Below, piece after piece: positions 1 through 61,471 of a DNA stretch of 61,471 nt (its first letter is position 1; each line of letters starts with the position of its first letter). The stretch comes from Bacteriovoracia bacterium. Its GTDB lineage: Bacteria > Bdellovibrionota > UBA1018 > JBFWNL01. Made by a program: the position numbers and the translations under genes. The stretch covers positions 1 through 61,471 of the forward strand of contig JBFWNL010000014.1 in NCBI GenBank assembly GCA_050251055.1, given 5' to 3'. The notes under the pieces are model-generated. The model worked only from the letters and a program-made list of their open reading frames with translations. It was not told the origin of the DNA and searched no databases.

Positions 1-1167
1 AAGATCATCCTGAAGTCTAAGGAACAGACGGTGACCATCACCCAGGCGAAGCTCAAGGAAGAAATCAAGGTCTCGCTGCCGCCGATCGAAGTCATCACTA
101 AGCCCAAGCCGATTCCCACGCCGGTCGCAGTAGCGACGCCCGTCGAGACGCCGGCCGAGGTTCCCACGCCGGTCACGACGCCAGCCGCCCGGACGCCGCT
201 GGACCTAGGCCTCATTAGTCCCGAGCAAAACGCCCGACTCTTCGTCAAGGAAGGCAGCCAGGTCGCCGAGCGCACCGTCGAATTCTCCTGGAAGGTAAAG
301 CCCGAGAATACGGAAACCCGCCTGATCGTCCGCCAGCTCAACCCCGGCGGCGGGACCAAGGAGCTTTTCAACGAGAAAATCAGCGCGATCGCCGACGACG
401 CCCGCGCGAACATGACGCTCAAACGTCCGGGCAACTACAACTGGGAAGTCCAGTCGGTCAACGAGGACGAGCCTTTACCTAAAAAACTCGTCCGCAACTT
501 CCGTTTGGAACCCACCTTTCGTGGCATCACGGTGCTAAAACCCGTCATCGGCAATGCCGACGCGGACGCCGACTCCGACGAAACGCTACTAAAGAACTTC
601 GGCATCACCCTGCGGTGGTCGGAGTTCCCGGACGCCGACAACTACATCCTCAGGCTAGTACGGAACGAGCATGACCGAGTCCCCATCCTGGAGAAGTCCG
701 TGAGCGGCACGAAGTACGAATTCAACCGCGACAAGGTCTTCAGCGGCGAATTTCTATACAACGTCCGCACGAAACTCTCTTCGGGATTCACGGTCACGTC
801 CACAGTTGGCCGCTACAGCTATCGCTTCAAGCCGCCGGTGCTGGTCCGGCCCGAGCCTAACACCCTCATCAACCAACAAGACCTGGATCAGCAAGAAAAC
901 CGGATCCTGTTCACCTGGCGTAAGACGCAGTTTACCGAGGCTTATCTGCTCGAGTTCAGCTTGGAGAAGTCTTTCTCCAAAATCGTCTTGAACAAGAAAA
1001 CCCGGGAAAACTTCTTCATCCTGAAAGCGCCCCCGAACGGTACGTACTGGTGGCGGGTGCGCAGCATCGCGACCAAAGGCATGACCAGCGAGCCCAGCGC
1101 GCCCAACCAGATTGTCGTCAAGCGAACCAACCCGAACCAAAAATCCAACGAGTTTGACGACCTCTAA
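1..1167 (+). CDS. 5'-truncated exported protein with Pro/Thr-rich linker and tandem Fn3/Ig-like beta-sandwich domains (possibly FecR-domain family)
   Basis: Frame is open from base 1; PTPVAVATPVETP linker; GNYNWEVQS and GTYWWRVRS Fn3-like signatures. Confidence 0.6.
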   Translation, partial: KIILKSKEQTVTITQAKLKEEIKVSLPPIEVITKPKPIPTPVAVATPVETPAEVPTPVTTPAARTPLDLGLISPEQNARLFVKEGSQVAERTVEFSWKVKPENTETRLIVRQLNPGGGTKELFNEKISAIADDARANMTLKRPGNYNWEVQSVNEDEPLPKKLVRNFRLEPTFRGITVLKPVIGNADADADSDETLLKNFGITLRWSEFPDADNYILRLVRNEHDRVPILEKSVSGTKYEFNRDKVFSGEFLYNVRTKLSSGFTVTSTVGRYSYRFKPPVLVRPEPNTLINQQDLDQQENRILFTWRKTQFTEAYLLEFSLEKSFSKIVLNKKTRENFFILKAPPNGTYWWRVRSIATKGMTSEPSAPNQIVVKRTNPNQKSNEFDDL

Positions 1168-1214
1168 CCGTCTAGTTGGCTATTCCCTATAAATGATGTA
1201 GGTTGGGCCCATCT

Positions 1215-1940
1215 ATGGCAGCCCAAGAGCGCAAATGTACGGTTGAATCGGTCGACATGATCACGCCCACCACCTTCGAGCTAAAGTTCAAGGTGGAACC
1301 CGACTGCGACTTCATTCCCGGCCAATTCATCAGCATCATTATACCGGGAGCCGGGCCGAACGGCCGCGATCTGCGCCGAGCCTACTCCATCGCGTCCACG
1401 CCCGAGGAACGTCCCTTCAAGCTTTGCATCCGCCTCGTAGAAAACGGGCCGGGAACGAATTACCTCCATCGGCTCAAGCCGGGCGAAACGTTCCGCGGGT
1501 TCGCGCCTTACGGGGACTTCGTTTACAAACCCAAGGCGGATCGCCACATTTGCTTCATTTCCACCGGTACCGGAGTGGCCCCGTTTCGCTCCATGGCTTT
1601 CTCCAAACTTTACCAGGAGCAGCCACCCCGAAGCGGAATCTGCCTGTTCGGAACCACGAACACGGAAGAGCTGCTCTACGACGAGGAGTGGAAGAGTCAG
1701 TCGCGGGTAAAGTGGGTGGTCTGCATGTCCCGTATGGGCGAAGAGTGGAAGGGCTACCGGGGGCGCGTGACCCAGTACATGCGCGATGAGATGAAGGACT
1801 ACGACTGGCAGGGAGCCGAGTACTACCTCTGCGGCAACGGCGCCATGATCGACGAGGCCAAGAAAATCTTATTGGAGAAGGGCGTGGCGCCGGCGTCCAT
1901 CCACCAGGAAGTGTATTATAAACCCAAAGCCGGCGAGTAA
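1215..1940 (+). CDS. FAD/NAD(P)-binding oxidoreductase, ferredoxin-NADP reductase family
   Basis: RAYSIAS FAD motif, PGQF, STGTGVAPFRSM, YLCGNGAMI; ATG at 1215 preferred over TTG at 1203. Confidence 0.9.
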   Translation: MAAQERKCTVESVDMITPTTFELKFKVEPDCDFIPGQFISIIIPGAGPNGRDLRRAYSIASTPEERPFKLCIRLVENGPGTNYLHRLKPGETFRGFAPYGDFVYKPKADRHICFISTGTGVAPFRSMAFSKLYQEQPPRSGICLFGTTNTEELLYDEEWKSQSRVKWVVCMSRMGEEWKGYRGRVTQYMRDEMKDYDWQGAEYYLCGNGAMIDEAKKILLEKGVAPASIHQEVYYKPKAGE

Positions 1941-1949
1941 GGAGTCTGT

Positions 1950-3161
1950 ATGCGCCCACTCCCGACCGTGAATTCCTGGGCCATCCCTCTCACCCTATTC
2001 ACCGCGACGGTCGCAACCGTCGCCGCGGGGGCAGCCGACATTCTTCCTAAAATCAGTGGCACGGAACGCGGTAAGCCCCCGATTCGCGTGCGCTTGGCGG
2101 AAGTCGCCTCCGGGTTTTCCGAACCTACCGACATCCAATTCTTGCCCACCGACACGAACATCATGATCGTGCTCGAGAAGGGCGGACGCATGCGCTGGGT
2201 TTCGCTCCTCGATAAATCCCAGGGCGAATTCCTCAAGCTCGCCGTGCGGACGAGCTCCGAGATGGGTTTGCTCGGGTTGGCATTTCACCCTAAGTTCGAA
2301 ACGAATCGCGCGTTCTACGTCCACTACAATCCGGAGAACACCCCCAAACCCATCACGCGAATCTCCGAATTCACGATCCGCAAATCGCTGACCCTAAAGG
2401 ACGCGAACGCGATCAACGAGCGCATGGTGCTCGAAATCGAACAACCTTACTCGAACCACAAGGGGGGTCAGCTGGCTTTCGGCCCCGATGGCTACCTTTA
2501 TATCGGCATGGGCGACGGCGGTTCCGCCGGCGATCCCCAGGGAAACGGCCAGAATCCTAAATCCTTGCTGGGAAAATTCCTGCGCATCGACATAAACGGC
2601 AAGGACAAGGGCAAACATTACTCCGTTCCGCGCGATAATCCTTTCCTGGCCGACCACAAATACGCCCCTGAAATTTGGGCGACGGGTTTGCGCAATCCTT
2701 GGCGCTTCACCTTCGAAGAGGGCACGGGCTCGATTATCGCGGCGGATGTCGGGCAGAACGCATGGGAAGAGATCTCCCGCGTGGAGAAAGGGAAAAACTA
2801 CGGATGGAACGCCATGGAAGGCACGCATTGCTTTCCCGAATCCGCGCGGTGCACGCCTTCCCGCTTTGAAGGCCCCGTCTGGGAATACGGTCGTGACGAC
2901 GGCGCTTCCATCACGGGCGGATACTTCTATTCGGCCCAGGAGATTTCCGAGCTCAACGGACTTTATGTATTCGGAGACTTCGTGTCGGGCCGGCTTTGGG
3001 CCGCGAAGCTCGCGCCGCGCGGGCTAGGCCCAAAAGATACGGCCGTCCATTCGCTCGGCACGGCCGGTTTTGGGATTTCCACCTTCGGCCGCGATTCCGC
3101 CGGACGCGTCTACGTCGCCGACTTCGGGGGCGGACGCATCTTTCGGATCACCAAACCCTAG
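1950..3161 (+). CDS. PQQ-dependent glucose/sorbosone dehydrogenase family beta-propeller, exported
   Basis: Signal peptide; EMGLLGLAFHPKF, NHKGGQLAFGPDGYLYIGMGDGG, GLRNPWRFTF, DVGQNAWEEI; AAGGAG RBS. Confidence 0.9.
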   Translation: MRPLPTVNSWAIPLTLFTATVATVAAGAADILPKISGTERGKPPIRVRLAEVASGFSEPTDIQFLPTDTNIMIVLEKGGRMRWVSLLDKSQGEFLKLAVRTSSEMGLLGLAFHPKFETNRAFYVHYNPENTPKPITRISEFTIRKSLTLKDANAINERMVLEIEQPYSNHKGGQLAFGPDGYLYIGMGDGGSAGDPQGNGQNPKSLLGKFLRIDINGKDKGKHYSVPRDNPFLADHKYAPEIWATGLRNPWRFTFEEGTGSIIAADVGQNAWEEISRVEKGKNYGWNAMEGTHCFPESARCTPSRFEGPVWEYGRDDGASITGGYFYSAQEISELNGLYVFGDFVSGRLWAAKLAPRGLGPKDTAVHSLGTAGFGISTFGRDSAGRVYVADFGGGRIFRITKP

Positions 3162-3871
3162 GTCGATGTCCGCGCCCACTCGATAGGAGCCACGCCCAGT
3201 TTTTTTTCCAAGATTTCGTTTACCTTGGAAAAGGGCCGGCTACCGAAAAATCCACGGGATGCGGAAAGCGGTGAAGGGTGCGGAGATTCGATCATGAAGT
3301 GACGCGGATTCGTGATCAGCGCCTTTTTTCGCTGTGCGGCCGCGCCCCACAAAATGAAAACGACCGGGGTTTCGCGCTCGTTCAAACGCTGAATTACGTA
3401 ATCGGTAAACTGCTCCCAACCGGCGTCGCGATGAGAAAACGCCTGGCCGTGGCGAACCGTCAGGACGGCGTTAAGAAGCAGCACGCCCTGCGCGGCCCAG
3501 CCCGTGAGATCGCTCTTTTCCTTGGCAGGCTTTACGCCCAAGTCCGACTCAAGCTCCTTGAAAATATTTTGCAAACTGGGCGGCTTGGGGAAAAGATCGT
3601 TCGGCACTCCAAAACTCAACCCGATGGCTTGTCCGGCGCCATGATACGGATCCTGTCCGAGGATGACGACTTTTACCTGATCGTAATCCACCATCTGCAA
3701 GGCCCGCAGAATCCATGCCCGCTGCGGATAAATCTTTTGCTTCGCCTGGTGTTCGCGCACGAGAAATGTCGTCAACTGTTTGAAGTACGCTTGCTCCGCT
3801 TGCCCGGCGAGGTGGGCCTTCCATGCGGGGGGAAGATTATCGGGAAAACTAGCGTTTGAAACCGCTTCCAT
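3158..3871 (-). CDS. ung: uracil-DNA glycosylase, family 1
   Basis: KVVILGQDPYHG, GLSF, GVLLLNAVLTV, HPSPLSA motifs. Confidence 0.97.
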   Translation of the reverse strand: MEAVSNASFPDNLPPAWKAHLAGQAEQAYFKQLTTFLVREHQAKQKIYPQRAWILRALQMVDYDQVKVVILGQDPYHGAGQAIGLSFGVPNDLFPKPPSLQNIFKELESDLGVKPAKEKSDLTGWAAQGVLLLNAVLTVRHGQAFSHRDAGWEQFTDYVIQRLNERETPVVFILWGAAAQRKKALITNPRHFMIESPHPSPLSASRGFFGSRPFSKVNEILEKKLGVAPIEWARTST

Positions 3872-3930
3872 TCCCCGGTGCTAAATCAGATACCCCTTCG
3901 GGTCAATCGCCATGTTTGGCGTTTCATAGA

Positions 3931-4965
3931 TCAGCTCCCTAATACAAAGTAGTTGTACCGATACTCCTGACAACGGTTATAGGGATAGTCGTTATTATTC
4001 CCGTCGTGACAGTAAATCCGGAATCGGACCTCGGTCGCGGTAATCGCTTCGAGTTCGCAAGTCATGTGGCCCCAGGCACCCCAGCGCCCGACCTGACGAG
4101 TCGCACAGTAGGCAATCTTCGGGTTGAATCCCGCCGGGACGGTCACCCGTCTCACGCGATACTGGCCGCCAAGCCCTGCCCCTTCCGTGTGTAGATTTCC
4201 GTCTAGCGGGCCCGAAAGCGCTCGCAAACCCGGGGCGGGAGCGCAATCGGGTTGGCCATTCGGCAAGATTCCTTTCATTACTCCCGTCGCGCAGCTGACC
4301 GGAGCGGGGGGCACCACGCAGCGAGGCGTGCGATTTTCATCATAAGCACCGCCCAGATCCTGGCATAGCTGCGGTGCCGAATCCCTCCCCACGCACCCCT
4401 CCACCTGCACCCGGTCCGTCGAAATCGATTTCGTCTTGAGTACGAGCGGGATCGCTTCGGCGATAAGCCGATTTCCCAGGGAGTTCGGACGCTCCATGGA
4501 AAGGCTTAGCTGTCCGAGCCACTGATTCTGGGAAAACTTCTCCACCGACTGAAGCGTGATCTGCTTCACCACCGCCCCCGAATTCAACGCCCGGTTCACT
4601 TCCGCTAAACTCCGACCCGACGAAGCCCCCGAGCTTCCCGGCAAGTAGATGCCGGAAAAATTTAGGGTGGACGACTTGCTCTCACTTTTTTTTCCGTCCG
4701 TGGTGATGAACTTCGGACTTTCCTTTGCAGACAACTCAAGTACGAGCGGAGCGCCAGGCGATGCCCCCTGGACTAGCGCCGTGCAGTTTTTAGGGTCCCC
4801 GAGAAACTGGCTCACGAGCCACCGAGTGTCGGTGATCTCCAAACGACTCTGGACGCTTTTTTGGCCTTTCAGGCTGTAAGAGACTCCGCTCGAAACGGCC
4901 AATATCCCGGTCGTCGCCACTCCGATCGCAACCAGTGCCTCGACCATGGAAAAACCCTGATTCAT
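3931..4965 (-). CDS. prepilin-type N-terminal cleavage/methylation protein with Cys-rich C-terminal domain
   Basis: MNQG|FSMVEALVAIGV class III signal (G-1, F+1, E+5); GAGGG RBS before ATG at 4965; the longer ORF start at 5235 overlaps the upstream gene. Confidence 0.8.
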   Translation of the reverse strand: MNQGFSMVEALVAIGVATTGILAVSSGVSYSLKGQKSVQSRLEITDTRWLVSQFLGDPKNCTALVQGASPGAPLVLELSAKESPKFITTDGKKSESKSSTLNFSGIYLPGSSGASSGRSLAEVNRALNSGAVVKQITLQSVEKFSQNQWLGQLSLSMERPNSLGNRLIAEAIPLVLKTKSISTDRVQVEGCVGRDSAPQLCQDLGGAYDENRTPRCVVPPAPVSCATGVMKGILPNGQPDCAPAPGLRALSGPLDGNLHTEGAGLGGQYRVRRVTVPAGFNPKIAYCATRQVGRWGAWGHMTCELEAITATEVRFRIYCHDGNNNDYPYNRCQEYRYNYFVLGS

Positions 4966-4990
4966 GGTGGTACCCTCTCGTCTTGAATTA

Positions 4991-5050
4991 AGCTCCCCCG
5001 AGGGATGGGATCGATCTGGGGGCGAGGGGCAAATTTCCCTCGGGGGAGCT
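4991..5050. repeat. perfect 15-bp inverted repeat with 30-nt loop
   Basis: AGCTCCCCCGAGGGA (4991-5005) / TCCCTCGGGGGAGCT (5036-5050), intergenic between lipoprotein stop and pilin-like start. Confidence 0.85.
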
Positions 5051-5062
5051 GTTTCGGACACT

Positions 5063-5488
5063 TTACTCGTAGGCGATCGGCGCCGTGGTATGAACTTCTT
5101 CTTGGTTGTTTCGCAAACCGCCGCCACCACCCACATAAGGGTTGGTGGGATATCTCTCCTTGCGAATCTCGTCCCAGTTATTGGGACAGTTCGGAGGAGG
5201 GTTGGAACTTTTGCACGCGGTATAGAGAGCGTCACACTCCGCCTGATTTTGCGAGCAGAGAGTTTGGCAGTCGCCAGGATAAGCGGCGCAGGCTTCCGCG
5301 ATAGTCATCGGGTTTTCACAGGATCCACCGTCGTTTGAACTACTGCGATACTGCGGAAAGTGAAAAGTTCCGTCATAACCCTTGCAGACCATGATGAGGT
5401 TGCCGATGGTTTCGACGCAACCCGTGACTCCAATTAAACCCAGCATCAACCCAAGCCTTAAGGCGATCCATCCCGTTTTGTTTTTCAT
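5063..5488 (-). CDS. Cys-rich hypothetical lipoprotein
   Basis: MKNK + hydrophobic stretch + VTGC lipobox; AGAGGGG RBS; 8 further Cys in the mature part. Confidence 0.7.
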   Translation of the reverse strand: MKNKTGWIALRLGLMLGLIGVTGCVETIGNLIMVCKGYDGTFHFPQYRSSSNDGGSCENPMTIAEACAAYPGDCQTLCSQNQAECDALYTACKSSNPPPNCPNNWDEIRKERYPTNPYVGGGGGLRNNQEEVHTTAPIAYE

Positions 5489-5591
5489 TTTTGTTTCCCC
5501 TCTTGAATTCACGTTAACTGGGATCGAAAAAAACCGGGAGCAAACGCCGCCGACGTGCGCGCGATGCGCTTTCTGGTGCTTCCTAAGAAAA

Positions 5592-5622
5592 TGTCCCATC
5601 TGACACAGGCATCGATGACACA
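5592..5622. promoter_or_regulatory. candidate operator in divergent promoter region
   Basis: TGTC-N6-GACA inverted repeat (5592-5605) and TGACACA direct repeat (5601, 5616). Confidence 0.35.
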
Positions 5623-5674
5623 TCTGCCATCAAAATAGCGTGAATGCTAAAATCGAATTAAACCATCGGGGCCA

Positions 5675-6538
5675 ATGATGCAGATTAAGAAAATTTCAGA
5701 GTATCAGGATTACCGCGAATTCTTGCGGGAATGGTTCGCCTACTCGCGCGCTCGCAATCGCAAGTTCTCGGTCCGCGCGGTCTCACGACTGGCGGGGTTC
5801 AAGTCGACCAGCCACCTTTATCTCGTGATCAACGGGAAGCGCAATCTCTCCGAAGCCGGGGCCACCCAAGTGGGGGAAGCTCTGCGGCTCTCGCAGTCGG
5901 ATCAGGACATCTTTCGCGCGCTCGTGCGTAAATCCAACGCGCGCGACGACGTCGAGAAAAATCAGGCGCACGATCAGTTAGAAGCGGTAAAAAAACGCGA
6001 CGTTTTCGAGAAAATTGAAGAAGCAAAGCTGAAGTTTTTTACCCACTGGTATTACGTGCCCATCCGAGAGTTGATCGGACTAGACGGCGCCGCGAAGGAC
6101 CCCTTGTCGATTTCCCAAGCGCTTAACCCCAGCGTCCCTGCCCACGAGGTCAAGGCGGCCTTAAAGAATCTAGAAGACCTGAATCTGATTAAAAAGGGTC
6201 CCACGGGCGAGTACGAGCGCACGCACCAATTTCTAACCACGGCCGAGCAGGTCCCTTCTGCTTTCGTGGTCCATTTTCACCGCGAGATGATTCGACTGGC
6301 CTCCGAAGCCATCGAACGGGTCCCGCGCCAAGAGCGCGACATCTCATCCGTGTCCCTCACGCTATCTAAAGATGGGGTCGATCGCATGCAGGAAGCCGTG
6401 AAGCGCTTTCGACGCGAGTTAGCAGAAATATCCAGTCAAGACGCGGCCGAAGCGGCCGACCGGGTTTACCAAGTCAATATTCAACTTTTCCCGCTAACGG
6501 GTAAGGTTTATCGAAACAAAAAGAAGGTGGCGGCATGA
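5675..6538 (+). CDS. TIGR02147 family protein (N-terminal HTH-like, C-terminal DUF4423-like)
   Basis: YQDYREFLREWF..FSVRAVSRLAGFKS..LVINGKRNLS; WYYVPIRELI; FHREMIRLA..RDISS..VYQVNIQLFPLT family hallmarks. Confidence 0.9.
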   Translation: MMQIKKISEYQDYREFLREWFAYSRARNRKFSVRAVSRLAGFKSTSHLYLVINGKRNLSEAGATQVGEALRLSQSDQDIFRALVRKSNARDDVEKNQAHDQLEAVKKRDVFEKIEEAKLKFFTHWYYVPIRELIGLDGAAKDPLSISQALNPSVPAHEVKAALKNLEDLNLIKKGPTGEYERTHQFLTTAEQVPSAFVVHFHREMIRLASEAIERVPRQERDISSVSLTLSKDGVDRMQEAVKRFRRELAEISSQDAAEAADRVYQVNIQLFPLTGKVYRNKKKVAA

Positions 6539-7113
6539 ACCGTAGAACGTATCTCGCAAGCCTCGTCATTTTATCCGCATCTTTGCTAGGAGGCCTGGCG
6601 GTCGGCTGTAGCCCCCAGGTAACCCAGAACAGCTCCGGATCGGGCGTGATTGTCGGAAACCCCGAACACTACCTGCGCCGAGCCGTCGAAGCGCAGATCG
6701 ACCTGATAGGCGATCGGTGCGGGGTCACGGATTCGCGTCAAAAATCGATGCTGTTTGGCTTATTGCGCGAAGTTTACCGCTCCGAATCCTTGTTCAATCG
6801 CGTAACTTGGATCCGCGCGGAACTAGCCGGACAAGCGCGTACTTACGGGGATGCAGTTCGCATCGAAGAGTCTTCACCTTATACACTCTTTCGTCCTAGC
6901 CGATGCGATCTTCGCCGCTTGGCCCTCACCATCGATGACACGATTCGCTTGATCTTAGGAAAGCAAATCATCTTCACCTGTCAATCCACGCCCGCACTGG
7001 GATCGGACGACATTCCGATCGTTACCCTGGGCGACGTGCTTGCCGAAAACATGGCGGGAGACGGGGAAGACAAGGACCTGGCTCCCGAATGCCAGCAACC
7101 CTATCCGCTTTAG
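6535..7113 (+). CDS. hypothetical lipoprotein, translationally coupled to TIGR02147-like gene
   Basis: ATGA overlap; LAVGC lipobox followed by SGSGVIVGNP. Confidence 0.7.
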   Translation: MNRRTYLASLVILSASLLGGLAVGCSPQVTQNSSGSGVIVGNPEHYLRRAVEAQIDLIGDRCGVTDSRQKSMLFGLLREVYRSESLFNRVTWIRAELAGQARTYGDAVRIEESSPYTLFRPSRCDLRRLALTIDDTIRLILGKQIIFTCQSTPALGSDDIPIVTLGDVLAENMAGDGEDKDLAPECQQPYPL

Positions 7114-7898
7114 TAACTTACGGCCAGCTGAAGATTTGTCTTTTGAACTGGAGTGCAGTGGTCAAAACGGAAGTATCGCGTAGAGCTGTTTCCAGAGGGA
7201 GTCACTTCCTTGAAATAGAGCGTCGCGAACGTGAGCGGTAAAAAATCGTCAGGTAAGCGTTTCTTCGCCTTCAAATCGTAGAGCTTCACCATAAAATATC
7301 CGGTAAAGGCGTAGGTTTTTTCGGGTCCGGTACCGGTGACGGGCTCGCCGGATGCTTGGGACTGAAAGTAGAGGTTCGCGGTCATGAGCTCCGAAACGCC
7401 AAAACGGTTGTGATCCTTGGCGCTATAGAGCGTTTTCAAGGCTCCGGAGGCTTGAGGGAACTGGAGCGAGTTAACAAAAATGAGCTGGGCTCCACCCGTC
7501 GAGTGATCGGCGGTCACCAGGCCTCCCACTACCGATGTTTCGTTGGCAAACGGGCTGGCCGGGGTGGGTAGGCCGGACTCCGGGGGGGTTGCGCCGCTTA
7601 CGGCGTCCACTCCGGGTAAAAAAGCGACGCTATTCTGATTGCAGGCGCCGGATAGGATCATGCCGGTCATTTCTTGGAATGCTCCCCACACCTGGGATTC
7701 GGCGATTGTTCGCTGCAAGCTCGCTTGCGTTTCAAGGAGCGCTTGATTGGCTTGACCTAGCTTTTGATTCGTCCTCGCCACCCCTTGCATCGTGTAACGC
7801 TGGAGATCTAGTATCGCCATCAACCCGATGATCGATATCCCGAGCGCGACCATCACCTCCAAAACCCCAAAACCCGAACGCGCATCGACGTTCTTCAT
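7110..7898 (-). CDS. prepilin-type N-terminal cleavage protein (minor pilin/pseudopilin-like)
   Basis: MKNVDARSG|FGVLEVMVALGISIIGLMAIL class III signal; alternative start 7928. Confidence 0.75.
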   Translation of the reverse strand: MKNVDARSGFGVLEVMVALGISIIGLMAILDLQRYTMQGVARTNQKLGQANQALLETQASLQRTIAESQVWGAFQEMTGMILSGACNQNSVAFLPGVDAVSGATPPESGLPTPASPFANETSVVGGLVTADHSTGGAQLIFVNSLQFPQASGALKTLYSAKDHNRFGVSELMTANLYFQSQASGEPVTGTGPEKTYAFTGYFMVKLYDLKAKKRLPDDFLPLTFATLYFKEVTPSGNSSTRYFRFDHCTPVQKTNLQLAVSY

Positions 7899-8074
7899 CC
7901 GGCAGATCCTCCCCTTACGTTTTCCCATATCGAAACGCGAAAGCCCACTTTGGATCAATTCCCCGTAAAAACCATGCTTTCTAGCGCTTTCTCGCGGCTG
8001 GCGGGCAGCCTTTTTTAAAGGGACGGCCTGGTTAAGCAAGACACACCCCCCGAAACGCAATATACTCGGGCGAA

Positions 8075-9133
8075 ATGAACCCGCGCCATTTAGGAATTCT
8101 GCTTTTTATTTTTACGGAGCTCACGGGGTGCTCCGCGAACTGGCATCAGCCCTCGTGGCTGCGCCACTTCTTCCTCACGGTGAGCACCGACGGCGCCGAA
8201 ATACGGACCTACCAGGTAGCGGACGTGGGGGGCTTCGTACAGCTAGCTACCACGGTCGTTTCGCCCGCGGACGCAAACCTCGTCGGTAGGCTAAGTAGCA
8301 ACGGAAAGTTTTTCTACTACGGATCGGCCAACCACAACTCGATATCCCAAGCCACGGTGGGATCCAATTTGGTTTTGAGTCTCGCCACTACGACGGTCAC
8401 CAAAAGCTCCAACACGGGCGCCATCGCCATTCACCCCAGTGGTCGGTATTTAGTCGCCGTTTCCATCTCCGGAACTAACTCGATATCGGTGATCTCGATC
8501 AACCCTACGACCGGCGAGCTGGGATCGGTCGTATCCGAAAAGACCCTGGGAGGAGTCTCATCTGCGAACCAAGTCAGGATCCATCCCCAAGGAGATTTGG
8601 TGTACGCCGGCAGTTCCTCCGCCTGGAAAGGGTTTCGCATCGACTTGAACACCGGTGAACTCACCGACCTCGGAGTGATCGGAGGCATGAACACTTCGAC
8701 TTTCGTGATCTCGCCGGATGGGAATTTTCTCTTCGCCGGCAATCGCACTACGGGAAACGGAAACTTAGCCGCCTACCGGATTAATAGCGCCACCGGCGTC
8801 TTGACGCAAACCGGGGCCACCCAGTCGCTGGGCCCCGTGATGACGGCCATCGGCGTAGTGGCTGATCAAAAAATATTGCTCGCTTATAGCAACCTCAATC
8901 ATGTCATCGGTAGCTACCGCATCGCGGACGACGGCTCCTTAACCGCGCTCACTACCTTATCCCACCCGTTCCGATTTTTTGTGCACCCCTGGGTGGACGC
9001 GCTTTACGACAGCAAAGGAACATCCTTTAACGTGGATGCCGCTACGGGGGTCCTCAGCATTATCGACCAACAGAGTTCGAGTAATCCAAACATCCTCACT
9101 TACGGAAAATCCGTTATTCCGATTTCCAACTAA
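8075..9133 (+). CDS. lactonase-family (YbhE/Pgl-like) beta-propeller lipoprotein
   Basis: LTGC lipobox; repeated IHPSGRYL, IHPQGDLVY, ISPDGNFLF blades and (I/V)(N/D)xxTGxL turns. Confidence 0.75.
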   Translation: MNPRHLGILLFIFTELTGCSANWHQPSWLRHFFLTVSTDGAEIRTYQVADVGGFVQLATTVVSPADANLVGRLSSNGKFFYYGSANHNSISQATVGSNLVLSLATTTVTKSSNTGAIAIHPSGRYLVAVSISGTNSISVISINPTTGELGSVVSEKTLGGVSSANQVRIHPQGDLVYAGSSSAWKGFRIDLNTGELTDLGVIGGMNTSTFVISPDGNFLFAGNRTTGNGNLAAYRINSATGVLTQTGATQSLGPVMTAIGVVADQKILLAYSNLNHVIGSYRIADDGSLTALTTLSHPFRFFVHPWVDALYDSKGTSFNVDAATGVLSIIDQQSSSNPNILTYGKSVIPISN

Positions 9134-9168
9134 ATCGACGACCATTCCCGACCAAGACTCTTAAGCAC

Positions 9169-10239
9169 CTAAGGCACCCTCTCCGGTAAAGCGCGCCGCA
9201 CGGCTTTGATGACGCTAAATCCCGCTACGGGCTGCGTACTAGAGTACGTCAGCGCGCCCGTGGACGGATCGATCGAGTAGATCTGGATTTCATTCTGGAT
9301 CGAACGCGGCAGGTAGAAGAACACCCCGTTGGGCTCGATCGTCATGCTGCTATTGTTGAGCACGTTGGCATCATTGCTCAGGGTGAGGGTCTGCACCGCG
9401 GAAAGCGCGCCGGTATCGGTATCGATGCGGTAGACCCGCACCTCGGTGTTGTTTTGCAGATAAATCACGGGAAGGCTGGGATGCGCGAGCCCGTATTTGC
9501 ACCCTACCGCGCTGGGCATCGCATGGAGGCTCGTCAGCACGCCCGTCTCGTAATCCATGGAGAAAACTTCGATGGCGTTCGAGTTCACGTTGTACCCCAC
9601 CAGGAAAGCACGAGTGGAATCCATCAGCCATCGGCACGCACCGCAATGGGTTGTGGGACTGGTGGACAATGCGTGCAGTCCGTCGGCGTCCACGGAATAG
9701 ATGTAAGCCAGATTGGCGCTAAATCCAGATACCACCAATCGCTCGAGGTCCTCGAAGTATCCCATTCCCAGGACCCCACCCGAAGAATCAATGGCACCGT
9801 TGGCTACCTTGTCGCCATTTGTATCGATCGTGATGGTGCGCGACAAGGTACTTACAAAATTCACGTAGAACACCTGTAAGGCGGTGGGAGAGGCGATGAT
9901 TTGACTCGGCGTCGAGATGGACTTGGCATTCACGTAAGCCAGGGAACCATCCCGCGAATTAAGCCTGAATTTATGGATTTTGGAGTCGGTATAATCTGCG
10001 ACATATGCCCAGTCGGTATTGCCCAGAACGGAGAAGTCAGTAGATGACGCATGCGTGAAATCCGAGCTAGCGACCTTGATCAGTGTCCCGTCGCCGGGAA
10101 AGATCTTATACGACCAAAGTGACGTACTATTTACCGCGTACAGCATGGTTTGAGCCGTGACGGGGTTTTTGAATCGGGCAGTGCAACCGGTGCCAGCGAT
10201 AAGAAACAGCCCGGCCGTTATAAAAAGCGGTACCTTCAT
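9169..10239 (-). CDS. lactonase-family beta-propeller lipoprotein
   Basis: MKVPLFITAGLFLIAGTGC lipobox; repeated IDTDTGAL, IDPSTGAL, HPSLPVIY, IEPNGVFFY blades. Confidence 0.75.
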   Translation of the reverse strand: MKVPLFITAGLFLIAGTGCTARFKNPVTAQTMLYAVNSTSLWSYKIFPGDGTLIKVASSDFTHASSTDFSVLGNTDWAYVADYTDSKIHKFRLNSRDGSLAYVNAKSISTPSQIIASPTALQVFYVNFVSTLSRTITIDTNGDKVANGAIDSSGGVLGMGYFEDLERLVVSGFSANLAYIYSVDADGLHALSTSPTTHCGACRWLMDSTRAFLVGYNVNSNAIEVFSMDYETGVLTSLHAMPSAVGCKYGLAHPSLPVIYLQNNTEVRVYRIDTDTGALSAVQTLTLSNDANVLNNSSMTIEPNGVFFYLPRSIQNEIQIYSIDPSTGALTYSSTQPVAGFSVIKAVRRALPERVP

Positions 10240-10467
10240 GAAAAGCTTCCCGCCTAGGATAACCTCTCTCGCATTTAGAAAAAACAGAAATACGATTTCG
10301 AGCGCCGACCAGGAAGTAATGCCTCCGGCACTTATCGGTTGAAAGTATTCTTTCGGGATCCCTCCCCGCCCACTTGTCCCGATCATGTCCTGTAAGGGAT
10401 GACAAAACCGAAGCTTCCTGCGAACATAGGATACTGAAGGCGCAACAAAGAGCGAAGGAAGAAACCC

Positions 10468-10938
10468 ATGACCAAAAGTATCATCACCGCAAACTGGGAA
10501 ACGTCCATGGCGGACGCACATGCCTTAATGAAAAAGTCGAAAATCAGGCACCTACCGGTGACAGATGACGAAGGTAGTTTGATCGGCATTCTTTCTGATC
10601 GGGATGTAGCTCGGGCAATGAAGTCAACGATCAGTATCGACGACTCCTCGCCAGGGTTATACGTGGAAGCGGACGAATTTGACCCTTTAGATCGCGTACG
10701 CCACTACATGAGCTGGCCGGTTAAAACGGTAAGTCGCTTTACGGAAGTCGGTGCCGTAGCCGCAGAGATGATCAAACACAAGATTTCCGCGGTCATGGTC
10801 GTCGAAGGAGATGCCATGCAGGGAATTATCACCACTGAAGATCTACTTAAGCTCTTGGTGGACATGCCAAGCAAAGCGGAAAAACATTTCGATCTGAACT
10901 CCATCATTCACGCGTTAGTAGGCGAAAAATTAACTTAA
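10468..10938 (+). CDS. CBS domain pair protein
   Basis: IRHLPVTDDEGSLIGILSDRD and KISAVMVVEG..GIITTEDLL. Confidence 0.9.
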   Translation: MTKSIITANWETSMADAHALMKKSKIRHLPVTDDEGSLIGILSDRDVARAMKSTISIDDSSPGLYVEADEFDPLDRVRHYMSWPVKTVSRFTEVGAVAAEMIKHKISAVMVVEGDAMQGIITTEDLLKLLVDMPSKAEKHFDLNSIIHALVGEKLT

Positions 10939-10996
10939 CCAAAAATAAGACAAATAGAGATTAGTTTAAATCAATCCCCTTCAAGAGGACTCACCT

Positions 10997-11680
10997 ATGA
11001 TTACACACTTTGAAATGATTGCCCGTATCGCCACAGGAGCCGCGCTCGGTGGAGTGATTGGTTTTGAGCGTGATATTCATGGACGACAGGCTGGACTTCG
11101 AACCCACGTCATTGTCGCTATGGCGTCAGCGACATTCATGGTTATTTCAAATCATTTTGCATTCTTTCAGGGCTACGATGCCGCTCGTCACGTTGAAGCC
11201 GATGTCTCCCGTATCGCTGCTTCGGTGGTTTCAGGCATAGGGTTTCTGGCCGGTGGAGCCATTCTTAAAACGGGTGCAACCATTCAAGGACTTACAACGG
11301 CTGCAGGCCTTTGGTTAGTGGCCGCAATCGGTTTATGCGCAGGCGGTGGGATGTATGTTGAAGGCGTGGCCGTTACAGCCATGGGCCTCATCGCTTTGAC
11401 GGTGTTTCGTCTTTTCGAAGACAAAAACGACAAACTCATTCGCAGACACGTTTCACTTCAGATGGAAGACGAGCCTAACTGTATATCAAAAATTATGGAT
11501 GCTTTGACAGCATCCGGAGTGAAGGTACCCGATTTTGATTACGAAAAAAAAATAGAATCCAAAACCCTGGGACTTACCTTCGACGTCCGCATTCCCGTCA
11601 ATATCGGCGTGCGTGGGCTCATCGAATTGTTAGAAAAACAATCGGGTGTTCGGCATGTTCATATAAAATTGCGGGATTGA
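10997..11680 (+). CDS. MgtC/SapB family membrane protein
   Basis: LGGVIGFER..AGLRTH, RIAASVVSGIGFLAGGAI, GLTTAAGLW; C-terminal ACT-like domain; GAGGA RBS. Confidence 0.93.
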   Translation: MITHFEMIARIATGAALGGVIGFERDIHGRQAGLRTHVIVAMASATFMVISNHFAFFQGYDAARHVEADVSRIAASVVSGIGFLAGGAILKTGATIQGLTTAAGLWLVAAIGLCAGGGMYVEGVAVTAMGLIALTVFRLFEDKNDKLIRRHVSLQMEDEPNCISKIMDALTASGVKVPDFDYEKKIESKTLGLTFDVRIPVNIGVRGLIELLEKQSGVRHVHIKLRD

Positions 11681-11794
11681 TCCTAAACCACTAGATTGAT
11701 GGATAAAGCCGGACCATAAACACTCAACATAGTGAGCACACTTGGGCTAGGACACAAAACGCGCCCCCGGCGTGTTTCGCTATTTCAACTCCAA

Positions 11795-11984
11795 CCATCT
11801 CTAATACTCCAGCCGAGAACTCCTCGGGCACGTTGATACGGCTCTAAAACTTTTTCTTTTGGGGGGATGTTCGCCCAAGGAAGGAAAAGCGAAGACAACC
11901 CATGGATGGGCGGCCCCAAAAAGAAAAAGTTTTAGAGCCGTATTAACGTGAGGGAGAATTATTTGCCTGGAGGATTAGAGATGG
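11795..11984. repeat. long imperfect palindrome (hairpin B) attached to a tRNA 3'-end copy
   Basis: Core arms 11829-11865 / 11914-11950 match at 35 of 37 nt; outer CCATCTCTAATACTCCAG / CTGGAGGATTAGAGATGG pairing; 48-nt loop. Confidence 0.9.
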
Positions 11985-12002
11985 CTGGGGTGCTAGGATT
12001 CG
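11982..12002 (-). repeat. exact 21-bp duplicate of the tRNA-Gln 3' end (att-like)
   Basis: TGGCTGGGGTGCTAGGATTCG identical at 11982-12002 and 12266-12286. Confidence 0.92.
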
Positions 12003-12141
12003 CCTTCCGCTCTCAGCGCTACTCGCGCTTCGGCTGCAGGCCGGCCTCAGCCGCCACCCGCCAGCGGGTGCCCGGCGGCTTCCGCCTTTCGAATCCTAGC
12101 CTAGGGTACGAAATGCTCCGCATTTCTCCATCACATACCAA

Positions 12142-12268
12142 CCAATTCTGCCTCATTCTAAAAATATAAAGTCATGAGGGTGTCCTCGCCCATGGAGGGA
12201 AAAAAGAGGTCAAGCGCATGGATGCGCGTCCCTCATGACTTTTTATTTTTAGAATGAGGCAGAATTGG
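12142..12268. repeat. long near-perfect palindrome (hairpin A) starting at the tRNA CCA
   Basis: Arms 12142-12180 / 12230-12268 match at 38 of 39 nt; 49-nt loop. Confidence 0.92.
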
Positions 12269-12341
12269 CTGGGGTGCTAGGATTCGAACCTAGACATGGC
12301 GGAATCAAAATCCGCTAGCTTAGCCATTTGCCGACACCCCA
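12266..12341 (-). tRNA. tRNA-Gln (anticodon TTG)
   Basis: TGGGGTG/CACCCCA acceptor stem, GCGGA-TTTTGAT-TCCGC anticodon arm, GGTTCGAATCC T-arm, encoded CCA; 76 nt. Confidence 0.96.
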
Positions 12342-12395
12342 ACCTAACGAACTTTATTTAGGTAACACGATTTTTCGGGCACAAAAAGGGCGGAT

Positions 12396-12719
12396 TTAGC
12401 CGTCCCGTTTTTCTTCGAGACCGTCGTTGTCGTGGGCGCTGATGGGCAGGGCCTTTCCCCCGGTCCGTTTGATTTCGGCGAGGTACGCGTTCAGGATCTG
12501 CTCTTCCATCTGGCTGCGGGTACTTTGATTGAGGGGATGGGCGACGTCTTTATAACTGCCGTCTTTGCGCTTTTTGCTAGGCATCGCCACGAAAAGGCCC
12601 GTATTGCCGTTGATGATCTTTAGATCACGAACCACGAAGCAGTTATCCAATACGATCGTGACATAGGCTTTTAACTTGTCTTCATCGACCGGAAAAATCT
12701 TAACTTCGGTAATATCCAT
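12396..12719 (-). CDS. spoVG: SpoVG family nucleic-acid-binding regulator
   Basis: MDITEVKIFPV..LKAYVTIVLDNCFVVRDLKII..GLFVAMPSKK..YKDVAHPLN. Confidence 0.95.
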   Translation of the reverse strand: MDITEVKIFPVDEDKLKAYVTIVLDNCFVVRDLKIINGNTGLFVAMPSKKRKDGSYKDVAHPLNQSTRSQMEEQILNAYLAEIKRTGGKALPISAHDNDGLEEKRDG

Positions 12720-12795
12720 CGTAGTCTCCGGGTGCAGCTTCCTTCGAGACGATGGAGCACGGTGTTAAACATGGAAACACACCCCGTAAGCGCCT

Positions 12796-12824
12796 ATTGT
12801 ATGAGAATTGCAGGAAAAATTCAA
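12796..12824 (-). promoter_or_regulatory. sigma70-type promoter for spoVG/tRNA-Gln
   Basis: Minus strand TTGAAT-N17-TACAAT. Confidence 0.65.
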
Positions 12825-12871
12825 TTTAACTGTTCTTAATACGGACACTTAGTTACCGCGCAGTTATTGCC

Positions 12872-15478
12872 TTAGGAATTCAACTGGTTATCACTTAACC
12901 GAAAGGCAAATCCGTCCCCTTGGGTGTCCACCCGAATGGCCGAGCCGGGTGAAAATCCACCCTCCAGAATTTGCATCGCCAACGGGTTCTGAATTTCCCG
13001 TTGAAACACCCGCTTCATCGGGCGGGCGCCGTAGTCCCGGTCATAACCCAACTCGCCCAACCGCTCGATCGCGGCCGGTGAAAGTTCGATTCGCAAACGG
13101 CGCTCCTTCAACTGGGCGTTCAACTTCGTCGCGTACTGCGCAATGATCTGCTTCAGCTGGGCTGGCTCCAGCTGTGAAAAGATCACCGTCTCGTCGATCC
13201 GGTTAAGGAACTCGGGCCGAAAGTGCTGGCGTAAGAGCTCCAGCACGCCTTGCTCGCGCTTCTTCGCGTCTTTTTCTTCCAAAATGAAATGGCTGCCGAT
13301 GTTCGACGTCATGATGATCACGGTGTTCGTAAAATCCACGGTGCGTCCTTGCCCATCGGTCGCGCGCCCGTCGTCTAAAATCTGCAGAAATACGTTGAAC
13401 ACGTCGGGGTGCGCCTTTTCGACCTCGTCGAGCAGAATCACGCAGTAGGGACGTCGGCGCACGGCTTCGGTGAGCGCGCCGCCTTCGTCGTAACCGACAT
13501 AGCCCGGAGGCGAGCCGATTAAGCGCGCCACCGCGTGCTTCTCCATATACTCGCTCATATCCACGCGTACGAGTGCCGACTCATCGTCGAATAAGAATTC
13601 CGCTAAGGCCTTTGCGGTCTCGGTCTTTCCTACCCCAGTGGGGCCCAGGAACAAGAAAGAGCCCATGGGCCGATTCTTTTCGTGTAGCCCGATGCGGGAG
13701 CGTCTCACGGCGTTCGAAACGGCCTCGATCGCCGCGCGTTGGCCGACCACGCGATCCCCCAGGCGATCTTCCATCTTCAATAGTTTTTTCTGCTCGCTCT
13801 CGAGCATTTTGGAAACCGGCACTCCCGTCCAACGGGACACGACTTCCGCGATGTCGTCCTCGGTCACTTCTTGGCGCAGTAGGGACGAATCCGTAGTTTT
13901 CGGCGCCGCCTTGCTTAAATTCTCCAATTCTTTTTGCAAAGCCAACAGCTTGCCGTATCTCAGCTCGGCCGCTTTCTCGAGCTCACCCTGTCGCTCTGCT
14001 TGCTCTGACTCTAAACGCACCTGCTCGATGCTTTCCTTTACTTCCTTCAGGCGACCGACTTCTTTCTTCTCGCGCTCCCATTGCGCGCGCAGCTCTTTTG
14101 CCTGCGCGTTCAACCCGTGCAGCTCCTTTTCAAGGGCGCCCAGGCGCTCTTGCGAGGACGCATCTTTTTCTTTTTTCAAAGCTTGCTTTTCCACCTCCAG
14201 GCGCAGGGTCTTGCGCTCGATCTGGTCCAACGCTTCGGGGCGGGAATCCATCTCTACGCGGAGTTTCGCCGCCGCCTCATCGACCAAATCGATCGCCTTG
14301 TCGGGCAGGAACCGATCGGTGAGGTAACGATTGGAAAGAGTGGCGGCTGCGACAATCGCGCCGTCCCGAATCGAAACCCCGTGGTGGACTTCGTAGCGTT
14401 CGCGCAGTCCGCGCAAGATGCTGATCGTGTCTTCCACCGAAGGCTCCTTCACGAAGATGGGCTGGAACCGTCGCTCGAGCGCGGCGTCTTTTTCGATATG
14501 TTTACGGTACTCGTCAAGCGTGGTGGCGCCCACGCAACGTAGCTCCCCACGCGCGAGCGCGGGCTTGAGCATATTAGATGCGTCCATGGAGCCTTCGGCG
14601 GCGCCCGCTCCCACCAGGGTGTGCAGCTCGTCGATAAACAGCACGATCTCGCCGCTGGCGGCGGCAACTTCCTTCAATACGCCCTTTAGGCGTTCTTCGA
14701 ACTCACCCCGAAACTTCGCCCCCGCGATCAAGGCACCTAAGTCCAGTACTAGCAGGCGTTTTTTCTTCAAGCCTTCCGGAACGTCACCGTTGACAATCCG
14801 TTGTGCGAGACCTTCGACGATCGCGGTCTTGCCCACGCCGGGTTCGCCGATCAGGACGGGGTTATTCTTGGTTCGGCGCGAAAGGACCTGTACGACGCGG
14901 CGGATTTCCTCGTCACGACCGATCACGGGATCGAGTTTGCGCGAGCGAGCGAGCACCGTGAGGTCACGGCAGTATTTTTCCAAAACCTTCGTATTACTCT
15001 CGGCATTCTCGTTATCCACGGTTCTCCCCTGGCGCACCTGTGCCACCGCCTTGGCCAAACTTTCCCGAAGCAGGCCGGCTTCGCGTAAGGCCCGGCCCGC
15101 CTCCGTGTTTTTAAAGGCATCCGAAGCCAGCACCAGTAATAAATGCTCCGAGGCCACGAACTCGTCTTTCATGCGTTTGGCTTCGTCTTCGGCTAAAACG
15201 AGGAGCTTGCGAAACATGGGCGCGGGGTAAATTTGCCCGTCTCCGCCCTCCACTCGGGGTAATTTGTCCAAGGCTTTTCCGACCCGTTCGCGCAGACGCT
15301 CGGGCTGCAGGCCTGCGGCCGCCAACAAGTCTCGTACATAAGCGCCGGACTCAAAGCCGGGGTCTAAGTAGGCGTTCAGAAGGTGTTCAGGATGAAGTTC
15401 CTGATGACCGCGTCGGATCGCCTCGTTCTGGGCTTGCTGTAAGGATTCATTAACAGAATTCGTGAATTTTGCGCTCAT
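12872..15478 (-). CDS. clpB: ATP-dependent chaperone ClpB
   Basis: Two AAA+ modules ([16 protein letters not shown]), [11 protein letters not shown], long coiled-coil M domain, [11 protein letters not shown]. Confidence 0.97.
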
Positions 15479-15551
15479 ACTACACTTACGTTGGGCGTAA
15501 GTTCGCTGAAGTCAAGCGACCGAGTGGACTAAATTAACCCAGTAATTGAGC

Positions 15552-16379
15552 TTACTTCTTGGCTTTTTTTGCGGTTTCCGGAATCACCGGCACCAAGCCC
15601 TTACCCGTCGTGAAGAGGGTCTTGATCCAGAGGGCGAAATCCTGATGCCACTTCACGCGCTCCGGACGGCGCTCAGCGCCTGTAAGGTCAATCGCTTTGA
15701 CAATGCGTCGGAGCTGGCGGCGATCCGCCCACTTCATGTTCATGAACTGAATACCGAAGCCCTTGTAGTTGCCATAGCCTTGGTGCGCGATGCGCGCGGC
15801 ATGGGAAAATTCGGCGCTTTCGAATTTGAACATCATTTGCACGATGGCGTCCAAGGTGAGCGGTTCGGAAGTTTGGATGAACACGCCGCCTTCGGAAATA
15901 TCCACGATCTTGGCTTCGCTTTCCTTGCCATCGACGGTGATCTTACCCTCTAGATTCACGCGGTAACGGGGCTTGGATTCCCACCAACGCAAACGGGGAT
16001 CCAGGTACGCCGCGCGTACGGCTGGGATGAGGAAGTAAAACACGAACGCCAGGTTCACGGCGAACGCGAGAAAGAGGATCGACTTGGTGTAGACGTGCGG
16101 GAACTGGGCGTATTCTTGATAGTTACCGATCAGGCTCCAAACGGAAACCCCCAGGAACACGGGCACGCTCCACTTCTTAACCGCGAAGAGGGCAAAACCC
16201 GCGAGCGGAAAAAGCACAATGAGCTGGAAGAGCTCGAACGGCGAATGAGTTTTGAAAAGCAACGTCAGATAGATACTGAGGGGCAGTTTTTCGAGTCGCG
16301 CCGAGATGACGGCATTTCCAACGGGCGCCAGGAAATAAATCAACGCCATGATGATCAACGGCCAGGGTCTTTTTCTCAT
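15552..16379 (-). CDS. membrane protein with C-terminal PilZ domain
   Basis: About 4 TM helices, then WWESKPRYRV..IVDISEGGVFI..GFGIQF. Confidence 0.8.
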   Translation of the reverse strand: MRKRPWPLIIMALIYFLAPVGNAVISARLEKLPLSIYLTLLFKTHSPFELFQLIVLFPLAGFALFAVKKWSVPVFLGVSVWSLIGNYQEYAQFPHVYTKSILFLAFAVNLAFVFYFLIPAVRAAYLDPRLRWWESKPRYRVNLEGKITVDGKESEAKIVDISEGGVFIQTSEPLTLDAIVQMMFKFESAEFSHAARIAHQGYGNYKGFGIQFMNMKWADRRQLRRIVKAIDLTGAERRPERVKWHQDFALWIKTLFTTGKGLVPVIPETAKKAKK

Positions 16380-16469
16380 ATATTCAATATGGTAGCGGAA
16401 CGGCGAAGATAGACAAGGTGATTTCTCGACGAGGACAACCGCCCTCGAACTCAAGAAACCACGCCAGTT

Positions 16470-17969
16470 TCATGACGTAGTTTTTAGGTCTAGTACTATC
16501 ACTTTGAAATCCGGAACACCCGTCGGATTGATGCGCTTGATCCGCAAGAGATAGCTTTTTTTCTCTTTCACGATCGAGAAGAACTGTCTCACCGATCGGA
16601 TCTCCTTGCGATCGACCTCTAAGATCACGTCGCCCAAAACCAGCTCGGTCTTCGCCGCGGGTCCCCCGTGAGCCAAGAACGTCACCACCACGCCCTTCGT
16701 GGCGGACGGCCATCCGAAACGTTCGGCGAGCGCAGGATTGAGTTCTTCCAAGTTCAAGCCGGTGCCGTTGCGATCTTTCTGCGGCCGGGACGGCCGACTA
16801 CCCCGTCCCACTTTGTTCGAGTTGCTCGGGCGTTGTCCGATTTGAATCGACAACTCCTTCTCTTTACCGGCGCGCAGGATCTTCATCGCCACCTTCTGGC
16901 CCACGGGTACTTCGACGACGGCCTCCACCAGATCGGTCGGCTCTTTAATTTTACGGCCATTGAACTCCAACACCACGTCGTAGGTTTTGATGCCGGCCTG
17001 GTCGGCGGGCTCGCCCGGATACGCGTGCGCCACGAAGGGAGAGCGTACCGTCTTTGGAATCCCGAGCTTTTCGGCCACCTCAGGCGTCATATCGTTCACG
17101 AGCACTCCGATGTACCCACGGGAAACGACCCCCTTCTTTTTTAGCTCGGGCAGGATATTCTTGACGAGGTTGATGGGGATCGCGAAACCAATACCTTGGG
17201 CGCGGGCGTCGATCGCGTTGTTGATCCCGATGACCTCGCCCGACAAATTCACGAGCGGTCCACCCGAGTTTCCGGGGTTGATCGGCGTATCGGTCTGTAA
17301 GTACCGAGCGAGCAGCGGACGCGGTGCCTGCCTCCCCTTGGCGGAAATAATCCCGTGCGTGACGGTGTGACCATGGCCAATGGGGTTTCCCACCGCCATC
17401 ACGAATTCCCCCACCTCTAGCTTATCGGAGTCGCCGAACTCCACCGGCTTAAGCTTGCGCGTGGTCTTCACACGAATGAGCGCCAGGTCCAACTCCGGAT
17501 CCCGTCCAGCCACTTCACCCGCGGTGGGCTCCTCGTCGGAATCCTCCGTGAAATAGATCTTGATCTCGTCGGCTTCCGCCACCACGTGATTATTGGTAAG
17601 GATGAGCCCGGACTCGTCGATAATAAAGCCCGTGCCTAGCGCCGAAGGCAGGGAACCGGGCTTACCGGGGGGCGGCGCCTCATCGCCTTCACCGTCGTCG
17701 TCGCCTTCCTGCCCGCGCGGTCCGCCGCGGAAAAAATACTCGAAAAATTTTCGGAAGGCTTCTTCCTGACCGCCGTTGAACGGAGTCTGCGCCTTCGAGA
17801 GCGCCGAAATATTCACCACGGAAGGAACGATCTTCTTCGAGAGATCGACGAAAATATTGGGGTTATTCAGGAAGGGATTGCCAGAGCTCGAAGCGCCCAC
17901 GCCCAGGAGGACCAACGGAACGCCAACCGCGAGCTTCGCGACTTTCGCAACTTTGCGGATATCTCTCAT
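16470..17969 (-). CDS. Do/DegQ (HtrA) family periplasmic serine protease with two PDZ domains
   Basis: GTGFII, LTNNHVV, DLALI, QTDTPINPGNSGGPL catalytic motifs. Confidence 0.95.
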   Translation of the reverse strand: MRDIRKVAKVAKLAVGVPLVLLGVGASSSGNPFLNNPNIFVDLSKKIVPSVVNISALSKAQTPFNGGQEEAFRKFFEYFFRGGPRGQEGDDDGEGDEAPPPGKPGSLPSALGTGFIIDESGLILTNNHVVAEADEIKIYFTEDSDEEPTAGEVAGRDPELDLALIRVKTTRKLKPVEFGDSDKLEVGEFVMAVGNPIGHGHTVTHGIISAKGRQAPRPLLARYLQTDTPINPGNSGGPLVNLSGEVIGINNAIDARAQGIGFAIPINLVKNILPELKKKGVVSRGYIGVLVNDMTPEVAEKLGIPKTVRSPFVAHAYPGEPADQAGIKTYDVVLEFNGRKIKEPTDLVEAVVEVPVGQKVAMKILRAGKEKELSIQIGQRPSNSNKVGRGSRPSRPQKDRNGTGLNLEELNPALAERFGWPSATKGVVVTFLAHGGPAAKTELVLGDVILEVDRKEIRSVRQFFSIVKEKKSYLLRIKRINPTGVPDFKVIVLDLKTTS

Positions 17970-18232
17970 TTCTTCCCGGCTTGCACTTCCACGAACTTCA
18001 TCCGGCTCTCGAACAAAAGCTGCTCCAGCAGCTTGCTCTCCTCAGGCGTGAGATTTCCCTTCGTCTTCTCGAACAAAAGCTCAAGGAGGTCGATGTTCTG
18101 CCGCGCGAGATTTAAGTCAATCTGGGACCGTCCGTCGGGACCCGGAACTAAGCCCATGCCCATGAACGCCGCCGACGAAACCGATAGCAGCAAGGTTGTG
18201 ATGTCGATCTTAGGTAATTCCGGCGTGACCAC
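17966..18232 (-). CDS. DUF1844 domain protein
   Basis: DLNLARQNIDLLELLFEKTKGNLTPEESKLLEQLLFESRMKFV; GTG start 18232 after AAGAGGGG. Confidence 0.85.
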   Translation of the reverse strand: MVTPELPKIDITTLLLSVSSAAFMGMGLVPGPDGRSQIDLNLARQNIDLLELLFEKTKGNLTPEESKLLEQLLFESRMKFVEVQAGKK

Positions 18233-18274
18233 GGCGAGCCCCCTCTTCCTAGGAGACCGTTCTAGCACAGAATT

Positions 18275-18979
18275 TCAGGGTATCAAATAAAGGGCCCGGC
18301 TCCCGGGGATCGTGACGGCATTCCAAGTCCAGGGCACCCGTGCGGGCAGGATACGGTTATTAACGGATAATTTACGTCCATCTTTAGGGCCCACGATTAC
18401 GCGAATACAGCTAAAGATGAAGAGCGCCCAGATCGCTCCCAATGCATGGGTAGAGCGACGATCCCGTTTAGGCGTCCGCACGGATCGATCATGCGCGAAG
18501 GTTTCGTTCCAGACTTCCGGAATCAAACGGTGCAGTCCGTGCGCCAGCACCGCCTGGGTCGAACGGTACACCCATCCCCGCCTGCGCAGCGAAATGACGG
18601 CCTCTTTCAAGAGTTGGCGAAGCGGCTCATCCGGCAGGAAAGCACAGGCACCTTGGCTGAGGAGAATCGCGCCCCCTCGCCCCAATGACTTGCAAAGTAC
18701 GACGCTGACGGCGGGATCCGGCGTCAGTAATAATCGCACGGAGTTTTCTGGATATCCGGCCTCTCGGAGTACCGCCTGGAAGGTCCGCTCGAGGCCCGCA
18801 GCCGCGGGGGTACGCGCGCGGTGCGCGGCGGCGATCACCTGCTCGCCGAAACCCGCCGCGATGAGCGCGCTCAACCCCAAAGCGGTCGCCAGCGCGGCCG
18901 CAAGGGTTCCGGTAAACCCAAACGGAACCCCAAGCACGAGAAATGCGGCCGCGAAGGCAGAGACGAAAAAAAGAATCAT
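18275..18979 (-). CDS. membrane protein, HtpX/M48-like fold lacking HExxH at the canonical position
   Basis: Two N-terminal TM helices; GAILLSQG..LPDEPLRQLL resembles the M48 pre-zinc segment. Confidence 0.5.
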   Translation of the reverse strand: MILFFVSAFAAAFLVLGVPFGFTGTLAAALATALGLSALIAAGFGEQVIAAAHRARTPAAAGLERTFQAVLREAGYPENSVRLLLTPDPAVSVVLCKSLGRGGAILLSQGACAFLPDEPLRQLLKEAVISLRRRGWVYRSTQAVLAHGLHRLIPEVWNETFAHDRSVRTPKRDRRSTHALGAIWALFIFSCIRVIVGPKDGRKLSVNNRILPARVPWTWNAVTIPGSRALYLIP

Positions 18980-19010
18980 GGGGACAGTGTAGCCGGGAGA
19001 ATCCGGCGGT

Positions 19011-20258
19011 TCAAGCCTGGTCGTAGCCTTCTTGGGCGGAAACGCCCGATAGTCGTAGCCGTAGGTCGTCCGGATTTGGAGAGACCTTCAAGGCCTCTTC
19101 CTGGGTAATCAAGGACGCTTTCACTAAACGCTCGAGCTCTTGGTTGAGCGTGCGCATCTGGTAGTAGTTGTTGGACGTCGCCATGGCTTCCGGGATGCGG
19201 CTCAGTTCGTCTTTCAAGAGATAGCTCTCGACCGCGGGAGAATTGATCAGCACCTCGCAAGCCGGGATGCGACCCGACCCGTCGGCGCGGATCAAAAGCG
19301 TTTGCGAAATGACCGCTACCAACGTGGAAGCCAGCTGAATGCGAACCTGGTTGCGCGACACGCCGGGAAAGACGTCCAAAATACGCTCGATCGACGAGAT
19401 CGCATCCTTCGTGTGCAACGTGGAAAGCACGAGGTGCCCCGTCTCGGCCGCCGTAAGCGCGAATTGAATCGTCTTCGGATCGCGCAACTCGCCGATCATG
19501 ATGACGTCGGGATCCTGGCGGAGCCCCGCGAAAAGCGCGTCTTCGAAACTATGCGTGTCCGATCCTAACTCGCGCTGGGTGACCGTCGCCTTCTGGTCGC
19601 GATACATGAACTCGATCGGATCTTCGACCGTGAGCACGTGAACGGGACGATTCTCGTTGATGTGCTGAACCATCGCCGCGAGCGAGGTCGACTTGCCGCT
19701 ACCGGTGGAGCCGGTGACGAGCACCAGTCCACGCGGACGGAAGCAAAGCTCCTTAATCACTCCCGGGATGCCTAGATCGTCGAACTTCGGCACCGTGAAC
19801 GGGATCATGCGGATCACGCACGAGAGCGACCCCCGCTGGTAGAAAACGTTGCAACGAAACCGTCCGAGCTCGCCCATGCGGAATGAAAGATCGACCTGCA
19901 GTTTCTGAGAAAGCTCGGCGATCTGACGCGGAGAAATCACGTCGCTTAGAAGTTTCTCCACCTGGGGGGCAGTCATCTGCGGCATCTTCGCGGGGATGAG
20001 CTTGCCATGAATGCGGTAAAGCGGAGGGCGCCCCACCTTGATGTGCAGATCGGAGGCATTGTACTTGATGAGCGCGCGCACGAGGTAGCGCATGTCGATC
20101 TGGGCGGCGTTGCGCGGGCCGGCTTGCGCGCCGTTTACCTCCGGACGCGCTCCGGGCACCACGGAGAGATCGGGAGCCGAGGACGGGCCGGGGCCCACGG
20201 AAGACGGGAGCTGGACAAACGGGGATGCCGGCTTGCGCGCAGTATTGGCGGAGCTCAT
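19011..20258 (-). CDS. PilT/PilU family type IV pilus retraction ATPase
   Basis: ASDLHI, GSTGSGKST, TVEDPIEF, RQDPDVIMIGELRD, AETGHLVLSTLHT; AIRNLIRE motif replaced by AVESYLLK. Confidence 0.93.
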   Translation of the reverse strand: MSSANTARKPASPFVQLPSSVGPGPSSAPDLSVVPGARPEVNGAQAGPRNAAQIDMRYLVRALIKYNASDLHIKVGRPPLYRIHGKLIPAKMPQMTAPQVEKLLSDVISPRQIAELSQKLQVDLSFRMGELGRFRCNVFYQRGSLSCVIRMIPFTVPKFDDLGIPGVIKELCFRPRGLVLVTGSTGSGKSTSLAAMVQHINENRPVHVLTVEDPIEFMYRDQKATVTQRELGSDTHSFEDALFAGLRQDPDVIMIGELRDPKTIQFALTAAETGHLVLSTLHTKDAISSIERILDVFPGVSRNQVRIQLASTLVAVISQTLLIRADGSGRIPACEVLINSPAVESYLLKDELSRIPEAMATSNNYYQMRTLNQELERLVKASLITQEEALKVSPNPDDLRLRLSGVSAQEGYDQA

Positions 20259-20920
20259 GCCGCGTCCTTTTGATTATCCTTGTTCTGCGCACGCCAAGCG
20301 ATCATGAGGCGAACCTCAATGGTCTTCGCGGCGAACTCGCAGAGCGACTTCAGCAGATCCATGTCGGCCTTGGTGTAGTCCTGCTCGCCTACTCGATTCA
20401 GGAGCTCGACCACGCCAAAGGTCTTCCCGCGGATGATGATCGGCAGCGCCACCATGTTACGGGCATTGAAACCCACGGCGTCGGTGATCGCCTTGAGATG
20501 AATGCTGTTTTCGTTGACGTTGGAAACAATGAAAGGCTGTTTCGATTCGGCGACGTAACCCACGATGCCCTGGCCCATGGGAATCACGAAGCGCACGACC
20601 TGGTCCGAAGCATGGCCCGCGGCGGTACGAAAAAAGATGGTGCCGTCCCGATGGTTGCATTCCAGGATGGCGCCGGCCTCCGACTTCACGGCCTTCATGA
20701 AGATCAACAGCACTTCGCGAACGAAGTCCTGGAATTTCACGTCGGTGGTCAAAAGCTTCAGGAAGGATTCGATCGCGGTGAGCTTCGACGCCATCAAGGG
20801 CAGGTCGTCCGAAAACAACGTGCCTACGCCCGCTTCGGGTAGCTCGATGGCATTGGGCTCCTCGAGGATCGGGACTAAATCGAGCGAGTCATCATCATTA
20901 TGAGAGTCATTCTGAGCCAT
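20255..20920 (-). CDS. stand-alone GAF domain protein
   Basis: MGQGIVGYVAE..ARNMVALPIIIRGKTFGVVELLNR; ATGA overlap with the PilT-like gene. Confidence 0.88.
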   Translation of the reverse strand: MAQNDSHNDDDSLDLVPILEEPNAIELPEAGVGTLFSDDLPLMASKLTAIESFLKLLTTDVKFQDFVREVLLIFMKAVKSEAGAILECNHRDGTIFFRTAAGHASDQVVRFVIPMGQGIVGYVAESKQPFIVSNVNENSIHLKAITDAVGFNARNMVALPIIIRGKTFGVVELLNRVGEQDYTKADMDLLKSLCEFAAKTIEVRLMIAWRAQNKDNQKDAA

Positions 20921-20946
20921 GGCGAGCCAAGCCCCTCCTTGTGTCC

Positions 20947-20954
20947 TTATCGGC
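20947..20954 (-). promoter_or_regulatory. sigma28-type -10 box upstream of GAF-pilT operon
   Basis: Perfect GCCGATAA on minus strand; -35 box is poor (TTAT). Confidence 0.4.
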
Positions 20955-20975
20955 AGTATGGGAGAATAAATAACG

Positions 20976-21398
20976 GTGAAACTGGCGAAAAAAGCCGTTT
21001 TATTTCATGTATTTATACTAGCGGCTTGCGGCCTCCGGGGCGGTGGCAGCGTCTATTTCAACGATCCGGTACCCAGCGGCTCGATCGTGGCCCAGGGAAG
21101 CTTTAGCGGCCGGAACAACCAGACCGTCACGGGATCGGCGCTCATTTACCAAACTACCGACGGCACCTACGTCATCCGCCTGCAGTCGCTCTCGGCCCCC
21201 GACGAGGCGGCCCTGAAACTCTACGCGACGGTGAATGGCACAGAGACGTTGATGTCGACGCTAAAGGGATCGGCGGGCAATCAGAACTACACGACCTCGG
21301 TGAGCTTGGGCGCAACCTGGAGTTCGGTGAGCATCCGTTCGAGCTCGGCCAACCCATCGGTGGCCGAATACGGAATCGCGCTCCTCTCGACTCCCTGA
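20976..21398 (+). CDS. DM13-like lipoprotein
   Basis: LAAC lipobox; GSFSG..VTGSALIY..LKGSAGNQNY. Confidence 0.65.
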   Translation: MKLAKKAVLFHVFILAACGLRGGGSVYFNDPVPSGSIVAQGSFSGRNNQTVTGSALIYQTTDGTYVIRLQSLSAPDEAALKLYATVNGTETLMSTLKGSAGNQNYTTSVSLGATWSSVSIRSSSANPSVAEYGIALLSTP

Positions 21399-21405
21399 AT
21401 GGGCC

Positions 21406-21870
21406 CTACGGCAACGACATCTCGTTTTGATATTCGATCAGCTCCTTGAGATTCCGACATTCGCGGATGAACCAATCGTCTTTTTGGCGAACGAGATAAC
21501 AGATCTTCTTGTTGGTGACTTTCGCCTCGCTGTTATTCACGCGGTCGCTATAGTTGATTTCGTACGTGATGTTCACCTCGTCATCACTCGCCTTGCGGGT
21601 TTCCTTGAATACCAGCACGGGATTCTGGCGCTTCTTGCTCATGAACGCGAGCTCGAACTGATCATCGCTCCAAGTTTCCAGCCTCGTTTTAGCGTCCCCC
21701 ACCAGGTAGCTCATGAGGTCCTTGCGTTCGTCGACCGAACGAACGTTGAATGTCTTATGGATGTATTCCTTAAGGCGGTTCTTCGGGTCGTTGTTCGTCG
21801 GCGCCTCCCGGCACGCGCTAGCGCACGCCAAAACCAAACTCAATCCGATCCCCACGAAATATCTAGACAT
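21406..21870 (-). CDS. hypothetical lipoprotein (possibly NTF2-like)
   Basis: MSRYFVGIGLSLVLACASAC; LVRQKDDWFI C-terminal motif. Confidence 0.65.
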   Translation of the reverse strand: MSRYFVGIGLSLVLACASACREAPTNNDPKNRLKEYIHKTFNVRSVDERKDLMSYLVGDAKTRLETWSDDQFELAFMSKKRQNPVLVFKETRKASDDEVNITYEINYSDRVNNSEAKVTNKKICYLVRQKDDWFIRECRNLKELIEYQNEMSLP

Positions 21871-22585
21871 AACCCTCTCCCCGCAGCAATTCGATGAAAT
21901 CCCCAAGTCTCTTTTCCCCATCTAAATTCATTTCCGCGAACCGAATCCCATAACCGCGCGACCGGTCACGACCGGATTCGAGCGCGGTGACCGTGCGACC
22001 CTTGCACTCGACGGCATGCGCGCGAAAACGAAACGTCAGCGACACTTTTTTTTCCGGCTTCGCGGTACGCCCCGGTACGTTCGGCGCGCCCTCGGGACGG
22101 AACACGAACGTCCCGTCGCGGTCCAGACGGCTCACGCGGAAAGCGCTGCCGCCCATCTCGCACTCGAGGTAGGGAATCGCTTGGGGCACGCCTTGGAACC
22201 ACTTCATGCCAGGATCGAAAAACGATCGACCCATCTCGTGCTTCAACGCGAGCCAAACCATGGACCAAAAAACCACCAGTCCGATGGAAAAAAGCGAAAG
22301 CCAGAAATTCTGCGTCCGGATGGAGAGCCAGAAGCTCAGCAAACACCAGATCGCGCCGGTCAGACCCAAGGCGCGCAACGCCCACCGGCGCCCGCTCGCC
22401 ACGAGCATCAGAAGCGGCGCCAAGATGAAGGCCGCCGAAAGCGTCCAGATCTGAAGACTGCGCCAAGGCGGGCTCAGCCACGGACTGCGAGACACGATGA
22501 TCGTCTCGAGCGCCGCCAGCGGCAAGGCGATCAGCGCGATCACCATCAGGGTCTTCAAGCGGGCGGGGACGGAAAGGACCTTCAT
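21863..22585 (-). CDS. membrane protein with degenerate PilZ-like C-terminal domain
   Basis: 4 TM helices; FFDPGMKWFQ, VSRLDRDGTF, GYGIRF. Confidence 0.6.
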   Translation of the reverse strand: MKVLSVPARLKTLMVIALIALPLAALETIIVSRSPWLSPPWRSLQIWTLSAAFILAPLLMLVASGRRWALRALGLTGAIWCLLSFWLSIRTQNFWLSLFSIGLVVFWSMVWLALKHEMGRSFFDPGMKWFQGVPQAIPYLECEMGGSAFRVSRLDRDGTFVFRPEGAPNVPGRTAKPEKKVSLTFRFRAHAVECKGRTVTALESGRDRSRGYGIRFAEMNLDGEKRLGDFIELLRGEGYV

Positions 22586-22656
22586 TGCCTTAGTAAAATC
22601 TCATGCGATTCAATAACTTGTCAATGTTTACGGATCGGCGTACCATTATAAGGCGC

Positions 22657-22872
22657 ATGGCTTACGTCATCGACAAAACATGCACGAAATGCGGCGCCTG
22701 CTTGGGGGAGTGCCCTACCGGATCGATCGTGGAAGGCAGCAAGCAATACTTCATCGATACCGACACCTGCGCGGACCACGCCTTGTGCGTCGTCGTGTGT
22801 CCGGTCGACGCAATCGCGCCCCTGAAACTCGCCGAAACCAAATCGACCGCCAAACCGGGAGGTAAGCCATGA
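22657..22872 (+). CDS. dicluster 4Fe-4S ferredoxin-like protein
   Basis: CTKCGACLGECP and CADHALCVVVCP. Confidence 0.9.
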   Translation: MAYVIDKTCTKCGACLGECPTGSIVEGSKQYFIDTDTCADHALCVVVCPVDAIAPLKLAETKSTAKPGGKP

Positions 22873-24050
22873 TTCGGATTGTTGGCGTGATGACGGGGAC
22901 CTCCTGCGACGGTCTGGATCTCTGCTGCGTGGAGATCGATCCCCGCGCAACCACCGGCCGTCTGGATTGGAAAGTGTTATGGACCCACGCCGAGAACTAC
23001 CCTTCCGCGCTCCGCAAGCGGGTGCTGGCGATCCAAGATCCGCGCTCTAAACTCGCCCTCAAGCAAATGCTCGAAATCGACCGGGACCTCGGCGAATGGT
23101 ACGGGCTTTCGATCGCGCGCGCAGTGGCGAAAAATTCCACGCGGGGCGCCCCCGACTACGTCGCTTGCCACGGACAAACGGTCGCCCACTTCCCTGGCCC
23201 GCGGCGCATGGGCATGACCGCGCAGTTCGGCGACCCCACCCGCATCGCGTTCCACACGGGGCTGACCGTGATTTCGCATTTTCGCCATGGGGACATGGCC
23301 GCCGGGGGGCAGGGCGCGCCACTTGTGCCCATATTCCACCGCATGCTGCTCGCGCGCGCGGGATTTTCCGAGGGCGCCGCCGTTCATAATTTAGGGGGCA
23401 TCAGCAACCTGACCTACGCGCAACCCGGAGGCGCCCTACTGGGTTTCGACACCGGGCCGGCGAACCTGTGGCTGGATGCCGCCGCCGCAAAAGCCACCGG
23501 CGGAAAGAAGAAATTCGACATGGACGGTAAGCTCGCCGCGACCGGCAAGGTAGATGAAAGCGCGATCGCAAAGCTCCGGCGTGGCGCTTATCTAAAAAAG
23601 CCTCCGCCCAAGTCTACGGGACGTGATGACTTCCCCTTCGCGATGTTCGCGCGCACCACCCGCGCCCGCGGCGCCGATCTCGTCGCGACGGCCACGGCGT
23701 TCACCGCGCGATCCATCGCGGACGCTTATCGCCGCTGGATCTTAGATAAGGGAATGCCGCTACGTAAGATCTACTTTTGCGGCGGAGGCGCCAAAAATCC
23801 CACTTTGCTGGCCATGATCCAGGCGGCGCTACCGGAAGTTTCCATCGAGACCACGGCGAGCCTGGGAACCGACCCCCAGTTCGTGGAAGCGGAAGCGTTC
23901 GCGCTCTTAGGTTATCTTTCGATCGCGGGGCACCCGGTTGGCGGAGAGTGGACCGGCAGCGAAGGTTTCGCGCCCCCGGGACAACTCACGCCGGGCCGTA
24001 ACTGGTCTCAGCTGATCTCCACCCCGTCGTTGCCGAAAACGATGGCCTGA
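22869..24050 (+). CDS. anmK: anhydro-N-acetylmuramic acid kinase
   Basis: GVMTGTSCDGLD, CHGQTVAH, DMAAGGQGAPLVP, NLGGISN, FDTGPAN, PPKSTGR, EAEAFA. Confidence 0.95.
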   Translation: MIRIVGVMTGTSCDGLDLCCVEIDPRATTGRLDWKVLWTHAENYPSALRKRVLAIQDPRSKLALKQMLEIDRDLGEWYGLSIARAVAKNSTRGAPDYVACHGQTVAHFPGPRRMGMTAQFGDPTRIAFHTGLTVISHFRHGDMAAGGQGAPLVPIFHRMLLARAGFSEGAAVHNLGGISNLTYAQPGGALLGFDTGPANLWLDAAAAKATGGKKKFDMDGKLAATGKVDESAIAKLRRGAYLKKPPPKSTGRDDFPFAMFARTTRARGADLVATATAFTARSIADAYRRWILDKGMPLRKIYFCGGGAKNPTLLAMIQAALPEVSIETTASLGTDPQFVEAEAFALLGYLSIAGHPVGGEWTGSEGFAPPGQLTPGRNWSQLISTPSLPKTMA

Positions 24051-24982
24051 GTCGTCAGCTTCGGCTTACCTTCTCCGTACCACACCAACGCCGGGCCAAG
24101 TCCTTTCGGCAGGGATTTCCCCCCACAGAAGACCGGGGCTTCCCAGTTCAAATCCTTCGCGCCTTCGCGGCCCGCGCCGGCCTCCTTGCGGGCCCACTGT
24201 TCGAATCCGATGCGTACGCAGTGCTTGCGTACGAGCGCCGACCACGCCGGGGGCAGCGTCTTGGCGTCGAGCGCGGACATGAAATCTAGATGGGCTTGGT
24301 GCCAGTGCCGGGGAGAGCCGATGTCGTGCCACGGTCCATCGAAAGCAAACGCCCCGACCTTTCCCGCCGCGATCGCCGGCCGCAGGATTTTTTCGAAAAA
24401 ATCCGAAGGCTCGCCCGGCGGGACATCCGCCAGCGCCTCGACTTCGAGCACGCCCACGCCGGTAAAAAACGGTTTGCCCGCGACCTTCACCCCGGCCTCG
24501 ATGATTCGTTCGCCTTCGGCATCAACCATCAGCTCGCGGTACTCCCCGGGGTGATCTGGCATCCGCGTAATCGCTAACGTCATCATCACCCCGTGCTTCG
24601 CCCGCAGCTCCGCATGCCGATCGGCCAGGGCCGGAAGATCAACACCGGAAACCGTATCGGCATTTAGAAAAAAGAAGGGTTCCTTGCCACCCGCGCCCAG
24701 CATCGGTAACGCCTGCTTCAATCCCCCCGCGCTGCCCAGCAGGAGCCTGGTCTCGTCGCTGTAATGGATTTGCAGCCGACCGCGCTCGCACTGGTCGACG
24801 GTCGCACGCAGCTTTTCGGGCAAATGGTGCAGGTTCACCACCACGTCGCGCACGCCGCCCGCGCGCACAAGCGCATCGAGCGCGAATTGAATCATGGGAA
24901 CACCCATGAGCGGGAGCGCCGGTTTGGGCAGCCGCCCGGTAAACGGCTGCAGCCGCTCGCCCACGCCGGCGGCCATGACCAT
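24008..24982 (-). CDS. murU: NDP-sugar nucleotidyltransferase, MurU-like
   Basis: AAGVGERLQPFT..PKP, VVNLHH, LLGSAGG, WHDIGSP; directly downstream of amgK-like gene. Confidence 0.8.
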   Translation of the reverse strand: MVMAAGVGERLQPFTGRLPKPALPLMGVPMIQFALDALVRAGGVRDVVVNLHHLPEKLRATVDQCERGRLQIHYSDETRLLLGSAGGLKQALPMLGAGGKEPFFFLNADTVSGVDLPALADRHAELRAKHGVMMTLAITRMPDHPGEYRELMVDAEGERIIEAGVKVAGKPFFTGVGVLEVEALADVPPGEPSDFFEKILRPAIAAGKVGAFAFDGPWHDIGSPRHWHQAHLDFMSALDAKTLPPAWSALVRKHCVRIGFEQWARKEAGAGREGAKDLNWEAPVFCGGKSLPKGLGPALVWYGEGKPKLTTQAIVFGNDGVEIS

Positions 24983-25001
24983 CGCGCTGGAAATGACGGA
25001 T

Positions 25002-26060
25002 TTAGAAGTAGTAGTAATGAATGAGTACCTCGCGCAGCCTCGCGTACTCGGGATACTTCACCAGGGTGCGCCGGATATTCTCGAATGTATTGCCGATATA
25101 CTTCAGATACGTCGCATTGCCTCGACGGTTCAAGAAAGAAGCGAAACTGCCGATCGCCTTGAAATTCCGTTGGATCGCCATCAGGTCGAAGATGTACAGG
25201 AAATGCTTCCGATCGATCATTTTCCCCGTCGCGGCCTCGAGCTTGGCGATCGTGTAGTCGAGCAAGGTCCTCACTTGCGATTCCTCGAGCTGGTAGTAGC
25301 TGTCACGTAGAAGCGAGGCAAGATCGTACTGGATCGGCCCCAGGCGCGCGTCTTGAAAGTCGATCATGACGTAGCGCTCTTCCGGCGTGCCCGGCGCTCC
25401 CGTGACCATGATGTTGCGACTATGATAGTCGCGATGGGTGAATACGGTCGGCTCGGCGGCCAGGATCGTGCAGATCTTACCGAACCCTTCGCGGATGATC
25501 TCCACGTCTCCGGGCTTGAACTTGCGGGCCAAATGCTTTTCGTAGAAATGCTCGATGGTGAAGTCCACTTCCCACATCAGCTTCTTGAAATCGAAAAATA
25601 GGTCGAACGTTTCGATCCGTTTGCCCTTGCCGGGCTGGGAGGCCGCGGTCTGCATCTGCACCAAGATGTCGATGGCGCGCTGGTAATACGCGCGCTCGAG
25701 ATCGGTATCGAGAATTGATTTCAAGCGATGCAGTAGGGTGTCGTCGCCCAAGTCCTCGAGCAAAACGTAGCCACGGGCGGCGTCGACGTCGATCACCTTC
25801 GGAACGGCGACCTGGCAGGCCGCCAGATGCTTTTGCACCGCCAGGAAATCAAGATCCCAGCCCTTGTCGGCGAAAGGGTCCACGCACATCAGGATGAAAG
25901 TCTGGTTGTCCGCGCCGACCCGGTAGTAACGGCGCGTGCTCGCGTCGCCGGGGATGCGCTCGATCGAGGTAAGCCGCTTGCTTTGCTTTACCCAGTTCGT
26001 GATTTCTTCAGGTACGGCCTGTTCGAACATCTTCGCCACCTCCGAAAGGACGCCCTTCAC
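25002..26060 (-). CDS. amgK: anomeric MurNAc/GlcNAc kinase (APH-fold phosphotransferase)
   Basis: GDASTRRYYR, LLEDLGD, HRDYHSRNIM, IDFQDA..GP..YDLASLLRD, QRNFKAIGSF. Confidence 0.9.
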   Translation of the reverse strand: MKGVLSEVAKMFEQAVPEEITNWVKQSKRLTSIERIPGDASTRRYYRVGADNQTFILMCVDPFADKGWDLDFLAVQKHLAACQVAVPKVIDVDAARGYVLLEDLGDDTLLHRLKSILDTDLERAYYQRAIDILVQMQTAASQPGKGKRIETFDLFFDFKKLMWEVDFTIEHFYEKHLARKFKPGDVEIIREGFGKICTILAAEPTVFTHRDYHSRNIMVTGAPGTPEERYVMIDFQDARLGPIQYDLASLLRDSYYQLEESQVRTLLDYTIAKLEAATGKMIDRKHFLYIFDLMAIQRNFKAIGSFASFLNRRGNATYLKYIGNTFENIRRTLVKYPEYARLREVLIHYYYF

Positions 26061-26773
26061 AGCTGCTTGATCCGATCATGCACGGCGATGAAGCGATCCG
26101 TGCGCACGATGGGGTTGATCAAGGGAGCGAACCTTACGATCGCTCGATGCGTCTTCTCCTTGAATGATTGTAGCTGCTTTTCCGTATAAGGCGAGTTTTT
26201 CGGAGAACCGGCGTATATATCCCAAAGCGAGACCAGGCCCCGCGAATCGTAGCCGGAATCGTAGAGAATCTGAACCGCGCCGTCGATCAAAACGAGCACC
26301 TCGGCGGCGGAAAGGCGGAGGGAAGCCTGCGGATCCTGCGCCAGCCGTTCCATTAGCACGCGCTTATGAATGGCGGCGAGCTGAAGCGCGATCAACGCGG
26401 CGACCTCGCTTTCGTACTCTGTCCGCTTGAGCACGCCGGCGGAGAGATACAGGCGCACGCCCGGCAAACCGTAGTTATCCCAAGCCTTGGCTTCATCGGC
26501 CAATATCTTCACTTCGACCTTCGCTCGGTTCAGCACCGCGATCGTGGCCAACCCCTTTGTGCCCAGATCGGCCAAGAAGTGGGAAACCTTTTCGTTGCGC
26601 TTGAACTTCTGCTGGGGCTCGAACTTCGCCGCGACTTGAAGTCCCGCTTCATGATCGAGACGGACCTGCTCTTCCGGCGTGATCTCGATTTTTTTTACCG
26701 GCACGGAGGTGCACCCGGCGACGCCCATCGCCAATGCCAAAACCGCCGTTAACATTTTGTTTCTGGGTTGCAT
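26057..26773 (-). CDS. M48/BepA-like lipoprotein lacking the zinc motif
   Basis: VAGC lipobox; NYGLPGVRLYLSAGVL..ESEVAALIALQLAAI; ILYDSGYDSRG. Confidence 0.65.
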   Translation of the reverse strand: MQPRNKMLTAVLALAMGVAGCTSVPVKKIEITPEEQVRLDHEAGLQVAAKFEPQQKFKRNEKVSHFLADLGTKGLATIAVLNRAKVEVKILADEAKAWDNYGLPGVRLYLSAGVLKRTEYESEVAALIALQLAAIHKRVLMERLAQDPQASLRLSAAEVLVLIDGAVQILYDSGYDSRGLVSLWDIYAGSPKNSPYTEKQLQSFKEKTHRAIVRFAPLINPIVRTDRFIAVHDRIKQL

Positions 26774-26833
26774 TCTGGGATTCCTTCGATACTATCCCGC
26801 CATTCTACTCATGTTTTTTTAAAGGGGGAAACT

Positions 26834-27418
26834 ATGAAAAAACATATCGCAACTCTCGGAATCATCGCCGCGTTCATCGCGGGTCCCGCCAACGCCGCGC
26901 TCGATCGTGAAACGGTCGCCGCGATCGGCCACGAAGTCGCCCTACAGATGGTCGACTCCGCACGGACGCTCAACCTCATTGAATGGAAAGTCGGCGACAC
27001 GGCCAACTACGACGTCTCCGCCTTGTTCGGCAAGGTCGGCACTATGGTGAAGACCGTGGACCGCGAGGAAGGTGAAGCCATCTGGGTGAAGTCCTCTATG
27101 GATCTCATGGGACAAAAGCAGGTGGTTGAAATGCTGATCAATCGCGCGGACGCTAAGGTCCTCAAGATGATCCAGAACGGCAAGGAAGTGGAAGTTCCGA
27201 ACGACCCGCTGGAAGTCATCTCGCAAGACTACGCGGAAATCACCGTTCCGGCCGGCAAGTTCAAGACCATCCACATCGTGGCCAAGTCCGCCAAGGTGAA
27301 GAAGATCGAAGTTTGGGCGAACCCGCAGGAAACCGTGATGGAAGGCTCGATCAAGCAGATCGTCAGCGCCCAGATCGAAGTGAAGATGGAGCTCACCTCG
27401 TTCAAGAAAATCCAGTAA
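26834..27418 (+). CDS. exported hypothetical protein
   Basis: Signal peptide ending ANA; WKVGD and EITVPAGKF motifs; GGGGG RBS; strongly biased codon usage. Confidence 0.8.
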   Translation: MKKHIATLGIIAAFIAGPANAALDRETVAAIGHEVALQMVDSARTLNLIEWKVGDTANYDVSALFGKVGTMVKTVDREEGEAIWVKSSMDLMGQKQVVEMLINRADAKVLKMIQNGKEVEVPNDPLEVISQDYAEITVPAGKFKTIHIVAKSAKVKKIEVWANPQETVMEGSIKQIVSAQIEVKMELTSFKKIQ

Positions 27419-27450
27419 GACTCTTTTGCGGACGCGAGTCCGGCGAAAGC

Positions 27451-27486
27451 AAAAAGGGCTAGTCCTCGCGGACTAGCCCTTTTTTT
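27451..27486. terminator. bidirectional intrinsic terminator
   Basis: AAAAAGGGCTAGTCC-TCGC-GGACTAGCCCTTTTTT between convergent genes. Confidence 0.9.
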
Positions 27487-27506
27487 ATGTCCACTGGTAG
27501 TAAACC

Positions 27507-28256
27507 TTACTGGGCCGGCGCCGACTCTGCGGCCGGAGCGCGCGGTTCGACCGAGGTTTCTTCCCCGCCCGTAGCCAAGGAATTTCCGTCGGCTACGTAG
27601 TAGAGGTAAAAACCCGCGTAAATCCGGTTCGGATCCTTAATGAGCTGGCGGTTGTTTTCCCATATTTTACGCCATTGCTTCGGCGTGCCATAAACCTGGT
27701 TTGAGATCGTACCCAGGGTGTCGCCCTGGCGAATCAGGTACTTCTCGCCATTGCGGCTGATCGTGACCGGAGTGGCCGGCTTTTCGATCTGCAATACCGT
27801 CCCCCGCGGAATGGCGTTCGGGTTGGTGATCTTCGCTTGGTTTAAGTGATAGATTTTCTGCCACTGATAGACGTCGCCATAAACTTCAAAGGCGATCTTC
27901 ATGAGCGTATCGCCCGACTGCACCGAATACGTCTCGGAGCCTCCGTCATAGCTAGGCGTGGAAGCGACTTCCGATTCCGAATCTGAGTACGCCGAAGGAT
28001 TTTCCACGGGCGGCGCCTCGGTCACGGGCGGCGGCATATCGGGAATTCGATCTTCGGCCGCAGCAACTTCGGACTCCACCGCTTCCGCGGCATTTTCCAA
28101 CGTCTCTTCGGGAACGGCGTCGGTTCCGGCGTCAGCCACCGGAATTTCGTCTTCAACCGCCGCTTCCAGCTCGTCTTCCGCCTTCTTCGAGGACCCACAT
28201 GCGGTGACGAACGCCAGGAGCGTGGTCATGATGGTTAAACTCAATACCCTTTTCAT
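27507..28256 (-). CDS. lipoprotein with acidic linker and two LysM domains
   Basis: VTAC lipobox; YSVQSGDTLMKIA..YG..W and YLIRQGDTLGTIS..YG..W. Confidence 0.9.
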   Translation of the reverse strand: MKRVLSLTIMTTLLAFVTACGSSKKAEDELEAAVEDEIPVADAGTDAVPEETLENAAEAVESEVAAAEDRIPDMPPPVTEAPPVENPSAYSDSESEVASTPSYDGGSETYSVQSGDTLMKIAFEVYGDVYQWQKIYHLNQAKITNPNAIPRGTVLQIEKPATPVTISRNGEKYLIRQGDTLGTISNQVYGTPKQWRKIWENNRQLIKDPNRIYAGFYLYYVADGNSLATGGEETSVEPRAPAAESAPAQ

Positions 28257-28286
28257 TTACGTTGTCCTCCGGGTAGTTCAGTAATG

Positions 28287-28314
28287 CTATCGGCCAACGA
28301 CGGAAAATTCTTGA
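28287..28314 (-). promoter_or_regulatory. sigma28 (FliA)-type promoter for the LysM lipoprotein
   Basis: Minus strand TCAAG-N15-GCCGATAG, 30 nt upstream of the start. Confidence 0.55.
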
Positions 28315-28541
28315 GGTTAATTCTCCCACCGGGGCCCCCGCACGCCTCCCTATGTGACCATAAGTATTCAATTTTATAATGGTTTGCCTGGCGGGAAAAA
28401 ACTGCCGGGCCGTCATGAATCCGTCAACCCGTGCGGACCCATCCGAAAACAACGCCCACTCGCCGTGGCCGCTAGGCATTTCACGCCGAGCCCACGGCAC
28501 GCTGGACCTTTGCTCAGGAATGAGTCATCTTCCTTATACAT

Positions 28542-29675
28542 ATGACTCAAATCCCCGAAACTGCGAACAAAGGCCTCGAGAACATCATTGCGTGCACGAG
28601 CGAGATCAGCACGATCCACGACGTGACCCTCCTATATCGGGGCTACACGATCGAGGACCTGGCGGCGCATTGCGGCTTCGAGGAAATCATTTACCTGCTT
28701 TGGAACAAAAAGCTCCCGAACGCGACCGAACTCGCGGGCGTAAGAAAGAGCGTCGCCGAGAACATGAACCTTCCTTCGGCGCTCATGCCGACGTTAGAGG
28801 CGATCGCGAAAGCCCCCGGCCACTCGATGTCGAAGCTACGCACGGCGGTTTCTTTTTATGGTTTGCTCGATCCGGGCGCCGAGGACATTTCGGAAAAAGG
28901 CATCAAGAACGCCGCCCTGAAGCTGACCGCCGCCCTGGGCCCGATCACCGCCGCGATCTCGCGTCTGGAGCAAGGCCAGAAACCTATCGCGCCGAAGCCG
29001 GAAAAAAGCCTCGCTTGGAACTTCCTGTACATGATTCGCGGCCAGGAACCGACGGCGGAAGAGGAAAAACTTTTCGACACCGCGCTCGTGCTCCACGCCG
29101 ATCACGAACTCAATGCCTCCACATTCACCGCGCGCGTGGTCGCGTCCACCACGAGCGATTACTACAGCGACATCGTCGGCGCGCTCTGCTCGCTCAAGGG
29201 TCCGCTCCACGGCGGGGCCAATGAAGCCGTGATGATCATGCTCAAGGAAATCGGCAGCTACGCGAAGATCGACGCGTTCATCGCCGACGCCGTCGACAAC
29301 AAGAAGAAAGTCATGGGCATCGGCCATCGCGTTTATAAAAACGGGGACCCGCGCGCCAAAATCCTCAAAGAAATGTCCTTACAGATCTGCAAAAAGGCCG
29401 GCCTCGAAGAACAGCATAAGATGCTCGTCCGCATCCAAGAGCTGATGGAAGAGAAAAAAGGCCTCATGCCGAACGTCGATTTCTACAGCGGCCTGGTCTA
29501 TACCGCGCTCGGCATCCGTCCGCGCGACTTCACGCCGATCTTTGCCGTGAGCCGCATCGTGGGCTGGACCGCGCAGGTGATCGAGCAGTACGCGAATAAC
29601 CGCATCTACCGCCCGCGCGCGTTTTACACCGGCAGCACGACCGAGAAGGTCGCGCCCGTCAATCAACGTAAATAG
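28542..29675 (+). CDS. citrate synthase / 2-methylcitrate synthase (dimeric type)
   Basis: LLYRGY, HADHELNASTFTAR, LKGPLHGGANE, MGIGHRVYK, PNVDFYSG. Confidence 0.95.
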   Translation: MTQIPETANKGLENIIACTSEISTIHDVTLLYRGYTIEDLAAHCGFEEIIYLLWNKKLPNATELAGVRKSVAENMNLPSALMPTLEAIAKAPGHSMSKLRTAVSFYGLLDPGAEDISEKGIKNAALKLTAALGPITAAISRLEQGQKPIAPKPEKSLAWNFLYMIRGQEPTAEEEKLFDTALVLHADHELNASTFTARVVASTTSDYYSDIVGALCSLKGPLHGGANEAVMIMLKEIGSYAKIDAFIADAVDNKKKVMGIGHRVYKNGDPRAKILKEMSLQICKKAGLEEQHKMLVRIQELMEEKKGLMPNVDFYSGLVYTALGIRPRDFTPIFAVSRIVGWTAQVIEQYANNRIYRPRAFYTGSTTEKVAPVNQRK

Positions 29676-29702
29676 GCCGCGTAAACACGCGACGGCCGGA
29701 AT

Positions 29703-30818
29703 TTACACGGATTTCTGCGTTTTCAGAATTTCGATCTTCGTTTCGATGTCGCGCAGGAGCGCTTCCGTCCGTTGCTTGAGCTTCGCCGCGTCCTGGGCCG
29801 GCAAACCTAAATCCGTTTCAAACATCGCCGCCGGCAGATTCTGGTACTCGCCCAAACGGCTCAGTACCACTTGAAGGTCGGCGCGCGCCGCCCAAAGCGC
29901 GTCGGGCTTGACCGTCGCCGACGATCCTACGCGCAGCTCGGCGCTCTTCACCAGCGACTGCAGATGTAATGGCTGATCCTTGGCGTCTTTTTTCAGCATC
30001 TCCAGCGCGAAGGCCGTGTTTCCATCGGCGGCCAGCGCCTCGGCATACCAGATCGGCGCGAGCTCCGAACGGGGTAATCCCGTTTGCGCAAACTGTAGAT
30101 GGGCGATAGCCGCTTCGAGCTCGCCCCGCCGGAAATGCGCGCGCCCCAACCAAAGGCGAATCTCCGGTTCCTCCGGGTTCAAGCGGCCCGCGTTTTTGAG
30201 GTACTCGATGGCGCTGTCGACGGAACCTTCCATCATGCTCGCCTGGGCCATCCGGGTCAGGATGCGAACGTTGTCGGGCTCTTTCCGTAACGCCTGGGTA
30301 AACAGCCGCTCTGCGTCCCGGGATTTCTCCGCCAAAAGGAACGTCAATCCGTCCTGATAGATCTGAAAAGTTTCGTTGGTCAGAAAAAAACCCGCCAAGA
30401 CGCGGGCACGGCGTCCCAGGGTTACCCTGGCCGTCCGAGCCGCGGTACGGGCGGCGTTCTGGATCGCGGTCACGGCCTCTTCCCGACGATTCAGGTAGGT
30501 CAGGGCCCGGGCTAAATCAAGGACCCGCGGTAAATCCCGCGGATTCTCCTTCAAAACGCCTTGAAGCGCGATCACCGCTTCGGCCCACTTCTTTTCATCC
30601 AGCAGGCGCGTAATCTCCGAAGGGCGGCCTCGCACCACATCTTGAGGAATCGGCGCTGGCCACTTTTCAGTTTCGGCGCTCGCGGACCCGGCCCCAATTG
30701 CCACGAGAGAAAACACCGTCACAATGAGCGGCAGGCGGCAGGGGCGGCGTAAAATCCGACGTGTCTGCTCGACATCGCTTTGAAACAGGGATAAAATCTT
30801 TCCGCGATGCAAAATCAT
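29703..30818 (-). CDS. exported tetratricopeptide repeat protein
   Basis: Signal-like ASA|E segment; multiple TPR units (LGRAHFRRGELEAAI); true start probably downstream of 30818. Confidence 0.75.
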   Translation of the reverse strand: MILHRGKILSLFQSDVEQTRRILRRPCRLPLIVTVFSLVAIGAGSASAETEKWPAPIPQDVVRGRPSEITRLLDEKKWAEAVIALQGVLKENPRDLPRVLDLARALTYLNRREEAVTAIQNAARTAARTARVTLGRRARVLAGFFLTNETFQIYQDGLTFLLAEKSRDAERLFTQALRKEPDNVRILTRMAQASMMEGSVDSAIEYLKNAGRLNPEEPEIRLWLGRAHFRRGELEAAIAHLQFAQTGLPRSELAPIWYAEALAADGNTAFALEMLKKDAKDQPLHLQSLVKSAELRVGSSATVKPDALWAARADLQVVLSRLGEYQNLPAAMFETDLGLPAQDAAKLKQRTEALLRDIETKIEILKTQKSV

Positions 30819-30857
30819 CGTCCTGAATTAAATCGAAAGAAATTCGGATGTCAAACG

Positions 30858-32138
30858 ATGACTTTGCTCGCCTATCGGGTGGCTTGCCTGGGGATCTGGG
30901 TGGCCATTAGCGTCGTAGGCGCTAACAGCCTGGCCGAGGACGACTTCCCTCCGCCAGAAGATTCCGTTGAGGCCTCCGACCCGGATTTCGACGCCTCGCC
31001 ACCGGAAGCTTCCCCCCTACCCGAATCGGACTCCACTTTGGACAGCTCGGGAGAGAGTTCGAGCGCTTCGGGGCTGCCGCCGATCGAGGCTCGCACCTAT
31101 AACGTAAAAATTTCGCGCCTCAGCACCTCTAAGCGCGTCTACCTTTTCGACGATCTAGACGATGCGAAAGCTCGCGTCGGCCGCATCTTGCTCCTAAAAA
31201 ACGGCGAGGAGCAGATCATGGCTTTTCGCCTACTGAAGAACTACTACGACCGCAAGCAGTTCGCCGGCAGCAAGGTACGCGTGTACAACCAACGCGAGCA
31301 CCTGGAGATCGGAGACTCGTACCTGGGCCTCGAAAAAGTGGCCGACCTCGGCATCCCCAAGCGAACGGCGCACGAACGGCGCATGGATGAGCGGGACCTC
31401 AAAGACCTCGAAACCCAGATGGGCATGGGCGACGCGCTCTCCGGCCGGGAAGGACGCAAAAAGAAAAAGGGCGCGGGCGGCGCCGGCGGAGAGGATGACG
31501 ACCTAGGCGAAGGCGACCCCGACCTGGATGGCGCCGGCGGAGCTCCGTTTAACGCCGAAGAAATCGAAAAGAGCGAATCGGAAGAAGAAGACGCTCTCGC
31601 GCGCATCACCGTCGATGAAGTCAAACCCCTGGACGTCGATAAAACCTGGCTCTCCGGCATGGGCGGGCTCGTGAACAACGCGGGCGACTTCTACATGGGT
31701 TTCGGCTTGAAGTACGGTACGACGCTGAAGCACATGCTCGCGATGAAGCGCAAAAACAAACAAGATTCATTGGTACTGGAAGGCAGCGTCTACCTTTATA
31801 AGGTAATTCTTCCCAACGTGGGCGCTGACAACGAACCCACGGGCACGAACGCTTCCTTCACCGTCCTGCCGATCGTAGCGACGATTCGGTACAATATCTT
31901 TTATGCGGGCGGTTTCGGATTTTTCGTTTACGGCGGATTCGGAAAAAACCTGGTACTGACGTCCACGAACGATACGGAAGATATCGATGAAAGTGGCACG
32001 GGCGACGGCACCGAGCGGCTAAGTGGGTTCGTACCTGCCTTCGGCGGGGGCGCCTTCGTCCAGGTCGGTCCACGCTGGCAAGTGCGCCTGGACATCGGCT
32101 ACGACTTCGTGGGCGCCGGCATCGTGTTGAGATATTGA
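30858..32138 (+). CDS. exported protein with acidic linkers and probable C-terminal outer-membrane beta-barrel
   Basis: Signal peptide; amphipathic strands; terminal GAGIVLRY beta-signal; start uncertain (30807 or 30858). Confidence 0.65.
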   Translation: MTLLAYRVACLGIWVAISVVGANSLAEDDFPPPEDSVEASDPDFDASPPEASPLPESDSTLDSSGESSSASGLPPIEARTYNVKISRLSTSKRVYLFDDLDDAKARVGRILLLKNGEEQIMAFRLLKNYYDRKQFAGSKVRVYNQREHLEIGDSYLGLEKVADLGIPKRTAHERRMDERDLKDLETQMGMGDALSGREGRKKKKGAGGAGGEDDDLGEGDPDLDGAGGAPFNAEEIEKSESEEEDALARITVDEVKPLDVDKTWLSGMGGLVNNAGDFYMGFGLKYGTTLKHMLAMKRKNKQDSLVLEGSVYLYKVILPNVGADNEPTGTNASFTVLPIVATIRYNIFYAGGFGFFVYGGFGKNLVLTSTNDTEDIDESGTGDGTERLSGFVPAFGGGAFVQVGPRWQVRLDIGYDFVGAGIVLRY

Positions 32139-32140
32139 AT

Positions 32141-32329
32141 ATGAAAAAATTAGCGTTGGTAAGTTTGTTCCTGGCATTTTCCGCGTGCGGAGTGAAGGGT
32201 GACCCCCTGCCCCCACTCGATGAACCACCGCCGCCCTCGCCTAGCCCGACGGTAAGCCCGTCGCCATCGGCGACGCCCACCCCCACGGCCACCGCGAAAA
32301 CCACGACGAAAAAGAAAAAGACGCGCTAG
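32141..32329 (+). CDS. small LptM/YifL-like lipoprotein
   Basis: FSACGVKGDPLPP (CGxKGxxxxP) directly upstream of lysA. Confidence 0.75.
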   Translation: MKKLALVSLFLAFSACGVKGDPLPPLDEPPPPSPSPTVSPSPSATPTPTATAKTTTKKKKTR

Positions 32330-32333
32330 CGCT

Positions 32334-33617
32334 ATGTCAAAGCCGCTCGACTACTTCACTTACCAAGCTCAGAATCTCACCACGTCCGGAGCCGACCTTA
32401 GCCAAATCGCCGAAGAGTACGGAACTCCCGCGTATGTTTACTCGGAAGCGGGGTTGCTCGAGCCCGTGCGTGGACTCACCCAAGGACTTACGGGCTGGGA
32501 TCCGTTGATCTGCTACGCGGTCAAATCGAGCTCGAACGTGACCTTGCTCCGGCGTTTGGCCGAAGCCGGAGCCGGCATGGACATCGTATCGGGAGGCGAA
32601 CTTTATCGCTGCGGGAAGGCCGGGGTGCCGGGTCGCAAGATCGTGTTTTCAGGAGTGGGCAAGACGCGCACCGAGATCGCCGAAGCCCTGCAGTTCGGGC
32701 CCAACGGGATTTACTCGTTCCACGTGGAATCCGGCCCTGAGCTCGAGGCCATCGGTGAAGTCGCCCACGCCATGGGGAAGCGCGCGCCGATCGCGTTTCG
32801 TTACAATCCCAATATCGCGATCAAAAGTCACCCTTACATTTCCACGGGCCTGCGCAAAGACAAGTTTGGGCTACCCGAGAAGGAGTTGCTTGCCCTCGTG
32901 GAAAAATTCCGGGATCACCCCGGCTTGTACTTCAAGGGCGTGAGTATCCATATCGGCAGTCAGATCCTCACCCTCGCGCCTTTAAGAGATGCGTTTGCTC
33001 GTACGATCGATCTCGTCGCGAAGCTCGACGCGCGCCTCCCCGAACCGGTCACCTACGTGGATGTAGGCGGGGGCTTAGGCATCACTTACAAAAACGAAAA
33101 GCATCCAAAAATTTCGGAGTACTGCGCGCTCATCAAGAAAAGCTTCGGAAAATTGCGTAAGTCGCGAAACCTACAGATCGTGATGGAGCCTGGCCGTTTG
33201 ATTTCGGGAAATGCCGGCCTCCTGCTTTCGCGCGTGCTTTATCGCAAGCCGGGGCACGGAAAAGATTTCCTTATCGTCGATGCCGCCATGAACGATCTCA
33301 TCCGGCCCTCGCTGTACGAAAGCCATCACGAGATCGTACCCGTGCGGAAAAAACCGGGGACAAAGCAGACGACGTTCGATGTGGTGGGCCCCGTCTGTGA
33401 AAGTGGCGATTTCATTGCGCAGAACCGTAAACTTCCCGATTCGCTCCAAGCCGGGGATCTCGTCGCGATCCTCTCGGCGGGTGCCTATGGATTCTCGATG
33501 GCGAGTAACTACAACAGCCGCCCCCGAGCCTGCGAAGTCCTGATCGCCGATACCGGTCGACCGCAGCTCATCCGCCGCCGAGAAACCTACGACGAGCTGA
33601 TCGCTCCCGAACTCTGA
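32334..33617 (+). CDS. lysA: diaminopimelate decarboxylase
   Basis: YGTPAYVYS, YAVKS, DIVSGGE, HIGSQI, EPGR, GPVCESGD, GAYGFSMASNYN. Confidence 0.97.
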   Translation: MSKPLDYFTYQAQNLTTSGADLSQIAEEYGTPAYVYSEAGLLEPVRGLTQGLTGWDPLICYAVKSSSNVTLLRRLAEAGAGMDIVSGGELYRCGKAGVPGRKIVFSGVGKTRTEIAEALQFGPNGIYSFHVESGPELEAIGEVAHAMGKRAPIAFRYNPNIAIKSHPYISTGLRKDKFGLPEKELLALVEKFRDHPGLYFKGVSIHIGSQILTLAPLRDAFARTIDLVAKLDARLPEPVTYVDVGGGLGITYKNEKHPKISEYCALIKKSFGKLRKSRNLQIVMEPGRLISGNAGLLLSRVLYRKPGHGKDFLIVDAAMNDLIRPSLYESHHEIVPVRKKPGTKQTTFDVVGPVCESGDFIAQNRKLPDSLQAGDLVAILSAGAYGFSMASNYNSRPRACEVLIADTGRPQLIRRRETYDELIAPEL

Positions 33618-33706
33618 AATCGGCCTCTTCGTGATAACAAAGTAAATATTTTCAATAACTTAGATTGCATTTGGGCGTTCTCCGTTCCTCTGTTAAAAAG
33701 GTACCC

Positions 33707-34639
33707 ATGAAAAAGTTTGAAGGCATTTGGACCGCGCTGGTCACCCCCTTTAATGACCGGGGTCAAATCGATTGGGACGCCTATGCGAAGAGTCTGAAGC
33801 TACAAGCCGAGGGTGGGGTGAACGGCGTCATTCCCTGCGGCACGACCGGCGAATCGCCGACGCTCTCCGCGGAAGAAAAACAAAAGCTCATCACGACGAC
33901 GCTGGAAGTCTTAAAGGGCACGCCCATCCAAGTCGCCGCCGGCACCGGCTCGAACGACACGCAAGAAACCATCGAGTTCTCCCAGTGGGCCTCGAAGCTC
34001 TCCGTCGGCGGGCAGAAGCTCGCGGGCTTGCTCGTCGTCACTCCTTACTACAATAAACCTTCGGCCGCCGGGCTCGAGCGGCATTTTACGGCGGTCGCCG
34101 ACGCGGTCGATTGCCCGATTATCCTTTATAATGTTCCCGGTCGCGCGGGGATCAGCATGACCGGCGAGACCATCGCAAAGCTCGCGCGACACCCAAAGAT
34201 CCCCGCGTTGAAGGAAGCCACCGGCAACGTGTCGTTTACGAGCGAAGTGATTGATCACCTCGGCGAGCTGGCGAAGAATTTTTCGATTTTGTCGGGCGAC
34301 GATGTCACGTTTCTCCCGCTTTTAAGCGTCGGCGCCACGGGTGTGATCTCGGTGGCGAGCAATCTCTTTCCCAAGGAAATGGTCGCGCTGTACCACGCGG
34401 CCCAAAAGCACGACTACCCCCGAGCCGCCCAGATCCACCAAGCGCTTTATCCCGTGTTCCGTGACTTCTTCGTGGAATCCAATCCCGTGCCCGTAAAATT
34501 CGCGATGGCTAAGACCGGGATTTGCGGCCCTTACGTGCGCGCGCCGCTCGCCCCCCTTACCTCGGCCAGCGAACAAAAAGTGCTCGCAGCCGTCAAAAAA
34601 GCGCAGGCCGCGCTCGCCGCCGCGGGGGGTACAAAGTGA
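33707..34639 (+). CDS. dapA: 4-hydroxy-tetrahydrodipicolinate synthase
   Basis: ALVTPF, GTTGESPTL, PYYNKP, LYNVPGR, KEATG, SGDD, ESNPVPVK. Confidence 0.97.
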   Translation: MKKFEGIWTALVTPFNDRGQIDWDAYAKSLKLQAEGGVNGVIPCGTTGESPTLSAEEKQKLITTTLEVLKGTPIQVAAGTGSNDTQETIEFSQWASKLSVGGQKLAGLLVVTPYYNKPSAAGLERHFTAVADAVDCPIILYNVPGRAGISMTGETIAKLARHPKIPALKEATGNVSFTSEVIDHLGELAKNFSILSGDDVTFLPLLSVGATGVISVASNLFPKEMVALYHAAQKHDYPRAAQIHQALYPVFRDFFVESNPVPVKFAMAKTGICGPYVRAPLAPLTSASEQKVLAAVKKAQAALAAAGGTK

Positions 34640-35352
34640 TTCGCGTCGGTTTACTCGGGGCCCACGGCCGAATGGGGAGAATTCTCCAGCAACTCTTGAA
34701 AGACGAATTCGCCGATAAGACGCAAGTCGCCGCCTTGATCGGCAACGGTCAACCGATGGCGCCACTCCTGGATTGCGACGTCGTCATCGACTTCACCCTC
34801 ACTCCCGCTTCGTGCGCGTTCGCGAAAACCCTCACGGACGCGAACCGCCCGCAGCTCCCGGCATGGGTGATCGGCACCACGGGATTTAGCTACGACGAAA
34901 AGAAACTTCTCGAGGAAGCCGCCAAGAAGACACCCACGATCCTAGCCGCGAATTATTCCACCGGGGTGCTCGCGCTTTACTCCATCTTAAAACACGCCGC
35001 CCCCCTACTCGACAAACTGGGGTACAAACCCGTTATCGTGGAAGCGCATCACCAACACAAGAAAGACGCGCCGAGTGGTACGGCGGTGTCGATGCAACGG
35101 GTGATTTCACCCGCCGGCCCCGGCAACGTGCAGACCCACAGCATCCGCGCCGGCGAAGTCATCGGCGACCATGCGGCCCACTTTTACGGCAAGGCCGATG
35201 AAATCGTCATCTCCCACGCCGCGCAAGACCGCACGATCTTCGCCCGCGGCGCGATCGAAGCCGCGCTTTGGGTGGCAGGCAAGCGCGGGCAGGGTGGTGG
35301 CGCGCTCCTGACCGGAGATGCGTTTTTTGCGGATCGCTTCGGCGCGAAGTAG
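34636..35352 (+). CDS. dapB: 4-hydroxy-tetrahydrodipicolinate reductase
   Basis: GAHGRMG, VIDFT, IGTTG, EAHHQHKKDAPSGTA, FARGA; GTGA overlap with dapA. Confidence 0.96.
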   Translation: MIRVGLLGAHGRMGRILQQLLKDEFADKTQVAALIGNGQPMAPLLDCDVVIDFTLTPASCAFAKTLTDANRPQLPAWVIGTTGFSYDEKKLLEEAAKKTPTILAANYSTGVLALYSILKHAAPLLDKLGYKPVIVEAHHQHKKDAPSGTAVSMQRVISPAGPGNVQTHSIRAGEVIGDHAAHFYGKADEIVISHAAQDRTIFARGAIEAALWVAGKRGQGGGALLTGDAFFADRFGAK

Positions 35353-35387
35353 CGCTTTTTCGTTTCGTGTTTACTAAGGAGAATCTC

Positions 35388-36212
35388 ATGTCCGACTTGC
35401 GTAAAGTGATTGAAAGCGCCTTTGACGGAAAAACCGATGTGAAGTCACCCGAAGTGGCCAAGGCCATCGACGAGGTGATCCAGTCGCTCGACCAGGGCCG
35501 TCTACGCGTGGCCACGCCGCCCCCGGCGGGCGAGACGGCGTGGGAAACCCAAACGTGGGTAAAGCAGGCGATCCTTTTGTACTTCCGCACCCATGGGAAC
35601 ACCGTGCTGCACGCAGGTGATTTTTCCTTCTTTGATAAAGTCCCAGTCAAACATTGGGCGGGTAGCGAAGGCGTGCGCGTCGTGCCCCCGGCGTTCGTTC
35701 GGCAAGGCGCGTTTGTTGCTCCCAGGGTAATCCTCATGCCGAGCTACACGAATATCGGAGCCTATGTCGATGAAGGCACCATGGTGGACACCTGGGCCAC
35801 GGTGGGATCCTGCGCCCAGATCGGAAAGAATGTCCATCTTTCCGGAGGGGTAGGGATTGGTGGCGTGCTCGAACCGCTACAGGCGAGTCCCGTCATTATA
35901 GAGGATAACGTTTTTGTCGGAAGTCGCTGCATTGTCGTCGAAGGCGTCCACGTTCAGGCGGGCGCCGTGCTCGGCGCCGGTGTAGTCCTGACCGCGAGCA
36001 CGAAGATTTTGGACGTGACCGGCTCGGCGCCGAAATCCTACCAAGGATTCGTACCGAAGAACTCGGTCGTGATCCCCGGCACCACGGAAAAAGAGTTTCC
36101 TGCCGGAAAATTCCAGGTCCCCTGCGCTCTCATCATCGGACAACGAAGTGAAAAAACGGACAAAAAGACTTCCCTGAACCAGGTGCTCCGGGACTTTCAT
36201 GTTCCAGTATAA
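35388..36212 (+). CDS. dapD: tetrahydrodipicolinate N-succinyltransferase
   Basis: WVKQAILLYF, DKVP, MVDTWATVGSCAQIGKNVHLSGGVGIGGVLEP; AAGGAG RBS. Confidence 0.96.
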   Translation: MSDLRKVIESAFDGKTDVKSPEVAKAIDEVIQSLDQGRLRVATPPPAGETAWETQTWVKQAILLYFRTHGNTVLHAGDFSFFDKVPVKHWAGSEGVRVVPPAFVRQGAFVAPRVILMPSYTNIGAYVDEGTMVDTWATVGSCAQIGKNVHLSGGVGIGGVLEPLQASPVIIEDNVFVGSRCIVVEGVHVQAGAVLGAGVVLTASTKILDVTGSAPKSYQGFVPKNSVVIPGTTEKEFPAGKFQVPCALIIGQRSEKTDKKTSLNQVLRDFHVPV

Positions 36213-36239
36213 AAAACTCCGTGTTATCCAAAGCGAACT

Positions 36240-37013
36240 ATGAATATTTGTGTTTGCGTAAAGCAGGTTCCGGACACCGAAACCAAGGTGAAGATTAACG
36301 CCGATAAGAGTTGGATCGACACCACGGGCATCAAGTGGATCATGTCCCCTTACGATGAATTCGCGGTCGAAGAAGCGCTGCGTTTGAAAGAAAAAAACGC
36401 GGGCAGCACCGTCACCGTTGTCTCCGCCGGCCCCGCCCGCGTGGTCGAAACCATTCGCACCGCGCTCGCGATGGGCGCCGACAAGGGTGTGCACGTGGAA
36501 CTGCCCGAAACCGCCGATAACTTCATGGCCGCGAAAGCCTTGGCGGGTGCGATCAAAAAAGAAGGCCAGGCCCACATCGTGTTCTCGGGTAAGGAAGCCA
36601 TCGATGATGGCGCCGCCCAGACGACCCAGCTCCTGGGCGCTTTCTTGGAAATGCCGGTCGTGACCGTGGTTTTAAACGCCGAGTACGGCGCGAGCAGCGT
36701 GAAATGCAAACGCGAAGTGGAAGGCGGCACGCTCGAAGTCGTGGAAACTCAGCTGCCCGCGATCATTGCGCCCCAGAAGGGCATGAACGAGCCCCGTTAC
36801 GCTAGCCTGCCGAACATCATGAAGGCCAAGAAGAAGGAAGTCACGGCTTACAAAATGGCGGACGTGGGGGTTTCCGACGCCGACCAGAAGATCCGTTATA
36901 AGAATTTCGACCTCCCGCCAGGCAAGCAGGCGGGCAAAAAGCTCACGGGCGACGTGGCCCAACAAGCGAAAGACCTCGTGCGCATGCTGCACGAAGAAGC
37001 GAAGGTGGTTTAA
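36240..37013 (+). CDS. etfB: electron transfer flavoprotein beta subunit
   Basis: CVKQVPD, DEFAVEEALRLKE, ALAMGAD, NEPRYASLPNIMKAKKK. Confidence 0.96.
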   Translation: MNICVCVKQVPDTETKVKINADKSWIDTTGIKWIMSPYDEFAVEEALRLKEKNAGSTVTVVSAGPARVVETIRTALAMGADKGVHVELPETADNFMAAKALAGAIKKEGQAHIVFSGKEAIDDGAAQTTQLLGAFLEMPVVTVVLNAEYGASSVKCKREVEGGTLEVVETQLPAIIAPQKGMNEPRYASLPNIMKAKKKEVTAYKMADVGVSDADQKIRYKNFDLPPGKQAGKKLTGDVAQQAKDLVRMLHEEAKVV

Positions 37014-37016
37014 GTC

Positions 37017-37985
37017 ATGGCTAAAGCTCTTATTATCGCGGAACATCGCGACGGCAAACTCAAGAAATCCACGTTCGAACTCATCGGCGCCACCGCGGCG
37101 GCGGGCATCGAAACCCACGCCGTGCTCATGGGCGATGGCGTAGCCGGCCTGGCCGCGGAGCTGGGCCAGTATGGGGCGAAGAAGGTCCACCTCGTGGAAG
37201 ACGCCGCCCTGAAGTTTTACTCGGCCGAAGCCTATAGCAAGTGTGTTTTGGAGGTGGCTAAATCCACGACGCCGGACATGATCCTGGCGACGCACACGCC
37301 GACGGGACGCGATCTCTTGCCGCACGTATCGGCTCGGCTGGGCGTAGGCCTAGCCAGTGATTGCAACCAGGTGAAGTTTGACGGCGGAAAAATTTCCGCA
37401 CGCCGCCCAATGTACGCGGGCAAGGCGACGGCGGAAGTGGAGTTCGTGGGCAGCGGTCCGCAGTGCGCCACCATTCGCGCGAACACCTTCAAGGCCCCCA
37501 CCCCGAACACGGGTGCCAGCGCCGAAGTCGTCAAAGTCGCCGCAAGCTTGAGCGGCCTCAAAACCAAGTGCTCGGAAAACGTGAAGGGCTCCTCCGGACG
37601 TCCCGATGTCACAGAAGCCTCGATCGTGGTTTCCGGTGGCCGCTCGCTCAAGAGCGCCGACGGCTTCAAAATCATCGAAGAGTTGGCCGACGTGATAGGC
37701 GCCGGCGTGGGTGCGTCCCGCGCGGCCGTGGACGCCGGCTACCGTCCCCACCGCGACCAGGTCGGCCAAACCGGCAAGGTCGTGTCGCCCGCGCTTTACA
37801 TCGCCTGCGGCATCAGCGGTGCCATCCAGCACTTGGCCGGCATGCGCACCTCGAAGGTGATCGTGGCCATCAACACGGACCCCGAAGCTCCGATTTTCCA
37901 GGTCGCCGATTACGGCATCGTGGGTGATCTCTTCGCGGTCGTTCCGCAGCTGACGGCCGAATTCAAGAAGCTCAAAGAGCACTAA
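37017..37985 (+). CDS. etfA: electron transfer flavoprotein alpha subunit
   Basis: [39 protein letters not shown]. Confidence 0.96.
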
Positions 37986-38028
37986 GAAAGTTGCAAGACC
38001 GAGGGAATAACGGGATAATCGTCCCGCG

Positions 38029-40047
38029 ATGACCCTTGAATCCATAGTCTTCATCTTGGTTGCGGGCGGAGCTTTTGCCTACGCCGCTCACAAGCTTTAC
38101 GATCTCTTCCGCCTGCTGAAGGCCCATCAAGGCAAGCCTAACGCACCCTTGCTCAACCTCAAGGCCGAGCTCACGGCGCGCATCCAGACCACGATCGCCA
38201 ACGTCCTCGGTCAAAAAGCCGTGCTGCGTGAAAAAAAGCACGGCCTCATGCACGCCACCATCTTCTGGGGTTTCATCATTATTACCGTGGGCACCGTCGA
38301 GCAGTTCGCGACCACGATCCACCCCGCGGCGAGCCTTCATTTCATCGGCGAAACGGCGTACTCCGCGCTGGCCTTCGTTCAAGATTTTTTCACGCTCGCG
38401 GTGTTGCTCGCGGTGATTTACGCCTTCTACGTCCGCCTCGTGGTGCAACCCGCGCGCCTTGGTAAGTCGCGGGACGCAAATTTCGTCCTCGCCTTCACCG
38501 GCTCGCTGATGATCTCGATCTTCCTCATGAACGCCTTCCACATCCTGGGAGGGGAAGCCTCCGCGTTCGCTGGGGCGATGCCGTTCTCGAACGTCGTGGC
38601 GAAAGCGGCGGGTATGTTTAGTTTCGACGCCGATACGAACGCAGCTTTAGGCAAAGCTTTCAAATGGGTCCACATGCTGCTCGTGCTGGGCTTCACGATG
38701 TACATCCCAAACTCCAAGCACCTGCACATCTTGGCCGCCGGCCCCAACACCTTCCTGCGCACGCTTCCCCGCGAGAAGGCGATGAAACCCATCAACTTCG
38801 AGGACGAAAAAGTCACGCAATACGGCGCCGCGAAGATCACCGATCTCTCTTGGAAAGACGCGCTCGATTACTACGCCTGCACCGAGTGCGGCCGCTGCCA
38901 GAACCTGTGCCCGGCTTGGAACACGCAAAAGCCGCTGTCGCCGAAGCTCATCATCGGGGATTTGAAGCATAACCTCTTTGATAACAAAGCCGCCATTTTG
39001 GGCGGCAAACCAGATGCGGTCACGCCGGTCATCGACAAAAACGTGACCGAAGACGTGATCTGGGCGTGCACCTCGTGCCGGGCCTGTGAAATTGCGTGCC
39101 CGGTCTTTATCGAACAAACCGATAAAATTTACGATATCCGTCGCAACTTGGTCATGATGGAGTCGAAGTTCCCCACCGAGGTGCAAACCGTTTTCAAGAA
39201 CATGGAAACCAATGCCACCCCGTGGGCCTTCAGCGCCGCCGACCGTGCCAACTGGGCGCAGGGGCTGGAAATCCCCACGATGGCGGAAAATCCCAATCCC
39301 GATGTCCTGTTGTGGGTAGGTTGCGCAGGATCGTACGATGACCGCAACAAGAAGGTAGTACAGGCCTTCGCGCGCCTACTGAAGAAGGCTTCGATTAACT
39401 TTTCGATCCTGGGTACCGAGGAACAATGCACGGGTGATCCCGCCCGACGGATCGGCAACGAATATTTGTACCAAATGCTCGCCAAGGCCAACGTCGAGAC
39501 GTTGAATCGATATAGCGTAAAGAAGATCGTCACGGCGTGCCCACACTGCTTCAACACCATCAAGAACGAGTACCCTGATTTCGGCGGCAAGTACGAGGTC
39601 GTGCACCACTCGCAGATGCTGGCCGAGCTCATCCAGCAAGGAAAGATCAAGCCCGCGGCAACCGGTGCCGCCGCCCAGTCGATCACCTTCCACGACAGCT
39701 GCTATCTAGGTCGCTGGAACGGGGAATACTCCGCTCCCCGCGCCGTGCTCGAAGCTTTGCCGGGCGCCAAGCTCACCGAAATGAAAGCGAGTCACGACCA
39801 AAGCATGTGCTGTGGCGCCGGCGGCGGCCGCATGTGGATGGAAGAAACCATCGGCAAACGCATCAACGTCACGCGTACGGAGCAAGCCCTCGAAACGGGC
39901 GCGTCGATCGTCGCTTCGTCTTGCCCCTTTTGCGTGACGATGATTGGCGACGGATTGAAGACCAAGGAAGCCCAAGATACGGTAAAAGCGATGGATATCG
40001 CCGAGCTTTTGGATCAATCTGTCACCACCTCAAACCCGGCTGAATAG
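38029..40047 (+). CDS. membrane Fe-S oxidoreductase (NarI-like TM domain, 2x 4Fe-4S, 2x CCG-type domains; FadF/ETF:menaquinone oxidoreductase-like)
   Basis: TM His residues, SKHLHI, CTECGRCQNLCP, CTSCRACEIACP, CTGDPARR, HDSCYLGR, CCGAGGG. Confidence 0.9.
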   Translation: MTLESIVFILVAGGAFAYAAHKLYDLFRLLKAHQGKPNAPLLNLKAELTARIQTTIANVLGQKAVLREKKHGLMHATIFWGFIIITVGTVEQFATTIHPAASLHFIGETAYSALAFVQDFFTLAVLLAVIYAFYVRLVVQPARLGKSRDANFVLAFTGSLMISIFLMNAFHILGGEASAFAGAMPFSNVVAKAAGMFSFDADTNAALGKAFKWVHMLLVLGFTMYIPNSKHLHILAAGPNTFLRTLPREKAMKPINFEDEKVTQYGAAKITDLSWKDALDYYACTECGRCQNLCPAWNTQKPLSPKLIIGDLKHNLFDNKAAILGGKPDAVTPVIDKNVTEDVIWACTSCRACEIACPVFIEQTDKIYDIRRNLVMMESKFPTEVQTVFKNMETNATPWAFSAADRANWAQGLEIPTMAENPNPDVLLWVGCAGSYDDRNKKVVQAFARLLKKASINFSILGTEEQCTGDPARRIGNEYLYQMLAKANVETLNRYSVKKIVTACPHCFNTIKNEYPDFGGKYEVVHHSQMLAELIQQGKIKPAATGAAAQSITFHDSCYLGRWNGEYSAPRAVLEALPGAKLTEMKASHDQSMCCGAGGGRMWMEETIGKRINVTRTEQALETGASIVASSCPFCVTMIGDGLKTKEAQDTVKAMDIAELLDQSVTTSNPAE

Positions 40048-40184
40048 CAGCTCTAGTGGCTTTTTTTCACGGTCTGTAGACTCCCTAGCCGGGGAAAAAT
40101 AAAAATAAATGCATTTTTTTAAAGCTGATTAGTCAAGTATTGATTATCCTTGGCGCCACTTTGCACCGCACCGCGTTAAATTTC

Positions 40185-40199
40185 TGGCATAAAGCTTGG
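40185..40199 (+). promoter_or_regulatory. possible sigma54-type promoter
   Basis: TGGCAT-N5-TTGG; correct spacing, but -12 GC is GG. Confidence 0.35.
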
Positions 40200-40332
40200 A
40201 ACGTCGGTATGCATGGCCTCGTGTGGGACTAGGCCTATTCATCCAGGAAGGATCTCACCCACCCAACGCCGAAGTCGACTGGGGATGACGGCGAAAATTG
40301 AACCGAGACATAGGCATTATAAAGGAGAGTTC

Positions 40333-40839
40333 ATGAAGGAACGCTCGTTCTCGATCTACAGTTTTTTTCGAGGAATCGTCGTATTCCTCTCGCTCATCGG
40401 CGTCGTCATTAGCCTTGGCCGCTGCGGCCCCGTCGCGTCCAGCCTAACCAAGAACCAAGCCTTTCCGAGCGGACAGACCCCGGGCGGACCGGGCACGATT
40501 CAAGGATTCGCGAGCACCGTGGTCGCCGCCGAAGAATACGGCTTGCTGCCCACCAGCCCGGCGTACAATCTCACCGAGGGCGGCGGATCGGAGCTGGAGA
40601 GTTTCCGAACGAGCGGTCAGGTGCAACTTTCACTAGGAAATCAGGTCCCCAGCAACGCTTATTTCGTGGTTTCATTGAATAGAAATCAAATTACTTCGGA
40701 AATGACGGCTTTTCGCGCGACTTATACGCCGGTTTCGCAGGGGGTTTGGCTGTTGTCAGTGGATCCCGTGGTTCCAGCGCACGTATCAACCGCCGTGCGG
40801 CAGTCACTCATCCACGTTCGGCTCTGGTTCGGACAGTAA
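40333..40839 (+). CDS. hypothetical exported/lipoprotein
   Basis: AAGGAG RBS; hydrophobic N-terminus ending LGRC. Confidence 0.7.
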   Translation: MKERSFSIYSFFRGIVVFLSLIGVVISLGRCGPVASSLTKNQAFPSGQTPGGPGTIQGFASTVVAAEEYGLLPTSPAYNLTEGGGSELESFRTSGQVQLSLGNQVPSNAYFVVSLNRNQITSEMTAFRATYTPVSQGVWLLSVDPVVPAHVSTAVRQSLIHVRLWFGQ

Positions 40840-40850
40840 TCAAAAATAGA

Positions 40851-41039
40851 TCAACCGCGATTCGCGGGCGGAAGGAAGTCCTTGTGCGTGATGATGAAAC
40901 GCTTGAGGGCGGTGTTGGTAATTTCGGAGGGAGAAAGCTTCGTGTACTGCACCATCAACTGAAGCTTATCGCTAACGTCTTTCTCGATCTCGACGTCGAG
41001 TTTCTGCTTGGGTCCATCGATCTTGTAATCATCAAGCAT
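40851..41039 (-). CDS. small ribbon-helix-helix-like protein
   Basis: KLDVEIEKDVSDKL..TKLSPSEITNTALKRFI pattern; GGAGG RBS. Confidence 0.7.
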   Translation of the reverse strand: MLDDYKIDGPKQKLDVEIEKDVSDKLQLMVQYTKLSPSEITNTALKRFIITHKDFLPPANRG

Positions 41040-41115
41040 GCTGTATGTGGCCTCCGAGTGGCTTTTTTAACCTGAAAACTCAGCCCCTGCCTACCAAAAA
41101 ATAGATTCAGGAATA

Positions 41116-42114
41116 CTAGATTCGCGCGCGCAACAATCCTTGCACGACCCGGTACATCACCTGTGGCAACGCTTCCAGTTTACGTACTTCCAACAGTTGA
41201 CCGTGCCCCAACCGCGCCAGCTCCCGGCAAAGCTCCAGACTGCTCCGGTCCGAGCCCATCTTTACCACGAAGAGGCGCGGGAACCAGGGCGCCATGAAAG
41301 TGGGGTCCCGACCCGCCGTGTACTTTCCATCCGTGAGCAGTACGGTGGACGCCTGACCGTTTTCGCTCTGGGCCCGGATCAATTCCACCAGGCGGTGGGC
41401 TTCCCGAATACCGGATTCCAGGTGGGTATAGCCTTCGGCCGGCACGTCGAGAAAGCGCAGCACCATGTCCTGCACGGTGATCTTTTCGGCCGGGGACTTC
41501 AACACCTTGGCTTCGTTCTCGAACGCCACGAGCCCGATTTTTTCGTCGGGGAACTGCAGGAGGACAACCGCCAACGCCACGGCCGTCAGCGCAAGCTTCT
41601 CACCGGTCATGGAAAGGCTCGTATCCACGCAAATCACGAGGGGGTGCCGACGGCGCAGCTTGAAGTCCATCACCGGTGTCCGCGGGAACTGCTCCAGAGT
41701 TTCGTCTAGATTCAGCTCGATCTCCTGGGCACCCGGTGGGATGCGGTCCAGGCCGTCGGCGAGCTGGCGCATCGGCCGGGATACTGATCCCAGCACCTGC
41801 TTCGCCCGACGTAGGACGGCGGCGCCCGAGATCGCGCGCAGCTCGCGTTCCCACTTTTGATCCCCAGCGGCTTCCGCGCGTCGAAAGCGGCGTTTGAGCT
41901 CGTGGTAACGAATCGCCACGTCCCAATCCGTTAAGCCTTGGAAGGGCGAGGGTTCGGCGGCACTTTCCGCGGTGTCCGCAAGACTCTTAAGGTCAGGCTG
42001 ACCGGTGGAGGGGTCCGAGACCGCGGCGTCACGAAATTCTTCCGGCGCCTGTTTGTTTTTCTTCGGGTTTTTATCGGAAAAAATGCTCTGGAAGCGGGAG
42101 CTAGGCTCCGCCAC
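41116..42114 (-). CDS. VWA domain protein (CoxE-like)
   Basis: MIDAS DTSLS, YTHL, LLTDG; LNLDETLE. Confidence 0.88.
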   Translation of the reverse strand: MAEPSSRFQSIFSDKNPKKNKQAPEEFRDAAVSDPSTGQPDLKSLADTAESAAEPSPFQGLTDWDVAIRYHELKRRFRRAEAAGDQKWERELRAISGAAVLRRAKQVLGSVSRPMRQLADGLDRIPPGAQEIELNLDETLEQFPRTPVMDFKLRRRHPLVICVDTSLSMTGEKLALTAVALAVVLLQFPDEKIGLVAFENEAKVLKSPAEKITVQDMVLRFLDVPAEGYTHLESGIREAHRLVELIRAQSENGQASTVLLTDGKYTAGRDPTFMAPWFPRLFVVKMGSDRSSLELCRELARLGHGQLLEVRKLEALPQVMYRVVQGLLRARI

Positions 42115-42122
42115 GGAGACTT

Positions 42123-43004
42123 CTACTTTTTTTTTTCGTCCCCGGAAGAACTAACCGTGACGTGGCCAAGTCCCTCGACGAGCTCACGAATTAGCTTCTT
42201 TAAGCGTTCGGCGCGATCCATGCCGGCGCCCGCTTCGGACTCTTGATCCAATTCGATTCGGGTGGGCAGGCACATCCACGCAGCATTCAGAAAGGCCTGA
42301 TCGGCCGCCATCCCTTCTTTTCGTAGTTCGTCCGCGACTTCCGCCACGCTAATCGCGGCGCGGACCGAGGCTCCGCGACGAAAACGCCGGTCTTCGCGGG
42401 TCGCGCGCACGAGCGCCACGGCGCGATCGACGAACGTGGATTTCGGCGCATACGCGCGCACGATATCCGATTCATCGTCCTTCGTTTGGTAATCCAGCAC
42501 GACCAGCTCAAACCGGTCCAAGATGGCCTCGCTGAGTTGCGTGGTCGCGACAAACTCCTTCGGGTTTTGAGTGGCAACGACGGCGAAGCCGGGTTGCGCC
42601 TCGACGATCCCTAACTTTGGGATCGCCACCATGCGCTCGTCGATCGCCGGCAGCAGCAGGTTCTGCACCCCTTCCGGTAAGCGGTTTAACTCATTGATAA
42701 AGAGGATCGCGCCTTTCTGCATGGCCTCGATCAACGGCCCGGCAATGAAGGCGTCCTGGCTGAAGCCCTTTTCCAACACCAGCGGAGGATCGAACCAGCC
42801 GGTGAGTTTTTGCTCGTTAAAGCGTCCGTCGCCATCGACCCGAACGGTGTGCGAGCCCAACTGACGAGCGATCTCAAGCGCGAGCGCGGTCTTGCCCACG
42901 CCCACCGGGCCTTCGATCAGCACGTTGCGCGAAGCCTTCAAGCAGGCCCGGATGGTTAAAATTTCGAATTCGCGCCCGATTAGCGCGTGATGTTTCGGCA
43001 CCAA
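42123..43004 (-). CDS. MoxR/CoxD-like AAA+ ATPase
   Basis: IGRE, GPVGVGKT, LFINELNR, ATQNP, LSEAILDRF, ASVRAAI. Confidence 0.92.
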   Translation of the reverse strand: MVPKHHALIGREFEILTIRACLKASRNVLIEGPVGVGKTALALEIARQLGSHTVRVDGDGRFNEQKLTGWFDPPLVLEKGFSQDAFIAGPLIEAMQKGAILFINELNRLPEGVQNLLLPAIDERMVAIPKLGIVEAQPGFAVVATQNPKEFVATTQLSEAILDRFELVVLDYQTKDDESDIVRAYAPKSTFVDRAVALVRATREDRRFRRGASVRAAISVAEVADELRKEGMAADQAFLNAAWMCLPTRIELDQESEAGAGMDRAERLKKLIRELVEGLGHVTVSSSGDEKKK

Positions 43005-43151
43005 ATCCTCGTTCAGACTCTATACAACACTGTTTAACGATTAGGCAGCTATGTCAGACCTCTAACAGGCCTAACAGAGAACTCTCTGTTTCCCCAGTTT
43101 TTAATTAATTGAATTTACTCAGTAAATTCCATTATAGCGGGGCGTGTCATT

Positions 43152-43168
43152 TTGGCCCAGGGCTTGCT
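43152..43168 (+). promoter_or_regulatory. sigma54 (-24/-12) promoter
   Basis: TTGGCCCAGGGCTTGCT = GG-N10-GC; upstream AT-rich tract and palindromes at 43073-43090 and 43111-43129. Confidence 0.7.
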
Positions 43169-43235
43169 CTACACAGGGGAGAGTTGAGTTTTGCTCTTTA
43201 ACGAGCCGTTGAGTTGAGTTGTGAAGGAGAGAGTT

Positions 43236-45239
43236 GTGAAAAGGTCCAATCTTTTTGTGTGTGTTGTGGTGGCAACCCTAGGTGTGGCGCAGTCGTCGCT
43301 CGCCGATCAGGCAAGCGTGTCACCGAAGAAAAGAATCCAAACCCACACGGCCGCGAATGAGCTGATCTGGGGCCTCAAATCCGAGATCAAGGTCAAGGAG
43401 TCGGGTACCCAAGCCCACGCGTACCTCTCCGGTGAAATTCCCGCCGTCTGCGCCAAGCACTTCGACATCAAGGCCGCCGAGATCGTAACTGATCCGGCCC
43501 ATAAATCCGACGCCACGAAGAACACGGTGACGTTTTCGATCCTAGCCGATCGGGATGCCAAGGCCTGCGTAGACCAAGCCAAGGGCAAGGTTGATTGCAT
43601 AGAAGACGACGCTGCCTGCGTGCAGTTGATGCAGCTTTCCCGCACGGATCTAAGCTCCCTAAACGAATACGAGTACACTATACGTTTCTTGGAAAGCGTC
43701 TCGCGCGATGACGGTGAAGCCACCTATTCGCACGTCGTCGGTCGAGTCGGCAACGTAGCGAAGGTCCGCAAGGAAATCCTCACCCAGGCCGCCACCACCT
43801 GCAAAGTGGAAGACGGCGCCGCCGCGGTCTCGCAGTACAATCAATTGATCTCACTCGCCAGCCAAATCCAAGACCACTCGCTTGCGACCGCCTTGGAAAA
43901 CGAGCGCGCCGCCCGGGTCGCGTCCGACAAGGACAAAGTCACCAAAGAAATCCTGGAGCGTCTGAAGGCCGAGCTCGAAGCCGTGGCCTCGCTCGAAGAT
44001 TACGACAAGATCGACCGCATCGGCGCCGAGCTCAAGGCCCTGCGCGCCAAGGACATCGACGCCGAAACCCGTAAAGAAGTCGACGCCCTGATCGCCGGAC
44101 TGACCGGCAAGCGCATCCGCGTGCTGAACGACTCCGTAGCCAGCGCGAAGGAATTGGAAGATCTCGAAAAAATCCAAAAATACGCCTTCGAAGCGATCAA
44201 GCCGGGCGCCACGTTCACGATCAACGACAAGAAAGAAGTCGAGAAGGTCTTGAACAAGGTCGGACCGAAGATCACCGCCAAGCTCGATAGCCTGGTGAAA
44301 AAGGCGAAGGACACCGACGAGCTGGACGCGGTGGACGCGCAAATTGCGGCCGCGGTAACGACCCAGCGTAAGTTTAATCGCAAGCAAGCGGAAAAAACCG
44401 AAAGGCTGCACGAGGTCGTCGCGACCCGCGGAGTCACGATGGTCGAAAACAAGATCCTGCGCATGAAGCCCGAGAAGGACGAAGACGGAGCCTCGTTCAT
44501 CGCCCGCGTCGAGGACGCCGAAGCCCAAGGCTTGGAATGGGTTGATAACTCGGAAAGCGTGAGCCCGACCGCCCGTGCCCGCCTCTTGGCCGCGGCCGCC
44601 GACAAGAAGGCTAACGCCCCGGCCGAAGACATCTCGGAAGCCATCGATAACGTCCGCTTAGCCGAGGAAACCCTGGCTGACGCGTGCGCGAACGAAGGCG
44701 ATTGCGACCGCCGCTTAGAGCTATCCGTTAACAAGCGGATCGCTAACCTGCAACGCAAGCGCGGCTTCGCCGAGATGCGTACGACCGGCCAATCGTCCAC
44801 CCTTTCGGATCTCTGGGAAAGCGCTCAAGCTAACCGTATGCAAAGCTGCTACGGTATCAGCAAAGGCAGCTTCCTCGGGATGGACGCTTACTCGCACTCG
44901 AACAACGCGATGTCGATCGAAGACAGCATCGCCTGCGCGAACGCCAACGAAACGTTGCGTGACCTTTCCCAGATGGCCGCGAACGCCCGCCAGGCCCAAC
45001 AGCCGCAGCGCGGACCGTTTGGCCAAGGTCAACCCGGCATGGGCGCCCCGCTCGATCCGCTCGCCGGCACGAGCATGCCATTTGGACAGAATCCCCAGCA
45101 AGCTGCCGCGATGACGGGCTTCCCTGCCGCCGCCGCCAGCTACAACGGAATGCCATCGCCTCTCGCTCTGGCAAACGCGTCGAATGGAATCATGGGTTCC
45201 AACCCGCAGAATCCGTTCGCGACGATGTCGATGCTGTAA
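43236..45239 (+). CDS. large secreted, mostly alpha-helical hypothetical protein
   Basis: AAGGAG RBS before GTG 43236; signal peptide ending SLA; native-like codon usage; Gln/Pro/Gly/Met-rich tail. Confidence 0.8.
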   Translation: MKRSNLFVCVVVATLGVAQSSLADQASVSPKKRIQTHTAANELIWGLKSEIKVKESGTQAHAYLSGEIPAVCAKHFDIKAAEIVTDPAHKSDATKNTVTFSILADRDAKACVDQAKGKVDCIEDDAACVQLMQLSRTDLSSLNEYEYTIRFLESVSRDDGEATYSHVVGRVGNVAKVRKEILTQAATTCKVEDGAAAVSQYNQLISLASQIQDHSLATALENERAARVASDKDKVTKEILERLKAELEAVASLEDYDKIDRIGAELKALRAKDIDAETRKEVDALIAGLTGKRIRVLNDSVASAKELEDLEKIQKYAFEAIKPGATFTINDKKEVEKVLNKVGPKITAKLDSLVKKAKDTDELDAVDAQIAAAVTTQRKFNRKQAEKTERLHEVVATRGVTMVENKILRMKPEKDEDGASFIARVEDAEAQGLEWVDNSESVSPTARARLLAAAADKKANAPAEDISEAIDNVRLAEETLADACANEGDCDRRLELSVNKRIANLQRKRGFAEMRTTGQSSTLSDLWESAQANRMQSCYGISKGSFLGMDAYSHSNNAMSIEDSIACANANETLRDLSQMAANARQAQQPQRGPFGQGQPGMGAPLDPLAGTSMPFGQNPQQAAAMTGFPAAAASYNGMPSPLALANASNGIMGSNPQNPFATMSML

Positions 45240-45330
45240 GAATTTCGATCTCTGACAGAGCGAAAAGTTGAATTGATGAGTTGCACCAAGTTGAAGCTGA
45301 GTTGAAGCAGTAACTGAACAGAGATTTCTA

Positions 45331-45382
45331 AAAAGTGGGTCTGTCCAAAAACGCTCTCTTGTTGGACAGGCTCACTTTTTTT
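45331..45382 (+). terminator. intrinsic terminator
   Basis: AAAAGTGGGTCTGTCCAA..TTGGACAGGCTCACTTTTTTT. Confidence 0.75.
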
Positions 45383-45460
45383 ATTTGACGATTCCAACAA
45401 TCCCCATTAATTGTTTATGTATTAAGTAATTAGCTCTGTATTACGGGGGTTTCTGTAAGT

Positions 45461-45682
45461 ATGGCAACTGGTACGGTAAAGTGGTTCAATGAAAGCAAGG
45501 GTTACGGATTCGTTCAAACGGACGGCGAGAATCGCGACATCTTCGTGCATTACTCCGCGATCCAAGACGAAGGCTTCAAAACCTTAGACGAAGGTCAAAA
45601 GGTTCAGTTCGATCTCGTGGAAGGCCCGAAGGGTCCTCTCGCTTCGAACGTGCAGAAGATTCAACCTTCGCAAAATAACTAA
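45461..45682 (+). CDS. cold-shock protein (CspA family)
   Basis: [34 protein letters not shown]. Confidence 0.97.
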
Positions 45683-45712
45683 TTTTCTTTTTTAAAAGTT
45701 AAATTTAGATGG

Positions 45713-45760
45713 AGCCACCCACTTCCGCCGGAAACGGCGTCAGAGTCGGGTGGCTTTTTT
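45713..45760 (+). terminator. intrinsic terminator with extended stem
   Basis: AGCCACCC..CGCCG-GAAA-CGGCG..GGGTGGCT followed by T run. Confidence 0.7.
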
Positions 45761-45804
45761 ATTCTCAGCATGCGCACGCGTCACCGTGATGCCGCTCTAG
45801 GGGC

Positions 45805-47331
45805 TTATTTCCAGTTGAGACCCGGATACGCGGCGGGATTCACGGCCTTCGGACTCTCCACTTCGATCGAAGCGACCGGATACGTGCAGTACCGGGTCGA
45901 CGTGAGCGCGGTGGGGAAGTGGTTACCGCTTTTCTTCAAGCCGCCGAACGGAAGCCGCGACGAAGCGCCGACCGTCGACTTGTTCCAGTTCACCAAACCG
46001 AACTCGAGTCCATCCCAGGCACGCCGGTAAGTTTCCTTACTCTGGGTGAAGACGCTTGCGACCAAGCCGTACTGAGTGACGTTCGCCAGGTTCACCGCGT
46101 GATCGAGATCATCCACCTTGTAGATAGCGACGTTCGGCGCGAAAAGTTCCGTCTGTTGATAGACGCTCTTTTTCGCGGTTTCCACCGCCGTGTCCTTCAC
46201 CCAGCAGATGGATGGCGCCACATAGTTTCCGGGAACTTCCAGATCGAGCGTTTTACCGCGCATCACGACTTCGCAACCTTCTCGCGACGCGATGCCCAAA
46301 AACTTCATATAACGATCCATACTGTTTTGGTCAATTAGAGGGCCCATGAACGGGTTATCCAAAGGATGACCGATCGTGAACGCTTTCGCCTGCTGATGGA
46401 AGGTACTTAAGAACTGATCGAAGAGCTTGCCGTGCACGATAATCCGGCTCGTGCAGCTGCAACGCTGCCCCGTGGTGATGAACGATCCCACGAGCGACTC
46501 GAAGAGCGCGACCTGAAGATCCGCGTCTTCCCACACGATCGTGGTGTTCTTGCCGCCCATCTCGAGCGCGAGCAACTTCCAATGCTGCTGAAGCGTATCT
46601 TGCTTAATGCGCGTACCGACTTCGTAGGAGCCAGTGAAGAGAATGCCATCGACGCCTTCGTGCACGCAGAGGCGGCGGCCCACTTCCTTCTCACCCTGGA
46701 CGAGATTGAAAACGCCGGCGGGAAATCCCGCGGCCTGGATGCATTCCGCCATGATCTGCCCCACCATCGGAGTTTTTTCCGATGGCTTGAAGATCACGGT
46801 ATTACCCGTGAGCAGCGCCGGGACGATGTGCCCGTTCGGCAGGTGCGCGGGAAAGTTGAACGGTCCCACCACAACCATCACGCCGAGCGGACGGCTGCGG
46901 GAAGCGCCGAAGGTGTTATCCATGATGTTGGGGATCTCGAGATCGGCGATGAGCTTCATGCTGTCATCCAGCGTGACGTCCACCTTGTTGACCATGGTAT
47001 TTACTTCGGACTTCGACTCCCACAGCGGCTTGCCCATCTCGCGGGAAATGGCTTCCATGAGCTCCGCCTCGCGCGCTTTGATCGCGGCCTGGTATTTCTT
47101 CAGGTAAGCCGCGCGGTCGGCGACCGAGGTCGCACGCCAGGATTTGAACGCGCCGCGAGCGGCGGTTACCGCCCGATCGACGTCCTCGTAGGAATAAGGG
47201 AACTTACCGACGATATCCTTATGATTGGCGGGGCTCTTGAGCGCCCACTCCCCGTTCGGATCGGAGGGCAGCTTGAATTCGCCGCCGATGAAATTTCCTT
47301 TAACTTGAAACTGGAATTTAGGTGCGTTCAT
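45805..47331 (-). CDS. astD: aldehyde dehydrogenase, succinylglutamate-semialdehyde dehydrogenase type
   Basis: GPFNFPAHLPNGHIVPALLTGN, KPSEKTP, FTGS, LALEMGGKN, TTGQRCSC, GASSRLPFGG..SGNH; adjacent to astA. Confidence 0.85.
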   Translation of the reverse strand: MNAPKFQFQVKGNFIGGEFKLPSDPNGEWALKSPANHKDIVGKFPYSYEDVDRAVTAARGAFKSWRATSVADRAAYLKKYQAAIKAREAELMEAISREMGKPLWESKSEVNTMVNKVDVTLDDSMKLIADLEIPNIMDNTFGASRSRPLGVMVVVGPFNFPAHLPNGHIVPALLTGNTVIFKPSEKTPMVGQIMAECIQAAGFPAGVFNLVQGEKEVGRRLCVHEGVDGILFTGSYEVGTRIKQDTLQQHWKLLALEMGGKNTTIVWEDADLQVALFESLVGSFITTGQRCSCTSRIIVHGKLFDQFLSTFHQQAKAFTIGHPLDNPFMGPLIDQNSMDRYMKFLGIASREGCEVVMRGKTLDLEVPGNYVAPSICWVKDTAVETAKKSVYQQTELFAPNVAIYKVDDLDHAVNLANVTQYGLVASVFTQSKETYRRAWDGLEFGLVNWNKSTVGASSRLPFGGLKKSGNHFPTALTSTRYCTYPVASIEVESPKAVNPAAYPGLNWK

Positions 47332-47366
47332 GAGCGGCCTCCTGGGGGTTCATTCCCCGTAGCAGA

Positions 47367-48413
47367 TCAATAATACGGCATGAAAACGAGCGGGTCTTTA
47401 TCTTTTAACCCGAGCGCGGAGCACGCCAATTCGCCACGCGCGGCCTCGAAGAAATTCAACTGCTTATCTTTGATCACGACTTTCGCGGAGAGGGCGCGAA
47501 ACTGCCCCTTGGGCGCGTCCGCACGGGTGATCAACCCGGAAACCCACTCCGTCTTTTCCCCGGCCTGCATCGAGCGATCGAGTTTATAATTGGACATCTT
47601 CTTAATGGGGACAATTTCGTCTACGTTCGCCCACAGGTGCGGGCCACCGTCGAACGGATCGACCTGGTTTTTGTACTTGAAGCCGATCTTCGTGAGCATG
47701 TGGTAGACAGGCTCGGTCGCCTTCCCCACCTTGCCAATGGCGTTGCGCGCTTCGGCCGGAAAGAACGTGGTGTAAATCTTCCCCGTGGGAAAGAGCGAGA
47801 AAATGAATTCCTTGTTCTTTTGGCAAAGTTCGTCGGCTTCCCAGTAATCCATGTTGGTGAAACGACGACCGATCGCCTCCCAAAGCGGGGACAAGCCTTT
47901 TTTATTGAGCGGAGGCAAAAGCTCCGCGATCACCCGGCGCTTGAATTTGGGTTTGTTCATTCCCAGGTATAAAAAGCGCACGAACGAGATCTGCCGGCCC
48001 AGGCGCTCATCCGAGTTACGGTAGTCGGGATCCACCACGAGCCCCCCGATTTCGGAAGGGCCGTTGGTGTCGTACTTCAAATGCAACGTTCCATGAATGA
48101 AGCCCGTGTTGATCGTGTCGGCGAATTTCTTTTCGTTGCCCACCTCGAAATAAAAATGGGGACTTTCGGCCGTCCCGTGCTGGGCCGCGATCATGGAAGT
48201 ACCGAGCACCTTTTTGGTTTCCAAATCTTCGGCGACAAAGATGAACTTGGCTTCCATCTTATTGGCTAGCGAATCGGAAAAGGACGCGGCCGAGTGGCGA
48301 ATACGGTACTTGAGCACGTCGGTATCGGCCACGAGGTTGATAAACCCCGGGATCTGGGCCAAGGCCTCGAGCGCCGAAAGATCCGCGTCCTGGATTTCCC
48401 TAAGCAGGATCAT
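47367..48413 (-). CDS. astA: arginine N-succinyltransferase
   Basis: FVAED, SEIGGLVVDPDYR, RRVIAEL, SPLWEAIGRRFTNMDY.EAD, VDPFDGGPHL. Confidence 0.88.
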   Translation of the reverse strand: MILLREIQDADLSALEALAQIPGFINLVADTDVLKYRIRHSAASFSDSLANKMEAKFIFVAEDLETKKVLGTSMIAAQHGTAESPHFYFEVGNEKKFADTINTGFIHGTLHLKYDTNGPSEIGGLVVDPDYRNSDERLGRQISFVRFLYLGMNKPKFKRRVIAELLPPLNKKGLSPLWEAIGRRFTNMDYWEADELCQKNKEFIFSLFPTGKIYTTFFPAEARNAIGKVGKATEPVYHMLTKIGFKYKNQVDPFDGGPHLWANVDEIVPIKKMSNYKLDRSMQAGEKTEWVSGLITRADAPKGQFRALSAKVVIKDKQLNFFEAARGELACSALGLKDKDPLVFMPYY

Positions 48414-49909
48414 AAGCAGACCTTCTCGATCATCTTCTCGTAAAAGAGCACGGCCTTCTGCAGCTCGGAGATCGAATTAAACTCGTTGGGTCCGTGGATC
48501 TCCATGGGCGACCCGGGGCCGAAGACGAGTGTCGGATAATCCTTGGCCGTGAAATGCCCCGCTTCGGAGGACATCGAAACCCGATCGAGGTTCGGCATGA
48601 TGTCGGCCGCCTCCATCACCTCGCCGCACAGGGCGACGAACTCACTATCGTCGGCTACCTTCAGGGCGGGATTGCTGCGTTCGTGTTGCACGCGGATATT
48701 CAGCGCCGGGTACTTCGTCGCCACCTGCTGCGTGAACTTCTTCACCTGCTCCTTCAGATCCGTCTGCACCACGCCCGGCAGACAGCGCGTTTCGAGCATG
48801 AGCCAGGTTTCGCCCATGCCTTGGCGCATCTGGTTCATCGAGACGGTCGCGGTCGGGACATCGAAGGTGTCGTCCTGCTGAATGGTGAGGGAGCGTTGTA
48901 ACTCGCGGTAGGCTTCGAAGAGGTCCTGCAGCGCCGGGAATAGGTTTTCGGTATGAAACCGGATTCCCACATCGCCGAGGCCACCCAGCGTGATCTTGAA
49001 GGTAACGCCGCCGAACTCGCCCCGCTCGGGCGCGGCCGCCTCGCGGAAAAATCGCTTGAAGTCCTCGAGCTGATGCGAAGTCAGATAGAATTCCGCCTGC
49101 GCCCAATCCGGGGTCTGGTTGACCGCGTCTCCGCCTTCGAGGCGCGTAAACTTGATATCAAATCCGTTATCGATGGCCTTCTGAACGAACTTCATGAGGC
49201 CGTCGATGGAATGAATGCCCTTGCCGCCCCGTTCGGTGGGATAACCGCTATGCGATGCCCGACCCGTGGCAAACAAGGTCACCCGGCGATTGAAGCCCCG
49301 CGCTCCGCGTTCAATGATCTGGTAGCCGATGGACACCTTGAAAAGATCCATCGACTTGTGCTTATGCACGATCTTCAGCCCCGTCGGTTTACCGACCAGC
49401 ACGTACTGCGGGTTGAGCGCGAGGGATTGCAGCAGATAACGCGCTCCGAACATTCCGATCTCCTCGCCACAGGTCCCGGCTAGGTAGATCGGTTGACGAA
49501 GTTTCTTCTCGCGGAACTTCTGGATCGCCGAAAGCTTGCACAGAAAGTCGAGCTTCGCGTCGGCCGATCCCAATCCATAAATCCGGTCGTCCTTTACCAT
49601 GGCTTGGATGGGGTTCCCCCCGGTCTCGGTCCACTGCTCCAGGATCCCCGGTCCCAACGTATCGAGGTGGGTGGTCAGCAACAGGCCCTTTCGGGTCTTC
49701 ACGTCCACCAAGGTATCGCCCAAAATCCCCAGCACGTTGTACTGACGCTTGGAGATGTCCCCCAGCGAGTGCATCACCTGCTGGACGCTGACCTTCATCC
49801 CGGTGTTCTTCATCAAGACCGAGACGTAGTTGGACAGCTCCTCGTTGCCATCCGCCGAAACGGACTTAATGGCGATCATTCTGTGCGCGCGCTCGAGCAG
49901 ACGTTTCAT
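48410..49909 (-). CDS. M20 family amidohydrolase (ArgE/DapE-like), elongated
   Basis: THLDT, YGLGSADAK, GEEIGMFGA, FGPG..IHGPNE; ATGA overlap with astA. Confidence 0.85.
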   Translation of the reverse strand: MKRLLERAHRMIAIKSVSADGNEELSNYVSVLMKNTGMKVSVQQVMHSLGDISKRQYNVLGILGDTLVDVKTRKGLLLTTHLDTLGPGILEQWTETGGNPIQAMVKDDRIYGLGSADAKLDFLCKLSAIQKFREKKLRQPIYLAGTCGEEIGMFGARYLLQSLALNPQYVLVGKPTGLKIVHKHKSMDLFKVSIGYQIIERGARGFNRRVTLFATGRASHSGYPTERGGKGIHSIDGLMKFVQKAIDNGFDIKFTRLEGGDAVNQTPDWAQAEFYLTSHQLEDFKRFFREAAAPERGEFGGVTFKITLGGLGDVGIRFHTENLFPALQDLFEAYRELQRSLTIQQDDTFDVPTATVSMNQMRQGMGETWLMLETRCLPGVVQTDLKEQVKKFTQQVATKYPALNIRVQHERSNPALKVADDSEFVALCGEVMEAADIMPNLDRVSMSSEAGHFTAKDYPTLVFGPGSPMEIHGPNEFNSISELQKAVLFYEKMIEKVCL

Positions 49910-49981
49910 AAGGAATTCTCGAGGAATATCAGAAGCTTATTTTTCTTGCAAGGAGCCTTGCGCCACGGCTAAGTTAAATTC

Positions 49982-50773
49982 ATGGCGCGTTACTGGGTGG
50001 GATTATTCGCTTTATTGGTACTAGTCCAAAATAGTCAAGCAGATGAGGGTGCCTCCGTCGCAAAAGTTGCCGGGCAAAACTGGGGTGCCTGGGAAAACGC
50101 TCGCGCCTCCTACGACGCGGGTAAGTACGAAGACGCGCTGCAGGAACTACGAGCGCACCCCGCGCCCGAAGCCGGCTACTATTTCAACGTAGGCAACGTC
50201 CTTTTCCGCCTGGGAAGATTTGGCGAAGCGCTCGCCTATTTCGAAAAAGCGGACTTCGTGAAACCACATGACGCCGACATCAGTCACAATTTAAGCTCGG
50301 CCCGCTCCGCCGTTTCCCAGGTCCTGGGAAAATCCCAGCTCGATCCCGCTTCAAGCTGGCTCGAACGCACGGCCGACAAAATTCCGCTCGACGAAGTCCG
50401 GGGTATTCTCGGCATTATGGGTTTTGTCGTGATTTTGCTTTGGCTACGGCCGTATCTGCGAACACGCGATATTCGGAAAACGATCCTGCACCCTGCCGGC
50501 CTACTAGGATGCTTCGCCTTCATCCTCACGCTCAGTCTCTACACCGCGCAGCGCTACGCCTCCAGTCAGCCACCAGCGTTTTGCGTGGAGCGCCAGCAGG
50601 TCCGCAGCGGGCCGGGCAAAAACTACGCGGATTTGGCGACGGTTGAAGCAGGCACCAAACTGCGCATCACCGGGGCTACGGCGGTGGACGCAAGCCAGGC
50701 CACCTGGCAGCAAGTCCGGCATGCTCCGGATGCCATCGGTTGGATTCCCGCTTCGAGTTTGTTGCTCTTATAG
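49982..50773 (+). CDS. BatE-like TPR + TM + SH3 domain protein
   Basis: YFNVGNVLFRLG..KPHDADISHNL; two TM helices; VRSGPG..GWIPASSL. Confidence 0.8.
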   Translation: MARYWVGLFALLVLVQNSQADEGASVAKVAGQNWGAWENARASYDAGKYEDALQELRAHPAPEAGYYFNVGNVLFRLGRFGEALAYFEKADFVKPHDADISHNLSSARSAVSQVLGKSQLDPASSWLERTADKIPLDEVRGILGIMGFVVILLWLRPYLRTRDIRKTILHPAGLLGCFAFILTLSLYTAQRYASSQPPAFCVERQQVRSGPGKNYADLATVEAGTKLRITGATAVDASQATWQQVRHAPDAIGWIPASSLLLL

Positions 50774-50798
50774 GATTCTTGGACTAAACCTGATCTAG

Positions 50799-51467
50799 AT
50801 GCTGAAGAATAAACGCAACCTCCTGATCCTGCTGGGCGTCCTCCTCGCGGCCTTCGCGCATGGGTGCTCCGGCAAAGAGGTCAAGGAAGACGATCCGAAC
50901 GCGCTGTATACCGCGGCCGAAGAAGACATCGAGGATAGCCGCTACGAGCTCGCGCTCGAAAAACTGCGCATGGTGAAGAACCGCTTCCCTTACTCCAACT
51001 TGTCGCAAAAGGCGCAGCTGCGTATTGCCGACGTTTACTTCCTGCAGGAAAATTTCGTGGAAGCCGCGAGCTCCTACGATCTATTCAAAGATCTGCACCC
51101 AAAGCATGCTTCGGTCCCGTACGCGATGTACCGCGCGGGCGAGGCTTACTACCAGGATATCCCGGGCAACATTGCGCGTGATCTGGGATCGGCCCAAAAG
51201 TCGCTCGACTCGTTCAGCGCCTTCCTGCGTCGGTTTCCGGCCGACGCCAAGGCCCCGGACGCGCAGGGCCGCGCGAACGAAGTTCGGCGCATCCTTGCCA
51301 GCAAGGAAGAATACATCGGTAATTTCTATTACCGGAACGACAACTGGCTTTCCGCGCAGAAGCGCTACCGGAAGCTAATCGAGCTCTATCCCGAAACCGA
51401 GTCCGCCAAGAACGTGCAGGAAAAATTGAAGAAGGCGGAAGAAATGGCGAAAAAAGAGAGTGGGTAA
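50799..51467 (+). CDS. bamD: outer membrane protein assembly factor BamD
   Basis: Lipobox Cys; RFPYS..AQLRIAD; F..LHP.H..VPYAMY; RD; E.YIGNFYY. Confidence 0.9.
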   Translation: MLKNKRNLLILLGVLLAAFAHGCSGKEVKEDDPNALYTAAEEDIEDSRYELALEKLRMVKNRFPYSNLSQKAQLRIADVYFLQENFVEAASSYDLFKDLHPKHASVPYAMYRAGEAYYQDIPGNIARDLGSAQKSLDSFSAFLRRFPADAKAPDAQGRANEVRRILASKEEYIGNFYYRNDNWLSAQKRYRKLIELYPETESAKNVQEKLKKAEEMAKKESG

Positions 51468-52182
51468 GCTACGCGCCGGTTTCGAGCAAATCGAAAAGAG
51501 CCTAGCCACCCGCGATTTCCAGACCGCCGACCAGCTCATTCGCGAGCAGCATCGCCGGGAACCCGATAGCGCCGACTCACACTATTTCCTCGGGGTTTTG
51601 GCTTACCATCGCGGCGATCTCGGCAAGACCATCGAACATTTAAGGCAGGCGCTCCACCTCGACCCCAAACATACCGACGCCGCTATCTGCTTATCCGTTC
51701 TTTACAACGACATCGCCAAATACGACGACGCGAAAAAAGCCTTCAAAATGGCGAACCAGTCGGTCGCCCATACGCGTACGGGTGACGATCCCGGCATCGA
51801 TCGCCAGTTCGCGGTGAAACACCTGGAGATCGCCGATCTTTACTTCCGTTATCGCCGTTACGACGAAGCCGTCGAGGAGTACAACAAGGCGGCCCTGCTG
51901 GATCCCGTCGACCTCGAAATTCAGATTCGCCGCGCGAAGGCTTACGCAAAAAAAGGCTACATCACCCGGGCGATCCAAGACTTGCAAACCCTGCGCGACA
52001 CCCACCCCCGGGCTTTGCCGATTCGCATCCAACTGGGGCTGCTTCATTATAGCCAGGGTAACGTGCTGGACGCCGAGCTGGAGTGGGAAGCCGCACGCGA
52101 CATCGAGCCCAATAACTCCGAGGTCTACAGCTATCTCGAAATGGCGAAAACCGCGCGTATCGGTGGCGGCAATCCCGCCTGA
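51460..52182 (+). CDS. tetratricopeptide repeat protein
   Basis: Repeated TPR units (HYFLGVLAY, ALHLDP, LGLLHYSQG). Confidence 0.88.
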   Translation: MGKLRAGFEQIEKSLATRDFQTADQLIREQHRREPDSADSHYFLGVLAYHRGDLGKTIEHLRQALHLDPKHTDAAICLSVLYNDIAKYDDAKKAFKMANQSVAHTRTGDDPGIDRQFAVKHLEIADLYFRYRRYDEAVEEYNKAALLDPVDLEIQIRRAKAYAKKGYITRAIQDLQTLRDTHPRALPIRIQLGLLHYSQGNVLDAELEWEAARDIEPNNSEVYSYLEMAKTARIGGGNPA

Positions 52183-52305
52183 ATTCACGCCCTTGTCCCG
52201 CGTTTACCTAGGTCTTAACGGACACTTCTCCCTAGGTTAATAAATCTGATAAAATAGAAATAGTAGTAGCAACGTTTGTAGTACGTTTGTGGAAGGAGTT
52301 GCATC

Positions 52306-54120
52306 ATGAACACGAAGAGGGCCCGCACGGCCCTTATCCTCATCAGCCTCGCGACCAGCGGTTGTTTGCAGGCGACCTTGGTGAACCCCTTAGGGCCTGC
52401 GATTACCTATTCCACCCCGGTGGCGACCTACGTGAACGGCCAAGCCATCATACAAAACACCCCGACCTACGCTGGCGGCGCGATTTCTTCGTTCACGATT
52501 TCACCCACTTTACCGAATGGACTCAGCTTCAACACGACCACCGGTATCATCTCCGGCACGCCCGCCCAAGATACCGAAGCCACCGAATACCGAGTGCTGG
52601 GCCTCGGCGCCACGGCTACTTACTCCGGAACCGTTAGCATCCAAGTGAATCCCGCCGCGCCCACCGCGTTGACCTTGTCGGCGGACGACGTTTTCTTCCC
52701 GAAAGATTCCGCGATCACGCCGATCACGCCTACGGCGACCGGCACCGTTACCAGTTATTCCGTCAGTCCCGCGCTCCCGACCGGGTTATCTATTGATCCC
52801 ACTACCGGAGTAATCTCGGGGACCTCTACCCAACACCAAGTTCGTTGGTACGACTACACGGTAACCGCCAGCAACGTTACGGGTAGCGTAAGCGCCGCAT
52901 TGCGGCTCAGGACCGCAAAAACCTACGTCGTCGACGCGACGTCAGACGCCACCGACGCCTCCCCCGGCGACGGCACGTGTGCCACCGCGGGCGCGGTCTG
53001 TACCTTGCGCGCGGCGGTGGCGGAGATCGTAGGCGCCGGAGGTGGGAACGTGGTGGCCTACATACCCGCGAACAAGACGATTAGTCTCGGTTCCACGATC
53101 AGCATCACGGCCGCCGTCGACATCGTGGGCGGCAGCCAAACGACTTCGATTGTCGACGCTACGGGCGTGGCGGCCTTTAACCATAACCACGGGGATGAGT
53201 TTAATTTTTCAAATTTTACCATCCGCAACGCGACCGTGGCCGGGCACGGTGGGGCGGCCCTCTATACCGAAACTTTTGGCACTAACGTTAACCTCGACCG
53301 CATGACGTTCAAGTCGAACTCGGTCACCGGGGGAAGCGGCGGCGGCGCGGTGGCGCCCAAGTTTTCGGCTGACTACGTCGTTCGTAAGTGCGTTTTTGAC
53401 TCGAATACCACCTCCAGTGCACATGGAGCAGGAATCGCCACCAACTACTCAGTCAGTTCCACGTTTTTGATAACCGACAGCTATTTCTACAACAACCGCT
53501 CCCTTACCGGCGGGTATCTCGGCGGAGCCATCGGCGCCTTCTCTAACAGCACCCTCACAGTAGAACGCACGCTTTTTAAGGACAATACGACCAGCGGAAA
53601 TGGGGGAGCGATCAGCGCTAGCGGTACCACCGTCATTAAGAACAGTACCTTCAGTGGGAACACTGCGAACGTGCACGGCGGCGCCATCTCAGGCGGCGCG
53701 CTTACGCTCATTAATAACACCTTTGTGAATAACAGTGCCGCCGGCGGAGGCATCGGCAACGGCGGCGCCATCTATACTTCTGCGGCGACACTAAAAAACA
53801 ACATCCTCTACGGAAACATCGGCAGCATCGGAGCGGATAACTGCGAGGTCACCACCCTTACTTCCCAAGGCGGCAATATCTCGGGTACGACGCTCGCGGA
53901 TTGTAATCTAAACTCAACCGATGACTTAGTGAGCACGAATCCGCTGCTGGGCGCACTCCAGGACAACGGTGGTCTTACCCATACCTTCGCGCCGGCGGGC
54001 GGATCGCCCGCCATTGGGCGCGGGGTCTTGAGTGGTTGCCCGTCGACAGACCAACGTGGCGAACCACGACCCGGCAGCAACGGCACGTGCGATAGTGGCG
54101 CGTACCAAACTCAAAATTAA
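52306..54120 (+). CDS. surface lipoprotein: two putative Ig domains, CSLREA-like motif, beta-helix and choice-of-anchor-Q-like C-terminus
   Basis: TSGC lipobox; LPNGLSFNTTTGIISGTP-type repeat twice; PGDGTC..CTLRAA; GGAI repeats; LGALQDNGG..SPAI..DQRG..CDSGAY. Confidence 0.85.
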   Translation: MNTKRARTALILISLATSGCLQATLVNPLGPAITYSTPVATYVNGQAIIQNTPTYAGGAISSFTISPTLPNGLSFNTTTGIISGTPAQDTEATEYRVLGLGATATYSGTVSIQVNPAAPTALTLSADDVFFPKDSAITPITPTATGTVTSYSVSPALPTGLSIDPTTGVISGTSTQHQVRWYDYTVTASNVTGSVSAALRLRTAKTYVVDATSDATDASPGDGTCATAGAVCTLRAAVAEIVGAGGGNVVAYIPANKTISLGSTISITAAVDIVGGSQTTSIVDATGVAAFNHNHGDEFNFSNFTIRNATVAGHGGAALYTETFGTNVNLDRMTFKSNSVTGGSGGGAVAPKFSADYVVRKCVFDSNTTSSAHGAGIATNYSVSSTFLITDSYFYNNRSLTGGYLGGAIGAFSNSTLTVERTLFKDNTTSGNGGAISASGTTVIKNSTFSGNTANVHGGAISGGALTLINNTFVNNSAAGGGIGNGGAIYTSAATLKNNILYGNIGSIGADNCEVTTLTSQGGNISGTTLADCNLNSTDDLVSTNPLLGALQDNGGLTHTFAPAGGSPAIGRGVLSGCPSTDQRGEPRPGSNGTCDSGAYQTQN

Positions 54121-55016
54121 CGTAAGCCCAGAAGTTCCCGCAATCGACCCTCGCCGGCGGCATCGAGTCGACCTTCGTTTGCTTTTAGCGTGGCTTCGAC
54201 ATCGAGATATTCGGCCGGAAACTTTCCGAAACGGTGTTCAAACGCCGCCTGAAGCAAGGTAAAAACGGGCGGATCTTGGGTGAGCGATGGGTGCACGTGC
54301 TTGAGATAGGAAGTAAATTCATCCAATCGACCTCCACGCGCTTGAATCGCTTGCATTCGTGAAATCATTCCCTCGTAATCCGCACGAGACAGGGTCGATT
54401 TACCCCCCGAGCTGACCAGCTTGACGAGATAGTTGTAGTCGGGGATCCTCGCTCCTTGATCTGCGATCGACCAATCGTATCCCGCCGGCTGGACTTGAAA
54501 TCGGGGAACTTGGAAGACGACGACAAACTTCCGGGACACGTCTCCCGCCGAAGTGAAATTTTCGATATTTGCAGCCGACGCGAAAGTACCGTAGTCGACG
54601 CGATTCGCCACCCATCCGGTGTCCAAGATCACGCCTAGCTCGCGTTCGCTTAAGCCACGTCTCAACGAGACCACCGGCGCATGGACTTGCGCAAAGAACG
54701 CCTTGAGCGCGACTCGACCGTTTTCATTTGATGCTTGGGCAATCAGTCGAGCTTGCAGCGCGGCTGGATTGAAGGAAGCTCGGATCCACTCGTAAAGTTG
54801 AACGCGTGCGGTATAGCTGGCCTCCGCCGCCCGAGAGTCCAAATTGACTGCCACCACTCCTTCGTACCGAGAAAAGGCGATTTTATCCGCAAGCGTACGC
54901 AGGACTCCATCCTCTAACGCTTGATCCAAGCACGGTAAAAGACGAAGGGGGGTCGCGTCCGCAGGGGGAAGGAAAAACAATAAGCTGATTAGGAACACTA
55001 CGGAAGCAGATCGCAT
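54117..55016 (-). CDS. secreted hypothetical protein
   Basis: Signal peptide ending ADA; 299-aa ORF filling the gap; stop shares TTAA with the convergent gene. Confidence 0.65.
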   Translation of the reverse strand: MRSASVVFLISLLFFLPPADATPLRLLPCLDQALEDGVLRTLADKIAFSRYEGVVAVNLDSRAAEASYTARVQLYEWIRASFNPAALQARLIAQASNENGRVALKAFFAQVHAPVVSLRRGLSERELGVILDTGWVANRVDYGTFASAANIENFTSAGDVSRKFVVVFQVPRFQVQPAGYDWSIADQGARIPDYNYLVKLVSSGGKSTLSRADYEGMISRMQAIQARGGRLDEFTSYLKHVHPSLTQDPPVFTLLQAAFEHRFGKFPAEYLDVEATLKANEGRLDAAGEGRLRELLGLR

Positions 55017-55035
55017 CCGCTCGCAGTCCTGAGGA

Positions 55036-55596
55036 TTAGAGAAGTTCCAGGCTTTTTACGGTAGTCGACGCCGGTAGGCTACCGACCTGAACCGGCGCGA
55101 CTTTCGGCGCGCCCGCCTGCGCGGCGGCAGCGCCACGCTGATTGGCCTGAATCGTCATCAGGTGCGTGCGCAGCTCCTTGAACATCGGCTGCTTGAGCAC
55201 GTACTCGTTTTCCTGGAGCACGACCTGCTTGGCGATCTGATCGCGCAAGTTGATCACGAGCGGTGCCTTCAGGTTCGCGGTCATCTGCGAGATGTCGTTC
55301 GGAATCGTGAGGATGCTGAGCACAGCCGCTTCCTTCACGTCTTTTAAACGCAGCTCGCGTAGATCGGCGGAAGAAAGATTCACGGTGTAGCGTTGCGTGA
55401 AAACCTTGGGTTCCAAGACCGGGAAGGCGAGCTTCGGGTCCTGCAATGATTGCATCCAGAGGATGAGCGTCTCATCGCCTGGGTCGACTAAACAAAAATC
55501 CGTGTATTCTGGAAAACCGAGCACGCCGAACGGCAACTGAATGCGCTCCGTGCTTTCTATCGTGAGCCGTCCAAAACGTCCTGTTTCTATGATCAC
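55036..55596 (-). CDS. fliW: flagellar assembly factor FliW (CsrA antagonist)
   Basis: T.RFG, GVLGF, WMQS, MTANLKAPLVIN..AKQVVL; GGGAG RBS before GTG 55596. Confidence 0.95.
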   Translation of the reverse strand: MIIETGRFGRLTIESTERIQLPFGVLGFPEYTDFCLVDPGDETLILWMQSLQDPKLAFPVLEPKVFTQRYTVNLSSADLRELRLKDVKEAAVLSILTIPNDISQMTANLKAPLVINLRDQIAKQVVLQENEYVLKQPMFKELRTHLMTIQANQRGAAAAQAGAPKVAPVQVGSLPASTTVKSLELL

Positions 55597-55643
55597 GCTC
55601 AACTCCCTAACCCCAATCACACCCCCCGATGTAGGAAAGCAGA

Positions 55644-55868
55644 TTAGTTCTTCAAAATCTTCGTCATCTGACTGAGCTCCGCCGGGGCTTTTACGGCTTC
55701 CTTATTCTGCTCCTGAATAGCCGTATACACTTCCTCGCGGTGAATCTTAGTCTCTTTAGGTGCTTGGATGCCTAACCGAACTTGTTTGCCTTTGATCTGC
55801 ACCACCACAATCTTGATATGATCGTCGATTGCGATGCTTTCACCCAGCTTCCGGGTTAATACTAACAT
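55644..55868 (-). CDS. csrA: carbon storage regulator CsrA
   Basis: MLVLTRKLGESIAI..VRLGIQAPK..IHREEVY. Confidence 0.97.
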   Translation of the reverse strand: MLVLTRKLGESIAIDDHIKIVVVQIKGKQVRLGIQAPKETKIHREEVYTAIQEQNKEAVKAPAELSQMTKILKN

Positions 55869-55975
55869 AGAATCTCCATCTCCACCTAACGACGCGTAGT
55901 CCTTTACCGAGACCCTTCAATAATATAACGCGATGCTACTGGCAACCTTTTCTCCCCCATTATAATGAGGGCCTA

Positions 55976-57004
55976 TTACCTGAGAAAATCCATCAACGTT
56001 GGCTGGACCAACCGCTTCGAGCTGGATAAAACACTATTCAAAACCGACTCTTCCTTAGCAATCTCTGTCATGACGTGGGCCATGTCCGCGTCCTCGAGCT
56101 GAGACGTCAGCTCGGCATTCGTCAGGTTATGACGCTCCATCGCCTTCAGGGACCCCTGCAGCCCTTGCACGCGCGAACCTACTCGAGAACGCGTAGCGAC
56201 GATATTGGCGTGGATCTGGTCGAAGCGCTCCAAGGTATCCCGGATCGCTCCCAAGTCCCCCGTAAGCAGGGCGATACGTAGATTTTGGAGCTCATTGAAT
56301 ACGTTCGCGTTCTGCTCGCCCATGGGCGAAAGCGACTGACTGGTCTCGAGCGACCCGCCCGTGGTGGTAGCTGGCGCCCGGGCACTGTCCCCGGTGTCCA
56401 TCGGTTCGCCATTCTCGTCTACGCCCTTGAGCCGGCGGAAGTCCGCCGAGGTCTTGGGATTCGTGTTGAACGCTTCGATGCCGGGCACGTTCATGCTGAT
56501 GAAAACGTCCTTGCCGATCTCGACCATCATCTGCCCGTCGTCGCCGACGAACTGCCCGTCCTCGTTCACGGACGGGCGATGGGTTTTGTAACCCGAGAAC
56601 AAGTAGCGATCGCCGATCTTGGTGTTCGCGTCGGCCACGGCACGCTTGAAAAGCTGATTCACTTCTTCGGCCACGCCCAAGCGAGTTTCGTCGGTCGAGC
56701 TCGCACCGCTGGCTTGACCGATGGCGATCTCTTTTGCGCGCATCACGACTTCCGACAGGTCATCGAGGGCGTGGTCGGCGTTATTCAAGAAAGCTTCGGC
56801 AAGTTTCGCGTTGGCGAGGTATTGATCGTTGTTCACCTTGTCCGTCCTCACTTCGAGCACTTTGGCCGATCCGATCGGATTGTCCGAAGGCACGTTGAGC
56901 TTCTTCATGGTGGACGCCTGGTTCTGGAACTTCTCCATTCGGCTTTTCGCCTTATGGACCGTATCGCGTACGGTGTTGAAGCTCGTGTTCTGCGTCACTC
57001 TCAT
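55976..57004 (-). CDS. flgL: flagellar hook-associated protein 3
   Basis: MRVTQN..PSDNP, RYLFSGYKT, QPTLMDFLR. Confidence 0.95.
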   Translation of the reverse strand: MRVTQNTSFNTVRDTVHKAKSRMEKFQNQASTMKKLNVPSDNPIGSAKVLEVRTDKVNNDQYLANAKLAEAFLNNADHALDDLSEVVMRAKEIAIGQASGASSTDETRLGVAEEVNQLFKRAVADANTKIGDRYLFSGYKTHRPSVNEDGQFVGDDGQMMVEIGKDVFISMNVPGIEAFNTNPKTSADFRRLKGVDENGEPMDTGDSARAPATTTGGSLETSQSLSPMGEQNANVFNELQNLRIALLTGDLGAIRDTLERFDQIHANIVATRSRVGSRVQGLQGSLKAMERHNLTNAELTSQLEDADMAHVMTEIAKEESVLNSVLSSSKRLVQPTLMDFLR

Positions 57005-57031
57005 GATTTAGCCGTCATCCCCTTCTTTTGG

Positions 57032-58453
57032 CTATCTCTTCAAATCCAACACCGTTTTAAGCATCTCGTCGGCGACAGCGATGACCTTCGCCGAAGCGTC
57101 GAATGAATGCTGGAACTCGAGCAGATTCGCCGTTTCCTCATCAATAGAAACGTTCGAGATCTGATCCCGGATCTTATCCAGCTGGGTCATGATGCTTTTT
57201 TGCTGGTTCAGGTCGTCGCGATTGCGCGCGGTTACCACACCGATATCGCTGACGATCGAGTTATACCAGTCGTCCATGGTCGCCTTGCCATCGTTCATCA
57301 GGCGCATACTCTGAATGCCCGAGATGGCAATCGCGATGCGATTGTCGCCCGGAGAATCGGGTTGGGCGGCCGTCGCGATGTTGTTCGTGCTGGCCAAGAT
57401 GTCGTCCGATAGCCCGAAGTATTCCGCCGCGCGGAATTTTTCCGTCTGAGGTTTGAAAAAATCTATTCCGGTCACGCCGTCGCGGGTCAATCCTTGGCGG
57501 TGAATGGCGTTCACCGATTCGGTGATGCCAAACGCGAGATCATCCATGCGGCTTAGGATCGTGCCCAAGGTCTGGTCGCGCACTTCCACCAGAGCGCCGA
57601 GCTTGCCCCCCTTGATCACGTGGGTGACGTTCGAGTTGGCCGAGGAGCTGCTATAGATATCGAGGGCGTTTTCGGGCTTACCGTCGTCGTCCCGCGGGCT
57701 ACGCTGCACGTTGAACTGCTCCGCCTTGGGACCGGTGACCAATGGCCCGGCGCCTACGATATTGATCGTAACGGACCCGTTCTTGGATTTATGCACGGAT
57801 ACGTCCATGTAGCTGGCGAGCTTCTTAACCGCGAGGTCGCGCTGATCGAGCAAATCGTTGGGCGAGCCGCCGCCGATCTCGAGCTGCAGGATCTTTTGGT
57901 TCATGTTCGCGATTTGGTCCGCGAGCTGATTTACCTCACGGGTGTAGCCTTCGATTCGGTTGTCGATATGGCGGCGAACATCGTCCACCTCGCCGCGCAT
58001 GCGCTTGAAGTCGGAGGTCATCGCGTTCGTCGCCTCGCGAACGGACTGGCGGATGGCTTCGCTGTTAGGATCGTTGGCGAGCTGGCGAAACTCGTTAAAA
58101 AACTTGGCCATGAGACGATTCAAGCCTTCGCCATTCATCTCGTTGAAAATATCTTCCGTCTGACGGAGGGATAGGTCTTTCTCCTCCATGAACTGCAGCG
58201 AACGGTTTCCGTTGCGAATCTGCTTATCGAGGTATTCGTCGTTGATGCGGCTGACGCGCGCGATCTGCGTGCCGCGCCCGATAAAACCTTTATAACCTTG
58301 ATTTGCCGTCGGCTCCTGCGTTTCGAGCTCCACGCGCTGGCGGTTGTAGCCTTCCGTATTGGCGTTGGCGATGTTGTGACCGGTCGTGCCGATGGCGGAG
58401 CGAGCCGCCATCATGCCGGAACGACCTGTTAACATCACATTCGGAAGACCCAT
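57032..58453 (-). CDS. flgK: flagellar hook-associated protein 1
   Basis: TGHNIANANTEGYNRQR, PNDLLDQRD, VSIDEETANL..ASAKVI. Confidence 0.96.
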   Translation of the reverse strand: MGLPNVMLTGRSGMMAARSAIGTTGHNIANANTEGYNRQRVELETQEPTANQGYKGFIGRGTQIARVSRINDEYLDKQIRNGNRSLQFMEEKDLSLRQTEDIFNEMNGEGLNRLMAKFFNEFRQLANDPNSEAIRQSVREATNAMTSDFKRMRGEVDDVRRHIDNRIEGYTREVNQLADQIANMNQKILQLEIGGGSPNDLLDQRDLAVKKLASYMDVSVHKSKNGSVTINIVGAGPLVTGPKAEQFNVQRSPRDDDGKPENALDIYSSSSANSNVTHVIKGGKLGALVEVRDQTLGTILSRMDDLAFGITESVNAIHRQGLTRDGVTGIDFFKPQTEKFRAAEYFGLSDDILASTNNIATAAQPDSPGDNRIAIAISGIQSMRLMNDGKATMDDWYNSIVSDIGVVTARNRDDLNQQKSIMTQLDKIRDQISNVSIDEETANLLEFQHSFDASAKVIAVADEMLKTVLDLKR

Positions 58454-58459
58454 GGATCG

Positions 58460-58987
58460 CTAGACCTCCTTGCTAATCAAACGGGCTTCGTTCGCCCCGC
58501 CGGCCTTCGTTACCCCGCCGGACGTATACGTATTCGCCTGCGGCTTGCTTTCACCCAGCACGTTTTTCTTCATCTGACGGATATGCGTGAGCGAGTTTTC
58601 GACGAGCTTCTGATTTTCCTGATTCTGCTCGGTGATGCGCTCGATGAGGATCACCAGGGTGTTGTAGGCGCTACGCAGCTTTTCGGCCAACGGTTGATCG
58701 TGGCCTTGCACCAGGATCACCAAGTTCGGGAGCGAAAGCTCCGCGCGGGGTTTGCGATAGGCCAGGGCGAGCTCGGCGATCAGCGCCAGTCGCTGCGCTT
58801 CGGCCTGCTGCACGCCGCTGATGAGCGCTTCCTTCGCGAAGGTGCATTCCTGAATGCCTTTCACCTTCGCCTCGATGAGCGCGTTCTTCTCGAGACGCAC
58901 GCAATCGAGCAGCTGGCGATGCAAGCCGATGAGTTTCTGCAGGACTTGCCAAAGATTTTGATTGAGGGATTCTAGTTTTTGTTCCAC
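58460..58987 (-). CDS. flgN: flagellar export chaperone FlgN
   Basis: Helical; NQENQKLVENSL..TY; position between flgM and flgK. Confidence 0.85.
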   Translation of the reverse strand: MEQKLESLNQNLWQVLQKLIGLHRQLLDCVRLEKNALIEAKVKGIQECTFAKEALISGVQQAEAQRLALIAELALAYRKPRAELSLPNLVILVQGHDQPLAEKLRSAYNTLVILIERITEQNQENQKLVENSLTHIRQMKKNVLGESKPQANTYTSGGVTKAGGANEARLISKEV

Positions 58988-59087
58988 GCGAGCAATCCTC
59001 CTTGATTGCTAAACGAGGCGACACTTACTTCGGACTGTCGACCCCGGCCCTCCTGGCAAGGATCCCAATCCCGTCCCGGTCTGGGCT

Positions 59088-59420
59088 CTAGCCCAGCTCG
59101 GCCGTCTTCAAATGCTCGTCCACCATGCGATCCGCGATCGCCTCTGGCTTCACGTTGTATTCTTTGTTGGCGATGCGGCGCTTGAGCTCGGCGATCTTGT
59201 CTTCACGCACGTCTGCCGCGTTCGACGCCACCTCTTTAGCCAAAGCCATTTCCTTCGCGCGCGAGGAAATCTCCGTCTGCGCGGAACCAGAATCAATCTT
59301 GCTGGAAGTAAGTTTCTCCGCGGAAGACGCGGACTTGGCCTTGGCGGCCTCAGCGGCGCCCTTGGCGCGATTCGCTTCCGAACTCTGGACGTTCGCTGCG
59401 TGGTTATTCGTTACTTTCAT
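59088..59420 (-). CDS. flgM: anti-sigma28 factor FlgM
   Basis: EISS, DVREDKIAELKRRI..YNV..AIADRM. Confidence 0.92.
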   Translation of the reverse strand: MKVTNNHAANVQSSEANRAKGAAEAAKAKSASSAEKLTSSKIDSGSAQTEISSRAKEMALAKEVASNAADVREDKIAELKRRIANKEYNVKPEAIADRMVDEHLKTAELG

Positions 59421-59841
59421 CCGGTACCTCCTGTACTCGTGCCGCTGCTACCGGGGCCCTTGATCCACTGGGCCCCATCTTTTGATTGTAGCTGTTGGAT
59501 ACCAGATAAGCAATGACTTGGTCCGCTAAACCCACTCCGCCTTGCTTGGCCGCGCGCTGGGCCACGTCGGAGTCGAGCATGCTCTGATAGATTTTTGTCG
59601 CTGAGTTATCCATGCTCATGTCGTTATCCGGGACCGTTTTTCTCATGGCGCTCATCATGTAGTCCAGGAACATCGCCTCCATCCCTTCGGAAGCCTTCAC
59701 GATCTGGGGATCGAGCCGGCTCCGATCGATCTTTCCCATGACGCGGTTCATGGGCGTGCGGGCGTCGGTTTGGGCCGGCGCCGGCATGGAATTGACGGTG
59801 GGAACGGGCAGTTGCCGGCCCGGGGCGATCGGACCGGGCAT
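59404..59841 (-). CDS. flgJ: FlgJ-like rod-binding protein without muramidase domain
   Basis: EAMFLDYMMSAMRKTV..YQSMLD..GVGLAD. Confidence 0.85.
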   Translation of the reverse strand: MPGPIAPGRQLPVPTVNSMPAPAQTDARTPMNRVMGKIDRSRLDPQIVKASEGMEAMFLDYMMSAMRKTVPDNDMSMDNSATKIYQSMLDSDVAQRAAKQGGVGLADQVIAYLVSNSYNQKMGPSGSRAPVAAARVQEVPDESNE

Positions 59842-60122
59842 TACCCGTTCCCCCGTCTTGATGTGAAACGAGGACGATTGGCTTCCGTGCCATTCAACGT
59901 GCGAGACGAGCCAATTGAATCAAGCTTGGCAAAACCCACCATCCTAGCAGGCCGTTGTCCACGTCTTGTTTCCTGGAATTCGGCGCACCCCTGCGCCGAA
60001 GACTCGTTGATCGCATCGGACTGAGCATCATCCATGACGCTTTGCCCTTCGTTCCACACCAAACCTTCTTTCAAGCTGGGTCCCAAGAAATCGTCGATGA
60101 TGAAGTCTCCCCAACAGATCAC
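59841..60122 (-). CDS. small hypothetical protein between flgI and flgJ
   Basis: GTGA overlap with flgI stop and TAATG overlap with flgJ start. Confidence 0.45.
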   Translation of the reverse strand: MICWGDFIIDDFLGPSLKEGLVWNEGQSVMDDAQSDAINESSAQGCAEFQETRRGQRPARMVGFAKLDSIGSSRTLNGTEANRPRFTSRRGNG

Positions 60123-61213
60123 ATGACCTCCAGCTCGGCCTGCAAGGCGCCCGCGCGCTGCAGGGTTTGAAAAATCGCGGTTAAGTCCTTGGGCTGCACG
60201 CCCAAGGCGTTCAGTACCTTCACGAGATCCGCGACGGTCGCGATCCCTTTCATGAGGTTCACCTTGTCGAACTTTCTTTCTTTCTTATCGCCCTTGTTGT
60301 CACCCACTTCGATGGCGAGATCGCCGTGCGAAAAGGCCACCGGCGAAAGCGTGATCTGGGCGCCCATCACCACCGTGCCCGTGCGCTCGTTGAGCACGAC
60401 CTTGGCGCGGTTATCGACGTTCACCTGGATATTTTCGAGGGTCGCCAACAGCTCGACCGAACTGCCGTCGTAATTGAACGGGACAATCACGTCGATGGTG
60501 GCGCTGTCGTGCGCACTGGCGAACTTACCGCCTAATTCGGAGTTAATTAACGCGGTCACGCGAGCCGCCGTGGTGAAATCCGGATTATGCAGGGACAAGC
60601 GGAAGTTTTTCTTCGACGCGAAATCCACATCGAGATCCTTCTCAATCGTCGCCCCGGAAACAACACGGGCCACGGTAGGAAAGTTCTTAGACGAACCGTC
60701 GGCGACGGAGCCAATACTCACCGGACCTTGCGCCACGGCATACACGTTTTGATCCCCCGCGCGTAGTGGGGTCACGAGCAGCACGCCGCCCTCCAGGCTC
60801 GGCGAGTCGCCGATGGAGCTCACCGTCACGTCGATTTTATTTCCCACCCGTGAAAACGGCGGGAGCTTCGCGGTGACAATCACGGCCGCGGCATTCTTTG
60901 ACTTCACGCCCGTACCGTCTTTAATATCCAGGCCCAACTTACCAAAGAGGCGGCTCAGCGATTGGCTCGTCACGTCCGCGCTGGAATCGCCCGTGCCCTT
61001 TAAGCCCACGACGATGCCGTACCCAATGAGGATGTTTTCGCGCACGCCCTTCACGACGGCGATGTCTTTAAGCCGCGCCGCTACGCTCTCGCGTGGATAC
61101 GTCAGCACGAGCACGCTCGAAACCACAAGCAGTAGCCAAAACGCCGCGGAAATCGCCCGCCGGCCGAACTGATTGGTTATGCGTTTAGTTAAGCATTGAT
61201 AGACGGTATTCAT
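60119..61213 (-). CDS. flgI: flagellar P-ring protein
   Basis: ARLKDI..GVREN.LIGYGIVVGLKGTGD, KNAAAVIVTA.LPPF, PDFTTA, NERTGTVV, AGALQAEL. Confidence 0.97.
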   Translation of the reverse strand: MNTVYQCLTKRITNQFGRRAISAAFWLLLVVSSVLVLTYPRESVAARLKDIAVVKGVRENILIGYGIVVGLKGTGDSSADVTSQSLSRLFGKLGLDIKDGTGVKSKNAAAVIVTAKLPPFSRVGNKIDVTVSSIGDSPSLEGGVLLVTPLRAGDQNVYAVAQGPVSIGSVADGSSKNFPTVARVVSGATIEKDLDVDFASKKNFRLSLHNPDFTTAARVTALINSELGGKFASAHDSATIDVIVPFNYDGSSVELLATLENIQVNVDNRAKVVLNERTGTVVMGAQITLSPVAFSHGDLAIEVGDNKGDKKERKFDKVNLMKGIATVADLVKVLNALGVQPKDLTAIFQTLQRAGALQAELEVM

Positions 61214-61471
61214 ATAGCTTCCCGGAGTTAATGGTATCGGCGTCATCCACGTCGGCCGCTTTGGCGATGCCCACCATGGTCATCAAACGCGTGCTGCCGC
61301 GGTAAGGAACTCGCTTCGTCGAGCGGATCTTGTAATTTCCGTTCGGATAGCGCTCCAAAATCTCGGCCATAATGGTTTCGCCCGCGGCGAGCGTCACGTG
61401 CTTGGACACATCGACGTCGGCGTAAGTGGCCTTCGGTACGTCCACATCTGGCACTTCTTCCTTTTTCTTTT
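61185..61471 (-). CDS. flgH: flagellar L-ring protein, C-terminal part (5'-truncated by window)
   Basis: AEILERYPNGNYKIR..MVGI..DV..TINS; immediately upstream of flgI; frame open to window edge. Confidence 0.75.
   Translation of the reverse strand, partial: KKKEEVPDVDVPKATYADVDVSKHVTLAAGETIMAEILERYPNGNYKIRSTKRVPYRGSTRLMTMVGIAKAADVDDADTINSGKLYEYRLSMLN

Follow-up and report, generated by a model that had tools for sequence, protein, structure and literature searches.

Two long palindromes, A and B, stand in tandem beside a tRNA-Gln gene in the 61,471-nt stretch of Bacteriovoracia DNA that we analysed (the window). The explanation that best fits them as a whole, to which we give a probability of roughly 55%, is that they are diverged repeats of the TwoAYGGAY class, belonging to a subclass located at tRNA 3' ends and acting as putative CsrA decoys. 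The anatomy of the two elements, the homology of their tips, the compensatory changes in the tip stems and the likeness to Rfam family RF01731 are established, and we infer the mode of action.

Results

Anatomy and stability of the palindromes

The sequence-only reading of this DNA had described two long palindromes, and both were recovered with all their parts (Table 1). The arms of A are 39 nt long with one mismatch, a T.T, and A reaches its full extent when one A.C is allowed; the three outermost pairs of its right arm are the CCA of tRNA-Gln. In B, inner arms of 37 nt with two mismatches are continued by an outer extension, with an asymmetric middle part in between. The distal closure by CCAACCA was also present as described (12138-12144 in A, 11791-11797 in B), and in both elements it lies opposite a tRNA-derived TGGCTGG, which in B comes from a fragment of the tRNA 3' end. 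Stems of both elements contain TCTAAAA/TTTTAGA. A pattern of motifs common to A and B occurs twice in the window against 0.00 expected occurrences, and no further copies were found in these 61 kb. A 73-aa ORF at 11948-12169 overlaps the arms and matches nothing in Pfam, and was therefore treated as spurious. Beyond the tRNA-Gln gene, and on the same strand, lie spoVG and then clpB.

Table 1. Coordinates of the features in the window, and the relatives of A and B recognised in other genomes.
Feature	Position	Strand	Basis or remark
mgtC	10997-11680	+	left neighbour of the interval
Element B, whole palindrome	11791-11988	+	arm/mismatch analysis, fold, RF01731 alignment
Element B, outer arms	11791-11812 / 11967-11988
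Element B, asymmetric middle	11813-11828 / 11951-11966
Element B, inner arms	11829-11865 / 11914-11950
Element B, tip (core), 48 nt	11866-11913	+	loop between inner arms
Copy of tRNA-Gln 3' end (T-loop to CCA), 21 nt, not a tRNA gene	11982-12002	-	21/21 identical to 12266-12286
G+C-rich segment, about 70% G+C, 85 nt	12003-12087		composition
tRNA-Gln T-arm fragment, 13 nt, orientation opposite to gene, far side of A	12088-12100	+	13/13 match
Element A, whole palindrome	12138-12272	+	arm/mismatch analysis, fold
Element A, arms	12142-12180 / 12230-12268
Element A, tip (core), 49 nt	12181-12229	+	loop between arms
tRNA-Gln (anticodon UUG), encoded CCA, 3' terminal A at 12266	12266-12341	-	ARAGORN; Rfam RF00005, 56.3 bits
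fliW	55036-55620	-	Pfam FliW 2.9e-36
csrA	55644-55868	-	Pfam CsrA 5e-26
Clear relatives elsewhere: L003, L005, L009, L036, L053, L064, L068, L075, L090, L119			judged from folds

The palindromes are far beyond chance. The + strand folds at -79.0 kcal/mol in A (z -11.8) and at -72.2 kcal/mol in B (z -9.4), and since none of 200 shuffles folded as well in either case, we take the palindromes to be real. Folding of both strands had been proposed as a check, and it gave structures stable far beyond shuffles on + and - alike: the - strands fold equally well, that of A at -82.4 kcal/mol (z -15.6). The arms have no excess of G.U pairs on the + strand and thus no strand bias. At the distal heptamer, UGGUUGG of the - strand pairs with CCAGCCA of the tRNA end through G.U in both elements, where the + strand has A.C. 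After the inner stem, T-rich tracts occur on either strand.

Comparison of the two tips

The loops were said to share one architecture, and the comparison bears this out and goes further. At 34 of 43 aligned positions the tips are identical (79%) and none of 1000 shuffles scores as well; judged by this alignment, they are homologous in sequence, beyond the shared architecture. The arms cannot be aligned except at CCAACCA and TCTAAAA/TTTTAGA, and with 206 of 1000 shuffles scoring as well, the view that they are unrelated apart from short motifs holds.

In the tip of A, hairpin 1 is CCC-ATGGA-GGG nested in CCTC/GAGG and hairpin 2 is GCGC-ATGGAT-GCGC. In B, the loop of hairpin 1 is AAGGAA and the 3' side of this hairpin is rich in purines; hairpin 2 reads CCC-ATGGAT-GGG. 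From one hairpin loop to the other, the GGA triplets are spaced by 26 nt in A and by 25 nt in B. For A, the proposed fold differs little from that of minimum free energy, in which both hairpins form, while for B the two-hairpin fold (-9.0 kcal/mol) lies 1.7 kcal/mol above the minimum of -10.7 kcal/mol, with a pair probability of about 0.29. The compensatory stem changes reported between A and B were likewise found in part. Two double changes can be counted in register in the A/B alignment: C-G against T-A in hairpin 1 (outer stem) and G-C against C-G in hairpin 2 (second pair). Between the elements, the inner stem of hairpin 1 changes register and does not covary.

Likeness to TwoAYGGAY

The TwoAYGGAY RNA motif is Rfam family RF01731 (Weinberg et al. 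2010, PMC2864571). A search of the whole window against Rfam at gathering scores returned only the tRNA, and the TwoAYGGAY lead appears only in E-value mode. In that mode, element B aligns on the + strand over the full length of the model (11822-11957, model positions 1-168) with 28.5 bits, which is below the gathering score of 43; E is 0.02-0.04 for 511-851 nt searched and, by estimate, would be about 3 at the scale of the whole window, where the match would not be significant. Element A gave no match at E up to 10. Compared with the AYGGAY loop, hairpin 2 has ATGGAT in both elements, while hairpin 1 has ATGGA in A and AAGGAA in B, where both hairpins belong to the fold above the minimum.

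A link to CsrA is part of the literature on this family. Gardner and Eldai (2015) proposed that TwoAYGGAY binds CsrA, and according to their article the loop motif is kept on one strand across phyla and fits a model of the CsrA site (PMC4333381). Rfam, as described in PMC5753348, places RF01731 in its 'Csr-Rsm protein binding clan'. A recent preprint (bioRxiv 10.64898/2026.09.22.753630) reports extended forms with an elongated basal stem in Bacillota, as well as extreme copy-number variation and doublets, of which those in Pseudomonas are given as 68% divergent.

The sequence-only reading had presented the module as the best candidate for an undescribed system, which is not supported: the tip architecture is that of a catalogued motif, and the CsrA idea has been in print since 2015. 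A match to an already described Rfam family, which that reading itself had set against its novelty, was largely found, with B matching below the threshold and A giving none.

Relatives in other genomes

A pattern of three short motifs common to A and B was searched over genome contigs and retrieved at least 120 loci. The pattern fixed 22 bases of likeness, so the retrieved loci are not independent of A and B, and most of the 120 loci listed are chance matches in A/T-rich genomes. Among these 120, at least 10 are clear cases, long palindromes whose tip bears two hairpins with GGA in the loop (Table 1), a count that is a judgement from folds; L001, L058 and L106 are ambiguous. Classification of the 120 loci listed by gapless arms was too strict and missed bulged Clostridial copies, and classification by minimum free energy folds was noisy. 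The clear loci come from Gammaproteobacteria, Clostridia and one unclassified genome bin. Two of them, L064 and L119, are nearly identical copies on different contigs of one Clostridium genome, and L003 and L068 contain doublets. The gene context of eight elements elsewhere was intergenic in every case, and because the orientations of the flanking genes are mixed, a simple terminator reading is unsupported.

On the RF01731 model, L005 scored 50.0 bits, above the gathering score, and the neighbouring second copies at L003 and L068 passed it as well (49.2 and 45.0 bits). L075 reached 30.3 bits and the pattern match of L003 25.0 bits, so that B falls within the score range of copies adjoining accepted members. 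L009, L036, L053, L064, L090 and L119 gave nothing at E up to 10.

Covariation in further copies had been named as the test of structural selection, and for hairpin 2 it was found. Across 14 pattern-derived sequences, aligned as fixed 22-nt windows around this hairpin, the covariation score was 0.494 against 0.169 in shuffles, the closing C-G pair being forced by the pattern; none of 500 shuffles was as high and all slid controls were lower. A MAFFT alignment of 11 whole elements misaligned the stems and was set aside.

A covariance model built from both loops had also been proposed earlier. Made from A and B alone and run over the window with filters off, it recovered just these two elements, the next match (15.6 bits, E 0.14) being on the opposite strand of A. 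It found nothing significant in L001-L100, nor in L101-L120 plus nine clear elements (filters off for the latter), and its best match in the other loci had 17.8 bits (E 0.25). Such a model is too narrow to test family membership.

Placement at tRNA 3' ends

Each palindrome had been described as starting at a tRNA-Gln CCA end. This is the case for A, while B abuts only the 21-nt copy of the tRNA 3' end. Neither ARAGORN nor Rfam called a second tRNA in the region, and the tRNA-Gln of Table 1 is the sole real one. A decayed second tRNA-Gln behind B was considered and rejected, as there is no likeness beyond the 21 nt and 219 of 1000 shuffles score as well.

The direct repeat formed by the copy and the gene (11982-12002 and 12266-12286) brackets A together with 12003-12137. 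The bracketed DNA (12003-12265) is about 263 nt long and foreign-looking in composition. Within it lies the G+C-rich segment. T-arm sequence forms an 11-bp inverted repeat (11992-12002 / 12090-12100) that closes this segment, which itself folds with z-scores of -2.1 and -1.2, matches no Rfam family and has no other copy that was found in the window. A search for similar DNA in plasmids gave three matches, each of 28 nt and each inside the tRNA part of the query, and a search in phages gave no match.

One relative repeats the arrangement. The hairpin of L090, on a contig unrelated to the window, runs directly into tRNA-Val(TAC); its arms are 84 nt long with one mismatch, and 34 nt of the tRNA-Val 3' end are mirrored on the far side. 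The 120 loci listed (about 450 kb) contain only two tRNAs, the other one lying 1.3 kb from a chance match, and coincidence therefore does not account for the abutment of L090 on tRNA-Val. In L090, A and B alike, hairpin 1 is built in two tiers and its 3' side is rich in purines, and in all three the element starts at CCA and the GGA strand is antisense to the tRNA. No tRNA was found in the flanks of the other nine of the 10 clear elements.

Anchoring at tRNA 3' ends seems to be the new and testable part of these findings, being seen by sequence in two unrelated genomes. The earlier suggestion of a palindromic element that targets tRNA 3' ends gains from L090 and from the 21/21 repeat; on the other side, neither a mobility gene nor a further copy was found in the window.

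CsrA as a candidate partner

The window was said to encode CsrA and FliW, and the Pfam matches confirm both genes. They lie inside a flagellar gene cluster and are genomic context, not parts of the elements. The CsrA encoded here is a candidate protein partner of the GGA hairpins, and a structured RNA presenting paired putative CsrA sites on a stalk is plausible. Both elements carry what would be looked for in a decoy RNA, at least two GGA sites in loops, 25-26 nt apart, and a spacing rule for one CsrA dimer bridging two GGA sites was reportedly set out by Mercante et al. in 2009. CsrA already has a known protein antagonist in bacteria that possess FliW, and an RNA decoy is accordingly less needed there.

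A consensus scan of 11500-12500 recognised no sigma-70-like promoter on either strand, and transcription of the + strand therefore has no support from this side; a + strand transcript may arise by read-through from mgtC. Since binding of CsrA was already proposed for TwoAYGGAY (PMC4333381) and is implied by its place in the Rfam Csr-Rsm clan (PMC5753348), the CsrA reading is an existing hypothesis that we apply to two further elements. In the published work, CsrA of B. bacteriovorus inhibited the expression of a hag (flagellin) reporter, and the hag leader has two GGA-containing stem-loops that are bound by B. subtilis CsrA, according to PMC13443453.

Discussion

Proposed action and origin

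If the + strand of A and B is transcribed, a stalk of about 40 bp would present the two GGA hairpins at their spacing of 25-26 nt. A single CsrA dimer could clamp both hairpins, and the RNA would then act as a decoy or modulator of the CsrA encoded in the window.

As to origin, the tRNA-end duplication must postdate the divergence of A and B by far, because the repeat is perfect over 21 nt, as against 79% identity in the cores and no relation between the arms. For the same reason we infer that A is the later arrival beside B. Together with 12003-12137, A would have entered beside B, already resident, through recombination inside the 3' end of the tRNA, from the T-loop onwards, in a way that resembles integration at a tRNA att site. 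The near-perfect arms would have been kept, and lengthened into the tRNA, by a process at the level of DNA and not by selection for RNA pairing alone; such a process fits better because the arms are Watson-Crick paired with no G.U strand bias and because pieces of tRNA occur inverted. Template switching within quasi-palindromes, reportedly described by Ripley and by Dutra and Lovett, is a candidate, as the arms would thereby become perfect and grow into the flank that is free to change. A Pfam scan of 60 ORFs found no integrase, transposase or reverse transcriptase.

Carried further, these steps would make A, B and L090 a non-coding mobile palindrome that inserts at tRNA 3' ends or recombines with them, copies tRNA 3' sequence into its arms and carries a two-site CsrA decoy between tRNA genes. 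We consider this extended form speculative and rather improbable. Were it true, it would provide a concrete mechanism of mobility for a widespread orphan RNA family, and bacteria with a FliW-CsrA pair would be shown to host a regulatory RNA that travels as a tRNA-anchored element.

Alternative explanations

The strongest alternative is that A and B are selfish or recombinational elements acting at the level of DNA, with conserved loops that would be recognised, in single-stranded or cruciform DNA, by a recombinase or transposase supplied in trans, which would put the element at tRNA 3' ends; the likeness of the GGA loops to CsrA sites would then be coincidental and CsrA would play no role. The contrast between arms that are nearly perfectly Watson-Crick paired but unrelated between copies and tips that are conserved speaks for such an element, and the equal folding of both strands, the perfect 21-nt duplication of the tRNA 3' end and the 84-nt arms of L090 with their 34 nt of tRNA-Val point the same way. 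So do the near-identical L064 and L119 in one Clostridium genome, the doublets of L003 and L068, the copy-number variation and doublets that the preprint reports for TwoAYGGAY (bioRxiv 10.64898/2026.09.22.753630) and the promoter scan, which recognised nothing in 11500-12500. Against this, the 60 ORFs scanned include no transposase, integrase or RAYT-like gene, the window holds only two copies, and the flanks are CCAACCA and TGGCTGG in inverted orientation in place of the usual direct target-site duplication. Moreover, a loop motif that stays on one strand across phyla and fits the CsrA site model (as argued in PMC4333381) counts against a role of the DNA alone. We regard this alternative as possible but doubtful.

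A function of the - strand appears unlikely to us. Here the elements would form the 3' trailer of tRNA-Gln, and in B that of a former tRNA end, and act as a signal for termination, processing or stability of the tRNA transcript; A and B would be forms of one tRNA-flank element from two lineages, joined by an integration at the tRNA. That A, B and L090 all start at CCA, with the tRNA antisense to the GGA strand, agrees with it, as do the G.U pairing of the distal UGGUUGG with CCAGCCA in A and B where the + strand has A.C, the T-rich tracts after the inner stem, which are found on both strands, and the fold of the - strand of A with its z-score of -15.6. A terminator scan, however, gave no site in A or B, the loop motif is defined on the opposite strand across the TwoAYGGAY family, there is no tRNA close to nine of the 10 clear relatives, and B follows a mere 21-nt fragment that needs no terminator.

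Chance palindromes with chance GGA loops can safely be dismissed: double GGA hairpins alone are not rare, with a descriptor mean of 0.7 per shuffled window, but no shuffle matched the folds (0/200) or the core similarity (0/1000), the motif pattern was found twice where none was expected, and a like architecture occurs in other genomes.

Significance

TwoAYGGAY is a widespread orphan RNA, and in the account of bioRxiv 10.64898/2026.09.22.753630 both its proposed link to CsrA and its spread in the manner of a mobile element are unexplained. With a subclass at tRNA 3' ends whose tRNA end is freshly duplicated, the element could be caught while moving, and a two-site RNA would be a simple test case for RNA decoys of CsrA in FliW-type bacteria. 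Should the tRNA link reflect local history only, the finding comes down to an already catalogued motif in two additional diverged copies.

Comparison with known systems

Tyrosine integrases reportedly integrate DNA into the 3' ends of tRNA genes and duplicate the att site (Williams 2002). The present locus is similar in that the tRNA 3' end is repeated directly and without mismatch on either side of foreign-looking DNA (12003-12265). It differs in the size of the bracketed DNA, about 263 nt with no integrase gene inside or beside it, and in its inverted tRNA fragments, which att duplication does not explain.

REP/REPIN, Correia and ERIC sequences are bacterial palindromic repeats or miniature inverted-repeat elements. 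A, B and their relatives share with them the intergenic position, the long non-coding inverted repeats and the occurrence in multiple copies or doublets (L064/L119, L003, L068). In A and B, unlike in these repeats, the arm sequence varies between copies and only the tip and short motifs are kept. Neither an ordinary direct target duplication nor a cognate transposase was seen in the window; where a miniature inverted-repeat transposon would have direct flanking repeats, the heptamers CCAACCA / TGGCTGG are inverted, and the sole direct repeat is the 21-nt tRNA end.

With the Csr/Rsm sponges CsrB, CsrC, RsmY and RsmZ (clan CL00106), the elements have in common the GGA in hairpin loops at a bridging spacing. 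The sponges have many sites, whereas A and B have only two per element, embedded in a roughly 40-bp perfect duplex and with no promoter recognised by the scan. The host of A and B also has the FliW-CsrA pair, in which antagonism by a protein is the known control.

Several features set A and B apart from TwoAYGGAY. B is below the gathering score, and A and L090 have no match. In A and B, hairpin 1 has a deviating loop (ATGGA or AAGGAA), two tiers and a 3' side that is rich in purines and Shine-Dalgarno-like, and the small hairpins have short stems of 2-4 bp. A and B are also arranged in tandem, compared with the 68% divergent doublets reported for Pseudomonas, and they abut tRNA 3' ends and mirror tRNA sequence; in the accessible portion of bioRxiv 10.64898/2026.09.22.753630, tRNA is mentioned six times, none of them concerning the placement of the motif. 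In other respects they are alike. Both have an intergenic position, a stem that is A/T-rich near the tip and doublets within 2 kb, A and B appear to share with the motif its two consecutive hairpins with loops of the A-Y-G-G-A-Y type on a common long basal stem, and B aligns over the full length of the model in the correct orientation. A and B resemble TwoAYGGAY and probably work in a like manner, as a divergent variant of the motif and not as scored members of the family.

Features surrounding the two palindromes

On the upstream side of the tRNA-Gln gene, between it and spoVG, the terminator scan called a terminator-like hairpin on both strands. Therefore, the tRNA gene probably has its own promoter within the 54 nt upstream of it. 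Between elements B and A, the two long palindromes beside this tRNA gene, lies an 85-nt segment with approximately 70% G+C, compared to approximately 47% in the surrounding region; tRNA T-arm sequence forms the 11-bp inverted repeat that closes the segment. A family search and a copy search with this segment yielded no family match and no second copy.

Among the window ORFs, the late flagellar genes are clustered, and the presence of csrA and fliW in this cluster represents the FliW-CsrA partner arrangement. The window also encodes a DUF4423 protein (Pfam E-value of 3.5e-37), a family common in Bdellovibrio and Fibrobacter, and this protein gives the sole hint in favour of the Bdellovibrionota affiliation suggested in the note.

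Coordinates of the features
Feature	Sequence	Position	Strand
DUF4423 protein	window	5675-6538	
G+C-rich segment	window	12003-12087	
Terminator-like hairpin	window	12388-12405	both
flgI, rod-binding protein, flgM, flgN, flgK, flgL-like (flagellin-N-domain) protein, csrA, fliW	window	within 55036-61246	-
Paired elements	L003	2226-2646	
Paired elements	L068	39-457	
163-nt element	L064	2461-2623	
163-nt element	L119	261-423	
Clostridiales-1 RNA	L040 (edge)	4835-4996	

Matches to the motif pattern in genome contigs

The same 163-nt element was present on two Clostridium brassicae contigs (loci L064 and L119), and its flanks differ by one base between them, which marks the element as a multi-copy repeat of recent origin. 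A Clostridiales-1 RNA (RF01699, 84.1 bits) was found at the edge of locus L040, which is otherwise a chance match to the pattern.

Among the matches listed, TwoAYGGAY-type elements were paired in the Clostridial loci L003, where the orientation is divergent, and L068. In both loci the spacing within the pair is roughly 80 nt, and just one of the two copies reaches the Rfam gathering score. Doublets of the family are already described in a 2026 preprint (bioRxiv 10.64898/2026.09.22.753630), and the L003 and L068 pairs agree with the TwoAYGGAY doublets as presented there.
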